The position numbers and the translations under genes are program-made. Source: Planctomycetota bacterium (GTDB taxonomy: Bacteria > Planctomycetota > GCA-002687715 > CAIWVZ01). From it: a stretch of DNA of 64,000 nucleotides. The notes under the pieces were generated by a model. It searched no databases. It was not told the DNA's origin and saw nothing but the letters and a program-made list of their open reading frames with translations. Where the stretch lies: contig JBGANV010000012.1 of NCBI GenBank assembly GCA_044222185.1, forward strand, positions 32,001 through 96,000. The letters are read 5' to 3'. Of this stretch, positions 1-64,000 are shown piece by piece (position 1 is the stretch's first letter; every line of letters begins with the position of its first letter).

Positions 1-822
1 CGGTTCGGCAACCGCGACTTTCAGTTCCTCCCGGACGAGTATCGCAAGGCAAAGGTCCTCGCGGTGAAGGACATTCCACCGGCGGATCAACTGACCTGGC
101 TTCTATCGGGGCACACGCCGGAGATGGAACTCGCCGCCGCCGCGATCTCGCGCGAGCTCGACGTGGATCGCAGCCGTGACAAGCTCTCGCGGTTCCTCGA
201 GTATTGGCGCAACGGCCCCGAGTCGTTCTATCAAGCGCTCGACCGGACGGCCGGCAGCGACGAACGGGTCTTCTACTACGACGCCATGCTCGGTGAGTTC
301 GTGGCGCGCGTCGCACCCGAACTCGGCAAGGCGAGCTCGTTGAAGGAGAAGCACGATCGGTTGCACACGGCGTTCCTGACGCTGCGCGACTATCGCGCCT
401 TCATCGAGGCCATGTCGATCGCGCTCGTGTCGACGGAGCCGCTGCCCGTGCGGCTGTCAGACTACGAGTACTCGGTAGACCCCTCGTCGGCGCGCGTTCG
501 GGACGTCGTCGAGCTGATCGTCGCGTCGAACCGAGGGGATCTCGTCGAATCGATCCGTGAACTGCGGGAGTTTCTCTCGGCGCATCCCATGCCGGAGCAA
601 TTGTGGGGCAAGTTCGCTCCCTCGACGTTTCTCGTCGGTTGGTGCCAGGAGAACGCGGCCAAGCTCAAGGCCCGCCTGCGCACCGCCGAGCCGCGGATCC
701 CCGACCTGCCCATCCACGAGGTGACACTTCGCTGCCGAAAGCTCCGTCAGGAGACGCAGGCGAAGATCCGATCCGTGGCACGGGAGTTCCTCAAGGAGCG
801 GGGAGTGGCGCTGAAGAAATGA
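1..822 (+). CDS. Hypothetical protein, 5'-partial (frame open from position 1)
   Basis: Frame +1 reads RFGNRDFQFLPDEYRK... without a stop into the 64..822 ORF. Codon usage is GC3-rich and the stop overlaps the next start (ATGA at 819-822). Confidence 0.8.
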   Translation, partial: RFGNRDFQFLPDEYRKAKVLAVKDIPPADQLTWLLSGHTPEMELAAAAISRELDVDRSRDKLSRFLEYWRNGPESFYQALDRTAGSDERVFYYDAMLGEFVARVAPELGKASSLKEKHDRLHTAFLTLRDYRAFIEAMSIALVSTEPLPVRLSDYEYSVDPSSARVRDVVELIVASNRGDLVESIRELREFLSAHPMPEQLWGKFAPSTFLVGWCQENAAKLKARLRTAEPRIPDLPIHEVTLRCRKLRQETQAKIRSVAREFLKERGVALKK

Positions 823-2333
823 CGCGGTCGATGCGCACCGCCCTTCTTGCGTGGGTCGCGCCATGCCGTCGCGGGCGGCGAGTATCGCCACTCAGGATCG
901 GGTGCGTGGTGCTCCTCGCGATGCAGGCTATGGGCCAGTCGAACGATCGAGCCCCCGAAAGTCGTGCCGACTCCGCGATCACATTCGCCGCGCTGAGCCT
1001 GTCCGCGCGGGGACACCCATCGCGGCCGTCCCTGGCGTGCTCGCTCGATGCGCAGGGACGTGCCACGTTCCGTGAATCGGGCGACTGGGCCTGGAGCGTG
1101 GAGTGGTTTCCTGACTCCGCATCGGTGCGAGTGCTGCGCGATCGGCTGACCGACAGCCTGCGCGCGACACGCGTCCTCGACGCAGGCCCCTCCGCCGCGT
1201 CTCGGGAGGCGGATGCCGGGGACCGCCTCGAAGTTCGGGATTTGGCGGGAACGATCACGCGGCTTGAATCGCTCGCTCGAGGCCGCGAAGACGTCGATCT
1301 TGCCGAGTCGATCCTCGTACCACGCGACTGGGTGAACGCCGGAACTCCGATCGCCTGGCTCGCGCGACACCAGCGGCCGGACGGGCGCTGGCCTACCAGT
1401 CCCGAGGAACTCGGCTGTGACTCTCGCATGACCACGGGTTGCCGTGCCTCGTTCGGCGCACGCGTCGCACCGGGAGACGGAGCCCTGGCGGTCGACGCGA
1501 TGGTCGCGGGGACTCGCGGGGTCGACGGCGTCCGGTATTCGCCAGCCGTCCTGCGAGGACTGCAGACGCTTGCAGCGGGCGTCGGCCGCCCGACGACCGC
1601 GACGCGGCCCGATCGCGATGATGCTCTCGACGCCGTGCTGACGGCGCTCGCTCTCCGGCGCGGCGTCACCGTTCCGGGCGCGGGGCAGAGTGCGATCGAG
1701 AGGCGTGCTCGTGACGCGCTGGCGATCGTGCTGGATCCTGCCTGGCGCAGATCGCACGTCGATGCGTCGACCGATGACGCAAACGTCCGTCTCCAGCTGC
1801 AGGGCTTCCTGATCGTCGCATGCCTCGTCGAGCCGAGACTCGAATGGACGGATGACGCGCCGGCACTGCGTGCCCTCCGCGAAGACGTGCTCTCGAGCCT
1901 CGCACCTTCCGGAGCGTCGAGCCGGGGCACGCCCTCCGACCCATCCTCGCGCGCGCTGCGTGCCGCCGTCGAATTGCTGGCGATCGATCCGACGACGTCG
2001 GGGCCTCCCGACCTGCGGGTCCACGCGCTGCGGCGGGAACTCGTCGACGGCCTGCCGGCTCTCCTCGCCGACGAAGGTCGTCCTGACCTGGAGGCGCTGC
2101 TCCTCGCGACGCTCGCCATCAATCCCGGCGGCGGGCCTCATCCCGTCGACGCCGAGTCGCAGACCGTTCAGTGGAACAGGGCTGTGACGGGGTTCGTCCG
2201 CGACTCCCGCACGCGCGTGGGTTGTCCGAGCGGGTCGTTCGATCGAACGCGCATCCGCCTGGGCGGCGGCACGCTCGTGCGCACCACGGCCCTGGGGATT
2301 CTCATCGAGGCGGCGGCGCGGCGTGGGATGTGA
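819..2333 (+). CDS. Secreted or membrane protein with a degenerate prenyltransferase/squalene-oxidase (QW) repeat domain
   Basis: ATGA coupling to the upstream gene. Hydrophobic leader CVVLLAMQAMG, QW-like motif WLARHQRPDGRW, and C-terminal GSFD...GGGTLVRTTALGILIE resembling planctomycete alpha/alpha-toroid proteins. Start is uncertain. Confidence 0.6.
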   Translation: MTRSMRTALLAWVAPCRRGRRVSPLRIGCVVLLAMQAMGQSNDRAPESRADSAITFAALSLSARGHPSRPSLACSLDAQGRATFRESGDWAWSVEWFPDSASVRVLRDRLTDSLRATRVLDAGPSAASREADAGDRLEVRDLAGTITRLESLARGREDVDLAESILVPRDWVNAGTPIAWLARHQRPDGRWPTSPEELGCDSRMTTGCRASFGARVAPGDGALAVDAMVAGTRGVDGVRYSPAVLRGLQTLAAGVGRPTTATRPDRDDALDAVLTALALRRGVTVPGAGQSAIERRARDALAIVLDPAWRRSHVDASTDDANVRLQLQGFLIVACLVEPRLEWTDDAPALRALREDVLSSLAPSGASSRGTPSDPSSRALRAAVELLAIDPTTSGPPDLRVHALRRELVDGLPALLADEGRPDLEALLLATLAINPGGGPHPVDAESQTVQWNRAVTGFVRDSRTRVGCPSGSFDRTRIRLGGGTLVRTTALGILIEAAARRGM

Positions 2334-2361
2334 CTCTCGGGATGACGTACGACGTGACCGC

Positions 2362-3189
2362 ATGACCGCATCCCAACCCATCCCCACGCCCGAGGAAGTC
2401 TGGCGAGACTACGACGAAGCGGAACGACGACTCACGGCGCCGCTGAGTGATCGCATGATCGCGCTGGCCGGATTGCGACCGGGCATGCGTGTCCTCGACG
2501 TCGCGACGGGACGCGGCGAGCCGGCGATTCGCGCCGCGCGGGCGGTCGCGCCGTCGGGGGGAGTCGTGGGCATAGACATCGCCGCGAGCATGCTCGACAT
2601 GGCTCGCGACCGCGCCAACCGTGAGGGGATCACGAACCTCGACCTGCGCGTCGCCGATGCTGAAACGCTCGAGGGCGTCCCGGACGCGGCCTTCGACGTG
2701 TCGCTGGCGCGCTGGGGGCTCATGTACTTCGCATCGCCGGTTCGGGCGCTCGCGGCGATCCGCCGCAAGCTCACGGCCCAGGGCGTGCTCGTGATGGCCG
2801 TCTGGGCCGAGCCAGAATGCGTCGACTACTTCACGCTTCCGCGACGGATCCTCGCCAGACACGCGCCCGTGCCCGTGATCGACTTCTCCGTGCCGGGGAC
2901 GTTTCACTACGCGAACGAGGGGCGCCTTCGGCGGGACCTGGAGATCGCGGGCTTTCGGTGTGACTCCGTGGAGGAGCGGTACACGGAGGTGATGGAGACA
3001 CGAACCGGCGCCGGCCTCGTCGCCTGGACGCGGGCGTTCGGTCTCACCAAACTGCTGAACGCCCTCGCGACGGACGTACAGGCCGCCTGGGAGCAGGACC
3101 TCATCGCAGAGGGGGAGCGGCGGCGGCGCGACGGGTTCATCCGGCTCGGCGGTGTGTCCCGGATCGCGGTGGCCCGTCCAGCCCCCTGA
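2362..3189 (+). CDS. Class I SAM-dependent methyltransferase (UbiE/Methyltransf_11-like)
   Basis: Motif I VLDVATGRGEP, followed by VVGIDIAASML, VADAETL and FDVSLARWGLMYF. Confidence 0.92.
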   Translation: MTASQPIPTPEEVWRDYDEAERRLTAPLSDRMIALAGLRPGMRVLDVATGRGEPAIRAARAVAPSGGVVGIDIAASMLDMARDRANREGITNLDLRVADAETLEGVPDAAFDVSLARWGLMYFASPVRALAAIRRKLTAQGVLVMAVWAEPECVDYFTLPRRILARHAPVPVIDFSVPGTFHYANEGRLRRDLEIAGFRCDSVEERYTEVMETRTGAGLVAWTRAFGLTKLLNALATDVQAAWEQDLIAEGERRRRDGFIRLGGVSRIAVARPAP

Positions 3190-3399
3190 TGTCGCCATGA
3201 CACCTGCGGGTCCTGCAAATGTGCACCGTTGTTGCGGAATTCTCCCGATTCCGTCCAGGCGGAACCCGCACGCACCCAGCGGCGAATGCGGATCGTGGAA
3301 GTTCGCCTGACGCAATGCTTGCGCGGCCACCCACCGAGGGTGTAGGTTCGCCGCCCTCACCCAATGACTGGCACCTCTCACCTCCTCGAGGGTTTTTGA

Positions 3400-4728
3400 A
3401 TGAGTTCAGCACGCACCCACCTGACGATTTCGGCGGCTCTGGTCTCTCTGACGTTCCTCGCGACGGTCGGGACTGCACAGCAGACGGTCGTCATTCCGAA
3501 CGGCATGGCTGCTGCCGAGGGGAACTCGAGCAACGCGTTCCCGTGGGGGCGCGGTGGCGCGGGTCTGCGCATCCAGACGGTCTACGACAGCACGAACTTC
3601 ACTGCACAGAACGTCACGTTCCCGGTGATCATCTCCCGGCTGCGCTACCGCCCGAATGCCGCCACCGCGACGACGTGGGTGAACACCTCGTACCAGACAT
3701 CCACGGTGCGCCTGTCGACGTCGCCCAACGATCAAGCGGCGCTGAGCACCGCGTCGTTCGCCGCGAACACCGGCGCGGACGTGCAGGTCGTGTTCTCGGG
3801 ACCCATGACGTGGGCCGCCGGTTCGTCGGTTGCGCCCGGTCCGGCGCCCTTCCTCATCGACGTCCCGTTCTCGACCCCGTTCTTCTATGACCCGAACCTC
3901 GGTGACCTCAACATCGACACCGACCTCCCGATCCAGACGTTCAGTGGGACGAATCTCCAACTCGACGTGCAAACGACGGGGTCCCTCAGCGCACGCGCAT
4001 ACGTCAGCACGGGATACCCGAATCCGCCGTTGACGATCAACGCCAATCACGGCGTCGTGGTCGAGGTCACCTACGTTCCAGCGGCGGGCATTCACGCTGC
4101 GTTCAGCGCGACTCCGACGTCTGGCCCGGCTGCGCTCAACGTGCAGTTCACGGACACGACCTACACCGACGCGCTCGGCGGCGTCACCGGATGGGCCTGG
4201 GACCTCGATGGCGACAACGTCATCGACTCGACCGCCCAGAACCCGAGCTTCACCTACCTCGTGCCGGGTCTGTACTCGGTCACGCTCACGGCGTCGGATC
4301 CGATCAACGGCTCCAGCACGCTCACGCGGACGAACTTCATCAACGTGGCCCAGTACGTGTTCGATGCGCAGACGTCCGGAGGCGGCGTCGGCGACCTCGT
4401 CATCCACGGCGTTCCGAAGGTCGGTGTCCCCACCGCTGCGACGGGATTCATGTTCCTCTCGTTCACGCCGGCTGCGACCGTCGGCGGCGGCCCGTTCCTC
4501 GGCATCCTTCCTGACGGGACGACTTTCGGGATCCTCGCGACGCCAGCGGCCGTCGGCGACATCCTGCACTGGGTGAACACGCCCGGGCTGTTCCCGAATG
4601 TGCCGTTTGCCGTCCCCGCCGGCACGTTGGCGTTCCTCGCGGGCCAGACCGTCGACTTCGTTCAGGCCGACCTGACGCCGGGGATGCTGCTCGCGAACGT
4701 GTCGAACGTCGACCGCGTGACGTTCTGA
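3400..4728 (+). CDS. Secreted PKD-domain protein with a putative C-terminal sorting module
   Basis: Signal peptide ending VGTA-QQ. PKD signature AAFSATPTSGPAALNVQFTDT...WAWDLDGD...QNPSFTYLVPGLYSVTLTA. Terminal VSNVDRVTF. Confidence 0.9.
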   Translation: MSSARTHLTISAALVSLTFLATVGTAQQTVVIPNGMAAAEGNSSNAFPWGRGGAGLRIQTVYDSTNFTAQNVTFPVIISRLRYRPNAATATTWVNTSYQTSTVRLSTSPNDQAALSTASFAANTGADVQVVFSGPMTWAAGSSVAPGPAPFLIDVPFSTPFFYDPNLGDLNIDTDLPIQTFSGTNLQLDVQTTGSLSARAYVSTGYPNPPLTINANHGVVVEVTYVPAAGIHAAFSATPTSGPAALNVQFTDTTYTDALGGVTGWAWDLDGDNVIDSTAQNPSFTYLVPGLYSVTLTASDPINGSSTLTRTNFINVAQYVFDAQTSGGGVGDLVIHGVPKVGVPTAATGFMFLSFTPAATVGGGPFLGILPDGTTFGILATPAAVGDILHWVNTPGLFPNVPFAVPAGTLAFLAGQTVDFVQADLTPGMLLANVSNVDRVTF

Positions 4729-4741
4729 TCGCCGGCCGCGC

Positions 4742-5030
4742 GGAGCGCCAGGCTTCGCCTGGCCGGACCGCGAGGCCTCCCGGCCTCGCGTGAACGTGGC
4801 CGAGCATTCCGCACCGGACAGCCCCAGCGCGCAGCCGCGGCGGTGCGTGACGGCCATCGAGGCAGGGCCGGAGCCCTGCCATCCGGCCGGGTTGGGGAGC
4901 GCCAGGCTTCGCCTGGCCGGACCGCGAGGCCTCCCGGCCTCGCGCGAACGTGGCCGAGCATTCCACCCCGGACAACCCCAGCGCACAGCCGCGGCGATGC
5001 GTGACGGCCATCGAGGCAGGGCCGGAGCCC
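4742..5030 (+). repeat. Compound REP-like palindromic element, tandem copies (135-bp duplication, period 154 bp)
   Basis: 4742-4876 matches 4896-5030 with about 6 mismatches. Each copy starts GGAGCGCCAGGCTTCGCCTGGCCGGACCGCGAGGCCTCCCGGCCTCGCG, which contains two hairpins. Confidence 0.92.
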
Positions 5031-5129
5031 GGCGCTGCGGGCACGGATCCAGCGGCGGCGGCATTTACACTCGCCGCGACGCGCGCCACAGGGCCCTCCC
5101 GGCGGTTCGCCCACGAACGGATTCCCACC

Positions 5130-8057
5130 ATGGTCAAAACTCTCTCGGCAGCTTGGCCGCTCCTGCGGGTGCTCGTCCTCGTCGCACTCGGGTGCGTCGA
5201 CCTCTACGGTCAATGCGGGCAGAACTGGACGACACGCGTCGGGTCGATCGGGCTCCTGAACCGTCCCGCGTACGTGGCGGCGACGTGGTCGAACGGCGGC
5301 ACGCCGGACCTCTACATCGCCGGCGAGTTCTCGGCGGCCGGCACGGTCGGCTCTCGCGGGCTGGTTCGGTTCAACGGTACGTCGTTCTCGCCGGTGGGGC
5401 CGAGCGGCGTTTCGGGCGTCGCAGCGCTCGTCAGCCACGATGACGGCTCCGGTTCCTCCCTGTTCATCGGCGGCACGTTCGCGACCGCCGGCGGAGTCGC
5501 CGCAGAGAACGTGGCTCGGTGGAACGGGACGAGCTTTGCACCGCTGGGCACCGGCATGGTCGGCGCGGGAGTGCAGAGCCTCGCCGTCTTCGACGACGGC
5601 ACGGGCCCTGCGCTGTACGCCGGCGGCTCGTTCTTCCTGGCTGGTGGCGTGGCGTGCAACTCCCTTGCGCGTTGGAACGGCAGCAGCTGGTCCTCCGTGG
5701 GAGGCGGAGTGACGCTGCAGGGTGTCACCGGAAGCGTCTCCGCGATGGCCGCGTTCGATGATGGCTCCGGCCCTGCGCTCTACGTCGCGGGGGCATTCGA
5801 CCAGGCGGGCGGGACGACCGTCGCGAACATCGCGCGGTGGAACGGATCGGCGTGGAGCCCCGCAGGAGCTGGGGTCAACGGACAGATCCTGACCATGACC
5901 CCGCACGACGACGGGAGTGGGGCCGCGCTTTACGTCGGGGGCCTCTTCAGCACTGCGGGCGCGGTTGCAGTATCGAGCCTCGCGCAGTGGCGGTCGACCG
6001 GATGGAGTGCCGTCGGCACCCAGGTGACGTCCGGGACCGTGATCGTCAGAAGTCTGCTTTCGTTCAACGACGGGACCACGACGAAGCTCTACGCCGGCGG
6101 GGATCTCTACCCCCTCGCTGGGCGGAACCTTGCCGTGTGGAACGGGACGGCTTGGTCCGCACCCCCGGGCGCCAGCACTCTGGACCACTTCCCGTCCGCG
6201 CTCGCGGCTTTCAACGACGGCCGCGGACCGGCGTTCTATTCCGTCGGTGGGACGCCGAGCCTTTCGGGCCTTCCGTGGCCCTGTCGGCTGTTTCGATTCC
6301 ACGCAGGCGCGTTGCTGCCCGTGATTGGCGGCATCGACGGTGTGGTGAACGCCCTGTGCGTCGCCAACTTCGGGGCGGGACCACGTCTTTACGCTGGCGG
6401 TACATTCAACCTTGCTGGCGACTCGGCGTGTCACGGGATCGCGATCTGGAATGGGAGCGCATGGGGCGCGCTCGGTGGTGGCGTCGGTCCGTTCAGCCAG
6501 ACGAACGTGGCCGGGGTGAATTGCCTCCTGGCGTTCGATGATGGCTCGGGCATCGCGCTGTATGCGGGCGGTTCGTTCACGTCCATGGGTGGAGCCCCGG
6601 CCGCGAACGTCGCGCGCTGGAACGGGACCGCCTGGTCGCCCGTCGGCACCGGATTCGACGGTCCCGTATTTGCGCTCGCCGTCTACGACTCGGGGACGGG
6701 GCCACGGCTGTACGCAGCGGGTCAGTTCACCGCGGCGGGGGCCGCCCCGGCTGCCCGGCTCGCCAGCTGGAACGGAGTGAGCTGGCAGGCCGTGGGCTCC
6801 GGCCTGTCGGGCGGACTCCTCGTTCCGACCGTGTACGCAATGCAGGTCTTCGACGACGGTGGGGGACCACGTCTCTACGTCGGAGGGTCGTTCACTTCCG
6901 CAGGCGGGATTCCAGCGCAGAACATCGCGCGATGGGATGGATCGACTTTCAGTCCGGTCGGCGCGGGGGTCAACGGGTTCACGTTGTCGCCGTGCGTGAG
7001 GGCCATGACGGTCTTCGACGACGGTGGGGGACCGGCGCTTTTCGTTGGCGGAGCGATCGAGCAGGCTGGCGGGAGCCCGGCGAGTCGGATCGCCCGGTGG
7101 AGGAACGGGGCCTGGCAGTCCGTCGGTGACGGCTGGTTCAACGCCCCGCCCGCGCAGCCGAACGGCGTGATCTACGCGCTCGCCGTCTACGACGACGGCC
7201 GCGGCCCCGCGCTCTACGCCGGTGGGATCGCCTCCACGAGCAACAATCGCCGCTTGAACCACGTGGCGCGCCTCACGGGGAATTCGTGGGAGCCGCTGGC
7301 CGCTGGCGTCCAAACGCCATCCGGGTGCGACGTCCGATCCCTCCTGCCGTTCGACGACGGATCCGGTCCCGGGCTCTTCGTCGGCGGCACGTTTCTCGAT
7401 GCGTCGGGAGCGGAAGCGCATTCGATTGCGCGTTGGACCGCGCCGGGGGCCCCAGCGATCCTTCAAGGGCCAGCGACGACGGCGTGGATCCACAATCAGC
7501 CGGCGAGCCTGCGCGTCGACGCGGCGGGTGCGCCCCCATTGACGTACCAGTGGCGGAAGAACGCGTCGCCGATCCCCGGTGCGACGACCGCGAGTTTCTC
7601 GATTCCGTCGGCCGCACCCGGGGATGCGGCCTCCTACGACGTCATCGTTGCCAATGCGTGCGGATCCGTCGTGTCGAACTCGGTCGCCGTCGACGTCCTG
7701 GCGTGCACGCTCGCACTCACGCAGCCAACGGGTTCCGGATCCCTTCGCGTCGCGAACGCGTTCGGCAAACCGGGCACGCCGTATTTCACGGCGCTGACGA
7801 TCGGGGCGGAGTTCCCCACGATCTCCTGGAGTGCGTTGGCCGTCGGCCCCAACGAGCTCCTCGCGGAGTTCGTCACCCAGGCGCCCCCGTTCGTCGGCGT
7901 CTTCGACAATCTCGGGCAGTCGAACTTCGTCCTCGGTGCCGGCGCCATCCCGCCACAGTTCCTGCTGATTCCGCTCCGCGGCGTGACCGTGACCTACGAT
8001 CCGGCCACGCTGCAGGTCACGGGCCACTCGGCGACGGCCATTCGATTCCTGCAGTGA
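5130..8057 (+). CDS. Secreted beta-propeller repeat protein (about 14 DDGxGPALYxGG...ARWNG blades) with an Ig-like domain and C-terminal module
   Basis: Start MVKTLSAAWPLLRVLVLVALG with a signal peptide. Fourteen repeats end in R[WF][ND]GxxW-like motifs. Ig domain: LRVDAAGAPPLTYQWRKNASPIPGAT...DAASYDVIVANACG. Confidence 0.9.
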   Translation: MVKTLSAAWPLLRVLVLVALGCVDLYGQCGQNWTTRVGSIGLLNRPAYVAATWSNGGTPDLYIAGEFSAAGTVGSRGLVRFNGTSFSPVGPSGVSGVAALVSHDDGSGSSLFIGGTFATAGGVAAENVARWNGTSFAPLGTGMVGAGVQSLAVFDDGTGPALYAGGSFFLAGGVACNSLARWNGSSWSSVGGGVTLQGVTGSVSAMAAFDDGSGPALYVAGAFDQAGGTTVANIARWNGSAWSPAGAGVNGQILTMTPHDDGSGAALYVGGLFSTAGAVAVSSLAQWRSTGWSAVGTQVTSGTVIVRSLLSFNDGTTTKLYAGGDLYPLAGRNLAVWNGTAWSAPPGASTLDHFPSALAAFNDGRGPAFYSVGGTPSLSGLPWPCRLFRFHAGALLPVIGGIDGVVNALCVANFGAGPRLYAGGTFNLAGDSACHGIAIWNGSAWGALGGGVGPFSQTNVAGVNCLLAFDDGSGIALYAGGSFTSMGGAPAANVARWNGTAWSPVGTGFDGPVFALAVYDSGTGPRLYAAGQFTAAGAAPAARLASWNGVSWQAVGSGLSGGLLVPTVYAMQVFDDGGGPRLYVGGSFTSAGGIPAQNIARWDGSTFSPVGAGVNGFTLSPCVRAMTVFDDGGGPALFVGGAIEQAGGSPASRIARWRNGAWQSVGDGWFNAPPAQPNGVIYALAVYDDGRGPALYAGGIASTSNNRRLNHVARLTGNSWEPLAAGVQTPSGCDVRSLLPFDDGSGPGLFVGGTFLDASGAEAHSIARWTAPGAPAILQGPATTAWIHNQPASLRVDAAGAPPLTYQWRKNASPIPGATTASFSIPSAAPGDAASYDVIVANACGSVVSNSVAVDVLACTLALTQPTGSGSLRVANAFGKPGTPYFTALTIGAEFPTISWSALAVGPNELLAEFVTQAPPFVGVFDNLGQSNFVLGAGAIPPQFLLIPLRGVTVTYDPATLQVTGHSATAIRFLQ

Positions 8058-8192
8058 CGTCCGCGGTGCGCCGGCGTCGGCGACGTGTCGCTTGCGGCGC
8101 CGCAACGCGGCCACGCCAGATCCGTCCTGCTCACGCGCCGGCGTCGCGGGCGACCGGTCAGTTGACGCGATCGGGCCTCCGCCTTGGCGACG

Positions 8193-10226
8193 TCAGTCGA
8201 TGCGGAACCGCAGCGTATCCACCTGCTGGCGGATCACGCCCGTCGCGACGTCGGCGTCGATCAGGCGGACGCGGAACCACACCGACCGCGTGCCGTCCGA
8301 GTGTTCGTCGACGGCGTGGCCACCGACGAGTCCGAGCGGCGCCGGCGGCGGCTTCAGCGGGACGACCGCGGTCACGCGTCTGCGCGTTCTGACCTCGGCG
8401 GTGAAGATGAGGTCGTCGCGGTTTCGTTTGTGGGCGGCGTCCCAGCTGGATTCGACGCCCACGCCCGCGCCCCGCCAGCTGTAGATCGACGGCGACGCGT
8501 CGTACTTCCAGTCCGGCGGGATGAACTCCTCGCCGCGCCACCACTGGGCCGGAGCGTGGACGGTGACCTCACGTTCGTCGACCTCGACGCGTGCCGGTGC
8601 GACTTTCGGCGCCGCAGGCAGGCGGAGGACCATGGCCGGATCGCCGTAGTACGCCTCGTTGTAGAGCTCGTAGCGGTGAAGCCCGTGCTCTGCTTCACCA
8701 TTCACGAGGACTGACACCACCATCCGGTTCTGCGCGTACCGGTTGGCTTGCCCCAGACTCCTGCCCGCCAGCACGGCGTTCCAGAACTCGGTACGGAAGA
8801 TCTCCTGCTGCGCCACGGCGCGCCGCACGTTGCCGACGAATCCCACGGCGCCATTGCGCAGCAGGCGCAGCGCAACCGAGCGGTGCTCCGGGTCCTGATC
8901 GAGCGACGCCGGACTGCAGCCGGCGGATTCCACGAGGCATGGCGCCATCAGCACCTCGGAGTCGTGGAAGTAGGTCTTGCCGAGTTGGAGCCACGAGGAG
9001 TGCGCGTTGTGGATGAGCGCCCCGACGGACGTGAGCGGCGAGTCGTGCGCGACGGGCTTCTCCCCGTCGTGGAGGCTCGGCGCGGCGAAGCCCACGTTCG
9101 CGAGCGGCAAGGCGCCGACGCGTTCCCATTCCGCCGTCGCACACCGCCCGACGAATTCCGGAGCGACGAGGTCGTCGTAGACGAGGCTGCGCGCGGCGAG
9201 CAACGTGCCTGCAGCGGCGCTCTCCGCGACGAAGCGGCCCACGGACAGCTCCGTGAACAGGTCGGAATCCGTGTTGCCGTAGGAGAGATCCGACGGTGGA
9301 TCCTTGTCGATGCCCTCGCCCGACGGGATCGCCGGCATGGGGATCGCCTCCGGCATTCCCGCGAGGCAGAGGAACTCGGGGGTCGCGCCGAGGGCCTTGC
9401 GGAACTCTGCCAGCGTCGCTTGAGCCGCGGCGGCATCGGCCGCGGGCGCATCGCGCGTTCCGAGCGTGACGAGCGCACCGCGGCGTCCGGCTGCGAGGGC
9501 TGCACCCGCCAGCGAGAGTTTGCGGACGTGGCCAGCGGTCCGATCGCTGGGTGCCACGGCGGCGATGTAGGTTGGCGTCGTCCCCTGCCGACGCAGCCAG
9601 CGCGCCATGTCCTGGCAATCGCGCAGGCGCGCGATCGAGACTTTCACGTCGCCCGGTTTGAGGGCGTCGACATCTCCGACGGCGATGAGGGTGGCGGGGC
9701 CGAGCCGGTCGATGACACGTCGCGCGCTTGCCGACAGCCCGCCCGGTCCGCAGACGAGCAGTGGCGCCCGCAGGCGTGACGCGATCGGTACCGCTGCCAG
9801 CGCCGCCGCGTAGTCATCGTCGCGCACGATCACGACGTGGCGACTGCGCGCGGAGAACTCCGATGCGACCTCGCATGCCGCCTCGTCCGCCGAGAGGGCT
9901 TCGATTCGGATCGACGCGGCCCCGTCGACCGCAGGCAGTGGGCCGGCGCCACCGAGCCAGGTGACGCGCTGGGGATGCCATCGGCGGAGGAAGTCTCGGA
10001 CCGGCGGCGAGAGGGCACCGTCTTCACCCACGGCGAGCACGACGGGCTTCCCCCCGTTCGCTTCGGCCGCGGCCGGGATGGCGGCGAGGAAGGCGATCTC
10101 CTGCCACGAGGCCTCCCGAGGCATGGGAACGAGGAACGCGCTGCGGGTCGCGGGCGCCTGAGCCCACGAATCGAGCCCGGCCAGTGAGACGAGAGCGAGT
10201 GCCGTGAGGAGAGTCCAGCGGCGCAT
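8193..10226 (-). CDS. Secreted C25 (gingipain-like) cysteine peptidase with an N-terminal cell-wall-binding-2-like region
   Basis: Signal peptide MRRWTLLTALALVSLAGLDSWA. C25 motifs SDLSYGNTDSDLFTELSVGRF, putative catalytic His (HNAHS) and Cys (SAGCSP), plus GAVGFVG, LGQA and YYGDPAM. N-terminal DDYAAALAAVPIASRLRAPLL repeat-like segment. Confidence 0.75.
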   Translation of the reverse strand: MRRWTLLTALALVSLAGLDSWAQAPATRSAFLVPMPREASWQEIAFLAAIPAAAEANGGKPVVLAVGEDGALSPPVRDFLRRWHPQRVTWLGGAGPLPAVDGAASIRIEALSADEAACEVASEFSARSRHVVIVRDDDYAAALAAVPIASRLRAPLLVCGPGGLSASARRVIDRLGPATLIAVGDVDALKPGDVKVSIARLRDCQDMARWLRRQGTTPTYIAAVAPSDRTAGHVRKLSLAGAALAAGRRGALVTLGTRDAPAADAAAAQATLAEFRKALGATPEFLCLAGMPEAIPMPAIPSGEGIDKDPPSDLSYGNTDSDLFTELSVGRFVAESAAAGTLLAARSLVYDDLVAPEFVGRCATAEWERVGALPLANVGFAAPSLHDGEKPVAHDSPLTSVGALIHNAHSSWLQLGKTYFHDSEVLMAPCLVESAGCSPASLDQDPEHRSVALRLLRNGAVGFVGNVRRAVAQQEIFRTEFWNAVLAGRSLGQANRYAQNRMVVSVLVNGEAEHGLHRYELYNEAYYGDPAMVLRLPAAPKVAPARVEVDEREVTVHAPAQWWRGEEFIPPDWKYDASPSIYSWRGAGVGVESSWDAAHKRNRDDLIFTAEVRTRRRVTAVVPLKPPPAPLGLVGGHAVDEHSDGTRSVWFRVRLIDADVATGVIRQQVDTLRFRID

Positions 10227-10314
10227 GAGTGCTGCGAGCCTACCACGCCGACGGTAGGATCGGCCCGCGGATCTCGGTGGGACGGTCGGCGCGGCTCCGC
10301 TCGAGGAGGAAGGC

Positions 10315-11709
10315 ATGACTGACGTGAGGCGAGTCGTGCTCGGTGTGTGTGTGATCGCTCTTGCATGCGGGCCGGTTTCGATGCTCGCACAATCGCAGCC
10401 CTCCGAGACGAGGGCCGTCCGCCGCCAGCTCACCGGCAAGGTCGTCGACGTCGATGGCCGAGCGGTCTCGCAGGCCCGCGTGATGGTCGGCAACTGGGAG
10501 CGCCTCCGGCGCGTGACCGTGGAGGGAAACACGCTCGCCGGTGATCCCGTGCGGATCGAGACGACGAGGGACGGGCGGTTCGCGATCGACACGACGGGGC
10601 TTTCGACGCGTGGCGTGGTCGTCGCGATCGCGCCGTCGGGTGCCTGGGCCGTCGTCGACCCCGTTCTCACCGGCGACGTCAATCTCGTCGTCACCATCGG
10701 GAGTGCCGTCAAGCTCGAGGGCCGCGTGACGGACTCCAGGCGGCAACCTGTCGCCGGTGCGACCGTGCGTCTCGCCGCGCACGTCGGCGGCGCATGGTTG
10801 TCGCGGGCGGTCGTGACCGGCGGCGATGGCGTCTACCGCATGGGCGGCTTGCCGTACGACCCCAACCAACTCGAGTACGACGGGGCCGCCGTCGTCGTCA
10901 CTGCCCCGGGATTCGCGATGCAGCGCTGGTCGCTCGCCTGGTCGGACGAGAAGGTTGGCAAGGGCGGGGGCGATCGAACCTGGACGCTCGACGTGCCCCT
11001 GTCACGCGGCGGAGGTCTCACGGGAACCGTGCGCGATCAGTCGGGCGAAGCCATCGCGGGCGCCCGCGTGGTTGCTTGGGGGTCGACGCACGACATCCAC
11101 CTCAGCGAGATCGACCTCACGGCAACCTGCCCCGACCGCGTGATCGTCGGGTCGGCGACGACGACGGCCGAGGGCACCTACGAGATCCGCAACGTTCCGC
11201 TTCTGCGCCAGCTCGGCTGGATCTCCGGCGAGCACGATTGGACCGGAACGCTGCGCTCCGGCGCCCAGAAGCGATTCCACGGCGGGCTCGTCGTCGTGGC
11301 GAAGGGGTACGACCCTGCGATGCTCGAGCTACCCCGCGCGAGTCGTGAGGGTGGCGTGCTGACGCAGCCCATCGTGCTCAGACCTTCGACGCGCGTCCTG
11401 GGCCGCGTCGTCGACTCATCCGGTGCGGGTGTGAGCGGCCTTCGCGTCGTCGCCCGATTCGAGCACGGCGATCGGATGGTCGATCAACTGCTGTTCGATC
11501 GGGGACCGGGCGACCGGATCTGCGAGCAGGTCACGGGATCCGCCGGCGACTTCGCGTTCGACGGGCTGCCCGAGAGCACGGTGCCGGGAAGGCTCGAACT
11601 GTGGGCGATGGACAAAGCCGGCGTTGCCCAGGGAGCGTCCGCCGAGGTCGTCAAGCCCGGATCGGAGACGACGGTCAAGGACATCGTGCTCGACGGCCGT
11701 GCGACGTAG
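10315..11709 (+). CDS. Secreted carboxypeptidase-regulatory-like (transthyretin-fold) repeat protein, N-terminal part
   Basis: Strong RBS GAGGAGGAAGG and a signal peptide. Repeats LTGKVVDVDGRAVSQARV, LEGRVTDSRRQPVAGATV, LTGTVRDQSGEAIAGARV and VLGRVVDSSGAGVSGLRV. Ends at TAG 11707-11709 while the frame continues. Confidence 0.85.
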   Translation: MTDVRRVVLGVCVIALACGPVSMLAQSQPSETRAVRRQLTGKVVDVDGRAVSQARVMVGNWERLRRVTVEGNTLAGDPVRIETTRDGRFAIDTTGLSTRGVVVAIAPSGAWAVVDPVLTGDVNLVVTIGSAVKLEGRVTDSRRQPVAGATVRLAAHVGGAWLSRAVVTGGDGVYRMGGLPYDPNQLEYDGAAVVVTAPGFAMQRWSLAWSDEKVGKGGGDRTWTLDVPLSRGGGLTGTVRDQSGEAIAGARVVAWGSTHDIHLSEIDLTATCPDRVIVGSATTTAEGTYEIRNVPLLRQLGWISGEHDWTGTLRSGAQKRFHGGLVVVAKGYDPAMLELPRASREGGVLTQPIVLRPSTRVLGRVVDSSGAGVSGLRVVARFEHGDRMVDQLLFDRGPGDRICEQVTGSAGDFAFDGLPESTVPGRLELWAMDKAGVAQGASAEVVKPGSETTVKDIVLDGRAT

Positions 11710-13137
11710 CGGTCGCTGACGGGCATCGTCGAGACGGAGACGGGGCGATGCGTGCCGGGCGTCGAGGTGAGATTGCAGGAGCGCCCCGAGCGCGGCGGAT
11801 ACGAGTATGCGAACGTCTCGGACGTCGACGGCAGGTTCCCGGTCCTCGAAGGGACCGAGAGCTGGTCGCTGCGCGCGTCAGCCCCCGGATTCGCTCCGAC
11901 GACGTTGCGCGACCCGATGACCACCATCGGTGCGGACGGCAATCTCCACGTCAAGCTCGGAGCGCCCGTTCCGCGCGGAGGAACGGTGGTCGATGCCGCC
12001 GGGCGACCCGTGGAAGCAGCGCGGATCGCATTCATGCCGAAGTCAAAGGAGGACGGCTATGCGTGGACCGTCAGCGACGCGAAGGGCAGATTCCGCTTCG
12101 ACGACCTCCCGGCGGATGCGGTCGGATCCGTGGACGTCGCGCCACCATTGCCCGTGGGAAGCCCGTCGGAGGCGAATCGCACGCAAACGGATTACGCCTT
12201 CAAGACGGAGCCTCGTCCCTTGGAACTCCTCTCGAAGCACGCGACCTACAAGCTCGATTGGCTGCCCGTGCCGCCAGGCATCACGCTCAACGTGAAGGTG
12301 CTGGACGAGAAGGATGGAGCGCTCGTCCCTGGACCGATCCGAGCGATGTTGTTCGCCAACGCGCGCTCGGCGAGGAAGCCCGAGCGTCGGGTCGACCCCT
12401 CGGGGGAGCCCCATGCCGAGGTGTTCACGCTCCATCAGTCGGATCCCGGGGTCGTGCGGGCGCGCGGCATTCCGGCCGGGGACCACAGCCTTTCGATCGA
12501 TGCGCCGGGGTTCGCGCTGCCCAAGCGCCTGGCGATCACCGTGGCCGAGTCCCCGGCGGCCCAGGAGGTGGTCGTTCGGATGGCGCGCGGCATGGTGCTC
12601 GCAGGCAAGGTCATCGTGAGCGGCAACCGGCCCGGACGCGGGCTCCTCCTGGTGAGTGCGGTCAGTTCCGAGATTACGAGCCAGACGTTCGAGTGCAGTC
12701 CCGAGGCGGACGGTTCGTTCCGGCTGCCGGTTCCGTGGTTCGGCTACACCGTGCAGGCGTTCGTGCGCGACCCCGACGGCAACCACCTGATGCAGTCCTT
12801 GATCGTCGAACTCGCCGAAGGCGCGGCCGAGTGCGGCAAGCTGACGCTGGAGGTCAAGCCGGCGGTCGTCTTGCGGTTGCGCATCGCGAAGGAGTTGCGC
12901 GAGGCCGGCACGTGCGTCCTCGTGCGCGTCGTCGACGGGGCAGAGCGCGTGTGGTTCGAACGATCGAGCCTCGACGCCAACCCTTACGTCGAAGGGGGGA
13001 AGGAAGGCGAGCTCGTGGCGAACGTTCCGGAGGGCCGTTACGTCGTCCAGCTGCTCGCTGGCTACGGACGCGACCGCGAGGTCGTGAAGACCATGAACGT
13101 CATCGCGCCGGCGATCGTGCAGATCACGCCGCCGTGA
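11710..13137 (+). CDS. In-frame continuation of the 10315 gene after a single TAG (split gene, pseudogene or readthrough)
   Basis: Same frame. RSLTGIVETETGRCVPGVEV directly after the TAG matches the start of a further repeat, followed by RGGTVVDAAGRPVEAARI and SDAKGRFRFDDL. Confidence 0.75.
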   Translation, partial: RSLTGIVETETGRCVPGVEVRLQERPERGGYEYANVSDVDGRFPVLEGTESWSLRASAPGFAPTTLRDPMTTIGADGNLHVKLGAPVPRGGTVVDAAGRPVEAARIAFMPKSKEDGYAWTVSDAKGRFRFDDLPADAVGSVDVAPPLPVGSPSEANRTQTDYAFKTEPRPLELLSKHATYKLDWLPVPPGITLNVKVLDEKDGALVPGPIRAMLFANARSARKPERRVDPSGEPHAEVFTLHQSDPGVVRARGIPAGDHSLSIDAPGFALPKRLAITVAESPAAQEVVVRMARGMVLAGKVIVSGNRPGRGLLLVSAVSSEITSQTFECSPEADGSFRLPVPWFGYTVQAFVRDPDGNHLMQSLIVELAEGAAECGKLTLEVKPAVVLRLRIAKELREAGTCVLVRVVDGAERVWFERSSLDANPYVEGGKEGELVANVPEGRYVVQLLAGYGRDREVVKTMNVIAPAIVQITPP

Positions 13138-13188
13138 GGCCCGCGGCTCCCGGCGCGCGTGCGACGACGGCGCGCGTCGTGGGACCGT

Positions 13189-16074
13189 TCATCGACGTTC
13201 AATGGTCGCGTGGAACGTCGTGACCCCGGCGGGCACGACCACGCGTTGTCGGTAGACCTCGGATTCGCTGGCGCGTGCCTCGAGTCGGTACATCCCCGGA
13301 GAGAGGCGGAGATGGGGTTCGGCCGTTCCGTCGATCCCCACGATCGCGAGCAGTGCGCCCGCCTCGTTGAGTGCGACGACGGCCGCGGTTCGCGGTGGCA
13401 CCGCGATTTGCACGTCGACTCCCGCGGCGCGCCGGAGAGTCACCGGGATCGTGGTCTCGCTTCGGATCTCGATCTCCTGCAATGCGGGCGCGCGGGAGGA
13501 GTCGCCGCTCACGACGACCCAATACCGGCCGGGCGCCGCCTCGAACACGAACTCGGACGCGCTCGACGTCATGGCGCAAGGCCCGAGCGGAGTCCCGTCT
13601 TGAAGGAAGACGCCGATCGGACGCGACGGCTCGTCGGCACCAGCTTCGGACTGGACGCGGACGGCCGCGCGTCCGACGACGGGGACGCGAATCTCGCCCA
13701 GGTCCCAAGTCTCGTGGGCCTGGAGCTCGCGCGACCCGAGTGGGATGGGGATGCGCGCGTCGCCCCATTCGAAGACGAGGGTGTAGCGGCCCGGCGGGAG
13801 AGCACCACCCGCCTCGAATCGTCCGGTCTGGGGGTCGGGGCGAAGCGCGCGCGAGGCGTCGCACGCTCCCGCGAACATCTGCACGTATCCGTCCGTCGCC
13901 GGCTTCCCGTCACTCGCCAGGAGCAGGCCGCGGATGTGTGCCGACGGCACGAGTTCGTCGGCGACGACGATCGTGTACTCGGTGTCGCCCGGCGCGACGT
14001 CCTCGAGTGGCGCGAGAGTGCGGCCCGACTCGGGGTCGCGAACGTCGATGCAGAGCGCGGCGGGTGCGGGTGTGGGCACGGCGAAGGAGAATCGGCCCTG
14101 GCCATCCACGGGTCGCGCAGCCAGATCGACGAGCCTCGATTCGACGCGCCGGTAGAGGTGAACGGACGCGTGGACGACGTGCTCGTGCCGATCGACCACG
14201 CGGCCGTGGACACGCAGGTTCTCGTTCCGTGGTGGATCCCACCGCAGTTCGCCGCCCTCCGGAAATTCGAGCGTGGTCGTCGCGTGCTGTTGGGCCGAGT
14301 CGCGCGCGCGGACGAGGCGGCGGCCCGGCAGGATCCCGTCGAGGGAGTAGGTTCCATCGGGCGCGGCGGTCGTCGCACGGGCGCTGAACGGCCCGCTGCC
14401 CGCGACCTGGATGCGAAGTCGATCGGGCGAGAGTCCGCGCGCCGTTCCCACGAGTCGACTCTCCCGGAACAGGGTGATCGACGCGGTGGCGGCCTGCCCG
14501 ACTTCAGCATCGACGCGCGCTTCACCGATCGCGAAGCCCGCGAGGTACGCGACCACGTTGCACGGACCCGCCGGGAGCGAATCCACCCGGAACTGGCCGG
14601 AGTCGTTCGTTCGCGTCTCGACGGCGAGGTCGAAGCTGGCGGCGCCGCTCGCCGCCATCGCGGTCGTTTCCGGCGAGGCGAAGACGCGTACTCCCGCGAG
14701 CGCAGTCCCGTTCGATGAACGGACCGTGCCGGTCACGGACGCGCCGTCGGTCGTGATGCGGAAGTTGCGCTCGACCGGGCGCCCCGTGCCGCCGCCGACG
14801 CGTTGAGGTGCCGCTGGCGCCCGTCCGCGGACGTGGGCGAAGAGGGAGAGCTCGGCGTGGACGTCGCGCGCGGCGTAGCTCCCGTCAGACGTCGTGCGTG
14901 CGACGACCTGGGGCACGCGTCCGTCGCCGCTCACGAGGATCTCCGCGTCGGAGATCGGGCGATCGTCGCCGTCCAGAACCTGGCCCGAGACCGCCGTGCC
15001 CGGATCGAGCCGGTAATCGACGATGCGTTCGTGTCCCGGTTCGATCGTTGCGGCGACCCAGCGCTGCCCACGATCGACGCGAAGCGAGAACGTCGCCGGC
15101 GTGTCGACGATCGGTCCGGTCAAACCCATCGCATCGGTCGTGCGACTCTGTGGCTGGCCGCCCCAGCGCCCCGGGTGAAGGAACCCGACGGTCACGCCCG
15201 CCGCCGCCGTTCCGTCCGGCCACGAGACCCGCGCGCGCAGGCTTCCGACGACGGGGCCGCTGGCCGCGGGCCCGTCCCGATCGGTGAAGGGAATGGCCAC
15301 CGTCACGGCCGGTGTGGCCTGCGAACCGTTGCCCGCATTCGAGCGCCGCGCGAGTTCGTCGTCCGCGGCCATCGGTTGCGCGGTGGCCTGCGGCGACGAG
15401 CTCGGGCCGACGTCGCGCATCCACCACCAGCTCCCGACTCCCGCGAGCACGACGACACACGCCGCGACCGCGACCTTGGTCTGCATCGCCACGAGAACTC
15501 CTTCCATGACCGTCGTCGCCGCGCTGCCGCGCGCGAGGCCGGATCCACCGAGCGCGAGCGCCACGCTGGCCCAGGGATTCGTGCCGCCGTAACGGTCGTC
15601 GAGGTGGTTTCGGAGCCGTGCATGCGCGCGCTTCAGTCGCGTGCGGAAGGTCTCCACGGGTACCCCGACGTGCGCCGCCGCGTCCCGCGCGGACATTCCC
15701 TCGTACCACCGCAACAGGACCGCCTCGCGGAGATCCGGAGCGAGCGCGAGGACCGCATCGGCAACCGCCCGACGCATTGCTTCGCGGTCGGCGAGTTGCT
15801 CCGGCGTCGGAAGCGGCGCTCGTGGCGTCGCGGCTTCCTCGCGTCGCACGCGGCGGGCCGTCTCCCGCTTCAGCTTGCCCGCCAGGTTGCGCGCGACGGT
15901 CGCCAGCCACGCTCGCAGACGCCCCGGCCGACGCGGGCCGCCCTGCGCCGTCGCGAGCCAGGTCCGCTGCACGAGGTCGTCCACGTCGTCCCGCGCCACG
16001 AGCCGCGCGGCCACTGCCCGCAGGAATCGCTCGTGTGCCAGGAGTTCATCGAGTGTCACGCCGTGTGCGGTCAT
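13189..16074 (-). CDS. ECF sigma-70 factor fused via a TM helix to periplasmic carboxypeptidase-regulatory-like repeats (ECF57-like architecture)
   Basis: Sigma region 2: FLRAVAARLVARDDVDDLVQRTWL...LRAWLATVARN. Region 4: LREAVLLRWYEGMSARDAAAHVGVPVETFRTRLKRA. TM helix VAVAACVVVLAGVGSWWW. Repeats VSGQVLDGDDRPISDAEI and VTGTVRSSNGTALAGVRV. Confidence 0.9.
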   Translation of the reverse strand: MTAHGVTLDELLAHERFLRAVAARLVARDDVDDLVQRTWLATAQGGPRRPGRLRAWLATVARNLAGKLKRETARRVRREEAATPRAPLPTPEQLADREAMRRAVADAVLALAPDLREAVLLRWYEGMSARDAAAHVGVPVETFRTRLKRAHARLRNHLDDRYGGTNPWASVALALGGSGLARGSAATTVMEGVLVAMQTKVAVAACVVVLAGVGSWWWMRDVGPSSSPQATAQPMAADDELARRSNAGNGSQATPAVTVAIPFTDRDGPAASGPVVGSLRARVSWPDGTAAAGVTVGFLHPGRWGGQPQSRTTDAMGLTGPIVDTPATFSLRVDRGQRWVAATIEPGHERIVDYRLDPGTAVSGQVLDGDDRPISDAEILVSGDGRVPQVVARTTSDGSYAARDVHAELSLFAHVRGRAPAAPQRVGGGTGRPVERNFRITTDGASVTGTVRSSNGTALAGVRVFASPETTAMAASGAASFDLAVETRTNDSGQFRVDSLPAGPCNVVAYLAGFAIGEARVDAEVGQAATASITLFRESRLVGTARGLSPDRLRIQVAGSGPFSARATTAAPDGTYSLDGILPGRRLVRARDSAQQHATTTLEFPEGGELRWDPPRNENLRVHGRVVDRHEHVVHASVHLYRRVESRLVDLAARPVDGQGRFSFAVPTPAPAALCIDVRDPESGRTLAPLEDVAPGDTEYTIVVADELVPSAHIRGLLLASDGKPATDGYVQMFAGACDASRALRPDPQTGRFEAGGALPPGRYTLVFEWGDARIPIPLGSRELQAHETWDLGEIRVPVVGRAAVRVQSEAGADEPSRPIGVFLQDGTPLGPCAMTSSASEFVFEAAPGRYWVVVSGDSSRAPALQEIEIRSETTIPVTLRRAAGVDVQIAVPPRTAAVVALNEAGALLAIVGIDGTAEPHLRLSPGMYRLEARASESEVYRQRVVVPAGVTTFHATIERR

Positions 16075-16430
16075 CACGGGTTGAATCCCCGCGAACGCCG
16101 TCGGTGGTTCAACACCGGTCCGGGGGGCGATCGTCACCGATGTCCCGGGGCATCAGTGATCCGTAGAAACCTCTGCGCCGCGACGAATCCGCAGACGAGA
16201 GCGAACGTCACACGCGCATGAACGGGCCTGGGCGTCGGCACGGTCCACTCCTTCCCGGCCAGGTCGGACCGAGCTGCGAGCGTAGTTCCTCGCGATTCGA
16301 AACGCAACGCCCATCCCGGTCGGGAACCACTGACCGTCGAGTCGCGCGTTCGACATCGCGCCGCGACGTGAGCATCACCGCCGCCGTGATAGCCTCCGCA
16401 TCGGCTCATGCGCCGGTGCAGGAGGTTCCC

Positions 16431-16970
16431 ATGTCGATGCTTCTCGAGCGTCCGATGGCGGACGAGTGCGCGCCATTCTATGCGGGGTACGTCGCCAAGG
16501 TGCCGTCGGGCGCGGACGTCCGCGTGGTGCTGCGCGATCAGGCGCGGCGTCTCCCGGCGGCGTTCGCCGAGGTGACGGAGGCGCGCGCCGCATTCCGGTA
16601 CGCGGCGGGGAAGTGGAGCATCAAGGAAGTCGTCGGTCATCTGTCCGACGCCGAGCGCGTGTTCAGCTACCGCCTCCTGCGCATCGCGCGCGGCGACACG
16701 ACGCCTCTCGCGGGATTCGACGAGGACGAGTACGTGCGCATGGCCGACTTCGACCGGCGAACGTGGAGCGACCTCGTCGCCGAGTGGGTTGCGGTCCGAC
16801 AGTCGACACTCACGTTGGTCGGCGGACTGGATGATTCGTGCTGGTTGCGACGCGGCCTGGCGAGTGAGCGCGTGGTGACCGCGCGCGCACTTGCTTTCAT
16901 CCTCGTCGGGCACACGGAACACCACGCCGGCGTACTTCGCGACCGCTACGGCGTCGCCATGAGCGCGTGA
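16431..16970 (+). CDS. DinB-superfamily (DinB_2) protein
   Basis: RBS AGGAGG. Motifs GKWSIKEVVGHLSDAERVFSYRLLRIARGD and GHTEHH (metal-binding His). Confidence 0.9.
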   Translation: MSMLLERPMADECAPFYAGYVAKVPSGADVRVVLRDQARRLPAAFAEVTEARAAFRYAAGKWSIKEVVGHLSDAERVFSYRLLRIARGDTTPLAGFDEDEYVRMADFDRRTWSDLVAEWVAVRQSTLTLVGGLDDSCWLRRGLASERVVTARALAFILVGHTEHHAGVLRDRYGVAMSA

Positions 16971-17012
16971 CCGTCGGCGACCGCGCGCGACGCGGTCGTC
17001 ATCGGGTCGCTT

Positions 17013-18416
17013 TCACTCGACGCCCTTGAACCCGATCCGCATGCAGCAGAGCGACGAGATCGCGGGGATCGACGCGTCCAGCGCCTGGGCGTAGAGCAGC
17101 GAGCCGTTCAGGGCGGCCGGCATTGGCGAGCCCAGGTTCAACTGAATGGGAGATCCGGCGGACGCGAAGGTGACGGCCCCCGGTGCATACGGGTGGAGGA
17201 GCAGCATCACACCGGGTGCGACGAGCACCCCGGGGATGTCGACGGGGCTGACATAGACGGTCAAGATGTTCGCCGTCGGCGGCGTGAGGTCCCAGCGCAA
17301 GACGCTGTCGTTGTTGTCGGCGTAGACGTTGGGGTTGAGTGAGAGCCTCCCGAGCGTCGTTGCGCCAGCCACGTCGAACGTGCGCTCGTACGTTTCCGTG
17401 AGCCACGTCACCGCCTGGGCGTCGGGGATCGGCGCGACCGCGATCGGCGTTCCCGTCGTGTTGTTGGCCGCGTTCGCATAGGCCGTGATCGCGCCGTCGC
17501 TACGCAGCACGTAGTAGTCGCCGTGGTTGTCCGCGGTCACGGAGATCGGCAGCGTCGCGAGCCCGCCACGCAGGTCGACGCTGAACCAGGAACCCGTCGC
17601 ATTCATCCGCAGCACGAATGTCGCTCCGGGAGGCATGCCGCTGAGCTGCAGGTACGGGTTGAACCCGCACACGACGAGGTCGAACCCGCCGAGACACCCC
17701 GCGGCCGTGCATGGATTCCAGCTCAGGTCGGTGATGAAGGACGGGCCGACGGCGGAGAACGGGTCGGCAAGCGCTCCGGTCACCGCGAAGCTCGACGAGA
17801 GCATCACGATCGGGCCGTTCGTCGTCGCGACGAAGATGGTCCCGTCCGTCTGGCGGATCGCCATCGCCGACATGTCGCCCACGCCGGTGACCGAGACCCA
17901 CCCTCCGGCGGGCACGAACGTGCCGGGCGTGTATCGGCGGAATGCGGCCTGCGGTGGGGTGAGGAGCGAGTCGAAGGCGGCCGCGACGATCTGGCCACCG
18001 CTGATCGTGCGATCGAACGCGACGTCGCGGATGAGTCGGCCCCCCCCAAGCTGAATGGCGCACGGGCCGAGGCACGCGCCGACGCGGGGGATCACGAAGG
18101 GGCTGGTGAACTGGTCGATCTGCGTCTGCACGACGCCGCCCGCGAGGCTGGCACGAACGGCGTACACCTCGCCGTGGAGGGAGTTCTGGCACGACTTCAC
18201 CGTCGCGCCGCCCGGCTGGTTCCCAGGTCCGAAGACGACCCAGGTTCCTGGCATGGGGCCCGTTCCGCGGAGGGTGTAGTAGTCCGTGCTCCCGCCGGCG
18301 CCGAGGGCCGCGACCGAGAGATCGATGGTCTGCGAGTGGACGGCTCCCCCGAAGGCGACGACGAGCGCGAGGACGAGCCGGATTGATGCGTGACGACGTG
18401 CGGATTGCAGTCTCAT
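17013..18416 (-). CDS. Secreted hypothetical beta-propeller-like protein with a putative C-terminal sorting module
   Basis: RBS AAGGAG before the ATG at 18416. Signal peptide ...LVLALVVAFGGAVHS-Q. Blade-like motifs IRDVAFD, AMAIRQTDGTIFV and ITDLSWN. C-terminal LNGSLLYAQAL. Confidence 0.82.
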   Translation of the reverse strand: MRLQSARRHASIRLVLALVVAFGGAVHSQTIDLSVAALGAGGSTDYYTLRGTGPMPGTWVVFGPGNQPGGATVKSCQNSLHGEVYAVRASLAGGVVQTQIDQFTSPFVIPRVGACLGPCAIQLGGGRLIRDVAFDRTISGGQIVAAAFDSLLTPPQAAFRRYTPGTFVPAGGWVSVTGVGDMSAMAIRQTDGTIFVATTNGPIVMLSSSFAVTGALADPFSAVGPSFITDLSWNPCTAAGCLGGFDLVVCGFNPYLQLSGMPPGATFVLRMNATGSWFSVDLRGGLATLPISVTADNHGDYYVLRSDGAITAYANAANNTTGTPIAVAPIPDAQAVTWLTETYERTFDVAGATTLGRLSLNPNVYADNNDSVLRWDLTPPTANILTVYVSPVDIPGVLVAPGVMLLLHPYAPGAVTFASAGSPIQLNLGSPMPAALNGSLLYAQALDASIPAISSLCCMRIGFKGVE

Positions 18417-18707
18417 GGCGAGGGTCTCCTTGCCGTTGGGTCGGGGTGTCCGGCGCCGGCCGTTGAGCGCCGTCAGCAGCGAGAGGCCCATCGCTCCGCG
18501 GTCGTCACGCTCGGCCGCGCGCGATTTCGAATGCGTGTGCGGCGGCGCATCATCCGGAGTTCGGGGCCGGTCCCAGGAGGCTCGGCCATCGCGACGGATC
18601 CGCTTGAAGCCCGTCCTCATCACGCCGAGACTTGCGTCGTTCGACGTGTCGCCGTTTCATCTCGTGGAAGAAGCCGGCCGCGGCGGAGAGTCCCACGGAA
18701 CGCAACG

Positions 18708-19097
18708 ATGTCCCAGAAGCACCGAATCCGCACCGAGTCGTTCACGCAAGACGCCATCCGATTCGTCGGGGAGGCGGACGGGGCGCTCGAGCGCGCGTTC
18801 AAGGTTCGAGCGGCGGTCGTGCTCCGCGACGAAGCCGGTGTCGAGCGGGCGTACCTCGTTCGTGCTCTCTACGACTCTGCGTCAGCGGAGGCTCTCATGC
18901 TTTGCCTTCGCTCCGCCACTCCGCCGCGTCCGCTCCTTCGGGAGATCGGGGCCGTCTTCTCCGGGCTCTTCGGCACGGAACGTCACCTGGATCTGTTGAT
19001 CCTCGACGATGTCCAGGAGAAGGACGTGACGGGGGCCTGTCGTCCGTTCTACGACCGAGCGGTGCCCGGGCCCGAGTCAGGCACGCCGCGATCGTAG
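18708..19097 (+). CDS. SseB C-terminal-domain-like protein
   Basis: VERAYLVRALY...LMLCL...HLDLLILDD...CRPFY matches the SseB_C pattern (AYL...PFY). Confidence 0.65.
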   Translation: MSQKHRIRTESFTQDAIRFVGEADGALERAFKVRAAVVLRDEAGVERAYLVRALYDSASAEALMLCLRSATPPRPLLREIGAVFSGLFGTERHLDLLILDDVQEKDVTGACRPFYDRAVPGPESGTPRS

Positions 19098-19172
19098 GGA
19101 GGTGTTGCCGCACCGAGTCCGTATCACGTGCGAGCCGAACCGGCCTCGAACGATGGCCGTGGATGGAGACGC

Positions 19173-20198
19173 ATGATCGACGCGCGACGAGTTCTCTGCG
19201 GTGCGAGCGTGCTGGTGATCGGGTGGATCCTCGGTGGCTGTCAAGCTGGCTCGGTGAGCATCGCGGGAGTGATCGAGCCCGTGGTGGCGGACGATGGATA
19301 CGCGCTGACGACATGGCGCCTCGTGCCGCAGGGCGAGGACGACTCACTTCGGACGCCGACGGCGCTCGTCGTCTACGCCACCGGTTCCGAGGACCAGACG
19401 GTGACGCGGGTCATCGGAGAATTCGCCGGGTTTGCGATCCTGGGCGCTCGGGTCGTCCTCCCGGAGCGGCGCGGAGTTCGGGGTGACGAGCCCATCGACG
19501 AGGCGGCGACGCGTCTTGGTGCGACGCGCGGGCGGCGGATCGCCGATCTCGCGGCCGTCGTCCGCGCAGCAAGTCGCGCGGTCGATGAAGGCGTACCCCT
19601 GGTGCTCGTCGGGTCGAGTGAAGGTGCCGACGTGGCCGCCGCGGTCGCCGCCGAGGAGCCCCGCGTCACGCACCTGCTGCTGCTCGGCGGGGGTGGCGGG
19701 TGGACGCAGGCCGATGAGCTGCGCCATTTCGTGCGCTCTCGACCGGGGTATCTCGGCATCCACAGCGAGGCGGAACTCGACGATCGCCTGATGGACATCC
19801 GCCTCCGTCCGAATGCTGCGGAGGATTGGCTCGGGCATCCCTACCGACGGTGGAACTCTTATCTGTGGAATCGGCCTGCGGACGACCTCGTGAAAGTGAA
19901 GCGGCCGATCTTCATCGCCCACGGCGATCGGGACGAAAGCGTGCCCGTCGAGAGCGCCAGAGCTCTGCGCGATGCCTTGTCCGCCGCGTCCTCGGACTTC
20001 GAGTATCGCGAGTATGCCGGTGCCGATCACGCCTTCCTTCTTGCCGACGGAGTGACGTCCGCGTTCCCGCTCGTGGAGGTGGACGTGATCACGTGGCTGT
20101 CGGCGCACGGCGTACTTTCGCCAGCCGACGCCGCGTCCTTCACCGCTCGGGTGCGCGCCGCTCACCCGCGTTCGTTCCGAACGCCCGGCTCCGCCTGA
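19173..20198 (+). CDS. Alpha/beta hydrolase lipoprotein (S9/esterase-like)
   Basis: RBS GGAG and lipobox LGGC. Nucleophile elbow GSSEG, acid motif HGDRDESVP, catalytic His in GADH. Confidence 0.88.
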   Translation: MIDARRVLCGASVLVIGWILGGCQAGSVSIAGVIEPVVADDGYALTTWRLVPQGEDDSLRTPTALVVYATGSEDQTVTRVIGEFAGFAILGARVVLPERRGVRGDEPIDEAATRLGATRGRRIADLAAVVRAASRAVDEGVPLVLVGSSEGADVAAAVAAEEPRVTHLLLLGGGGGWTQADELRHFVRSRPGYLGIHSEAELDDRLMDIRLRPNAAEDWLGHPYRRWNSYLWNRPADDLVKVKRPIFIAHGDRDESVPVESARALRDALSAASSDFEYREYAGADHAFLLADGVTSAFPLVEVDVITWLSAHGVLSPADAASFTARVRAAHPRSFRTPGSA

Positions 20199-20210
20199 CC
20201 GGCCCGCGCC

Positions 20211-20446
20211 GGAGCGCCAGGCTTCGCCTGGCCGGACCGCGAGGCCTCCCGGCCTCGCGTGAACGTCGACGGCTCATCCTCACCAACCACCCCCGCATTC
20301 AATCGCGCACGGACCGACCGGACATGCGGCGCGTCGACGTCCGGTCGCCACTTCCGGCAGGGCGAAGCCCTGCCATCCGGCCGCGCTGGAGCGCGGCGCT
20401 CCTCCGATCGCGAAGCCGGAGCGCCAGGCTTTGCCTGGCCGGACCG
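20211..20446 (+). repeat. REP/REPIN-like element: forward REP, inverted REP, forward REP
   Basis: 20211-20266 is identical to the start of the 4742 unit. 20356-20402 has the hairpin GGCAGGGC-GAA-GCCCTGCC plus GCCGCGCTGGAGCGCGGCGCTCC (reverse complement GGAGCGCCGCGCTCCAGCGCGGC). 20418-20446 is a forward REP again. Confidence 0.9.
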
Positions 20447-20644
20447 ATTCGAGGCGAGATCATCCCCCGATTCCGTGACGCTGTCACGAGAGTGAGCGGG
20501 ATGCGCGGCCAGCAATGGAACGTTCTCGGCGACCCGTAGCCGGCGCCACCGATGTCGGGCTGGACCGCCATCCGGAGCGCCAGACGCTTTGCCCGGCTGG
20601 ATCGCGAGGCCTCCGGACTTGCCCGAGCCGTCGTCATGCGCCCC

Positions 20645-20685
20645 AAAAAAGGACGGCGGAGAGGCCAATGGCCACTCCGCCGTTC
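20645..20685 (-). terminator. Rho-independent terminator of the putative selenoprotein gene
   Basis: Minus strand reads ACGGCGGAGTGGCC-ATT-GGCCTCTCCGCCGT-CC-TTTTTT, 30 nt after the stop at 20716-20718. Confidence 0.85.
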
Positions 20686-20715
20686 AGCACAAGACACTGA
20701 AGTCAGGCGCGGTGA

Positions 20716-21942
20716 TCAGTTCCCGGATTGCCCGGTCACACCGCCGACGATCGGTTTGACGTTCGACTTGGGTTTGCTGGTCATTCCACCGAAGAGCGAA
20801 CGCGAGTGCTCGAGGTTGACTTCAAGTTTCTTGTTCTGTGGTACACGCCCGGTGTACTCCTTGAAGCCGCCCCCTCAACAGCCTCCGAATCGGCCCTCGA
20901 CGACGACCGCCTTGGTCTCGGCGTCGTAGACGATGATCTTCGGAGACTTCGCATCGGGCTTGAACTCGTAGTACTCCTCGCCGCCCCGGCCCATGAATTT
21001 CACGGTCGGGGGCACGGTGAGCTTGTCCTTGTCGATCGAGAACTCGAAGTCCATGTCGAGAGGACCGCCCCACGCCATCGAGGTCGACTTGCCCGCTTCG
21101 ACGGTGAGCGGCTTGCAGTTGGTGCCACGGACCTTGGCGGTTTCGCCGCCCTTCCGCACGAAGCCCCAAAGCAGCTTGTACTCACCGGCTGGAACGGTCA
21201 GTCCGTTCTTGAGCGCCGAAAGCTCGAACGAGATGTCGCCTGCTGCGTTCGCGATCACGGCTGACTGCAGCTCTCCGCCTTCGGACTTGAAGCCCGATGC
21301 GAGATTCACCGTCCCCGTCGGCGTCGTGCACGGCTCGACCTTCACCGAGTCGCCGCCAGGCGTCACGGAAAGTGAGTAGAGCTGGCCGCTGATCGAAATC
21401 GTGCGTGACAGCAGCGACGCCGCCTTGCCCGATCCGACGATCATCGCGTCCGTTCCAAACTCGTCGAACCGCCCGTTGCCGTTCAGGTCGATGAGCTTGA
21501 TGTCACAGCCGGCGACCTTGCCACCCATTGCGCAGGTGCTCAGGTACTTCCACGCCGTGCCTTCGTTGATGATCCGGACCGCATACGAGAAGGCCCGTCC
21601 CTCGCTGGACTTGCCTTTCAACACGACCGAACCACCGACGCCCTTGACCCGCTCATCGACCTTGCCGTCGCCGTTGGTGTCGACGCCAAGCGAGATCCCG
21701 TCGCTCTCCACGAAGAAGCCGCGTCCGCCGGCATGGGGAACCGGGATGATCTGTCGACCATCCGGTTCCGCGCCGAGCGGTAGCGGGACTTCATTGGGAA
21801 CGAGGAACTCCCATTTCGGCGGGACGAAGAGCCTCATTTGAGACTCGGCGCCTCCGCTGCCATCTCCCCCGCGGCACCACCCCGATGAGGCGATGATGCA
21901 CGCGAGGAAGCTGGCCAGGAGCACACGTTGCTCTTTGACCAT
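20716..21942 (-). CDS. Putative secreted selenoprotein (408 aa, Cys355-Sec356 in G-C-U-G); 355 aa if the UGA at 20875-20877 terminates
   Basis: RBS GGAGG and a hydrophobic leader. Ca-binding-like loops DTNGDGKVD and DLNGNGRFD. Sequence reads ...EGRFGGC-TGA-GGGFKEYTGRVPQNKKLEVNLEH...QSGN-TGA. A SECIS-like hairpin follows the first TGA and the terminator follows the second stop. Confidence 0.78.
20841..20857 (-). promoter_or_regulatory. Candidate bacterial SECIS hairpin
   Basis: mRNA reads UGA-17 nt-GUACAC-CGGGC-GUGUAC. The perfect 6-bp stem closes an apical loop 23 nt downstream of UGA, with G at loop position 2. Confidence 0.68.
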
Positions 21943-22224
21943 GTTGTCCTCCGATAGGAATGACCAGACTGGCCGCACACATGCGCGGCCGGCGGCGATT
22001 CTATCGGCTGAGGCGGAGCTGGTTGGCCGGATTCGCGGAAATGCAGAAACCGTGGATGGGGAACCGGACGGGCCGGCGACTCGCACCGTACAGGCGCGCC
22101 CCGTGACGCTGGCTTCACGCGGCTGGCCGCAATTGGATCTCCGTCTTCTCGGTTGGAGCGACGGTCGACGTGCCCCTGCGGCACGATCACCAGCCTCGAC
22201 TGGCCCGGATCCGGGCCCCGTCGA

Positions 22225-24387
22225 TCACCCAGCGGCAAGGTCGACGGATCGGCCGATCACCTGCTCGAGGATGTCCTCGATGGTGAAGAGGCCGATCGGA
22301 TGACCGGCGTCCTCCACGAGACAAACGGTGGTGCCAGTGCGCTGAAACTCGGCGAGCGTGGAGGTGAGGGCCTCATCTGGACCGATCGTGCGCAAGGGCC
22401 GCACCAATCGGGTCCAGTCGTCAGGCGTCGCAGGTTCGCCGTCCCCGAACAGGTCCTTCACGAGCAGGTAGCCGATCGGCCGGCCATCGGTGTCCTCGAC
22501 CGGCCACCGCGAAAAACGCTCCTTCGCGAGTTGCCGGAGTACTTGGGAGAAATCCGCCGACGTCGACAGCCGGCGCACGCGCGACCACGGAACCATCACG
22601 CTGCGAACCGTGCGATCACCCAGGTTGGCGACGTTCTCGAGGATCAGCCGAAGCTTGACCTCGCGAATCGAGTGCTCGATGCCGTCGCGGCTCACGCCGG
22701 CGTCCTTCAGCACCAGGCGCACGAGTGCCAGCGCCGCCTCGGCCTCCTCGAACACGGCCGCGGATGCACCGGCCTGCTCGAGCGCGGCCCGCTCCGACAG
22801 GTAGCGCGCCCGCACGACGATCTTCGCCGTGGGGTTCATCGTGCGAGCGGCGCTGACGACGGCGAGCCGGTCGGCAGCGTGCGGCAGCGTGAGGATCACG
22901 TGAGACGCTCGCGCGACGCCGGCCTCACCGAGGATCAGTGATCGAGACGCGTCGCCGAAGATGGCGAGACGCTGGCGCGCATGGAGCTCGCGCACCGTCT
23001 CGAGATTCAGATCCACGACGACGGTCTCGAGCCCCGCCTCGCGAAGCAGGTGATCGACGGATTGCCCCACAGGCCCGAACCCGACGACCACGGCCAGCGG
23101 CTTCTGTTTCATGGCCGGTTCGGCCACGGCCCGGATCGTGGCGATGTTGCCCGCTCGCACGGCGCCGCGTGCGCCCCGATTCAGGGCGCTCCACAACCTC
23201 GGCCGCCGTCGGATCCAACCGTCGAGCGCGGGCAACGCCGCGAAGAGAAGCGGGTTGAGGGTGATCGCGACGATCGCCGCACCCACCAGCGCGTTGTGGC
23301 CGGCCTCGGGCATCAGCCCCTGCCTGCGCCCCACGTCCGAGAGGATGAACGAGAACTCGCCGATCTGGGCGAGCCCGACCGCGACGGTCAGCGCCGTCTT
23401 CGACGAGTGTCGGAAGGCCATCACGAGGGCGAACGCCACGAGCGGCTTCAGCACGAGGATGACGGCGAGGGCACCGAAGAGCGTCCCCGGGTTCTCGACG
23501 ACCGATTTCGGATCGAAGAGCATTCCGACCGAGACGAAGAACACGACGGCGAAGGCATCTCGCAGGGGAAGTGCGTCCGCGGCGGCCTGATGGCTCGATG
23601 GCGACTGAGCGACCATCATGCCGGCGAGGAACGCTCCGAGCGCCATGGATGCTCCGAACGCCGCGTAGGCCCCGACCGCCAGTGCGATCGACACCACGAG
23701 CACCGTGAGCGTGAAGAGCTCGCGTGAGCGGAGTCGTGCGACGCGCGCGAGCAGCCACGGGATCGCACGGGCGCCGACGACCATGAGGATCGCCACGAAG
23801 GCGCCGAGCTTGAGCAAGGCCACGCCCAGGGTCGTCGCGATCTGCCATCCGGACGCCGCCGGATCGCCCGGGCCTCCGAACGCCGGGATCAACACCAGCA
23901 CGACGACCGTGAGGATGTCCTCGACGACGAGCCATCCGATGGCGATGTGACCCTCGGGCGTATCGAGGGCCTGGCGGTCGTCGAGCATGCGAATCAACAC
24001 GACCGTGCTGGCGACCGCGAGCGCCAGCCCGAAGACGATGCCCGAGCCCATGGGAAAGCCGAGCACCGCGAAGGCCGCGGCACTAACGACGGTGGCGGCG
24101 AGACTCTGCCCCAGCGCGCCCGTGATGGCGGTGCGCTTCACCGCGAGCAGGTCCTTCAGATCGAAATGGAGCCCGACCCCGAACATCAGCAGGATCACCC
24201 CGACTTCCGAAAGCTGCTGCGCGATGTGGACGTCGCCGGTGAATCCGGGAGTGTGTGGCCCGATCGCGATGCCGGCGAGGAGATAGCCCACGATCGGCGA
24301 CAAGCGGAGACGCTGGGTCAGGAGGCCCAGCAGCCAGGCAGCGGTGAACGCCGCGGCGATCGTCGTGACCAGGGGGATATCGTGCAC
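22225..24387 (-). CDS. CPA2 cation:proton antiporter (YbaL/RosB/Kef-like) with RCK-N domain and a C-terminal CBS pair
   Basis: Membrane motifs LSPIVGYLLAGIAIGP, LSEVGVILLMFGVGLHF, ASTVV, GWLVVEDI, LRDAFAVVFFVSVGM and AQIGEFSFIL. RCK motif VVGFGPVG...FGDAS. CBS motifs VRSVMVP...FSRWPV...GLFTIEDILE. GTG start assumed. Confidence 0.92.
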   Translation of the reverse strand: MHDIPLVTTIAAAFTAAWLLGLLTQRLRLSPIVGYLLAGIAIGPHTPGFTGDVHIAQQLSEVGVILLMFGVGLHFDLKDLLAVKRTAITGALGQSLAATVVSAAAFAVLGFPMGSGIVFGLALAVASTVVLIRMLDDRQALDTPEGHIAIGWLVVEDILTVVVLVLIPAFGGPGDPAASGWQIATTLGVALLKLGAFVAILMVVGARAIPWLLARVARLRSRELFTLTVLVVSIALAVGAYAAFGASMALGAFLAGMMVAQSPSSHQAAADALPLRDAFAVVFFVSVGMLFDPKSVVENPGTLFGALAVILVLKPLVAFALVMAFRHSSKTALTVAVGLAQIGEFSFILSDVGRRQGLMPEAGHNALVGAAIVAITLNPLLFAALPALDGWIRRRPRLWSALNRGARGAVRAGNIATIRAVAEPAMKQKPLAVVVGFGPVGQSVDHLLREAGLETVVVDLNLETVRELHARQRLAIFGDASRSLILGEAGVARASHVILTLPHAADRLAVVSAARTMNPTAKIVVRARYLSERAALEQAGASAAVFEEAEAALALVRLVLKDAGVSRDGIEHSIREVKLRLILENVANLGDRTVRSVMVPWSRVRRLSTSADFSQVLRQLAKERFSRWPVEDTDGRPIGYLLVKDLFGDGEPATPDDWTRLVRPLRTIGPDEALTSTLAEFQRTGTTVCLVEDAGHPIGLFTIEDILEQVIGRSVDLAAG

Positions 24388-24548
24388 GCGTGGCACGATA
24401 CACGACGCCGGCATCACGACACGGATGCCGTGTGTCCGGGAGGCTACGAGGGCGCGTCTCGCGGCGCTCGGGGCTCGCTCGTCGACGCCGCGCCCGCGCG
24501 GTCGATCGTGCGGCTGAGCGCGTGCGGAGCGCGCAATTCGCGGAAGGC

Positions 24549-24575
24549 TCAGGTCTCGGGATCGACCTCCGATAA
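24549..24575 (+). promoter_or_regulatory. Sigma-28 (FliA)-like promoter
   Basis: TCAG-N15-TCCGATAA versus the consensus TAAA-N15-GCCGATAA, 76 nt upstream of the ATG at 24652. Confidence 0.55.
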
Positions 24576-24651
24576 GGAACCCAGATCCGGGTCACACGGG
24601 CCCGGGAGTGCGACCGCTCGCGCTCGTGCGGTCGGGAGGGTTCACATCGTC

Positions 24652-25206
24652 ATGTCTTCGATCAGCATCAGCGCCGCGCTCTCCAGCCTGTCATCGCACG
24701 CCACGGCACCAACACCCGGCGCCACGGCGCGTTCGCGCGGCGCTTCCGGCGCGACGGAGTCCGGTCCGGTCGCGGACGGAGCTCACGCTGCGCATCGGCA
24801 TCGCTCACGCCCACCCGGGTCGTTCCCGCAGGAGTTGCAGGACGCCGTGATCACCGCGCTCGACGACGCCAGGAGCCAGCCGTCCTCCGATCCGAACAAG
24901 ATCGTCGAGGAGGCCATCGCCAAGGTGCTCGGCAACCGCAAGCCTGGTCGCGGTGCGCACGTCGAGGGGATTCGAGGTGGGGAGCCGGACGGCGACGCCC
25001 ACTTCGCCTTCGCCGCCGGTGTCGAAGCCCAGAACGCGGCGCAGCAGGCGTTCTTCCGCAAGCTCCAGGAGTTCGGCATCGACCCGGAGCAGTTTCGGCG
25101 CGACTTCGAGTCGGCCGTGAGGAACACGCTCAGCGGTCAGGAGCCCGATCCGTCGAGCGCGTTCAAGGCGTTCCCGCCGGGGTTGACGGTCGACACGCCG
25201 GCCTGA
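24652..25206 (+). CDS. Hypothetical protein with a Ser-rich N-terminus and C-terminal G-x-x-V-D-x-x-A motif
   Basis: RBS GGGAGGG, start MSSISISAALSS, end PPGLTVDTPA, coding-like codon usage. Confidence 0.75.
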   Translation: MSSISISAALSSLSSHATAPTPGATARSRGASGATESGPVADGAHAAHRHRSRPPGSFPQELQDAVITALDDARSQPSSDPNKIVEEAIAKVLGNRKPGRGAHVEGIRGGEPDGDAHFAFAAGVEAQNAAQQAFFRKLQEFGIDPEQFRRDFESAVRNTLSGQEPDPSSAFKAFPPGLTVDTPA

Positions 25207-25263
25207 GGCCGAGCGGCCGGGCTGCGGCCTCGGTGCATCGTGCGGCCGTTCGTCGACTCGCCG

Positions 25264-27546
25264 TCACATGATGCGGATGACGGCCGTGTCCGAGACGCGG
25301 AACTGGCACGCCGCGCCCGAGAAGTCGGCACCCTGGATTGCGAAGTCCACACCGACGAGCGCCCCGTCGGCGGGGATCGTTCCGCTGAGAGTCGCGCCGT
25401 TGATCACGATGGGCGAGTTCACGATGTCCACGCCGAGCAGGCAGCTGCCGCAGAGTGGCGTCGGAGCGATCGGCGCACCGATCACGATGAGCGGATTGAC
25501 GCCGGCGTTCGGCATCGAAATCGTCAACTGCTGGCCGATGATCAACTGCCCGGACATCGCAAGCCCCAGGCTTCCGCAACCCGTCGCCAGGCTCGCAAGG
25601 CCGCCGCTCGCGGCGCGCGCCAGGTATCGCGCCGAGCCGACGCCTCGCGGGTTCGAGCCCCAGTCGAACACGATTTCCGTCTCGACGCCGCGTTCACCGC
25701 CATCGAACTTCGACGCGATCGCAGGGGCGGCTTCGATGGAGAACGACGTGGAGACGTCCGCGTTCGCCTCGCTCACCCCGAAGACGGTTCCTCCGATGAC
25801 GTTCAACGTCGTGGCGTGGAGGTCGTAGTCGGGCGAGCCTGGCGTCCACAGCTCGGAGTATGCGATCGTGTACGTCGCACCGGTGCAGGTCGCCGTCGGC
25901 CTGTGACGGTCGTAGTCGAGCGAACCCTCGATCAACGCGAGGTTGTTGGACCCGGTCACGAACGACTGTCCCTGCATCAGCTGATAGCCCACGTGGGACA
26001 CGGCCCCGACCACTTCATAGGTCACGAGCCACTGCGACGCCCCGAGCGTCGGATCGGAGAGGGTCGTCACGCTGGGTTCGATGCTGTCGATGGGAGTCGT
26101 GTTGACGGGGAATGGCGATGTGACGACCGTGGCGTCCCAGGAGAGCCGCGCGCCGACGAGATCGTGCTGCGCGCCGAGCTGACGCTGCCAGACGAGCTGC
26201 CAGAACTGCGAGTAGGAACCACCGATCCCGTCGGACTTGGAGATCGCCGGATGCTGGTCGCGGTCGCTGCCGAGGTTCGAGATCGCCAGGACTCCCGTGA
26301 ACGATGCACCCGTCGAGGTGACGAGACGGGCATGGATGTCCTCGTCCGTCGCGGTGTAGTCCCGCTGCCACGCCACGCAGTAGTAGGTCGGCGAGAGCGT
26401 GCTGGGGTCACCACCGACGACGGGCTCGTGCTTGTCGCCACCCTCGGCGCCGCTGATCTGGAACTGCGCACCGCTCGACGGCGGCAGGCCCGACTCGACG
26501 GTGCGTCCCCAGATCTGCCGTGCCGGTGCGGCGCCCCGGGCTCCGACCACGAGGAACTGCGTTGCGACGCGGTTCGCTGCGACGCGGGGGTGCGTCCAAT
26601 CGAGCACGGACGAATCGATGATCGTGAACGATCCCGACTGAACGACGCCGGTATAGCCGAGGAAGTAGGCGTACACGTCGTGGTCGACGGCCGAATACGT
26701 CCGCGTGAAGACGACGAGGAAGTGGTTCATTCCGGTCTCGAATGCCACGTCCGAGTCGTAGGCGTCGTCGCCCGTGGAGTAGACGAGTTGCGTCGCGAGA
26801 CCCGGGTCGACCGTGAGCGGGTAGCGAGCGGATTCGAGGAACGTCTCGGGAACGGTGATGACGAGGCAATCACCCTGGATGCGGGGCGGGAGCGTCGACG
26901 CGCGACCGTCGGCATCGACGACGGTGGCGAGTCCATAATGCATGCCTCCGAAGGGGCCGGTGAACGCGATGCCGTCGTCGGTCTCGACGGCCGCGAGCGT
27001 CGTCGTCGCGCGGATGCGAAGCTCCAACGCACCGGCCGCCAGCGGCTGCGCGAGCGTGAACGACTGCTCGACGCCGTGGAGGTCTACGTCGTAGATCTCC
27101 TGGACGAGGCCGCGGTCGAAGGTCACGCGGTGTCCCGTGCGCCGAGGCTCGACGTCGGCGGCAAAACGGGCCTTGCGCGCTCCGGCGCGGATCGAGTCGA
27201 GGCGGAACGAGACGGGCATGCTCTGCGGCGCTGCCGGGCCGAGCGCGGGGTGAAACGCGGCGCCTGTCGCGTCGAAGGCCATCTTGTAGTCCTGGCCCAC
27301 GGCCCACGTCGTCGACCCGTCGATGTCGAACATGACGTTGGTCTGGATAGGGCCGGGCGATCGTCCGTCGACGTTGGTTTTTGGCGCCCGCGGCTGGGCC
27401 ACGGGGACGGACGGATCGTCGGCGGCGCCGATGCCGCTCGGGAGCGGCGTGCCGGCGGTCTTGGTGTCGAGGGGGGATTGCGCCGCGGTCATTGCGGCAA
27501 GAAGGCAGACGAGGAGGGCGATCGGAATCGAGCGGATCGGTTTCAT
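25264..27546 (-). CDS. Secreted multidomain protein (N-terminal beta domain, P-x-V-A...VVW repeats, putative C-terminal sorting module)
   Basis: Signal peptide ...LLAAMTAA-Q. N-terminal FDRGLVQEIYDVDLHGVEQSF...YPLTVDP. Repeats HPRVAAN, EPVVGGD..VAWQ and HPAISKS..LVWQ. C-terminal LVGVDFAIQG...VSDTAVIRIM. Confidence 0.88.
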   Translation of the reverse strand: MKPIRSIPIALLVCLLAAMTAAQSPLDTKTAGTPLPSGIGAADDPSVPVAQPRAPKTNVDGRSPGPIQTNVMFDIDGSTTWAVGQDYKMAFDATGAAFHPALGPAAPQSMPVSFRLDSIRAGARKARFAADVEPRRTGHRVTFDRGLVQEIYDVDLHGVEQSFTLAQPLAAGALELRIRATTTLAAVETDDGIAFTGPFGGMHYGLATVVDADGRASTLPPRIQGDCLVITVPETFLESARYPLTVDPGLATQLVYSTGDDAYDSDVAFETGMNHFLVVFTRTYSAVDHDVYAYFLGYTGVVQSGSFTIIDSSVLDWTHPRVAANRVATQFLVVGARGAAPARQIWGRTVESGLPPSSGAQFQISGAEGGDKHEPVVGGDPSTLSPTYYCVAWQRDYTATDEDIHARLVTSTGASFTGVLAISNLGSDRDQHPAISKSDGIGGSYSQFWQLVWQRQLGAQHDLVGARLSWDATVVTSPFPVNTTPIDSIEPSVTTLSDPTLGASQWLVTYEVVGAVSHVGYQLMQGQSFVTGSNNLALIEGSLDYDRHRPTATCTGATYTIAYSELWTPGSPDYDLHATTLNVIGGTVFGVSEANADVSTSFSIEAAPAIASKFDGGERGVETEIVFDWGSNPRGVGSARYLARAASGGLASLATGCGSLGLAMSGQLIIGQQLTISMPNAGVNPLIVIGAPIAPTPLCGSCLLGVDIVNSPIVINGATLSGTIPADGALVGVDFAIQGADFSGAACQFRVSDTAVIRIM

Positions 27547-27709
27547 GATGGGTTCCCTGTGTCGATGGTGTCGCCGCAGCTGCGGCCAGCGATCGCGCGC
27601 TGGTCGACCCGTCGCTGCGGTGCTGTTCAGGGGCTCTTCACGCCGCCCGTCGTTTTCATGAAATCGTTCCCGAATTTCCGCCAGGCTTCAGTTGGCCTCG
27701 GGCGAATGC

Positions 27710-28014
27710 GGAGACGCAGCCGTGGCGCGAACGAACGGGCCGGGTGGGGTGGAATGGTGAGTGCCACTCGCGGCAGGGCAGAGCCCTGCCGATCCAGCCG
27801 CGCTGGAGTGCGGCGCTGCGGGGCGATCGAGAATCGGTCGGAGCGCCAGGCTCCGCCTGGCCGGACCGCGAGGCCTCCCGGCCTCGCGCGAACGTGGAGA
27901 CGCCATCGTGATGCGAACGAACGGGCCGGGTGGGGTGGAATGGCGACTGCCACTCGCGGCAGGGCAGAGCGCTGCCGATCCAGCCGCGCTGGAGTGCGGC
28001 GCTGCGGGGCGATC
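27710..28014 (+). repeat. Compound REP-like element, tandem copies (119-bp duplication, period 186 bp) around a central forward REP
   Basis: 27710-27828 closely matches 27896-28014. The central 27840-27895 (GGAGCGCCAGGCTCCGCCTGGCCGGACCGCGAGGCCTCCCGGCCTCGCGCGAACGT) matches the 4742 and 20211 units. Confidence 0.92.
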
Positions 28015-31000
28015 ACTCGAGCGCGCGGATGCGCGCCCACAACGCGCGCCACGCGTCCGCCTCGGCCGGAGGCAGATGCTCGAGGCTCGCCGGCTCGCGC
28101 ACGGGGGCGAAGTCGGCGGCCCGCAGTGGCACGTCGCGATCGGTCCGGACGTCGGGCATGATGCCGTCCTCGCGGCGCACGGTCTCGGCCCAGACGTCGG
28201 TCTGAGCCGAGAGCCACGTCCGCGACGCATCCCGCCAGTGCGCGCGATCCGTCTCCGAAAGTGCAGCGGTCTCATCGCCGGGTCCGAATGCAGCCCGGAT
28301 CGCCACCATGGACGCGCGTCGATAGAACCGCGCGCCCGAAGTCGGATCAGGTTTCGCCTGGTGCAGCCGCGCCTCCCAAAGCCGCGCCTCGAGCACGGCC
28401 GCATCGCGACTTGCCGCATGGCGCAGGAGCGCATCCCACGCCGCGTCGTCGCTCGGCACGTCGATCCCGAGGAGAACTCGTTGGATCCGCCGCTCCGTCG
28501 CCGCACCTTCTCGGCACGCGAGTTTGAGGTCGCCCCAGGTGCGCCCGGCCTCCGGACACTTCCCTCCGGCGGCCTCGGCGCGATCGATGAGATCGAACGC
28601 TTCGTCGTACCGCCCGCGATGCCGCAACAGCTGAGCCAGGTTCGTGAGCGCCATGGCGTGCGCCGGCGCGAGCGCGAGCACGCGCCGATAGGCCTTCTCG
28701 CCCCCGAGGATGTCGCCACGTGTCACGAGGCGATTTCCATACGCGATGATCACGTTGACGTTGTCAGGCTCGAGTGCGACAGCCTCCTGGGACAAACGCA
28801 GGCCATCGCTCGACCGTCCCAGAGCGTCGAGCACCTGCGCAGCGGCCTCGCGCACCTCGGCATCCTTCGGGCATGCCGCCACGGCTGCCACGGCGCGCGG
28901 CTCGGCCTCGGCCGCGCGCCCCGCGCGCACGAGCAGCCGCAGAGCGTTCGATCGCGACAGCGTGTGCGTGGGAGCGACCCGGGCGCATTCGTCGAACTCC
29001 CGAAGCGCATCGTCGATGCGGCCCTGTGCGCTGAGAAGCGCGCCCAGGTTGTTGTGCGCGACCCCTGAGCGCGGATCGCAGGCGATGCCGCGCCGAAGAG
29101 CCGCCTCCTCGCCAGCTGCGTCCTTCGCCAGGCCGAGGATTTGCGCTCTCACGAACCAGGCGACGGCGATGTCCTGCCGTCGAGTGAGCACGGAGTCGAT
29201 GAGCCTGCGCGCGCGCTCGACGTCGTGCAGCCCGAACGAGACGCTGGCGAGGTTGACCTGGAACACGTCGTTGGACGGAGCCAGTACCACGGCCACCGAG
29301 AGGCAGTCGCGCGCCTCGAGCGCCTCGGCCTCCACCTCGGGATCGAGCCAGGACGACAGCCCCACGTTGGCCCAGACGTCGCCCGGATGATCTCGACGGA
29401 TGATCCGGAACAGGCGAACCGCCTCGGCGCGGCCCACCACCCGTCCGACGGCGTCGGCCAGCAGCTCCGCCGTCGCCGGGGGCAGGTCGACCAGATTCGA
29501 CGGATCGGCCAGCGTCGTCATCGCGACGACGTCGTTGGCGTGAAGAGCCCGGCGGATCGCCTGCCGCTTCGGATCCGGATCGAGGAGCTTGCCGATCTCG
29601 AGGAGCGTGTCGGACGACGGACCCGATGCGGTCTTCGCCCGATGCGCGGCAACGGCCCACCAGTCGAAAGCCGTCGCGATGGGTGCGCCGAGGTGTGGAC
29701 CATCGAGTCGCTTGGCGACCTCGGCCGGAGCCATCGTCGACACGTCGACGCCGAAGGCACGGAACGCCTCGTCGTACTCGTGGGCCTGTCGGGCCGGATC
29801 CTCCACCTGGGCACGAAGTGCGCGCACTTCCTCGAGACGCGCCGCGAGCACTCGTCCCCGCTCGTCACGGCGCGCGGCCTCTTCGGCGGCGGCGAGCGCG
29901 TCCCGAAGCGAGAGGACGGCGGACTGCGCGCGCAACTGGACGTCCTTTGGCGCGGCGGCGGCCGCGCCCACGCGCCCCGCCTCGTCTGCCGCGGCGAGTG
30001 CTTGCGCGAGCGTGGGCGCGCGCTCGGCCTCCGGCAACGAGAGGGCACGGTCCCGCAACCCGTTCGCGCGGCCGAGCGCGTCGAGGACGGCCGCCGCCGT
30101 TTCGCGCTCGCGGTCGGCGCGCGCCGAGGTGACCCACGAGTAGGCGGCCGCGGCGCCGGCGCACACGAGCACGGCCGCGGTGCCGAGCGCGAGCGTGAGC
30201 TTCCGCACGTGGCGCTCATGCCTGGCCGACGCCTCCGACGACGCAGCCTGGACGTGCGCGGCCTGCACCTGCGCTTCCAGCGAGGCGAGGTGATCAGCGA
30301 CTCCCTGGGCGACCATGGAAGCATCGTCCGGCCGCCTCCCGGGATCCTCCGAGAGACAGGCTCGGGTGAGCGCGACGAGTGCCGCGTCGGCCCCGCAAAC
30401 GTCCAGTCGCGCGTGGGCCTGACTCAAGTCGGCGCGCAACGCGAGCGCGTGGACCGTCCGCGGGTCCGTGCCGACGTAGGGGGGCTGACCCGTGAGGATC
30501 TCGCACAGGATCGCGCCGAGCGCGAACACGTCCGATCGGCGGTCCACTCGTTCCGCCTCACCGCGCGCCTGTTCGGGCGACATGTACGCGGGCGTTCCCA
30601 TCACCGTCCCGCCGAGCGAGTCGATGCCACCGTCGGCCCGGCGCACGGTGAAGATGCTCGATTCGTCGGCGGGTCGCGGGGCCAGCTCCCGACCGAGCAC
30701 CTTCGCGAGGCCCCAGTCCATGACGTGAACCTCACCGAACGATCCGACCATCACGTTGGACGGTTTCAGATCGCGGTGGATGACTCCGCGGGCGTGCGCG
30801 TAGGCGAGGGCTTCGCAGATCGACAGGAACGTGCGGAGGAATCGTTCACGACGGTCTTGCAGGGTCTCGCGCGTCGCGAGACGTTCCTTCAGCGTCTCGC
30901 CGCTGACGAGCTTCATCGTGAAGAAGCGAATCTCGTCGCGCGCAGTTTCCAGGTCGTGCACGGGCACGATGCCCGGGTGTTGGAGTTGGCCGGCGATCTG

Positions 31001-31351
31001 CGCCTCTTCGATGAAGCGTTGGATTCGCTCGGGAGTCGCGCGCAGATCGTCGCGCAGGGCCTTCAAGGCGACGGTGCGGCCCAGCCGCAGGTCGCGCGCT
31101 TCGTAGACGACCCCCATGCCTCCGCGGCCCAGCTCGCCCGCGATCTCGTAGCGGCCGTCGGGGCCGACGCGGCGGACCGATGGGTCGGCCGACGGCGGTG
31201 TCGTCGTCGGCGGCGTGGTCGCCGGCCGTCGCGATCGTGCCTCGTCCGGGTCGGTGACTGGCGTCTGCGCGGCATCCCGCCGCGTGAGCGCAGCTTCGAG
31301 GCCGGCGTCGAGCAGGTCGTCGAGCGGATCGCGCGGTTCGTCGGCGTTCAC
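28013..31351 (-). CDS. Hanks-type Ser/Thr protein kinase with a TM helix and TPR repeats
   Basis: Kinase motifs [38 protein letters not shown] and DVFALG. TM helix [25 protein letters not shown] motif [19 protein letters not shown]. The GTG start overlaps the sigma stop (GTGA). Confidence 0.95.
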
Positions 31352-32031
31352 GCGAGCGCCTCGAGAAGTCTCGCGCACTCCGTGTCCACGTCGGCGCTGG
31401 CGCCCGGTAGGTGGAAGCTCACGACGTCGCGGAGCGCGCGTTTGAATTCACGGCGGGCGGTCGCGTACTCCTGATGCAGTCTTGCGGCGTCCTCGTTCCA
31501 TCGCGCCGCGATCTCGCGAATCGGCAGGCCATCCTCGAATCGCAATCGCAGCAGTCGGGCGCGCTTCGCGGCGCCGGGGTCGGAGGCGGCGAACGTGTGT
31601 TCCTGCAGATCCCAGGCCTGTCTCATGATCGACTGCGCCCAGGCGCGGTCGAAGACGACGGCCAGGTCGCCGGAGTCCGCATCCGCGTGTGCGTCGCCGA
31701 AGGCCGTGTCGATGGCGACCTCTCGCTTGCGTGCCTTGCGCTGCTCGACGCGCGACGCGACGTTGCGCGTCACGCCGAAGAGAAAGGCTCGGAATCCGCC
31801 GGGCCGCCCCGGGTCGGCCTTCCCGAGCGCGCCGCCCTCGCGGAAACACTCCATGAAGACTTCCTGGATCGCGTCGTCGATGTCATGGGCCCGGTCGTTT
31901 CGCTTCCAGCGGGCCTCCAGGTAAGCGCGGACGACCGCGGCGTAACGTCGCACGAAGCGATCGCGCTCCTCGGGGATGCCTTCGGCGGCGCCCCGGATCG
32001 CGATCCAACAGGTGGATGACCAGCTCTCCAT
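31348..32031 (-). CDS. ECF sigma-70 factor, kinase-associated type
   Basis: Motifs [47 protein letters not shown] and [15 protein letters not shown]. Translationally coupled to the kinase. Alternative start at 32043. Confidence 0.9.
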
Positions 32032-32041
32032 GTGGGTCGAC

Positions 32042-32070
32042 ATTGTGGGGTACGGCATGGGGATTGTGAA
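32042..32070 (-). promoter_or_regulatory. Possible sigma-70-type promoter giving a near-leaderless ECF transcript
   Basis: TTCACA-N17-CACAAT ending 10 nt before the ATG at 32031. The same -35 hexamer appears in the 59834-59862 promoter. Confidence 0.35.
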
Positions 32071-32220
32071 GCGACCCCCGCTGAGGAAGGAAGGCCGTCG
32101 ACCCGTGTCGTGCCGCTGTTGGACCGGCGGCGGGAAACCGGACTCCACCCGGGTGAACTTGGCGGTCGATCCACACTGGCGTAGGACTGACCACCTCGGT
32201 GAGCGTGCTTTGGGGCTTCG

Positions 32221-33420
32221 ATGCTGTCCGCCCGCGCCTATTCGTTTCGCCAACAATCCCGTCTCGCGATCTCTCTCTCCTTCATCGGCGGCCAGGTCAA
32301 TGGCGTCGCGTTGATCGCCATGGGGACGTTCGTCTCCCACGTCACGGGGACCGTCACGAACATCGGCCGGACCCTCGTCATCGGGGACCGCGCGGGCCTT
32401 CTCTTCTTCGGCTTCCTCCTCGGGAGCTACTGCCTGGGCGCACTCGGCTCCTCGTTGATGATGGAGATCGCCCGCCGCCGGTCGCTTCATTCGAAATTCA
32501 TCATTCCCATGGCGACCGAGGGAGTGCTGCTCCTGGTCCTCGCGCTGGGATTCGAGATCAACGGCGGACTCATGGCGCACGGCGAGCTCCATCCTTCGCT
32601 GCTCATGGGCGTGGCCTCGGCCGCCATGGGACTGCAGAACGCCACGATCACGCGAATCTCGGGCGGCGTGATCCGGACGACGCACCTCACGGGGATCTTC
32701 ACGGACTTCGCCATCGAGTCCGTGCAACTCGTGTTCTGGTGGCGCGATCGACTGCGCGCCGGTGGCTGGAGGCGGTTGCGCCGTGTCGCACAGGTGGCGC
32801 GACGCAACCCGGCGCTGCTTCGGCTCACGCTTCTCGCCAGCATCGCCGGGTCGTTCCTCCTGGGCGGAATCCTCGCGACGGTCATCTGGCTCAACCGTCC
32901 CGATGCTGCCTACATCGTCCCCATGCTCATGCTCGGGTGGATCATATTCGTCGACTGGCGACGCCCGATCGCGGACGTCCGTGAGCTCGACGGCCGGAAC
33001 GACCCCGAGCTGAGCCTGCACGGCATCGACCGCCAGCACTTGCCGAGGGAACTGGGCCTCTATCGGTTCTCGTGCCCGCGGGCGCGGACGCTGCACCGAC
33101 CGCCGGACTTCCAGCTGTGGGTCGATCATCTGCCGCAGGAGTGGGTCGTCGTCGTCCTCGCGATGAGCCCGCTGACACGGCTCGACCGGAACGCGATGAT
33201 GGACCTGGATCTCGCGATCCGGCGACTGCACGACTCCGGTCGTGATCTCGTGATCTCCGGCATCACCCCGGTCCAGTACAAGGTGCTCGTAGCCCACGGG
33301 ATCACGCGGCGGCTGGACATACAGAATCTCTGCCCCGACATGGAATTCGGCATCGCTCGCGCGATCGCCGTGCTCGAGGAGCGCTCGAAGAGCGCGGCGC
33401 CGGCCGTTCGGGTCGGGTGA
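32221..33420 (+). CDS. YoaK/DUF1275 membrane protein fused to a C-terminal STAS-like domain
   Basis: DUF1275 motifs FVSHVTGTVT and AMGLQNATITRISGGVIRTTHLTGIFTD. STAS-like tail VVVLAMSPLTRLDRNAMMDL...GRDLVISGI. Confidence 0.88.
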   Translation: MLSARAYSFRQQSRLAISLSFIGGQVNGVALIAMGTFVSHVTGTVTNIGRTLVIGDRAGLLFFGFLLGSYCLGALGSSLMMEIARRRSLHSKFIIPMATEGVLLLVLALGFEINGGLMAHGELHPSLLMGVASAAMGLQNATITRISGGVIRTTHLTGIFTDFAIESVQLVFWWRDRLRAGGWRRLRRVAQVARRNPALLRLTLLASIAGSFLLGGILATVIWLNRPDAAYIVPMLMLGWIIFVDWRRPIADVRELDGRNDPELSLHGIDRQHLPRELGLYRFSCPRARTLHRPPDFQLWVDHLPQEWVVVVLAMSPLTRLDRNAMMDLDLAIRRLHDSGRDLVISGITPVQYKVLVAHGITRRLDIQNLCPDMEFGIARAIAVLEERSKSAAPAVRVG

Positions 33421-33489
33421 GGCACGCGCGGACTCCGCGTGTCCCCACCTGCGGATCCGGTGTATGGTGCGCACCTCGAACGGAGTCCC

Positions 33490-34578
33490 ATGAGAACGCC
33501 CGCGATCGTCTCGTCTCTCGTCCTCGCCGTCGCAGCCGCGCTTCCAGCCCAGGAGGCTGCACTGCCGAAGGGGATGCGTCATGCGCTGGTGACGCTGACG
33601 AAACCGGCGGACTTCGGCGGGACAGCGCCGCGAACCACTCTTCCCCGGATCGATGCGTCGAAGGGGCTGGCTGACTCGTTCGAGTCGCCTGTGATTGCAG
33701 CACCCATGCCATTTCACGAGATCCTCGTGTCGTGGAACCTGGACGTGCCGCCCGAGGTCGGTGCCGCCGTCGATCTACGCGTGGCGACGGCGCAGGGTGA
33801 GTGGTCGCCCTGGCTCGAGGTGGGGCGGTGGGGACGCGACGACCGGCCGTCGCCGCCTCCCGTCGAGTTCGATCGGGGCAAGGTCGACATCGATTACTTC
33901 AAGTCGACGGTCACGCACGAGCGTGCACAGCTTCGCGTGACCGGGTGGCTGCCGACGGCTCGCGCGGGCGCGGCGACCATCGTCGTGCGTCGCCTGTCGA
34001 CCTGTTTCACGCAGCGGCACGTGGAGCCCGCAGCCTCCGTGAGTCGCCCCAGTGCGCCGCGATCGTGGCCCGGCCGTCTGCGCGTTCCGTATCGCAGCCA
34101 GAAGGCGGAGGCGAAAGAGATCGCCGGTCGCATCTGCAGCCCCACGTCCTTGTCGATGGTCCTCGCGTACCGGGGCGTCGTCCGCCCGACACGGGAGGTC
34201 GTCGACCGCGCGCTCGACGCTCCCCACGACATCTACGGCAACTGGCCCAAGAACGTCCAAGCGGCGTGGAGCTACGGCGTTCCCGGCTACCTCACGCGGT
34301 TCTCGGATTGGGAGGACGTCTCCACGCACATCACCCGCGGCCAGCCGATCATCATCAGCATCGCGGCGAAGAGGGACGAACTGACGGGCGCTCCGTATCG
34401 GTCGACCGACGGCCACCTCCTCGTGCTCTGCGGTTTCGACGAGAACGGGGACGTGGCCGTCAACGACCCCGCAGCCAAGGACGCTGCGCACGGAGAAATC
34501 GTCTACCGCAGGGCCGAACTCGAAACGGTGTGGATGGCGCGCGGCGGCACGGCGTACGTGCTGTTGCCGCGCGAGTGA
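33490..34578 (+). CDS. Secreted peptidase C39-like (Peptidase_C39_2) protein
   Basis: Signal peptide and VPYRSQ. Candidate catalytic triad in ICSPTS, GHLLV and VNDP, plus YGNW. Confidence 0.9.
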   Translation: MRTPAIVSSLVLAVAAALPAQEAALPKGMRHALVTLTKPADFGGTAPRTTLPRIDASKGLADSFESPVIAAPMPFHEILVSWNLDVPPEVGAAVDLRVATAQGEWSPWLEVGRWGRDDRPSPPPVEFDRGKVDIDYFKSTVTHERAQLRVTGWLPTARAGAATIVVRRLSTCFTQRHVEPAASVSRPSAPRSWPGRLRVPYRSQKAEAKEIAGRICSPTSLSMVLAYRGVVRPTREVVDRALDAPHDIYGNWPKNVQAAWSYGVPGYLTRFSDWEDVSTHITRGQPIIISIAAKRDELTGAPYRSTDGHLLVLCGFDENGDVAVNDPAAKDAAHGEIVYRRAELETVWMARGGTAYVLLPRE

Positions 34579-34679
34579 CGCAGCCACACGAACCTGGGAT
34601 CGAGAATGGACGGCAGCGTTTGGCCCTCGCGACGAGGCGGTGGTAAACCCTGCCTTCGCGCAAGGCGCTCGGGAGAACC

Positions 34680-35423
34680 ATGGCACCCGTGCTGGAAGTG
34701 AAGTCCCTCGTTCGCGTGTTCCGCGCTGGCGGCAGAGAGTTGCAGGTCCTGCGCGGGGTCAGCGTGACGGTCGACAAGGGCGAGTTCGTGGCGGTGATGG
34801 GGCAGAGCGGCAGCGGCAAGAGCACGCTCCTGCACGTGATCGCCGGACTCCTGCCGGCGACGGCCGGGCAGGTGATCGTCGAAGGGACGGACGTCACCGA
34901 ACTCGCGGAGAAACCGCGCGCCATCCTGCGCCGCAGGACCGTGGCCTTCGTGTTCCAGAACTTCAACCTGATGCCCCAGCTCACGGCCGCCGAGAACATC
35001 GAGTTGCCGCTGCGGATCAACGGAATGGATCCCCAGGACCACGCGGCCCAGGTCGAGCAGCTCATGCGCCGCATGGAGATCTGGGAGCGCCGCGGCCACC
35101 GTCCTCATCAGCTCTCGGGCGGTGAACTCCAGCGCGTGTCGATCGCGCGGGCACTCGTCGTCGATGCTCCGCTGCTGCTCGCCGACGAGCCCACGGGCAA
35201 CCTCGCGTCGAAGTCGGGCCGCGAGGTCATGCAGCTCCTCGCCAGCGCCGCCCGGGAGCGGCAGCGCGCACTCCTCATGGTCACTCACAATCCCTACGAT
35301 GCGGCGCAGGCGGACCGTGTGTTGTTCCTCAAGGACGGCGCGATCGCGCCAGGCGCCGAGCTCGGCCGCGGAGAGGTGAATGCGACTCTCGTTCTGGATC
35401 GTCTCAAGGAACTTGGGATCTAG
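34680..35423 (+). CDS. ABC transporter ATP-binding protein (LolD/MacB family)
   Basis: Walker A GQSGSGKST, VFQNFNL, LSGGELQRV, LADEPTGNL and VTHN. Confidence 0.96.
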   Translation: MAPVLEVKSLVRVFRAGGRELQVLRGVSVTVDKGEFVAVMGQSGSGKSTLLHVIAGLLPATAGQVIVEGTDVTELAEKPRAILRRRTVAFVFQNFNLMPQLTAAENIELPLRINGMDPQDHAAQVEQLMRRMEIWERRGHRPHQLSGGELQRVSIARALVVDAPLLLADEPTGNLASKSGREVMQLLASAARERQRALLMVTHNPYDAAQADRVLFLKDGAIAPGAELGRGEVNATLVLDRLKELGI

Positions 35424-37965
35424 ACGGCTCGCGACCACGCTCGCGATCCTCGGGATCGCGTTCGGCGTGGCTGCCGTCTGGGCCGTGCAGGTCGTCGACC
35501 TGAACACCGTGCTCGGCGTCCGTGCCCATTTCCGCCGCGACACGGGCAACCCCGATCTGGAGTTGCGGGCGAAGGACGCGCGAACGCTGACTCCGGAAGC
35601 CGCCGCCGCGCGACTGAAAGGAGATCACCGCATCGACGCCGTCACGCCGTTGGTGACGGAGCGCGTGGTCCTCGTGCGGGGGAACCAGCCGCCGGTCGAT
35701 CTGCTCGGCATCGCGATCGACCCGGGGGCCGCAAACCGGTTCGACCCGTACCTCGTCGTGGACGGCCGCGACATCCGGCGGGGCGAGCGCGGCGTCGTCC
35801 TCCTCGGAGGTCGCGCGGCATCGGAGGCGAAGGTCAGGCTCGGCGACAAGATCGCCCTCCAGCGCCCACCCATGACGCACGAAGGGTGCGTCGATGGCGC
35901 CACGGTGGTCTTGCCCGACAGCGCGCAGTCGCCGACGTTGCCGGTGACGTTCGAGGTCGTGGGGATCCTCGCGGATCTATACCTCGCGCGGCCCAATCGC
36001 GGGCGCTCCGTCGTCCTGCCGTTCGACGACGTCTCGTCGCTCGCGCCGGCCGAACGGCTGCCAGTCCGTTGGTGGATCCGTCTCCTGCACGACGACGAAT
36101 CGAAACTCGTCACGGCGTCGCTCGCGAACGATTTCGTCGTCACCGTGCCCCAGGCGCGGGAGGTGGGCGAAACCCCCGAGGAGCGGGCGTTTCGGAGCGG
36201 CGTCCGCATCGCTTCGTTCGTGGCGCTCGGCGTCGGGCTCTTCATCATCTACCACCTGCTCAGCCTCACGGTGACCTCGTGGGTGAGGCAGGCCGGACTG
36301 TTGGGCGCGCTCGGAGTGACCGGCGGACAACTCGGCGGCATCTTCTTCCTCGAGGCGCTCGTGCTGGCGGTGCTCGGCACGGCGACGGGCATCGGCATCG
36401 GTACCGGCATCGCGCGATGGATGCTGGACGCGCGGCTCACGACGCTCGGTTGGGGGAGACCCGTCTCCACGTTCGAGATTCCGTGGCGCGACGTCTGGTG
36501 GGTCGGATGCGCGGGCGTCGCCGCGTGCCTCCTCGGTGCCGTGCAGCCGTTGTTTCGCATTCGCCGCGTGCAGGTCGTGGATGCGCTGACGCAGGGTGAA
36601 TCGGCGCTGGCGGCGGTGCCAGCCGGGAGGTGGCTGGCGCCGGTCGTCCTGGCACTCGGGCCGGCCGCCGTTCTGACGATCTCGTGGTACCTGCGATGGG
36701 TCGACGAAGGCGTGCTCGGAGTTTCTCTCGGGCTTGCGTCCGTGTTCGGGGCCTTCGTGCTCGTTCTGTGGGGAATGCCGCGGGGCATCGCGCGCGGACT
36801 CGGCGTCCTGCTGAAGCCGTTCGAGCGTGGCAACCGCCTCGAGCCATGGCTGGTGCGAAAAGGCCTCGATCGAGGTCTGCGTCGCTTCGCGGGATCCGTG
36901 ACCGGGCTCGCGCTGGTCGCGGCCGGGCTCGTCACGCTCCACGCGATGACGGGCGCGTTGAAGCGAGAGAAGGACGAATGGGGCGCGACCGCCCTTTCGG
37001 GTCGCGTGTTTCTCCGGCTGAAGGACGTGCCGCGGCCCATGCTCTCGGGACTCACCGCCGTGCCGGGCGTGCGCTCCGTCGTCCCCGTCGATGCAACCGT
37101 GCGAGTCGCCTTCGACGTGAAGGGTGTCGCTCCGGAGGAGCTGGCGAAGGACGGTGTCCTGGCCGGACCCCTGCATGATGCCGATCGTGTCGAGTTCGCG
37201 CTCGGTCGAGGCATGGTGGTCACGTCGGTGTGTGCCCGGGAACATCAGCTCGTCGTCGGCGACGACGTCATGCTGCCGGCCGCGCGCGGCCCGCGGCACT
37301 TCAAGCTCCTGGCGGTGGACGATCGCGCCGGGTTCTTCCCCCACGAGCGCGCATTCGGCGTGATCAGCGAAGCGGCGATGAAACAGGTCTTCTGTCGCAG
37401 CAACGACGTCGTCACGCAGCTCGCCCTGTCGGTGGATCCGCCGGAGCGCGAGGCGGACGTCGTCGAGCGGATCGCGTCGGGCTCGGTGATTCCGAAGGAG
37501 CGCATCGACCGGATCTGGAGCGGCGCGCATCAGCGGAAGCTCTACGAGGATGAGATCAACTCGGACTTCCGGATCTTCGACGTCATTCTCGGGCTGACGG
37601 CCGTGCTCGCGGCGCTCGGTATGCTCAACACGCTCGTCGTGTCGGGCCTCGAGCGACAGAAGGAGATCGCTCTTCTGCGCGCGGCAGGGATCACGCGACG
37701 CCAGGTGTTTCGGCTCTTCCTGTCGGATGCCCTCATGCTCGGACTGTGCGGCGGCGTCTTCGGCGGATTGATGGCGATGCCGTTCGCTTGGTTCATCGTC
37801 GACGGCTTGGCGCGGATCTCGCACATGCCGCTGCGCGCGAGCGTCGATCCGCTCGTCGCCATCGTTGGATTGCTCGGTGTCGCGCTCCTCGCCGTCGTGG
37901 CGGCGGTCGCCCCGGCGATGCGCGCCGGCCGTGCCGACGTCGTGTCCGGGCTGAAGTTCGAGTGA
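35380..37965 (+). CDS. FtsX/MacB-type ABC transporter permease (duplicated architecture)
   Basis: N-terminal RNLGSRRLATTLAILGIAFGV, two FtsX-like TM modules, and GLERQKEIALLRAAG...LKFE. Confidence 0.93.
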   Translation: MRLSFWIVSRNLGSRRLATTLAILGIAFGVAAVWAVQVVDLNTVLGVRAHFRRDTGNPDLELRAKDARTLTPEAAAARLKGDHRIDAVTPLVTERVVLVRGNQPPVDLLGIAIDPGAANRFDPYLVVDGRDIRRGERGVVLLGGRAASEAKVRLGDKIALQRPPMTHEGCVDGATVVLPDSAQSPTLPVTFEVVGILADLYLARPNRGRSVVLPFDDVSSLAPAERLPVRWWIRLLHDDESKLVTASLANDFVVTVPQAREVGETPEERAFRSGVRIASFVALGVGLFIIYHLLSLTVTSWVRQAGLLGALGVTGGQLGGIFFLEALVLAVLGTATGIGIGTGIARWMLDARLTTLGWGRPVSTFEIPWRDVWWVGCAGVAACLLGAVQPLFRIRRVQVVDALTQGESALAAVPAGRWLAPVVLALGPAAVLTISWYLRWVDEGVLGVSLGLASVFGAFVLVLWGMPRGIARGLGVLLKPFERGNRLEPWLVRKGLDRGLRRFAGSVTGLALVAAGLVTLHAMTGALKREKDEWGATALSGRVFLRLKDVPRPMLSGLTAVPGVRSVVPVDATVRVAFDVKGVAPEELAKDGVLAGPLHDADRVEFALGRGMVVTSVCAREHQLVVGDDVMLPAARGPRHFKLLAVDDRAGFFPHERAFGVISEAAMKQVFCRSNDVVTQLALSVDPPEREADVVERIASGSVIPKERIDRIWSGAHQRKLYEDEINSDFRIFDVILGLTAVLAALGMLNTLVVSGLERQKEIALLRAAGITRRQVFRLFLSDALMLGLCGGVFGGLMAMPFAWFIVDGLARISHMPLRASVDPLVAIVGLLGVALLAVVAAVAPAMRAGRADVVSGLKFE

Positions 37966-38158
37966 GTCGTCGGGCGAGTGCGACCGCCGTTTCGCCCGGA
38001 CGGCGCATCTTCGATCGGTAGAAACGACCGCATCACCCCCGTCGCTCCCAGTGGAACGCAGTTTGCGAGGCCGTTCACCGCCGCGAAGGGCCGCGTCCCC
38101 TTCGGGGCGCTGCCGATCGGAACGCCGGTCGTGGGTTTCCACGAGAAGGGATGTCGCC

Positions 38159-38899
38159 ATGAATCGCCAACAGGGTTCGTCGGGCCATGAGCGCCGGAAC
38201 GAAGGGCAAGGGTCGGAGTCCCAGCCGTACGATCGCGGCGAGCAGGATGACCCGCGCGACCCGGAACGGCGAGGCGGGCGCCTCCCGCGCCCTCGACCGC
38301 ACTTCGAGTACGGAGATCGTGACCCGGGCGGCGAGCCTTACGTTGGCGATGCGCCTCCCTGGACCGATCCGCGCAATCCAGACTACGGAAGCTCCGAGCA
38401 GCCGTTCGATGGGCACGGTGCGCGGGGCGCGAGCGCCTCCCGGCCGCGGTGGAGCGGCGGGTACGGCAACACGGGCGGATCCATCGGCAACCCGAACGGA
38501 TCCGCCGGTCAGTGGCGCGCGGGACCGCCGCCGCATTGGGACTCCCCGAACTACGGTGACTTCACGCCATTTCAGGGGCTGACGTCCGACCGTGGCACGC
38601 ACTCTGGAAAGGCACCCAAGGGATACAAGCGCGCGGACGACCGGATTCATGATGACGTCTGCGACCGCCTGACCGATCACGACGTCGACGTTTCCGACGT
38701 CGAGGTCAAAGTCGCCAACGGAGAGGTCACGTTGACCGGAACCGTCACCGACCGCGAGTGCAAGTTCCGCGCGGAGCGGATCGCCGGATCCGTCAGTGGC
38801 GTCAGCGACGTTCAAAACCAGATCAAGGTGAGGCGCGACGGCGCGCGCTCGAACGAGGCCGGCTCGGGTTCCGGCGGCGCGGTGACAACCGGCCGCTGA
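38159..38899 (+). CDS. BON-domain protein with a disordered N-terminus
   Basis: GKAPKGYKRADDRIHDDVCDRL...VKVANGEVTLTGTV...GVSDVQNQIKV. Confidence 0.9.
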   Translation: MNRQQGSSGHERRNEGQGSESQPYDRGEQDDPRDPERRGGRLPRPRPHFEYGDRDPGGEPYVGDAPPWTDPRNPDYGSSEQPFDGHGARGASASRPRWSGGYGNTGGSIGNPNGSAGQWRAGPPPHWDSPNYGDFTPFQGLTSDRGTHSGKAPKGYKRADDRIHDDVCDRLTDHDVDVSDVEVKVANGEVTLTGTVTDRECKFRAERIAGSVSGVSDVQNQIKVRRDGARSNEAGSGSGGAVTTGR

Positions 38900-39542
38900 C
38901 CGGGTCTCCGACGCGAGCGACCTGACGATCGCCCACCGATCATCGGGGGTGCGGGGCCGCAGTTCATGCGGTCCATGTGCATGCGCGGGGCCGCGCGTGC
39001 ACCAGGCGTAGAGAGGTACTTTCTTCCGTTGGGGGAGCGGCGCGGCGATCGCCGTCTCGCGCGGGCCAGCGGGCGTTGCACGCGGATTCGCGGGGTCCGG
39101 GCTGGCTGTCTAATCATCGAACACGGCACGCCGCTTCGATGCCGCTCGGCGATCGATCGGAGCGCCGAGTCCACCGCCGTTTCGCCGGGGACCGGCCGGG
39201 CCGCCGCGCGTCGCGCGCGGTCCAACGGGCGCGGATCGGGACCCGGTGCGAGATCACCCGCGTCGGCCTGATTCTCGAACGCGCCGCCGCGTGTCGTCGC
39301 CCGCCGGCCCGGACGCCTCGGCTCCGCCTCCGGCGATCCTGCCGATCGCGCTGCCGATGACGCGGCGGGTCGCTCGGCGCTCCCTGCCCATCGCGTACCG
39401 CGTCTCGCGCGGGCTCCGCCCGAGCCCGACCGATAGATGGCCGGCGCAGCGACGCGCGGCGTCGTCGATCGATTCGGTCGTGCCTTGGGACGCTCGCGCA
39501 CCGGCAGCAACTCACGACGCCGGCGAAGGCGTCCCGCTCGGT

Positions 39543-42527
39543 TCATTGCACCAGCGTCACTCGCACCACCTCGTCGGCACTGACGTCGATCGTCTGCGGA
39601 GCGCTGACGGGGCGGCGTGCCTTGTCGTGCGACACGGGCTCGGACTCGGTCGTCACGGTGTATCGGCCGGGAAGAACCGCGCGAAGCCTGGTGCTCTTCG
39701 ACGCGAGCGCCTTCGCCGCGAGGTAGGTCCGCACGGGCGCGCCCTCGCTGCCGACGGGCGTCAGGATCAGATAGTTGAAGCTCTCATCCGGCATCGCGAA
39801 CTCCCACCGGACCTCCACGCTCCCCGCGCACGGCACCGAGAGCTTCGCCACGGGCCCGGCCGTCTGGTGCTTCAGCGAGAAGCTCCGCCCCGCGTAGTCG
39901 GCGTGGAACGTGACCGCGCCCAGCGGCAGGTTCTTGAAGTCGAACGCGCCGCTCTCCGACGTCTCGCCGAATGGGAACGAGCCCGCCCCTCCCGCCGCGG
40001 GGTCGGGGTCGTCGACCGTGACCGAGACGCCCACGCCGGCCTGGGGACGCCCGCGCGCGTCCAGGACGGAAAGGACGACGTCGCGTCCGGCCTTCATCAC
40101 GAACGTGGTTTCTTCGTCCCCGATCGGGACTCGCCAATCCTTGCGATCGAGCGGCACGTAACCGGCCTTCTCGACGCGAACCGATGCGGCGTCGGAGTAG
40201 ATGCGGTCCAGTTCGAACCGGCCGTCCGCCGCGGACTCGGAGCGCGTGGCGAGGCTCGGTTCCGTGAAGATCATGATGGAGGCGTTGGCGAGAGGACGAC
40301 CTGCTTCATCGCGCACCCAGCCACGTACGATCCGCGGCTTCTGCGTCACCGTGAGCGTGACCGTGTGCGTCCCACGCTCCGGCACGACGACCTCCGTGGA
40401 ATCCAAACGGCCCCCGATCGCATCCACGGCACTGACGCTGAACTTGCTCGCGGTCTGCAGGTTCGAGAGCTGCACGGTTCCCTTCGCGTCCGGGTTCATC
40501 AGGAGCACGGTATGTGACCCATCACTCATCCCGCTCGCGACTCCGGAGGCCCCGGCCGCGATCTGCGCCGAGTCGGGGAAATCGCTGCCGTCCTTGTACG
40601 TCTTCCCCGACAGACCGATGCGGATCTGCACACCCGGCGGAACGGCGCCCGCTGCATCGTGAACGCTCACGACGAGGACGTTCGACGTATCCAGCGTCAC
40701 CTCGATCGGCGCGTCGGCCTCCGAGGGAATGGCGACGCGCGCCGTCGCGTAGCCGAGGGCCGCCACGTTCATGTGCACATCACCGACGGAGAGTGCCATG
40801 GTGCCGTGGCCGTCCTGGTCCGTCGGTGCACTCTTCGACGTCACGTTTTCGCCGATGGAGGCCACGGCTCCGGCGACGGGCCGTCTCTCGGTGTCTCTCA
40901 CGACGAATGCGACCTGGCGTGACCTGGCGATCTCGAGATCGCCGAGGTCCTGCCACTTCGTGAGGTTCTCGAACACCTTCACCGCGCGAGCGCCGCGGCC
41001 GTCGGCGGCGCTGATCGTCATGTCGACCGAGCGCAGCGTGGGCGAGGGGAGGTAGATGGTGACGCGGCCATGCTCGTCCGCCGTGCGCGCGCCGGTCGTG
41101 ACCGACGACTGCGAGAGGAACGACGTCGTGGCACGGGCGAACGGCAGCGGTGTCCTCGTCCCGGCGTCGACGACGCGGAAGGTGATCCCGGGAGTGTGCT
41201 TGATGTTCAGTGTGAGCGTGCCCGAAGGCGACAGGAGTCTCGTGGTCGACGACGTTCCGCTTCCTTCCTCGAACGTGAATTGCGCGTCCAGCTCCAGGGA
41301 TCCGGACCAGTCGGCTGGAAGACCTCCGACGCGGAACCGTCCGTCGGCCGTCGACGATGAGTGGACTGAGGCCATCTCGAGCGACTGTTTCTCGACGAAG
41401 GCGCGGACGGTCGCTGGAAGCGAGGCGGTTGCGGCGAATGGGTGATCCGGTGCGAGCGTGAACTTGATGGCGCTGGTCGGTGGCTTTCCGTCGACGACGA
41501 ACGACCCGCCGACGGTGGCGCCGGCAGGGAGGCGGAGGGTCGATCCATTCGCGTCGAGGTGCACCGTGCCGAGGAACGGCGGCGTCCCCGCGTTCGCCAC
41601 CAACGCATCGGTGTCGCCCCCCACCGACGGCAGCCGTGCCAACCCTCCCTCGTTCGTTCGCTCGGAACCAAGCACTTCCCCGCGGCGGAAGATCACGACG
41701 GTCGCTCCGACCACCGCGTTGCCTTCATCGTCCTCCACTCGGATCGGGCATGTGGGGCGCGAATCCCCCGCGGTCACGGGGCGTGTCTCTTCGTCCTGGC
41801 CCGAGACGAAGGGCTTCACCGTGACCTGCGCCCCGTCCGGGCGCCGATCGGCTGAAGCTGGCGGCGGCGCGCTCGTCGTCTCGATGACGGCTTCGCGGCG
41901 CAGAACGTCGGGCGCCGCCAGTCGTGCCTCCCGTCCGTCGGATGCGATCCACCAGATGACGCCGGCCGTGACGGCCACGCTCACGGCCACGATGCTCTGC
42001 GTGCGGGTCATGTGTTCGGCTCCGAACCGGGGCTCGCCCGGATGACTGACGGTCACTTCGAACGAGGCGTCCGCCGCGCGAAGAGTGCCGAGCGGCGTCG
42101 CGACGAGCAGTGGGCGGCCATCGGTGACGAACGTGGCCGATCCGAATTCGAGCACTCTGCGAAGAGGGACGTCGGCGAACGCGCCGCTCTCCGGCGATTC
42201 GTTCGGTCGATGCGCGACGAACCAGCTGGTGACTCCGATCAAACACGCCGCGACCGCTGCGGCCGCGCGCAGACGCCAGGTGCGGCGCGGAGTCGTCGGC
42301 TGGGAGCGCGGCTCGTCGAGCTGGAGGAACTCGTCGCTCGCGCCGACGTCCGCGAAGACTCCGGCGAGCGCGCGCCACGCCCGGCGATCGGCCGCGTGGT
42401 GGTCTCGGCAGCGGACGCAACCGTTCATGTGAGCGGTGAACGCCTGGGGCAGCGCTTCATCCGGCACGCCGGCGAGGTCGGCGCTCGCGTCGAGGAACGC
42501 GCGACAGGTCGAGGGTCCGTCGTTCAT
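39543..42527 (-). CDS. Anti-sigma factor: zinc-finger (HxxxCxxC), TM helix, FecR-like domain, then carboxypeptidase-regulatory-like repeats
   Basis: ATGA overlap with the ECF stop. Zinc motif AHMNGCVRC, TM helix AAAAVAACLIGVTSWF, FecR-like LVATPLGTLRAADASFEV. Repeats VEDDEGNAVVGATV, VRDTERRPVAGAVA and VRGWVRDEAGRPLANASI. Confidence 0.85.
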   Translation of the reverse strand: MNDGPSTCRAFLDASADLAGVPDEALPQAFTAHMNGCVRCRDHHAADRRAWRALAGVFADVGASDEFLQLDEPRSQPTTPRRTWRLRAAAAVAACLIGVTSWFVAHRPNESPESGAFADVPLRRVLEFGSATFVTDGRPLLVATPLGTLRAADASFEVTVSHPGEPRFGAEHMTRTQSIVAVSVAVTAGVIWWIASDGREARLAAPDVLRREAVIETTSAPPPASADRRPDGAQVTVKPFVSGQDEETRPVTAGDSRPTCPIRVEDDEGNAVVGATVVIFRRGEVLGSERTNEGGLARLPSVGGDTDALVANAGTPPFLGTVHLDANGSTLRLPAGATVGGSFVVDGKPPTSAIKFTLAPDHPFAATASLPATVRAFVEKQSLEMASVHSSSTADGRFRVGGLPADWSGSLELDAQFTFEEGSGTSSTTRLLSPSGTLTLNIKHTPGITFRVVDAGTRTPLPFARATTSFLSQSSVTTGARTADEHGRVTIYLPSPTLRSVDMTISAADGRGARAVKVFENLTKWQDLGDLEIARSRQVAFVVRDTERRPVAGAVASIGENVTSKSAPTDQDGHGTMALSVGDVHMNVAALGYATARVAIPSEADAPIEVTLDTSNVLVVSVHDAAGAVPPGVQIRIGLSGKTYKDGSDFPDSAQIAAGASGVASGMSDGSHTVLLMNPDAKGTVQLSNLQTASKFSVSAVDAIGGRLDSTEVVVPERGTHTVTLTVTQKPRIVRGWVRDEAGRPLANASIMIFTEPSLATRSESAADGRFELDRIYSDAASVRVEKAGYVPLDRKDWRVPIGDEETTFVMKAGRDVVLSVLDARGRPQAGVGVSVTVDDPDPAAGGAGSFPFGETSESGAFDFKNLPLGAVTFHADYAGRSFSLKHQTAGPVAKLSVPCAGSVEVRWEFAMPDESFNYLILTPVGSEGAPVRTYLAAKALASKSTRLRAVLPGRYTVTTESEPVSHDKARRPVSAPQTIDVSADEVVRVTLVQ

Positions 42528-43012
42528 CTCTCGAGATCTCCGAGCTTGTTCCGGACGGCTTTCAGACCGAGGTGAAAGTGCTGGCGAGCGGTCGCGGCCG
42601 TGCAGTCGAGGACGAGGCCGATCTCGTCGTATTCCATTCCGCGATCGATGCGGAGGAGGAGCGCGAGCCGCTGGCGTTCGGGGGTCGACGCGAGGGCTGC
42701 GCGGGCGGCGCGCGTGCTCTCTCGATCCGCGGCGATCACGTCCGATGCCGGGGCTGAACGGGGCTCGCGTTGGATGACGTGGGAGAGCGCCGTTCTCTCG
42801 ACCCCGCGGCGCCGGGCGCCGTCGCGGATGATGTTGATCGCGATTCGATACAGCCAGGCGCGGGGCTGTCGTGAAGGGGGCGACTGAAGTGCGCGCAGCA
42901 TGGCTTCCTGGACGATGTCCTCCGCGTCGGTGCGGACTCCGAGCCGGCGGACGAAGCTCACGAGTTCGTCGCGGAACGGAGCCGAGTCGACGGGTGTCGT
43001 TTGATGGCCCAC
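42524..43012 (-). CDS. ECF sigma-70 factor (anti-sigma-paired)
   Basis: DAEDIVQEAMLRAL, RAWLYRIAIN and QRLALLLRIDRGMEYDEIGLVLDC. Confidence 0.9.
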   Translation of the reverse strand: MGHQTTPVDSAPFRDELVSFVRRLGVRTDAEDIVQEAMLRALQSPPSRQPRAWLYRIAINIIRDGARRRGVERTALSHVIQREPRSAPASDVIAADRESTRAARAALASTPERQRLALLLRIDRGMEYDEIGLVLDCTAATARQHFHLGLKAVRNKLGDLER

Positions 43013-43331
43013 GAACGAGATGATTCCGGCCGAAGGAACTTCGTGCGGAACGCCGGTTGAGACGAACGGCAGCCCAGAGTGTCAAAACCGCGCAGCGGAA
43101 TCCGGTGTTTTCCGTCGGCGTGTCGGGTTTGCGGGCGCGCGGGGGTCGAGGGGCTGGACATGCCCGGATTCCTCGGGACTTTGCCCTTGCCGAGGTCGAC
43201 GCCGCCCTCCACGGGATGACCGCGTGGGCGCCGCGATCGCCTCACGGAGCGCCTGTCGACCCGCCGCGACGGCGGTGGGCGTGGCGCGCCGTCGCAGTCG
43301 TCGAACGCACGTCGGGAGTAACATCGCGGCC

Positions 43332-44069
43332 GTGACGGCTGCCTCATCATCCCGAGGTTCGTTTGCGGCGACGCGTTGGACTCTCGTGCTGGCGGCGCGG
43401 TCGGCGGACCGTGACCGGGCTGAGGCCGCGCTCGGCGAGCTCTGCGCGACGTATTGGCCGCCGCTCTACGCCTACGTACGTCGCACAGGCGCGAGCACGC
43501 ATGACGCGTGCGACCTCGTCCAGGGTCTGTTCGAGCAACTGCTGCGGTCAGGCGGCACGGGAGGCGCGGACCCGGCGCGCGGTCGGTTTCGGAGTTACCT
43601 CCTCGGTGCGCTCAAGCATCACATGGCGAACGCGAGGGACCACGCCGACGCTCGCAAGCGTGGCGGCGGTGCGGTGAAACTCGCCATCGACATCGCGGCG
43701 GAGGAGCGTCGTCTGGACCGCGCGGCCGTCGACGGCGAATCGCCCGAGCGCGCCTTCGACCGGCGGTGGGCCGTGACCGTTCTCTCCGTCGTCACGGACC
43801 GCTTGCGCGACGACTATGCCGCGAAGGGGAAGGAGAACCTTTTCGAGGCCCTCCGACCGTTCCTGACCCGGGACCCGCAAGCGGGAGCCCAGGTCGAGGC
43901 TGCTCGGGCATTGGGCGTGACGTCGGGCGCGTTCAAGGTCGCGCTCCACCGACTCCGCGAACGCTACCGCGATGCGTTGCGCCGGGAAGTCGGTCGCACC
44001 ACGTCCTCGGACGACGAGATCGACGACGAAATCTCCGCCTTGATGCGCGCCCTCGCGACAGCCGTGTAA
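43332..44069 (+). CDS. ECF sigma-70 factor, kinase-associated type
   Basis: FAATRWTLVLAA, LCATYWPPLYAYVRR, ADPARGRFRSYLL, FDRRWA and FKVALHRLRERY. GTG start inferred. Confidence 0.92.
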   Translation: MTAASSSRGSFAATRWTLVLAARSADRDRAEAALGELCATYWPPLYAYVRRTGASTHDACDLVQGLFEQLLRSGGTGGADPARGRFRSYLLGALKHHMANARDHADARKRGGGAVKLAIDIAAEERRLDRAAVDGESPERAFDRRWAVTVLSVVTDRLRDDYAAKGKENLFEALRPFLTRDPQAGAQVEAARALGVTSGAFKVALHRLRERYRDALRREVGRTTSSDDEIDDEISALMRALATAV

Positions 44070-44092
44070 CCTTTCGCCCGCGTCACTTCAGA
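44066..44092 (+). promoter_or_regulatory. Candidate ECF-type promoter overlapping the sigma stop codon, upstream of the kinase
   Basis: GTAACC-N15-TTCAGA, which contains the AAC -35 core typical of ECF promoters. Confidence 0.35.
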
Positions 44093-44125
44093 TCGTGGTG
44101 ATCGGACGAATGGAGCGATGCCGCG

Positions 44126-45994
44126 ATGACTGATCCCACGTCACAACTTCCGTGCGGAACCTGCGGAAACCCACTCCCGAGCGAGGGGTCGACGGCGGGT
44201 GCGTGCCCGACGTGCCTCTTGGCGTCTGCCCGCACGGGTGAGGGTGTCCATGGTGAGACCGGAGTCCAGACCGAGGGGCTCATGGGAGGAGAGCGTCCCC
44301 TTCCACCACCGCCGGAGAACCTGCGACTCCGCATCCCGGGCGTCGAGCTGATCGACACCGTCGGACGCGGCGGCATGGGCACGGTCTACCGCGGCCGCCA
44401 GATCAAGCTCGATCGCGACGTGGCCGTGAAGGTGCTGGATCCAGAACTCACGAAAGACCCGCTATTCGTCGAACGGTTCCTCCGCGAGGCCCGCGCGATG
44501 GCGCGGCTCAGCCATCCGCACATCGTCGGGCTGTTCGATTTCGGCGACGTCGACGGCGTCTTCTACATCGTGATGGAGTTCGTCGATGGAATGAACCTGC
44601 GACGACTCGCGCGCGACGGCCGACTGGCGCCGCGGGAGGCGCTGGCGATCATCCCGCAAGTGTGCGATGCGGTGCAGTACGCGCACGGGATGGGCATCGT
44701 TCACCGTGACCTCAAGCCCGAGAACATCCTCGTCGACTCCGGCGGCCGGGTGAAAGTGGCGGATTTCGGGCTCGCCAAGCTCGTCGGGCGCGAATCGTTG
44801 GCGGTATCGCTCACGGGCTCGCAAGCGGTGCTCGGCACGCCGCAGTACATGGCGCCGGAGCAGATCGAGCGCCCGGCCGACGTGGATCATCGCGCCGACA
44901 TCTACTCGCTCGGCGTCGTGCTGTACGAACTCCTCACGGGCGAACTCCCCATCGGTCGCTTCGAGCCGCCATCGCAGCGCGTCGCCGTGGACGTACGTCT
45001 CGACGACGTCGTCCTGCGCGCTCTCGAGAAGGCTCCCGAGCGGCGATACCAGCGCGCCGACGAGATGAAGACGGCGGTGGAACGGGTCAGTGTCGCATCC
45101 GGCGGTGGTGCGGCCCCCTCTGCGCCTCCCGAGGTTGGACACCGGCTGCTCGAAGCGCTCGATCGGCGGTACTGGCGAATCGTCCTCATGGTGGCCGCGG
45201 CGGTCGTCCTCCATTCAGTCTCCGGGCTACCGCTACTGTTCTGGCCGAACGCGCTCTTCTACGTCGTCGCGACGATGATCGGTGCGGACGTGGTCCTGTC
45301 GGGACTGCGGCGAACCCCACTCCGAGCCTTCGTCCCGTTCTGGGTCGTCGACGCCATCGCGTGGACGTTCCTGTTCTGGCCGACCTGCTACGTGGTCCTT
45401 CAGGCCTGGCCGATCCCGGGTGGGGTCATGATCCGATGGACGGGGCTCCGGGACGTTGTCTCGGGCGTCACGCTGATCGCTCTCGCCCTCTCGCCATTCA
45501 TCCTGCTCTTGCTGGCGAGACACCGCCAACGGCGCTTGCTGTTCGACGAGGGCCGGTTGCCCGAGGGGGATCGCCGTGCGGGACGGAGGGTTTCGGGGGT
45601 CGCCTTTCTCCTCGCGGCCGGCCTCATCCTGCTCTCCCTCGCGTTTCCCTGGTCCGCTTCGCCGGGCCCTGGGACCGATCCTCCAGTTCCCGGCTACCTT
45701 CGGGCGTCCTCGATCGCCTTCGTGATCTGGGGCTTCTTGGGATCGGTGCTCTGCGCGTCCGCACAGTTCTCGGGCGGCAGACGGCGCCTCCTTTCCCTCG
45801 GGGCTGCAGCGTGCTTCGCGAGTGCGGCCCTGCTGACGTTCGACGTCTGCTACAGATCCGCCGTCGACGGCGCAGAGATCTACTGGAGCGGTGCCGCACT
45901 CTGGGTCGACGCAATTTGTGCGTTCACGGCCGTGTGCGCCCTGCTCGCGCGCGAACCAACCCCGCGTGAGCCGGCCGCGCCCGCGGTCGTTTGA
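44126..45994 (+). CDS. Ser/Thr protein kinase with an N-terminal Cys4 zinc ribbon and a multi-TM C-terminal domain
   Basis: Zinc ribbon CGTCG...CPTCLL. Kinase motifs GRGGMGTVY, VAVK, HRDLKPEN, DFGLAK and GTPQYMAPEQ. About eight hydrophobic helices at the C-terminus. Confidence 0.95.
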   Translation: MTDPTSQLPCGTCGNPLPSEGSTAGACPTCLLASARTGEGVHGETGVQTEGLMGGERPLPPPPENLRLRIPGVELIDTVGRGGMGTVYRGRQIKLDRDVAVKVLDPELTKDPLFVERFLREARAMARLSHPHIVGLFDFGDVDGVFYIVMEFVDGMNLRRLARDGRLAPREALAIIPQVCDAVQYAHGMGIVHRDLKPENILVDSGGRVKVADFGLAKLVGRESLAVSLTGSQAVLGTPQYMAPEQIERPADVDHRADIYSLGVVLYELLTGELPIGRFEPPSQRVAVDVRLDDVVLRALEKAPERRYQRADEMKTAVERVSVASGGGAAPSAPPEVGHRLLEALDRRYWRIVLMVAAAVVLHSVSGLPLLFWPNALFYVVATMIGADVVLSGLRRTPLRAFVPFWVVDAIAWTFLFWPTCYVVLQAWPIPGGVMIRWTGLRDVVSGVTLIALALSPFILLLLARHRQRRLLFDEGRLPEGDRRAGRRVSGVAFLLAAGLILLSLAFPWSASPGPGTDPPVPGYLRASSIAFVIWGFLGSVLCASAQFSGGRRRLLSLGAAACFASAALLTFDVCYRSAVDGAEIYWSGAALWVDAICAFTAVCALLAREPTPREPAAPAVV

Positions 45995-46055
45995 CCGCGT
46001 GGAAGGTTCCGCGTCGCCCACGGCCTGGCGCGCGGCGCCTGGCCGCCGCCCGAAA

Positions 46056-46880
46056 CTCGCCGGCGAGCCGGTTCCAGAGATTCCCGTCCTCCTCGCCGAC
46101 ATGGTGCTGGGAACGGTCGCGGACGTGATGGGCCGCGGCATCACGGACCGCGCCGGCGTCCTCGGTGTCGAACGGCCGGCGATTGGACGCCGCCTGCGCG
46201 CGAACTCGAGCCTCGACGTGATCCTGGCTGCACCGTTGGGCCCCGTGGTCCGAGCCACGGTCGATCCGACCTCGACGGAGCCGATCCGACTCACCTGCCC
46301 TCCGGTGGGCCGCATGCGCGTACGCGTGGTCGATGCGCGCGGAGCCCCGTCGCGGGTACCGGCCTCGGTCGGGATCGAAGCGGTCGCCCGTCCGACGGCG
46401 CGACGCCCGCCGAAGTGAACCTCCGGCGTGCCTGCACCCTCGACCTCACTGCTGCGAAAGGACAGCCGGAGGTCGCGATCGTCGGCGTCGGGCTGAGGCT
46501 GGCGGTCACCGTGCGCGCCGTGCGCGGGCCCATCCGCACCGTGCACAAGGTCTTCGATGGCCCCAAATCACCGAGCGAAGAGATCACCTTCGACATCGCG
46601 TTCGATTCGCCTGCGTGCATCCTCACCGGGCGTCTCGTCGACGGACGGTTCGTTCGGGTCCGATCGAACTCTCGTGCTGACGACCCCGAGCGCCGGCTTC
46701 TACCGGGTGCAGATTCGCGTCGTGCAGGGCGTGGGCGGCGAGGCCGTCATCAAAACGGCGTTGCCCGACGCGCCGGGCCTTCACGTCCAGATCCCCGACG
46801 GCGCGCCGTCGGCTTCGGCGACGATCGCGCCGTCCGCGGACGCGGTCCGGCGAGCGATCGGATCGTTGGGGCGGTCATGA
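46056..46880 (+). pseudogene. Frameshifted remnant of a carboxypeptidase-regulatory-like repeat protein
   Basis: Repeat fragments lie in successive frames: LAGEPVPEIPV...GRMRVRVVDARGAP (to TGA 46418), ...CILTGRLVDG, then ...GFYRVQIRV. No start or signal peptide. Boundaries approximate. Confidence 0.55.
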
Positions 46881-46934
46881 CTCCTGGACGAGCTCGCGTC
46901 AGGGCACCACGACATCCGGTAGACTCGGCACCTC

Positions 46935-48407
46935 GTGGGGAACCTCGTCTCGACCCGTCGACGTTTCGTGGGCGTCATCGCCGATCGCGCGCTCGCCCTC
47001 ATCCTCAGCGCGACGGTGGTGACGTGCGCGTCGACGGCGCAGTCGATGCCGGCGCAGCAACCCGCACCGAACGTCATCTTCGTCCTCGCTGAGGGCCAGG
47101 GGTGGGCGAGCACGTCCGTGCCGATGGACGATCGCGTGCCCGCGTCGTGCGACGCGCCGGGACTCACACCGAACCTCGAACGCCTCGCGCGCGAGGGGAC
47201 TCGCTTCTCCGATTTCTATGCGTCGGCGCCCCGGTGCACGCCGTCCCGGGCGAGCCTCATCACGGGCATGAGCCCCGCGCGCCTCCGCGTGACCTACGTG
47301 CTCGATTCGGACAAGAAGAAGGATGACGACGACGCGGACGAGCTGCCGTCGACGACGCGAGTCGTCCCGCCGCACTCGGAGCACGACCTGCCAGAGGGCG
47401 TTCTCACCACGGCTGATCGTCTTCGCGCAGCCGGTTTTGGCACCGCGCACTTCGGCAAGTGGCAGGTGGGGAAGGCCGGACCGCGCAAGCGCGGTTTCGA
47501 CGTGACCGACCCCAAGGACGACGAGTCCACGAAGGGCGTGAGTCGATCCACGGTGATCACCAGCCGTGGGATTGCGTTCATGAAGGAGCAGGTCACCGCG
47601 CGCAGGCCGTTCTACCTCCAGCTGTGGCACGTGGGCGCCGGCGCCGACGATGAAGTCACGCGCGAGAGCCGCGCCCGCGCCCGTAACCTGCTTCACGACG
47701 TTCGCGGGAAGGAACTGGATGACGCGGCGGGCATGGTCCAGGTGGATGCCGCCCTCGGTCGCCTCCTCGATGCCGTCGATTCACTGGGCATCGCCGAGCG
47801 CACGTTCATCGTGTTCAGCTCCGATCATGGTGCGGCCGCGGGCAGCGGCCGCGGCGCGAACTTCCCGCTGCAGGGCGGCAAGGGGAGCGTGGCCGAGGGC
47901 GGCCTTCGCGTGCCGTTCCTGGTTCGCGGCCCGGGCGTCCGGGCGGGCGTCTGCTCGCACGTGCGCGCCTGCGGCATGGACCTGCTCCCGACGATCCTGG
48001 AACTGGCCGGGAAGGGCGCCGAATCCGCCGGTGGCCTGGACGGCGGCAGCCTCGCTCCCGTGCTCTTGGGCACTGCCGATGCGGTGAAGCGCCCGCGGGG
48101 CGAGATCGTGATCCACTTCCCGCATTTCGACCTGGGGAATGGCGGCCCTCAGTCCGCCCTGTTCTTCGGTGATTTCAAGCTGATCCGCAACGACGAGACG
48201 CAGGGCCGAAGGCTCTACCGCATCACGTCCGACCCGTTCGAGACCCGCGACCTGTCGGGTGAGCTCCCGGACACGGTCACCAGCCTCACCGAGCGACTCG
48301 ATGCGTGGTTGAACGCGATCGATGCGCCGCGTGCCCGCCCGCGGACACCAGCTCCGGCCGCGCAGGACTCGCGCCCCGAATCCCGGGGGTCCACCGGTGG
48401 CCGGTGA
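46935..48407 (+). CDS. Secreted sulfatase-family (formylglycine-type) protein with atypical active-site residues
   Basis: PNVIFVLAEGQGW, TPNLERLAREG, CTPSRASLITG (CxPxR), FGKWQ, SSDHG, GGKGS.AEGGLRVP and DLLPTILEL. Start is uncertain. Confidence 0.9.
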   Translation: MGNLVSTRRRFVGVIADRALALILSATVVTCASTAQSMPAQQPAPNVIFVLAEGQGWASTSVPMDDRVPASCDAPGLTPNLERLAREGTRFSDFYASAPRCTPSRASLITGMSPARLRVTYVLDSDKKKDDDDADELPSTTRVVPPHSEHDLPEGVLTTADRLRAAGFGTAHFGKWQVGKAGPRKRGFDVTDPKDDESTKGVSRSTVITSRGIAFMKEQVTARRPFYLQLWHVGAGADDEVTRESRARARNLLHDVRGKELDDAAGMVQVDAALGRLLDAVDSLGIAERTFIVFSSDHGAAAGSGRGANFPLQGGKGSVAEGGLRVPFLVRGPGVRAGVCSHVRACGMDLLPTILELAGKGAESAGGLDGGSLAPVLLGTADAVKRPRGEIVIHFPHFDLGNGGPQSALFFGDFKLIRNDETQGRRLYRITSDPFETRDLSGELPDTVTSLTERLDAWLNAIDAPRARPRTPAPAAQDSRPESRGSTGGR

Positions 48408-48427
48408 TCGCGGCGGCGCCTGAATCG

Positions 48428-49324
48428 TCATCGCATGCGGATCGGATCGGTGAGCGACACAGCCGGGATTCGAGCCCTGAGAGCGTCGCGCGCAGCGCAA
48501 ACCGATCGAACGTCGTGAACGAGATCCTCGTAGCCGGCGCGTTCTGCCGGCAGGCCCCACCATTCGGCAGCCCACGTCGCAGCGTCCGGCGTGAACAGGT
48601 CCCGCATCGCGCGCTCCATGAGGTCGGGCGATTCCTCTCTCAGGCCGGCGATGAAGGCCGGGAGGAATCCGACCGTCGTGCCCTCGGGGACGAGCCACGA
48701 GCGGCAATCGGCTTGGAGTGTCAGTCGATCCAGTCGTCCGTCAGGCGCAAGCCGGAAGCAGAACGGAACGTAGATGCTCGAAGAGTTGCCGCCGCGAATC
48801 CCATGGGCCTGATGAGCGCCCCAGATCTCGACGTGGTTTTCGACCGTGCGCGTGCGCGGTTCCCAGGAGCTCTCGAATTGCGTTTCGTGATACGACGGGG
48901 ACCGTGTCGGCGAGCCGGCATCGACGGCGATCACCGCGCATCGACTGAACCGCCCGTTCGCGCCACACCCAGCCTCGACCGACAGGACCCAGCCGCGACC
49001 TGGTTGCGCGAGACGGTCGACATGCAGAGCGGGCTGCGATTGCCGAGAGTCCCGGCATCCGAGCAGTCGGCCGCCACCTTCATCTGGATGGACGAACCGG
49101 TCGTCGAGCCTGACCGAATACCGCACGCAGATCCCGGGCCGTCCCTGCGCATAGGTGACGTCGGCCGGCTCGGCACGCAGCACCCAGGTTCCGCCGGTGG
49201 TTTGCAAGCGGTCCGTGACCACGTCGAGAGTCTGGCGTGTTCGATCGGGGTCCGTTCGAGCGGGGGCGCAGAGCCAGGCGCAGACGAACGTGAGGGCGAG
49301 TGCGAGGTAGGCGGATGAAGTCAA
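48428..49324 (-). CDS. Hypothetical secreted protein
   Basis: TTG start, hydrophobic leader AYLALALTFVCAWLCAPA. Fills the gap convergent to the sulfatase. No recognised motif. Confidence 0.6.
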   Translation of the reverse strand: MTSSAYLALALTFVCAWLCAPARTDPDRTRQTLDVVTDRLQTTGGTWVLRAEPADVTYAQGRPGICVRYSVRLDDRFVHPDEGGGRLLGCRDSRQSQPALHVDRLAQPGRGWVLSVEAGCGANGRFSRCAVIAVDAGSPTRSPSYHETQFESSWEPRTRTVENHVEIWGAHQAHGIRGGNSSSIYVPFCFRLAPDGRLDRLTLQADCRSWLVPEGTTVGFLPAFIAGLREESPDLMERAMRDLFTPDAATWAAEWWGLPAERAGYEDLVHDVRSVCAARDALRARIPAVSLTDPIRMR

Positions 49325-50394
49325 CGTGGCCTCGGCTTCGGGAGTATTCGACAGAACGACGCAGGCGGTTCATCTCGCGGGAGGAAGCACGCCCGGACCG
49401 TCGCGCCGATTGTACGACCCTGAATGCGTTGTGAACCGGCGCGCCAGGGGCGCGGGGAAGCGCAGTTCTCTGAAGCGCCTGTCCTCCCGAGTTGGACGAC
49501 GATGATCGGCTGGGCGGACGGCGTCCCAGTTTGCAGCCCGCCACGGCTGCCGGCGCCAGGCACCGCGAGAGCGGCCAGCCGAGGTCGCCGAGGGCAAGGA
49601 CGCAGCGGGCCGCGTCACGTCCGTCCGAGCCGGACGCATTCGCCTCCACTGCGACGTCCTCCGGAACCGAGGTCGTCCCGGTGATGGGCCGGAGCTGAGC
49701 CTCCTCGCCGGCCTCGTCGAGTTCGAGCGTCTCCCCGAGCGCGCGGCGACTCGCGTCTCGCACGGCTCACCAACGACGCCGGAGGCTTCACCTTGCGGTT
49801 CGCCCGGTCCCCTGGCGCTGGGCCGCTTTGGATCCCTCCGGGCCAGCCCTGCCGTCCTGATCCGCGACGCCTCCACGCCCCGGGGCCGAGGTCGGAGGCC
49901 ATCGGGATCGCGGTCGAGACGGTGCGACCCGCTTCCGCAAGTCATGCGAACGGTCGGAGGGCGCCCTGACGTGACGAGCGTCCGCAGCCGCCACCGCGCC
50001 GGGCGCTCAGGCCGCTCGAAGTCTCCGCTCGTCTCGGCTGAAGCCGCCTTCGCGGGTCGCTTCTGGAGATTGATGAGACCGTGTCACTTCCGCGTCAACC
50101 GCGACGCTTTGTGAGTGTGATTCGGAAGGCGGTCGAAGGGAACTCGAGGCCATCCCGCCTCGCCTCTCTGCCGCTGGAGTGATCCACAATTCCTGTTCCT
50201 GCCGTTTGCGCGGATCTGCGCTGCGGCCCCATTCCGGCGTGCGTCGTCGTCAGCTGTCGTCCACTGGCGGCGTTGCAAGTCGCCTGCCAGACTCCGCGCG
50301 CGAAAACGTGCGACTCGATCGCCCGTGCGCGCCTTCGTCTTTGCCGTCGAAGTTCCGTTCGTTCTGAACCCCCACCGTTGAGTTGGAGTCATCG

Positions 50395-53300
50395 ATGACC
50401 GCTCGATCCGTTCGTGGCGTTCTGCAATCCCCCGGGTCCGCCTGGTCGAGGCCGATCGCCGGTCTCGTACTGGCGGTCTTGCTGACGTCGGCCTCGGCCC
50501 TCGGCCAGGCCACATGGACCGGCACGGTCTCGACGAACTGGGACACGGCCGGTAACTGGTCCACGAATGCCATCCCGTCGTCCACGACGGACGTCACGAT
50601 CAACCAGCTCGCCGGACCCACTCCCAACTACCCGTCGACGCTGAATGCGGCGACCCCGACTTGCCGCAACCTCACGGTGAACGCGGGGGCGACGCTCACG
50701 ATCACGCTCCTCCACGACGTCCGCGCCGATGGATCGGTGACCAACTCCGGCACGATCAGCGGCGTCGGTGGCATCCTCATGACGGGGACGCTGGCGGCGA
50801 CGCTTGGTGCCGGCAACTACGGCTCGGTGACCATCCAAAAAACCGGCGCGGCGAGCGTCACGACGAGCGGTGTCGTCAACGTCGCGACGGCCATGGTCGT
50901 CACGTCGGGGACGTTGAACGTGAACTCCACGCTGCACGTGCTGTCGAGCGGCGTCGCCACGTTCTCCGGCGGAACCGTGAGCGGAAACTCGGCAGGTCTC
51001 CTCGACTGCGACGGCAACGTCGCGTGGAGTGGCGCCACGTGCACCACGCCCCCATCGGCCATCTCGTGCGCGGGGAACTGGACCGCCGACGTGAACTTCA
51101 ACCCGGGCTCCGGCACGGTGACGTTCGACGGCGCGGGCGCGGCGCAGACGATTTCCGCGAGCGGTGCGAACGCACGCTTCTCTGCCCTGACGATCGGCAC
51201 GGTCTCCGTGACGAACGTGGGATTCAGCTCACCGGTCCTGGTTGCGGGCACGCTCTCGATTCAGGGGACCTTCTCGGCGTCGGGCGCTGGAACCCTCGAT
51301 TGCAACGGAACTGCGACCGTGCTGAACGGCGGAGCGTTCAATACGGGTGCGGCAAGCCACACCTTCGCGAGCAGCCTGACGGTATCCGGCACGATCGGCG
51401 GAACGGGCACGTTCGTCTTCGATGGGACGTCCAATGCGTCCGTCGTCGGCGCCGTGAACCCGGCGTCGGCGCTCAAGAACGTGACGTGCGCCAAGTCGAC
51501 GACGTCGATCCTGACGTTCACGAGCCCCCTCACGATGAACGGCCAGTTCACCGTGACATCCGGGCAGGTGGCCTTCGGCAACGTCACCGTCAACGGCAAC
51601 GCGGCCTTCAACGGCGGTTCCGTTTCCGGCGGCACGCTCACGGTGAACGGCAACGTGAACTTCGCGGGAACGGCGGCGACGAGCACGCTCTCGATCGACT
51701 GCAACGGGAACTGGACGTCCGACTCCGGGTTTGCTCCCACCGGGGGCACCGTGTCGTTCATCGGCGGCGGCACGAAGACGGTGACGGGCACCAACGTGGC
51801 CTTCGCGAACTTGAACATCACCGGCGGAACCACGGTGAACGTGAACGTCCCGATCGCCGTCCAGGTCTCGCTGACGAGCCAGGGGACCGTCAACGCCAAC
51901 GCGGTCTTCGACGTGAACGGATCGGCGAACTTCTCCGCTGGCACGTTCAACGCAGGCAACTTCACGCACACGTTCGCCACGTCGCTGACGATTGCGAACA
52001 CGACTCTGAATGCGACGGGCACGTTCCAGTTCGACGGCTTCTCGACGGGGAGCGTGAGCTCGACGGCGAACCTGCCGAACGTCGTCGTCGTGAAGAACGG
52101 CGGCGCGGGCTTCAGCATGACCGGTACGACGGTGATCGACGGCGTGCTGACGCTGAACTCGGGCGTCCTCACGGGCCAGACCGTGAACGTCATCAACAAC
52201 CACGATGCGATCTTCGCAGGCGGCATCTACGACGGTTCGAACCAGATGAGCGTCAGCGGGAACGTGAACTTCTCTGGCTCGCTGTGCAACCAGGTAGGAA
52301 GCCTGGTCGTCACGGGGAACTGGACGGCGAATGCGTTCTTCGCGCCCGTGTCCGGCCTGGTGACGTTCACGGGCAGCCCGCGCCAGATCTCGGGCACGGC
52401 GGCCAAGTTCAACGACCTCGTGATCAATGCCGGCGCGACGGTCTCCACCTTCCTTCCGGTGTTCGTCGGCGGGACGTTGACCGTGGCCGGGTTCTTCCAG
52501 GTCAACAACGCTCTCGATTCGAACGGCAACGTCACGGTGACGACGTCCGGGAACCTCCAACTCGGCAGTGCGACCCACAGCATGGGTGCGAGCCTCGCCG
52601 TCAACGGACAGATGAGCTCGACGGGACCGTTCGTCTTCGACTCCGCCTCCGCCGGCACCGTTGCAGGGTCGGCGTCCCAGACCCTCCAGCTCCCCTCGGT
52701 CACCGTGGCGAAGTTCCCCGGCGTCTCCCTCACGCTGAACGGGAACCTGGCGATCAACGGCTCTCTGGCGCTGACGTCGGGCGTCCTCATCGTGGCTGGA
52801 ACGAACTCGGTCTCGGGAACGGCGACGTTCACGGCCGGGCAGCTCATCGATGCGAATCCGGTGTTCGGGTCGGTCGGCACGCTGAACGTGGCGAGTCACG
52901 TCGTCTTCAATGGTGCCTTGTCCAACACACCGCCGAACATCACGTGCGGGGGTGACTTGACGGTTCACCCGTCTTTCAGCCCGAACATCGGCACGGTGAC
53001 GATGAACAGCGTCGTCCCGCGCCAGATCGTCGGCAGCACGGCGCGGTTCAAGAACCTGACCATCGCGAGCACCTCGACGATCACGACGGCGCTGGACGTC
53101 CTCGTGCGCGCTGATCTAACGGTCGCCGGCGGTTTGACGATCGCAGGAGCGCTGACCGTCGACGGAAACTGCAACGTCACCGGAGGGTTGTTCCCCGGCG
53201 CCGCCGTGCACCGTTTCCGCACGAGCTTCATCGTCGCCGCGCCGGGAGGCATCCTGAACGCGAGTCCCGGCGCGTCGTTCATCCTCGAAGGACCGAACAC

Positions 53301-56300
53301 GGCCACCTTCCGGGTGAACTCCGTGTGGACGTCGCCCCCCGTCGCCATTGCGAAGTCCACGAACGCGAGTGTCTCCATCGACGCGGCGACGAACGTGAAC
53401 GGCGGATTCACGCTCACGAGCGGGAACCTCACGGTGAGCCAGCCGGTCACGGTGACGGGAAACTCCGCGTTCCACGGCGGGACGGCTTCTTTCACGGCGT
53501 TGTTCGCATCGGGCGGAGTCACGTTCGATGGGTGCTTCTGCACCGGTACGGCCAACGTGCAATGCTCCGGCGATTGGAATGCGAACCTCGGGTTCAATCC
53601 TGCCGCTGGCACCGTCACGTTCGCCGGCACGGGGACTCGGACGGTGACGGGGTCGGCTCTCTTCTTCCAGAACGTCGTCATCCAGGGAGGAACGAGCATC
53701 ACCACGAATCAGGATCTCCACATCCGTGGCGACCTGAGCGTGGGAGGATTCTCGCAGCTCACGACGACGGCCGTGCTCGATCTCGACGGCGACCTGACTG
53801 CGGCTGCCCTGTCGACGCTCGCGCTGGGCAACCAGACGCACACGTTCGGCGGAAGCTTCACGACGATCGGCTTCGTCAGCGCTCCGGGCGGTACGTTCGT
53901 GTTCGATGGAACGAACAACAGCTCGAGCCCGATCCCGCTGATCTCCTCGACGCTGTCGTCGTTCCCGAACGTGATCATCACGAAGGTGGGGTCGATCGTC
54001 CTCAACCCGGTGGCGACGCCGCAGGCGCCGCTCGTGATCAGTGGAACGCTCACGGTGCAGCAGGGCATCGTCTCGATCGCGGCGTTGGTGTCCGTCAGCT
54101 CGAACGCGCTGTTCAACGGAGGACTCTTGACCGGAAACGGCACGCTCGACGTCGCTGGCAACGTGGTGTTCGACGGGACGAGCGTCTCGAACAGCCCGAA
54201 CATCAACTGCGCGGGCAACTGGACGGCGCACCCGAACTTCACGGGCACGTCCGGCGTCGTGACGTTCACGGGCGCGGCGCTGCAGACGATCATCGGATCG
54301 TCGGCGGCGTTCGGAAGCGTCGTCCTCGCCCCAGGTGCGTCCGTGAGCACGAACCTGGACCTCACGGTTGGGGGGAGCTTCGCGCTGTCCGGCGGCGCGA
54401 GCCCGGCAACGCCCACGAGCTTCACGACTACCGCGAGCGTGAACATCCGCGGTGCCGTGACCGTGGCCACCAACGCCAATTTCGCCCTGGGATCGTCGAC
54501 GCTCCATCGCTTCGGTGGTGCGTTCGCGAACTCGGGCAACATGACGGCGTCGGGACGCTTCACGTTCGATGGGACCGGTACCGTGACGTCCACGTCGCAG
54601 CTTCCCGAGACGGTCGTGGCTGGCACGAGCGTCACACTCTCGGCGCTGCCGCTGACGGCCCTGAACGTGAACGGACCGCTGTCACTGACGGCTGGGTTCC
54701 TCACCGTCGCTGGGACGCTCGGCGTGACCTCGGCCGGCAATGCCGTGCTGACCGGCGGTGAGATCCAGGGAACGAACAGCCTCCTCACCGTCAACGGCGA
54801 CGTACTCGTGAACGGGACGATCGCTCAAACGCCACCGCGCATCATTTGTCGCGGGAACTGGAGCTCGAGTCCCACGTTCGACCCGGCCGTGGGAACGGTC
54901 GAACTCCGCGGCACGGTCCTCACGACGGTGTCGTCGACGGTTCCGGCGCTCCCCGTGAATTTCCACGATCTGGAGATCCACGAAGGGCTGCGGCGCTTCA
55001 CGACCCCGGTGCAGGCGACGGGGGCGACGATCCTCCTGCAGAGCAACGCCGCGCTGAACATCGCATCTGGCGGCAGTCTCAAGTGTTTCGGGGTGACGTT
55101 CACTGCGAACGGCAACCTTCAGATCGACGGTGGCGGCCAGCTCCAGCTCGACGGCGCGTCGTCCGTCTCGGTGAACCCGAGCGGTGCGTTGCGCCTGCTC
55201 GGCAGTGCGAGCGCGCTCGCGTCCATCGACGGCATCGGCGGCGGCGGTTACTCGTTCACCGTGAGCGGTCTGCTCGAAGCCCAGCACTTCATCATCCGTC
55301 GCCCCGGTGCGAACGGATTCGTGATCACCGCGAATGCGTTGATCGGCACGACGCCGCTGGATTTCCGCAACGGCACCTTCGATTTCCCGAAGAACACCAT
55401 CGGCGCCACGTTGCTGACGGTGACGCGCAACAACCCGACGACGTTCGCGAGCCTGACGTTCCAGAACTCGAACAACTCCGTGGGCACGTTCAACGTCACG
55501 GACACGACGGGTTCGTTCGTCACGATGCAGAACGCGACGGGCGCATTCTCCGGGCCGGCGTTCGAAAGCGACCCGAACAATCTGGTGAGCTGGACGTCGA
55601 GCACGCTCACGACTCTCGCGAGCTTCACCGCGACGCCGGGTCCGAACCAGGTCACCGTGTCGTGGACGACGATCGTCGAGAGCGGCGTCACGAGTTACGC
55701 GCTCGAGCGCGCGACGAGCATCGGCGGGCCGTTCGTCCTCAGTGTGAACCTGCCGACGACCGGCGTCGGTCACACCTACACGCGAGTCGAGCCCGCGCTG
55801 CTGCCCGGTCAGCAGTACTTCTGGCGGTTGAATGAAGTCATCGGGGTCACGCCCACGGTTCTGGGGACGATCTCGGCGACGCCGTTCAGCGCGGCGCCTC
55901 CGGCCAACCTGCTCACGGTGAGTTCTGGCGGCCCGTTCACGACGATCCAGGCCGCGGTCACGGCAGCGACGCTGCCGAACACCGTCATCCGGGTGTCGCC
56001 GGGAACCTATCCGTCGTTCACGGTGAACAACCCCCCGGTCGGGTTGCTCAAGATCGTCGGCAACGGCGGCATCGTGAACATCGGGACGGCCGCGGGCCCC
56101 GTGACGATCTCGAACGTCGGCGTCAACAGCCAGGTCGAACTGAGTGACTTCGCCATCGATCCGCTCGGTGGGTCGGTGAACACGGGGTTGCTCGTTTCGA
56201 ACTGCGCGGGAGTCGTCGTTCTCGACGAGATGTCGGTGCAGGGCGCGGCCGGTCAGCCGGGCGTGCGCGTCACCGGCTCGCCCAAGGTTGCGATCCAACG

Positions 56301-56829
56301 ATCGCAGTTGAACGGCACCCAGGGGCTGCGACTCGAGGCGAACTCGATCGTCTACGCGAGCCGCGGTGGCACGAACTCCATCACGGTGACGGGCAACTCG
56401 ACGCTCACGAGCTGCCAGTTCACGTCGGTGAACGCGCCGACGATCGTGGCGGGGTCGACGCACAACGCCGTTCCAGGCTTGATGCCCGACCTGCAGATGC
56501 CGGAGCTCAGCTCGATCGGCTCGCAGGTCACGGCAAACGTGCAGTCGTTCGGGAGCTCGCTCTGGTTGCTCGCGCTGCAGACGCAGTTCGACTACCTGCG
56601 GCTCGAGCCCGCGGTCGACATGGTCGTCATGATCAACCCGTTCTCGCCCACGTTCACGGTGATGACCTCGGCCGTCTCCGACCTCGCCGGCAACGGCAGC
56701 TTCACGTTCTTCGTGACGCAGGACGGGAGCCTGCTCGGGGCATCGTTCGTGTTCCAGGTCGCTGCGTTCAACATCGCGGGCGGAGCGCCTCGCGTGTCGA
56801 ACGCCGTCTCGGTCACGCTGACGCCGTGA
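50395..56829 (+). CDS. Giant (2144 aa) secreted beta-helical repeat adhesin-like protein with an FN3-like domain and putative C-terminal sorting module
   Basis: RBS GGAG and signal peptide ...SASALG-Q. N-terminal WTGTVSTNWDTAGNWS. Seven units of about 210 aa marked by C-x-G-[ND]-W. FN3-like VTVSWTT...YALERA, then GPFTTIQAAV. Terminal LLGASFVFQV...VSNAVSVTLTP. Confidence 0.93.
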   Translation: MTARSVRGVLQSPGSAWSRPIAGLVLAVLLTSASALGQATWTGTVSTNWDTAGNWSTNAIPSSTTDVTINQLAGPTPNYPSTLNAATPTCRNLTVNAGATLTITLLHDVRADGSVTNSGTISGVGGILMTGTLAATLGAGNYGSVTIQKTGAASVTTSGVVNVATAMVVTSGTLNVNSTLHVLSSGVATFSGGTVSGNSAGLLDCDGNVAWSGATCTTPPSAISCAGNWTADVNFNPGSGTVTFDGAGAAQTISASGANARFSALTIGTVSVTNVGFSSPVLVAGTLSIQGTFSASGAGTLDCNGTATVLNGGAFNTGAASHTFASSLTVSGTIGGTGTFVFDGTSNASVVGAVNPASALKNVTCAKSTTSILTFTSPLTMNGQFTVTSGQVAFGNVTVNGNAAFNGGSVSGGTLTVNGNVNFAGTAATSTLSIDCNGNWTSDSGFAPTGGTVSFIGGGTKTVTGTNVAFANLNITGGTTVNVNVPIAVQVSLTSQGTVNANAVFDVNGSANFSAGTFNAGNFTHTFATSLTIANTTLNATGTFQFDGFSTGSVSSTANLPNVVVVKNGGAGFSMTGTTVIDGVLTLNSGVLTGQTVNVINNHDAIFAGGIYDGSNQMSVSGNVNFSGSLCNQVGSLVVTGNWTANAFFAPVSGLVTFTGSPRQISGTAAKFNDLVINAGATVSTFLPVFVGGTLTVAGFFQVNNALDSNGNVTVTTSGNLQLGSATHSMGASLAVNGQMSSTGPFVFDSASAGTVAGSASQTLQLPSVTVAKFPGVSLTLNGNLAINGSLALTSGVLIVAGTNSVSGTATFTAGQLIDANPVFGSVGTLNVASHVVFNGALSNTPPNITCGGDLTVHPSFSPNIGTVTMNSVVPRQIVGSTARFKNLTIASTSTITTALDVLVRADLTVAGGLTIAGALTVDGNCNVTGGLFPGAAVHRFRTSFIVAAPGGILNASPGASFILEGPNTATFRVNSVWTSPPVAIAKSTNASVSIDAATNVNGGFTLTSGNLTVSQPVTVTGNSAFHGGTASFTALFASGGVTFDGCFCTGTANVQCSGDWNANLGFNPAAGTVTFAGTGTRTVTGSALFFQNVVIQGGTSITTNQDLHIRGDLSVGGFSQLTTTAVLDLDGDLTAAALSTLALGNQTHTFGGSFTTIGFVSAPGGTFVFDGTNNSSSPIPLISSTLSSFPNVIITKVGSIVLNPVATPQAPLVISGTLTVQQGIVSIAALVSVSSNALFNGGLLTGNGTLDVAGNVVFDGTSVSNSPNINCAGNWTAHPNFTGTSGVVTFTGAALQTIIGSSAAFGSVVLAPGASVSTNLDLTVGGSFALSGGASPATPTSFTTTASVNIRGAVTVATNANFALGSSTLHRFGGAFANSGNMTASGRFTFDGTGTVTSTSQLPETVVAGTSVTLSALPLTALNVNGPLSLTAGFLTVAGTLGVTSAGNAVLTGGEIQGTNSLLTVNGDVLVNGTIAQTPPRIICRGNWSSSPTFDPAVGTVELRGTVLTTVSSTVPALPVNFHDLEIHEGLRRFTTPVQATGATILLQSNAALNIASGGSLKCFGVTFTANGNLQIDGGGQLQLDGASSVSVNPSGALRLLGSASALASIDGIGGGGYSFTVSGLLEAQHFIIRRPGANGFVITANALIGTTPLDFRNGTFDFPKNTIGATLLTVTRNNPTTFASLTFQNSNNSVGTFNVTDTTGSFVTMQNATGAFSGPAFESDPNNLVSWTSSTLTTLASFTATPGPNQVTVSWTTIVESGVTSYALERATSIGGPFVLSVNLPTTGVGHTYTRVEPALLPGQQYFWRLNEVIGVTPTVLGTISATPFSAAPPANLLTVSSGGPFTTIQAAVTAATLPNTVIRVSPGTYPSFTVNNPPVGLLKIVGNGGIVNIGTAAGPVTISNVGVNSQVELSDFAIDPLGGSVNTGLLVSNCAGVVVLDEMSVQGAAGQPGVRVTGSPKVAIQRSQLNGTQGLRLEANSIVYASRGGTNSITVTGNSTLTSCQFTSVNAPTIVAGSTHNAVPGLMPDLQMPELSSIGSQVTANVQSFGSSLWLLALQTQFDYLRLEPAVDMVVMINPFSPTFTVMTSAVSDLAGNGSFTFFVTQDGSLLGASFVFQVAAFNIAGGAPRVSNAVSVTLTP

Positions 56830-56920
56830 AATCGCACCGGCGCGCCGAGGGGAATGTCGGCGCGCCGGGTGCGGACGATGCTGCGGTCGCAGGTCAGGGG
56901 GGCCTGCGACCGCGGCCTCG

Positions 56921-58249
56921 TCACGGAGTGTTCAGGTTCCAGACCATGTCGGAGGCCGACACGCAGCCGTAGCCGGGCACGAGGCTCGGGTTCACGAGCG
57001 GGAGCTGGTTCTGGAGATCGATGAAGGCGGTCGACGGGCTCGCGATCGTTCCGCAGCCGGGAGTGCCCGAGAATGGCACGCCGAAGACGGCCGAGATCCC
57101 GGCGCCGACGGCCACGTGGATCGGCCACTGCGCGGCCGAGCACGGGTCGGTGTAACTGATCACGCTGAAGTAGCTCGTGAGGTGGCCGGACCACGGGTAC
57201 CGCGTCAGGCCGCCCCACGTTCCGATGTTGTGCGCGATCATTCCGGTCGCGGCGACGGGCGTTCCGGCGATCGGCACGGAGTTGAACGGCCACGAGACCG
57301 CCGGTGGGCAGCAGACGCCGCCGGTGAGGGTCTGGTTCTCGTAGCAGACCTGACCGGCGCAGGTCGTCGCTCCCGTGGTGCAGATGTTCGTTCCGACGGC
57401 GCACAGGCACCCGGCGTTCGACGTCGTCGTCAACGAGCTGCCGAACGTGTTCACCTTGCCTTCCGTGCTGCACGCATAGAAGAACGCGGGGATCAGGCGA
57501 AGCATCGAGGGTCGCACGGCGTCGCCGATCAGCGGGCCCTGTGGCGCCAGGCCGATGCCGAAGTTGAACGGGGCCGGGCCAACGAGGTGGTAGCTCGTGC
57601 CGTTGTGGGCGACGTTCCCCGACAGGGGGACGCACGACCACGGCGCATGGCAGATGCAGCCCTGGTTGTGGTTCAGGCTGATGACTGCGTTGAACGGGTT
57701 GGTGGAACTCGTCGGGTCGCAGGCGTAGTCGATGTGGCCGTCGAAGTGGACGGGGAGGGGCGGCGTCGCGTACGCGCATGCCGGCAGGTTCGACGCGCAC
57801 GGCCCGGCAGTCCCGAGCGGCGTGCATTGGAGGTCACCATTGACGAGGAATCGCCACACCTGGCCGGCGAGGCCCGATGGCGCGACGTCGAGCCACGTGC
57901 GGGCGTACTTCGCAAAGAGGTTCCCCGTGATCGTGTGGCCGCCGGTCGACGCGCTGCTCGGCAGGAACGTGGCGCTCACGGGAATGATGGCGAAGTCGCA
58001 CAGCACCATGATCGGCGGGCTGATCTGCACGTTGACGAGGTTTTGGGCAGAGACGGTGCATCCGGTGAACCGCGCGTAGTTCGCCGTCATCGTCACGGCC
58101 GGGAACGGTGGGATGTTGGTTGTGGGGATCCCGCAGCATCCGGTGTCGAATCCGTCATCGCCGATCGCGCAGCCCTGGGCGTGGACCGAGGGCGCGATCG
58201 CCATGAAAGCCGCAACCGCGGCCGCGAGTGTCAAGTTCGATCGGGACAT
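56921..58249 (-). CDS. Secreted Cys-rich hypothetical protein (442 aa, 23 Cys)
   Basis: RBS GGAAGGA and signal peptide ...APSVHA-Q. CC and CxC pairs plus a His cluster. Strong codon bias. Confidence 0.88.
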   Translation of the reverse strand: MSRSNLTLAAAVAAFMAIAPSVHAQGCAIGDDGFDTGCCGIPTTNIPPFPAVTMTANYARFTGCTVSAQNLVNVQISPPIMVLCDFAIIPVSATFLPSSASTGGHTITGNLFAKYARTWLDVAPSGLAGQVWRFLVNGDLQCTPLGTAGPCASNLPACAYATPPLPVHFDGHIDYACDPTSSTNPFNAVISLNHNQGCICHAPWSCVPLSGNVAHNGTSYHLVGPAPFNFGIGLAPQGPLIGDAVRPSMLRLIPAFFYACSTEGKVNTFGSSLTTTSNAGCLCAVGTNICTTGATTCAGQVCYENQTLTGGVCCPPAVSWPFNSVPIAGTPVAATGMIAHNIGTWGGLTRYPWSGHLTSYFSVISYTDPCSAAQWPIHVAVGAGISAVFGVPFSGTPGCGTIASPSTAFIDLQNQLPLVNPSLVPGYGCVSASDMVWNLNTP

Positions 58250-58378
58250 GGTCGTTCCTTCCGGACGGCGGCTTCGGGCCGGTGTGGCGTGGCCCGGGGG
58301 GATGTCCGGTCGCCCGTCGTCCGTGGGTGAATGACGGGCGGGGCGGGAATTTGGACAAGAAGCGCGCCGGGAATTTCC

Positions 58379-58618
58379 GCGGGGTCGAACCCCCGCCGGT
58401 CCAGCCGCGCTGGATCGCGGCATTCGACGAATCTGAAAACGGCGGGAGCGCCAGGCTCCAGCCTGGCCGGCTGGGCACGCACCAGCGTGCCCGGGCCCCG
58501 CCACAGCCGTTCGAGTGCACGAGGCCGCGCGTCCCGGAGTCATCGCCGGTCGCGGCCCGTCGGGAACCCCGGCGGGGTCGAACCCCCGCCGGGTCAGCCG
58601 CGCTGGCGCGCGGCGTTC
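58379..58618 (+). repeat. Diverged REP-like element (period about 193 bp)
   Basis: GCGGGGTCGAACCCCCGCCGG..CAGCCGCGCTGG..CGCGGC at 58379 and 58572. Central forward REP GGGAGCGCCAGGCTCCAGCCTGGCCGG at 58444. Confidence 0.8.
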
Positions 58619-58625
58619 AGAAGCC

Positions 58626-59741
58626 TCAGAACAGGAGGTAGTGCGCAGCCGTCAGAACGACGGGCGAGCACGGACCCGACGTCTGATAGACGAGGCCCTG
58701 AATGGCGGCGAACAACCCGGCGGGCATGTTCGACGTCGAGAAGCTGAGGGTCGCCGTGCCGGCCGCGTTCAGGTGGCAGAGCGAGTTCAGGAGGCCAGGC
58801 TGAACGCCGTCGAACACGAGGTTGAGGCCACCGAGCCCGATGTCGACGAATCCGATGCAGCCCGCGTTCAGGCTGAGCGGGGCCGGCGTGCTCGCGAAGA
58901 GCGCGAACGGCGCGTTCGCAGGACCGGACCACGTCATCGTGAGCGTTCCCGGCTGCGACAACGTCTGGGCGAACGGTGCATTGCACGGATTGGTGCCCAG
59001 CCCGTTCACCAGCAGGCTGGCGGCGAGGCTGTTCGCTTGACCGTTCACCGGGCACGTTCCGACGACGACGACGTTGTCGACGAAGGCTGGAGAGGACACG
59101 GCCGTATCACCGCGGTTGCCGACGATGCAGATGAGGCGCAGCGCCATGCCGGAGACGTAGCCAGGCACCGACGACATCGAGATGACGGCGGTCTTGACGC
59201 CGGCGGGCGCAGGCTCCGAGCCGGCGAACGCGAGCGGCAACGTGACACCAGCGTTCGGGCACGCCGGGGCCAACGTCGTGTGCGTGTCGACATAAACCAC
59301 GTCCGCGAGCCAGACGGGCGTCGCCGGCGTGGTGACGTCATACAGCGACACTTGGAAGAAGTCGTTGTAGGTCGCCTGGTTGGCGCCTTCGTTGTTGAGC
59401 CACGTCCAATCGATGGACACGGTTGCAACCGGGCTACCGGCGCCGAAGTCCTGATAGATCCATCCGCCCATCAGCGCCGGAGGAGCGACCTGGCATCCCG
59501 AGGTGTACTGCGTGCCGCCAACCGCATCGAGCCGCGCATAGTTCAAGCCGTTCGACGGGAACCCGTTCAACGCGGCAGTATCGACGGTGGACGACCCGCC
59601 ACCGCCCTCGATCCACGCGCCCGAGAACGTCGTGCCGGCCGTCTGGCTCTCGAAACTGCCATCGCTGAGCTGTGCGAACGTCGGTGCAACGAGAAGACCT
59701 GAGATGATCACCGCGGCAACGCGGCTGCTGAGCAACTTCAT
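58626..59741 (-). CDS. Secreted protein with a carbohydrate-binding-like jelly-roll domain and putative C-terminal sorting module
   Basis: RBS AGGAG and signal peptide ...APTFA-Q. LSDGSFE...W...IYQDF...FVDNV (CBM4/9-like pattern). Terminal PAGLFAAIQG...LTAAHYLLF. Confidence 0.87.
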   Translation of the reverse strand: MKLLSSRVAAVIISGLLVAPTFAQLSDGSFESQTAGTTFSGAWIEGGGGSSTVDTAALNGFPSNGLNYARLDAVGGTQYTSGCQVAPPALMGGWIYQDFGAGSPVATVSIDWTWLNNEGANQATYNDFFQVSLYDVTTPATPVWLADVVYVDTHTTLAPACPNAGVTLPLAFAGSEPAPAGVKTAVISMSSVPGYVSGMALRLICIVGNRGDTAVSSPAFVDNVVVVGTCPVNGQANSLAASLLVNGLGTNPCNAPFAQTLSQPGTLTMTWSGPANAPFALFASTPAPLSLNAGCIGFVDIGLGGLNLVFDGVQPGLLNSLCHLNAAGTATLSFSTSNMPAGLFAAIQGLVYQTSGPCSPVVLTAAHYLLF

Positions 59742-59833
59742 CGATTCACTCCTATTGGAAACACTCTTCGGACTGACCGCGACTGCGCTTTCGCTCGCTG
59801 CGGGCGGACTACGGCAAGGTCCGGAGGGGCGGG

Positions 59834-59862
59834 ATTCTACACGCGGGCGACCGGCTTGTGAA
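59834..59862 (-). promoter_or_regulatory. Sigma-70-type promoter for the 59741 gene
   Basis: TTCACA-N17-TAGAAT (5/6 and 5/6 matches to TTGACA/TATAAT). Confidence 0.65.
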
Positions 59863-60029
59863 CCGACGTCGCTTGGGGAACCGCGGGCCTGCGCCTCCCG
59901 CCGCCTTGGCCCGTCGCGCATGAGGGCTGGCCGGGCCCGAGTCGCAATTCACTCGGAATCAGGTACTTACCCACACGGTCCTGTGCGTCGATGTCGCCTG
60001 CCCGGCCTGCCTGCCGGCCCGACGCGCGT

Positions 60030-62063
60030 CTATGCGAGGCTCGCGACCTCGACGCGCGCGTCGTTGTAGGTGGCTCCTCCGGAGACGCGCGTCACGCATT
60101 GGTTGATCAACGCGTTGGCATTGGTCCGCGACGGACTGTTGCGGAGCCAGACACCCTTGGGGATGACGCAGACGCCCCGGCGCAGTCCCGGATCCGCGAT
60201 CGCCCGCGCCCGGACCTCCCCGTCGTTGTTGAACACGCGAATGATGTCGCCGCTTGCGAAGCCACGATTGCGGAGGTCGTCCGGGTTCATGGCGCACGTG
60301 ATCTCCGCGTCGTCCAAGTCGCCGAGAATGGAGTTGATGGTCTTCGCCGTCGCCGGAGACAGGAGTGCAAACGGGAACTGCGGGGTCGTCCCTTCCGCCA
60401 CGTACTCGTACACGTCGACCCCGCGACTCCGCCAGGCGGATGGATCCAGGTGGATCTTGCGATCGATGGTGAGCGGGAAACTGTTCACGAATTGGATCGG
60501 CCCCGGACGCGCGTCGAAGGTGACCGGCACGACGCCATCCCTCGCGAGGCGCGCAGCCGCATCTGCCGGGAGGCCCTTGCACGACTTCAGATAGCGACCC
60601 GTCATGGAGTCGGGGCGCGTGTCGAAGTCGGGTCCCTCGAAGCCGAGTTTCTGCGCCAGCGCCGCGAAGATCTCCTGGTTCGATCTCGCCTCGCCGCGGG
60701 GCGCGACGACGGGGTCGACCCGCTGGACGATCATGGCGCCGTAGCCTTTGAGCAGCTCGTGCGATTCCAGGAACGTGGTGGCCGGCAGGATCACGTCGGC
60801 GAAGGCGCACGTGTCCGTCATCACTTGCTCGATGACGACGGTGAAGAGGTCATCGCGGAGGAATCCGCGGCGGACGGCCGTCTGACCCGGAGTCGACACG
60901 AGGGGGTTCGCGTTGTAGACGACGATGGCCTTCACGGGTGGTTTCGTCGCATGTCCCAGCGCGTTGCCGAGCTGTGACATGTTCACCGTGCGGACCGCCG
61001 GTGCGGGCGCCGAGAGGAGTGCGGACGTGTTCGCCTGGTATGCACCCGAGTTCGACAGCGTGTATCCGCCGCCGCGTATGCCGAACTTCCCGGCGAACGC
61101 CGGCACCGCGAGAACGGCCGCCATGGCGCCGTCGCCGTTGCGGTTGCGCTCGATCCCCCAGCCGATCCGCAGCAGGGCGGGGCTCGCCTCCAGGTAGAGA
61201 TCGGCGAAACGATCGAGGTCGGCGGGTGGGATGCGGGTTTCGCGCGCGGCCAGATCCCGCGTCCACTTGCGGGCGTGGGCGAGGACGTGATCCGCTCCGA
61301 GCGCGTGCTCGCGGAGGAAGTCTCGAGCGAGCAGCCCGCGCCGCTCGGTCTCGCCGATGAGCCACAGCGCGAGGGCCAGGTCCGTCCCTGGCCACACGGC
61401 CAGGTGGAGATCGGACCGCTCGGCCACCGGCGTCCGCCGCGGGTCGACGACCACGATCTTCGCGCCGTTCTTTCGGGCAGCGTTCAGGTGCGGGACGATG
61501 TGGATGTTCGAGACGTTGGGGTTGCCGCCCCAGACGACGATGGTTTTCGCGAACTCGTAGTCCTCGAATCCGACGCCGGCCATCTTGCCGTACATCGCCG
61601 TCGCCGTTTCCGTCGCGGGCGCGGCGCACAGCGTGCGATCGAGGTCGGACGCGCCCAACCGTCGCCAGAGCGCTTCATCGATCCAATCATGCGCGAAGAC
61701 ACCGTTCGACCCGTCGTAGTGGTAGGGGAGGATCGCCTCGCCTCCGTGTTGATCCTTCACCTCGCGCAGCTTGGCCGCGACGAGTGTGAGAGCTTCGTCC
61801 CAACCGATGGGCTCGAATCGCCCCTCGCCCTTCGGGCCTGAACGTCGCAGCGGGGTGAGGATTCGATCGTCGCCGTTCACCCGCGCCGGGTAATGCGTCA
61901 TCTTCGCGCACATGAATCCGCCGGTCATCGGGTTGTGTGCCGAGCCGCGAAGTGCCGTCACTCGGTCGCCGTCGACCTTCGCTTCGAGGCTGCACGCGTC
62001 TGGGCAATCCATCGGGCAGGCAGTCCGGACCCACCCGTCACTCGTCCTCGTCGTTGAAGTCAT
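60030..62063 (-). CDS. Molybdopterin (bis-MGD) oxidoreductase, YoaE/YyaE-like
   Basis: [4Fe-4S] motif CPMDCPDAC...C, then RILTPLRR..GEGRFEPIGWDEAL, RTLC (Cys ligand position), VVVDPRRT, PGTDLAL and ADVILPATT.LE. C-terminal molydop-binding domain. Confidence 0.95.
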   Translation of the reverse strand: MTSTTRTSDGWVRTACPMDCPDACSLEAKVDGDRVTALRGSAHNPMTGGFMCAKMTHYPARVNGDDRILTPLRRSGPKGEGRFEPIGWDEALTLVAAKLREVKDQHGGEAILPYHYDGSNGVFAHDWIDEALWRRLGASDLDRTLCAAPATETATAMYGKMAGVGFEDYEFAKTIVVWGGNPNVSNIHIVPHLNAARKNGAKIVVVDPRRTPVAERSDLHLAVWPGTDLALALWLIGETERRGLLARDFLREHALGADHVLAHARKWTRDLAARETRIPPADLDRFADLYLEASPALLRIGWGIERNRNGDGAMAAVLAVPAFAGKFGIRGGGYTLSNSGAYQANTSALLSAPAPAVRTVNMSQLGNALGHATKPPVKAIVVYNANPLVSTPGQTAVRRGFLRDDLFTVVIEQVMTDTCAFADVILPATTFLESHELLKGYGAMIVQRVDPVVAPRGEARSNQEIFAALAQKLGFEGPDFDTRPDSMTGRYLKSCKGLPADAAARLARDGVVPVTFDARPGPIQFVNSFPLTIDRKIHLDPSAWRSRGVDVYEYVAEGTTPQFPFALLSPATAKTINSILGDLDDAEITCAMNPDDLRNRGFASGDIIRVFNNDGEVRARAIADPGLRRGVCVIPKGVWLRNSPSRTNANALINQCVTRVSGGATYNDARVEVASLA

Positions 62064-62261
62064 GGCAGGGCGCAGCTTATCCGCTCGCGCCCTTTGCGTC
62101 CCGGCATTGTGGCTGAGGAACGGGTCTGTTCCTTCGCGAGCACGTTTGGCGCGCATTTGCGCCGAGTCTCCGGCGATGCGCTCGGGGTATGCTCACCCGA
62201 CGGCCGGACCTCGCACCCTCGAAGTTCGTGCGAAGGCCGAGTCGCGAGACGCACACGACCC

Positions 62262-63335
62262 ATGGCCAAGCAGTTTCACCGGGTGTCGGCATTCCTCATT
62301 CTGGCCGCTTCCTCGCTCGCACAGACGACTGATGTCTTCATCCCCGATGCCAGCTCATCCTCCGGCGTCGTCGGGAACGTGATCCCGTTCTCCCCGAGCT
62401 TCGGGGCGACCCCCGGATCCATGACTCACCTCGTCATCATTCCGGCAGCGCGACTTCAGCTGGCTGGCGTGCATGCGGGCGACCACCTCGTCGACATCAA
62501 GCTCGCGCCGATCGGGACCGGCGTCGCGCAGGCACCCGTGTTCCGCATGATCGTGGGACACGTCCAGGATCCGTACTCGTCCATGGGGTTCCTCGACTCG
62601 TTCCTCGACTTCGACATCCTGTACGACACGCTGATGGCGGGACCCTTCCGCTGGCATGCGACCGCGGACGCGTGGTCGTCTCTCGGAGTCGGCGGCGGCG
62701 GGTTCGCGTGGGACGGCGTACACGACGTCGGTCTCTACACGACTCACGCCGGCATGACGGTCTCGAGCACCACGGGGTGGACTGGTGCGTGCTGGCGCGA
62801 GAGCACGCTGTTTCGCAAGTGGTCGAGCGGCTACGAGACGATCACCGCCACCAACCTGCTCCAGAACGGACTGAAGATGGGGCTCCGTTTCGCGGACTCG
62901 GCGACGGCCTCGGCCTCCGTCGGGTGGTACGGCCAGGGGACGTCGGGCCTGCTGGGCATCCCGCAGATGCTGATTCCCCAGGCCCCGACGTTCGGCAACC
63001 CGAGCTTCTCCGTCGGCCTCGCGAACGCGTGGCCAGGATCTCTCGCGATGCTCGTCGTCTCGTCCCGGGCCGGCAATCAACCGATCGGCCTGTACGCGGA
63101 CGTACGCCTGCTCGTCGACGTCTCGTCGACCGCGACCGTATTCATCGAGCCCCGTCCCGTGTCCGCCTCGGGCTCGGTGTACTTGACCGTTCCGGTCCCT
63201 TCCTGGGATCCAAATCTGCTCGGATTGCCGATCCACGCTCAGTGGATCGTCGCCGGTGATCCGGGCGCGCCGGCCACCATCTACGGCGTTTCGCTCGCGC
63301 TTTCGTCGGGCGTCACGCTCACCCCCGGCGTTTGA
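62262..63335 (+). CDS. Secreted protein with a putative C-terminal sorting module
   Basis: Signal peptide ...AASSLA-Q. C-terminal YGQGTSG...PTFGN...VPVPSWDPNLLGLPIHAQW...LSSGVTLTPGV. Confidence 0.87.
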   Translation: MAKQFHRVSAFLILAASSLAQTTDVFIPDASSSSGVVGNVIPFSPSFGATPGSMTHLVIIPAARLQLAGVHAGDHLVDIKLAPIGTGVAQAPVFRMIVGHVQDPYSSMGFLDSFLDFDILYDTLMAGPFRWHATADAWSSLGVGGGGFAWDGVHDVGLYTTHAGMTVSSTTGWTGACWRESTLFRKWSSGYETITATNLLQNGLKMGLRFADSATASASVGWYGQGTSGLLGIPQMLIPQAPTFGNPSFSVGLANAWPGSLAMLVVSSRAGNQPIGLYADVRLLVDVSSTATVFIEPRPVSASGSVYLTVPVPSWDPNLLGLPIHAQWIVAGDPGAPATIYGVSLALSSGVTLTPGV

Positions 63336-63378
63336 CGGCCCGGGCGCCGGCGGAAGGGTCGGCGCCCGGTTCTGGCGG

Positions 63379-63999
63379 TCAGACCTTCTGGACCCAGCCG
63401 CGCGTGTCCTTCACCGCACCGAGCTGAATGGCCTGGAGGCGGCGGCGGATCTCGGTCGAGACGGGGAAGCCGCCGCGCGGAAGGTCGCGGTAGCTCCCAT
63501 CGTGGAAGATGCTTGCGACGGGTCCGACGACGACGGCCGTCCCGCACAGGAACAACTCGCTGCCGTTCGAGAGCACCTCGGCGAGGGGAAGGTCGCGCTC
63601 CTCGACCTTCAGCTTCATGTCGTCACGGGCGACGGTGATGATGCTGTCGCGCGTGACGCCCGGCAGGATCGTCCCCGAAAGCGGCGGCGTCACGACGGTG
63701 CCGTTCTTCATGATGGCGAACACGTTGCTGCTCGCGGACTCCTCGATGTTCGCGTGCTGGCGTGCATCCAGGTAGAGGGCTTCGTCGTCGCCGGCTTCAT
63801 GCACCAGGCGGCGCGCGCGCAGCGTGGATGCGTAGTTGGCCGAGCACTTGGCGTTGCCGAGCCCGCCCGGCGGGACGCGCGCGCCTTCCTGAACTCTGAC
63901 GCGCAGGCCTCGCGGCGTTTCGTTCGGCTGGTTCGAGAAGTAGTTGCCGACCGGCGAGGCGAATACGTGGAAGCGGCAATGGCGACCTGCGCTCACGCC
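63379..63999 (-). CDS. ilvE: Branched-chain amino acid aminotransferase (class IV PLP enzyme), 5'-partial
   Basis: GNAKCSANY (PLP Lys), EESASSNVF, ILPGVTRDS and FLCGTAVVVGPV. The frame is open to the window edge. Confidence 0.9.
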   Translation of the reverse strand, partial: GVSAGRHCRFHVFASPVGNYFSNQPNETPRGLRVRVQEGARVPPGGLGNAKCSANYASTLRARRLVHEAGDDEALYLDARQHANIEESASSNVFAIMKNGTVVTPPLSGTILPGVTRDSIITVARDDMKLKVEERDLPLAEVLSNGSELFLCGTAVVVGPVASIFHDGSYRDLPRGGFPVSTEIRRRLQAIQLGAVKDTRGWVQKV

Positions 64000-64000
64000 G

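Follow-up and report, generated by a model that had tools for sequence, protein, structure and literature searches.

A probable exported selenoprotein family of Planctomycetota with an internal cysteine-selenocysteine pair

Where does a gene end when its reading frame meets two stop codons? The question is raised by a minus-strand gene in a 64,000-nucleotide stretch of a Planctomycetota genome (the window), in which an in-frame TGA is followed by more than fifty further sense codons and then by a second TGA. Either the first of these codons closes the protein, or it encodes selenocysteine (Sec) and the protein continues into a tail that gene callers discard.

Two stop codons in one frame

The reading frame opens with an ATG at 21942-21940, a start that agrees with the MVK... 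N-termini of the homologous database proteins P0009 and P0018, and a Shine-Dalgarno-like GGAGGA (21947-21952) lies 4 nt ahead of it; these and all other features described here are on the minus strand. Residues 1-355 finish in ...EGRFGGC, with the codon of Cys355 at 20880-20878, and are followed by the in-frame TGA at 20877-20875. Beyond it lie 52 sense codons (GGGFKEYTGRVPQNKK...GGVTGQSGN; residues 357-408, 20719-20874) and a terminal TGA at 20716-20718. Read through, the product has 408 residues, and the complete predicted selenoprotein gene occupies 20716-21942, with 408 codons, of which number 356 is that of Sec, and the true stop. Ahead of the second TGA, the first-pass annotation had described the same open reading frame end, the same extension with normal, GC3-rich codon usage and a product of 408 residues, all of which is borne out on the sequence.

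In a genome of 67.5% G+C, an open extension says little on its own. The extension and the hairpin that follows the first TGA nevertheless go beyond chance, because GC3 in the extension is of the coding type in this frame only (0.75, compared with 0.55 and 0.43 for the other two; 0.82 in the upstream reading frame) and because conservation across homologs extends to the TGA column, to the tail and to the hairpin. An intrinsic terminator at 20645-20683, with a 9-bp G+C-rich stem, an inner 4-bp stem and a run of six U, comes after the second stop, as had been claimed, and begins 32 nt past it instead of the 30 nt given earlier. Its stem (ACGGCGGAG/CUCCGCCGU, 20683-20653) is paired by RNAfold ahead of the U-run (20650-20645); a consensus terminator scanner found no terminator here, for which the 13-nt loop is held responsible.

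Predicted decoding of the first TGA

We put the probability that TGA 20877-20875 encodes selenocysteine, as residue 356, at roughly 90%, a prediction drawn from a conserved UGA/Cys column, a conserved tail, a covarying hairpin, the presence of Sec machinery and the place of the tail in the modelled fold. Across 31 homologous loci drawn from 301 sampled Planctomycetota genomes, the aligned column is TGA in 29 and Cys in one (L036), the remaining locus (L009) being cut by a contig end, and the TGA is conserved down to about 30% identity. Ten further loci contribute nine with TGA at the column and one without a tblastn match; the codon is also found in L038 (Engelhardtia mirabilis Pla133), where the motif reads GSC-U-GRGF, and in L039, L041 and L043. 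Cys forms reading GGCCGGGFSAY... are represented by seven database proteins (P0035, P0053, P0066, P0073, P0098, P0105 and P0117) and by loci L037 and L040, and they run on through the conserved tail. In an alignment of 34 sequences the column is invariant as U or C, while within the tail V367 is invariant and P368 and G385 are at least 90% conserved. The first-pass annotation had expected just this of homologs, namely an alignment that spans the UGA and has TGA or Cys in its column. It had also named Trp, Arg or Gly at this position as a mark against Sec; such a replacement is seen only in a distant paralog, L058 (G116:C747), which has Gly-Trp (TGG) at the Cys-Sec columns, and the family otherwise usually has TGA or Cys. 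L058 is a diverged extra copy, other matches in the same genome keeping the TGA, and five other distant relatives without the TGA have an unrelated loop in its place.

The source genome carries the machinery that such decoding would use, for which a check of selA, selB, selC and selD had been proposed: tRNA-Sec (C1:1632625-1632719) lies beside selA, and both selB and a Sec-type selD, itself with an in-frame TGA and hairpin, are present. SelA occurs in each of the 39 genomes that carry a TGA form and in 221 of the 301 overall, a comparison left without a formal statistic since related genomes are not independent.

Bacterial SECIS elements are hairpins just 3' of the UGA with a G in the apical loop. 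The SECIS-like hairpin GUACAC-CGGGC-GUGUAC at 20841-20857 fits this description: its 6-bp stem begins 18 nt past the UGA, and its CGGGC loop lies 23 nt from it, a distance noted at first pass. Both the conservation then looked for and covariation are found in 29 aligned sequences (alignment A2, columns 27-43), where the spacing between UGA and hairpin is constant. Columns 31 and 39 pair in 29/29 (GC 15, AU 11, UA 2, CG 1), and the pairs 30-40 and 32-38 are C-G in 28/29. The covariation score is 0.265 against 0.094 for shuffled alignments, none of 500 shuffles reaches the observed value, and both covariation controls fall well short of it. Coding constraint alone is insufficient to account for the covariation, since column 31 falls on the first base of a Thr/Ala/Ser/Pro codon and column 39 on the wobble base of an Arg/Ser codon. 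The single-sequence fold of the region (-12.8 kcal/mol, z -0.46) is matched in stability by 55 of 200 shuffles, and the case for the hairpin therefore rests on covariation. The stem is of 6 bp here and of about 8 bp, with a bulged U, in other subfamilies, and the consensus of the apical loop is CGGGN or CGUGA. At the hairpin site the Cys forms L037 and L040 fold weakly (-3.9 and -4.6 kcal/mol), four Sec forms reaching -10.7 to -16.0 kcal/mol; Cys form L036 retains the hairpin (-14.8 kcal/mol), so its weakness in two of three Cys forms does not amount to a general loss. A search of Rfam around the site returned chance-level matches only, none of them at the hairpin. Conserved apical-loop guanosines are mentioned in a legend of PMC2398784.

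The arrangement as a whole resembles that of E. coli fdhF, of the SelB/SECIS type, with which it has in common an in-frame UGA, a hairpin within the reading frame at a fixed distance, apical-loop Gs, the presence of selA, selB, selD and tRNA-Sec, and the existence of Cys-containing homologs. It differs in belonging to an unrelated protein family, with another fold and motif, and in having a stem of just 6 bp at the predicted SelB site (about 8 bp with a bulged U in other subfamilies). By analogy with fdhF, SelB and Sec-tRNA(Sec) would bind the hairpin (20857-20841) when the ribosome reaches the UGA (20877-20875), selenocysteine would be inserted as residue 356 adjoining Cys355, and translation would then stop at the TGA at 20718-20716 and transcription at the terminator (20683-20645).

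Could the first TGA instead be a true stop, leaving a product of 355 residues and downstream conservation that belongs to an RNA element or a separate small reading frame? Gene callers do stop 113 of the 120 relatives listed at or near the column, and the hairpin is not significant in the single sequence. This is nonetheless very improbable: Cys forms continue into a homologous tail, which has coding GC3 in this frame only and forms three strands of a confidently modelled domain; a separate reading frame would have neither start codon nor ribosome-binding site, the frame being continuous; and the terminator comes after the second stop. More improbable still is that the codon arose by recent nonsense mutation or by an error of sequencing, leaving a pseudogene, or that it is decoded as Trp or another standard residue without Sec machinery. 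The TGG of the paralog L058 is in its favour, but the same TGA recurs in 29/31 loci to about 30% identity and in nine further loci, the usual replacement is Cys and not Trp, the hairpin covaries, and the stop next to the gene's terminator is itself a TGA, which argues that this codon is not generally sense here.

A probably widespread family on a predicted all-beta scaffold

With Sec as the preferred reading of the codon, the gene is a member of a large superfamily of Planctomycetota whose Sec forms are far more numerous than its Cys forms, a dominance that suggests selenium is essential to the chemistry. The distant member L041 matches the family profile with an hhalign probability of 99.1% (E 1.9e-18, 285 columns). 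The family is apparently undescribed, in line with the earlier remark that it was not recognised among known selenoproteins: Pfam and NCBIfam searches with the read-through protein gave no family match, Pfam searches with the distant relatives L007, L041 and L043 gave nothing informative, and no description occurs in the available portions of the literature on selenoproteins of Planctomycetes/Planctomycetota and on new families (PMC4807772, PMC13188914, PMC12013277, PMC2398784), whose supplementary tables (S9 of PMC4807772; Dataset S2 of PMC2398784, families GOS_A and GOS_B) may carry it as a hypothetical protein. Public databases cut its members short at the Sec column: among the 120 relatives listed, 110 stop exactly before it in a C-terminal pattern test, three stop nearby and seven read through. 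If confirmed, the family would therefore be a widespread one whose selenoproteins are systematically mis-annotated, and the occurrence of SelA in 221 of 301 sampled genomes suggests that a large hidden exported selenoproteome is possible in the phylum. The cultured carrier E. mirabilis Pla133 makes the claim directly testable.

AlphaFold models the read-through protein with a mean pLDDT of 88.7 and a pTM of 0.83 as an all-beta structure, its single short helix falling within the putative signal peptide. That signal-peptide-like stretch, at about residues 1-27 (MVKEQRVLLASFLACIIASSGWC..., 21862-21942), is recognised by inspection, as are the basic-hydrophobic-AxA patterns of homolog N-termini; pLDDT is below 50 at residues 1-15 and 17-27. 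The protein would be exported through this Sec-type signal peptide and fold into three beta domains. Two loops, probably both in the first domain, had been called Ca-binding-like, and the description may hold, given their conserved Asp and Gly residues: in DTNGDGKVD (D88-D96, 21655-21681), of the DxNGDGxxD type, D88 is invariant and conservation of D92 and G93 is 90% or higher among the 34 sequences, and in DLNGNGRFD (D152-D160, 21463-21489) D152 and G157 are invariant in the same set. The matches to models of Ca-binding domains, EF-hand_5, EF-hand_1 and, for the second loop, Dockerin_1 (E 0.17-0.82), are all below cut-offs.

The tail is modelled at pLDDT 92-94 with strands at 363-366, 373-381 and 385-388, and in the model residues 357-395 complete a confident C-terminal beta-sandwich, three strands of which a product ending at 355 would lack. 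Sec356 is placed in a loop between two strands of this sandwich, and the conserved segments WGGP (291-294) and GEEY (321-324) may be its neighbours. With VIA-align, residues 292-395 superpose on FN3/Ig-like domains such as cytokine-receptor FN3 and the MG1 domain of E. coli alpha-2-macroglobulin (Z 6.0-6.8, rmsd 2.2-3.7 Å, 71-95 residues), a Z range that the tool calls a common arrangement; these matches are generic and fall on residues 292-395, the part of the model that the search chiefly covered, and a redox loop is absent from all the matched proteins. A Foldseek search of the PDB with the whole model gave no convincing match (best E 7.5e-4, with a meaningless TM of 0.12), and a sub-cut-off Pfam match to Big_3_5 covers residues 199-247, outside the C-terminal domain. 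The majority of known bacterial selenoproteins either adopt a thioredoxin-like fold or belong to the molybdopterin enzymes, and a predicted exported, all-beta, Ig/FN3-like protein with a vicinal Cys-Sec pair would be an unusual scaffold among them.

Candidate roles of the Cys-Sec loop

What might such a pair do? Cys355 (TGT) and the predicted Sec356 (TGA), at 20875-20880, stand in a Gly-rich loop, GGC-U-GGG, that is probably a flexible part of the last, FN3/Ig-like domain. Mammalian thioredoxin reductase has a C-terminal Gly-Cys-Sec-Gly redox centre, and the two share this motif and a vicinal Cys-Sec pair capable of forming a selenenylsulfide. The likeness drawn at first pass ends with the motif: GCUG is here internal (residues 354-357 of 408), separated from the C-terminus by 52 residues and set within a loop of an all-beta, FN3/Ig-like domain of a predicted exported bacterial protein, and the hairpin lies within the reading frame whereas the mammalian SECIS is in the 3'-UTR. 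A large Sec-containing thioredoxin reductase was considered but does not fit this internal position, the all-beta model or the lack of FAD/NAD(P) domains, since no Pfam match to FAD/NAD(P)-binding pyridine nucleotide-disulfide oxidoreductase domains appeared even at E up to 1. There is likewise no thioredoxin-family Pfam match and no thioredoxin fold among the fold-search matches, an absence that does not exclude one.

Of the claimed vicinal Cys-Sec redox centre, the pair itself finds support in the conserved UGA column. Its redox function we infer, and given Sec decoding, redox catalysis is a tentative assignment, put at slightly short of even odds; the most likely form would be an extracytoplasmic Cys-Sec centre, or Sec-Sec in some lineages. 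The pair would cycle between selenol/thiol and an eight-membered selenenylsulfide ring, perhaps recycled outside the cytoplasm by a periplasmic thioredoxin of the TlpA type. This reading is suggested by two features, the drift of the Sec partner in the manner of a resolving residue and a thioredoxin fusion. The partner is usually Cys at -1, as in the subfamily of the window gene, but is found at -2 in L023, at -3 in L020, L051 and L053, and at +4 in L041 and L043 (KFEYG-U-GGSC and KYG-U-GGTC at the same loop); it is a second Sec in L014, L021, L045 and L046 and missing in L025, and two genera have two adjacent Sec codons with one hairpin serving both. A drifting partner position resembles that of resolving residues in thiol peroxidases and reductases. 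L024 encodes an in-frame fusion with an AhpC-TSA/Redoxin domain that contains WCGPC (PF00578, E 3.6e-24), a TlpA-like thioredoxin. Thioredoxin motifs were found in this locus only when about 40 were scanned; the rarity of the fusion (1 in about 40), the lack of a known catalytic domain among those found and the unconserved neighbours all run against a redox role.

Selenium might instead serve binding, with the inserted Sec and its Cys partner holding or transferring selenium, another chalcogen or a soft metal non-catalytically, whether in periplasmic selenium capture for delivery towards SelD or in the binding of Hg, Cu or As. In three related genomes (L055, L056 and L057) a small-subfamily member comes first in a member-selD-selA-selD-permease (PF03773) cluster, and the distant member at the Phycisphaerae locus L041 is divergent beside selA. 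MerA (with a C-terminal pair) and MerT use vicinal Cys pairs to bind Hg(II), and they resemble the family's Cys forms (GGCCGGG) in having an adjacent chalcogen pair on a flexible segment. TlpA-type thioredoxins also keep metallochaperone thiols reduced, so that the L024 fusion fits binding too. We regard binding or transfer as unlikely, though by less than the readings without Sec, for the window gene and its paralog in the same genome do not lie close to selA, selB or selD, and a second ligand that drifts or is absent is more readily understood as a resolving residue than as part of a fixed chelate. The mer comparison, moreover, lacks any sequence or fold relation, no mer genes lie nearby, and the partner position varies in the family. 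Selenoprotein genes often adjoin Sec machinery merely as users, as a passage of PMC4807772 notes for fdhA.

A bolder and distinctly doubtful variant would make the superfamily an extracytoplasmic selenium-handling module, in which a Sec on the flexible loop, partnered by Cys or a second Sec, would trap or reduce selenium from the environment and hand it inwards to selenophosphate synthetase. Such a role would account for the overwhelming dominance of Sec forms relative to Cys forms, for the Sec-Sec variants and for the member-selD-selA-permease clusters, and, if true, would amount to a selenium-dependent selenium-acquisition system without a described counterpart. Around the window gene itself the neighbours are a cation/H+ antiporter and an alpha/beta hydrolase, and none of the four flanking reading frames has a relative next to a homolog; when flanking frames were compared all against all, a conserved downstream gene, with no Pfam family, emerged for the paralog-type subfamily only.

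Conservation of the UGA codon

The window gene (20716-21942, minus strand) opens with an ATG at 21942, 4 nt downstream of a Shine-Dalgarno-like GGAGGA, and runs for 355 codons, ending ...EGRFGGC, to an in-frame TGA at 20877-20875, past which, as the first-pass annotation had stated, the unchanged frame stays open through another 52 codons, up to a second TGA at 20718-20716. GC3 of this extension is 0.75 in frame, the other frames giving 0.55 and 0.43 and the upstream ORF 0.82, and coding-type composition is confined to the read-through frame. A terminator with a 9-bp G+C-rich stem and U6 (20683-20645, minus strand; folded by RNAfold) does follow the second stop, although at 32 nt rather than the 30 nt originally given; the consensus scanner made no call here, which we attribute to the 13-nt loop. 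Given a genome of 67.5% G+C, the open extension by itself says little. The decisive evidence that UGA 20877-20875 is probably decoded as Sec, to which we assign a probability of about 0.9, is comparative.

A word-indexed search of the protein database found 158 relatives, 120 of which were listed; the named relatives among these listed matches are all hypothetical proteins of Planctomycetota MAGs. A C-terminal pattern test on the 120 listed relatives placed the last residue of 110 immediately before the UGA column (98 of these finish in ...GGC) and that of three others within a few residues of it; the remaining seven (384-401 aa) continue past it with GGCCGGGFSAY... and a tail homologous to that of the window gene. 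When 301 sampled Planctomycetota genomes were searched in six frames, 79 gave matches, and TGA occupies the same aligned column in 29 of the 31 loci fetched first, at identities down to ~30%, the two exceptions being a Cys form (L036) and a locus cut by a contig end (L009). Further loci carry TGA in this column in nine of ten cases, the tenth being without a match, and the pattern recurs in named records, including cultured Engelhardtia mirabilis Pla133 (L038). Alignment of homologs on both sides of the UGA, with TGA or Cys in its column, is what the annotation had anticipated. All sequences of a 34-member alignment have Sec or Cys in this column and keep V367 in the tail (residues 357-408), where P368 and G385 are conserved at 90% or more.

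The window genome encodes a second family member (G000:C14:158123-159247, plus strand; L006:1504-2676) with 34% identity, the loop PGNC-U-GFGF and its own hairpin. Directly after this paralog lies a gene (L006:2680-4125) for a secreted protein of a 480-860 aa type without Pfam family, a neighbour conserved downstream of the paralog-type subfamily in 15 loci, including that of E. mirabilis.

Some relatives lack the Cys-Sec loop, which counts against Sec decoding. A diverged extra copy (L058, G116:C747) has Gly-Trp in the Cys-Sec columns in a genome whose other matches keep TGA; in five further distant relatives that lack TGA, the loop is unrelated. Larger non-Sec relatives are also without the loop, among them a 780-aa secreted protein in the window genome (G000:C1:1554865-1555542; L007:1297-3636, minus strand) that has in common the C-terminal and middle beta domains, with the motif GCGGEEY, alongside an N-terminal helical region without confident Pfam family. 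Such sequences show that the scaffold also exists apart from the putative redox loop; they are no proof that UGA is a stop.

Sec machinery and the downstream hairpin

Sec machinery, a check proposed at first pass, is present in the window genome (7.08 Mb, 16 contigs): selA (C1:1631414-1632508) directly before tRNA-SeC(tca) (C1:1632625-1632719), selB, and selD (G000:C14:427704-428624; L003), itself a selenoprotein gene with one in-frame TGA in GGG-U-ACK and a G+C-rich hairpin ~27 nt after it. SelA was found in 221 of the 301 sampled genomes, so that Sec use appears very common in Planctomycetota, and in 39/39 genomes carrying the TGA form, a comparison left without a formal co-occurrence statistic because the genomes are related.

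The hairpin GUACAC-CGGGC-GUGUAC (20857-20841, minus strand), a perfect 6 bp with its loop 23 nt after the UGA, is as first described. It is short and individually insignificant (-12.8 kcal/mol, z -0.46, with 55/200 shuffles equally good; no Rfam match at this place), which counts against Sec decoding, as does the retention of a hairpin (-14.8 kcal/mol) by L036, a Cys form closely related to a Sec form. Folding here is weak in two other Cys forms (-3.9 kcal/mol for L037, -4.6 kcal/mol for L040), and four Sec forms fold at -10.7 to -16.0 kcal/mol. Across 29 sequences aligned downstream of the UGA, the hairpin stands at a constant distance from that codon. In alignment columns, pairs 30-40 and 32-38 are C-G in 28/29, and pair 31-39 is formed in all 29 (G-C 15, A-U 11, U-A 2, C-G 1). 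Protein coding does not explain this pairing, since column 31 falls on the first position of a Thr/Ala/Ser/Pro codon and column 39 on the wobble position of an Arg/Ser codon two codons on. Covariation scores 0.265; shuffling gives 0.094 (0/500 shuffles reach the observed value) and sliding the partners at most 0.113. Of the two registers that the lower stem adopts, the window's subfamily has the unbulged one, and a bulged U marks the other, found elsewhere.

The conserved TGA/Cys column, the tail, the covarying hairpin and the Sec machinery support the original reading of a selenoprotein, probably exported. Four features of E. coli fdhF-type SelB/SECIS recoding are all present here: a conserved UGA column, Cys homologs, a downstream hairpin and selA/selB/selD/tRNA-Sec. 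Decoding would thus work like that system, with incorporation of selenium predicted.

Predicted fold and family novelty

AlphaFold2, run with the 34-sequence alignment on the read-through protein, in which C replaced U and the stop codon appeared as an artefactual final residue, gave an all-beta model with mean pLDDT 88.7 and pTM 0.83. Residues 1-27 are signal-peptide-like, and homolog N-termini resemble Sec-type signal peptides by inspection. Sec356 sits in the loop that follows strand 346-351, with pLDDT falling to 78 there; tail residues 357-395 (pLDDT 92-94) give the last domain its strands 363-366, 373-381 and 385-388, and a product ending at residue 355 would, in this model, be short of these three. 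Residues 396-409 are disordered, and into this C-terminal end of the window-type subfamily falls a short motif, GGVT(P/G), not many residues ahead of the stop (window 20719-20760), also seen in the tails of L008, L012, L016-L019 and L021.

No Pfam or NCBIfam model matches the read-through protein, in keeping with the first-pass remark that the family was not recognised among known selenoproteins. Foldseek returned no convincing match to the model, and VIA-align placed residues 292-395 against FN3/Ig-like domains at a generic level (Z 6.0-6.8). A description of the family was not found in the literature searched, whose supplementary tables could list it as a hypothetical protein. Gly-Cys-Sec-Gly is the redox centre of thioredoxin reductase. 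The proposed likeness to that enzyme holds for the G-C-U-G motif but not for membership, as both traits that define that family are missing: flavin and NAD(P) domains (Pfam) are absent and the motif is not C-terminal. We take the decoding machinery to be a known one and the family, its fold and the setting of its loop to be new, with Sec in most members and Sec-Sec in some variants.

Candidate functions of the Cys-Sec loop

Sec is the only invariant chalcogen in the family. Its partner is Cys at -1 in most members, displaced to -2 (L023), -3 (L020, L051, L053) or +4 (L041, L043) in others and missing in L025; L041 (KFEYG-U-GGSC) still aligns with the window family profile at 99.1% probability. 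Four loci (L014, L021, L045, L046) have two adjacent in-frame TGA codons, S-U-U-G for C-U, which would be a vicinal Sec-Sec pair; this form occurs in both paralogs of two genera (genomes G099, G272), with a single hairpin downstream. The partner pattern, as read from sequence, is reminiscent of a catalytic Sec whose resolving residue can move. In L024 (1033-2445, minus strand; G128) the frame runs stop-free past the Sec codon and tail into an AhpC-TSA/Redoxin domain (WATWCGPC; PF00578, E 3.6e-24), the sole thioredoxin-type motif or fusion in the scanned loci. Because of the movable partner and this fusion we favour, given Sec, a tentative reading at slightly below even odds, in which the Cys-Sec pair would form a selenenylsulfide redox centre outside the cytoplasm, to be re-reduced by a TlpA-type thioredoxin.

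The main rival, selenium or soft-metal handling by the Cys-Sec site, seems the less likely of the two. It draws on L055, L056 and L057, from two genera of one family, where a small Sec-containing member (~340 aa) heads a cluster with selD, selA, a second selD and a PF03773 permease (L055:5030-10846), and on L041, a distant Phycisphaerae member that divergently adjoins selA; yet selenoprotein genes are known to adjoin Sec genes simply because they use them (PMC4807772). The window gene lies between a cation/H+ antiporter that carries TrkA-N and CBS domains (22225-24417, minus strand) and an alpha/beta hydrolase (DLH/S9-like; 19128-20198, plus strand), neither conserved beside homologs. The second selD of the L055-type cluster itself has in-frame TGA codons when TGA is read as U.
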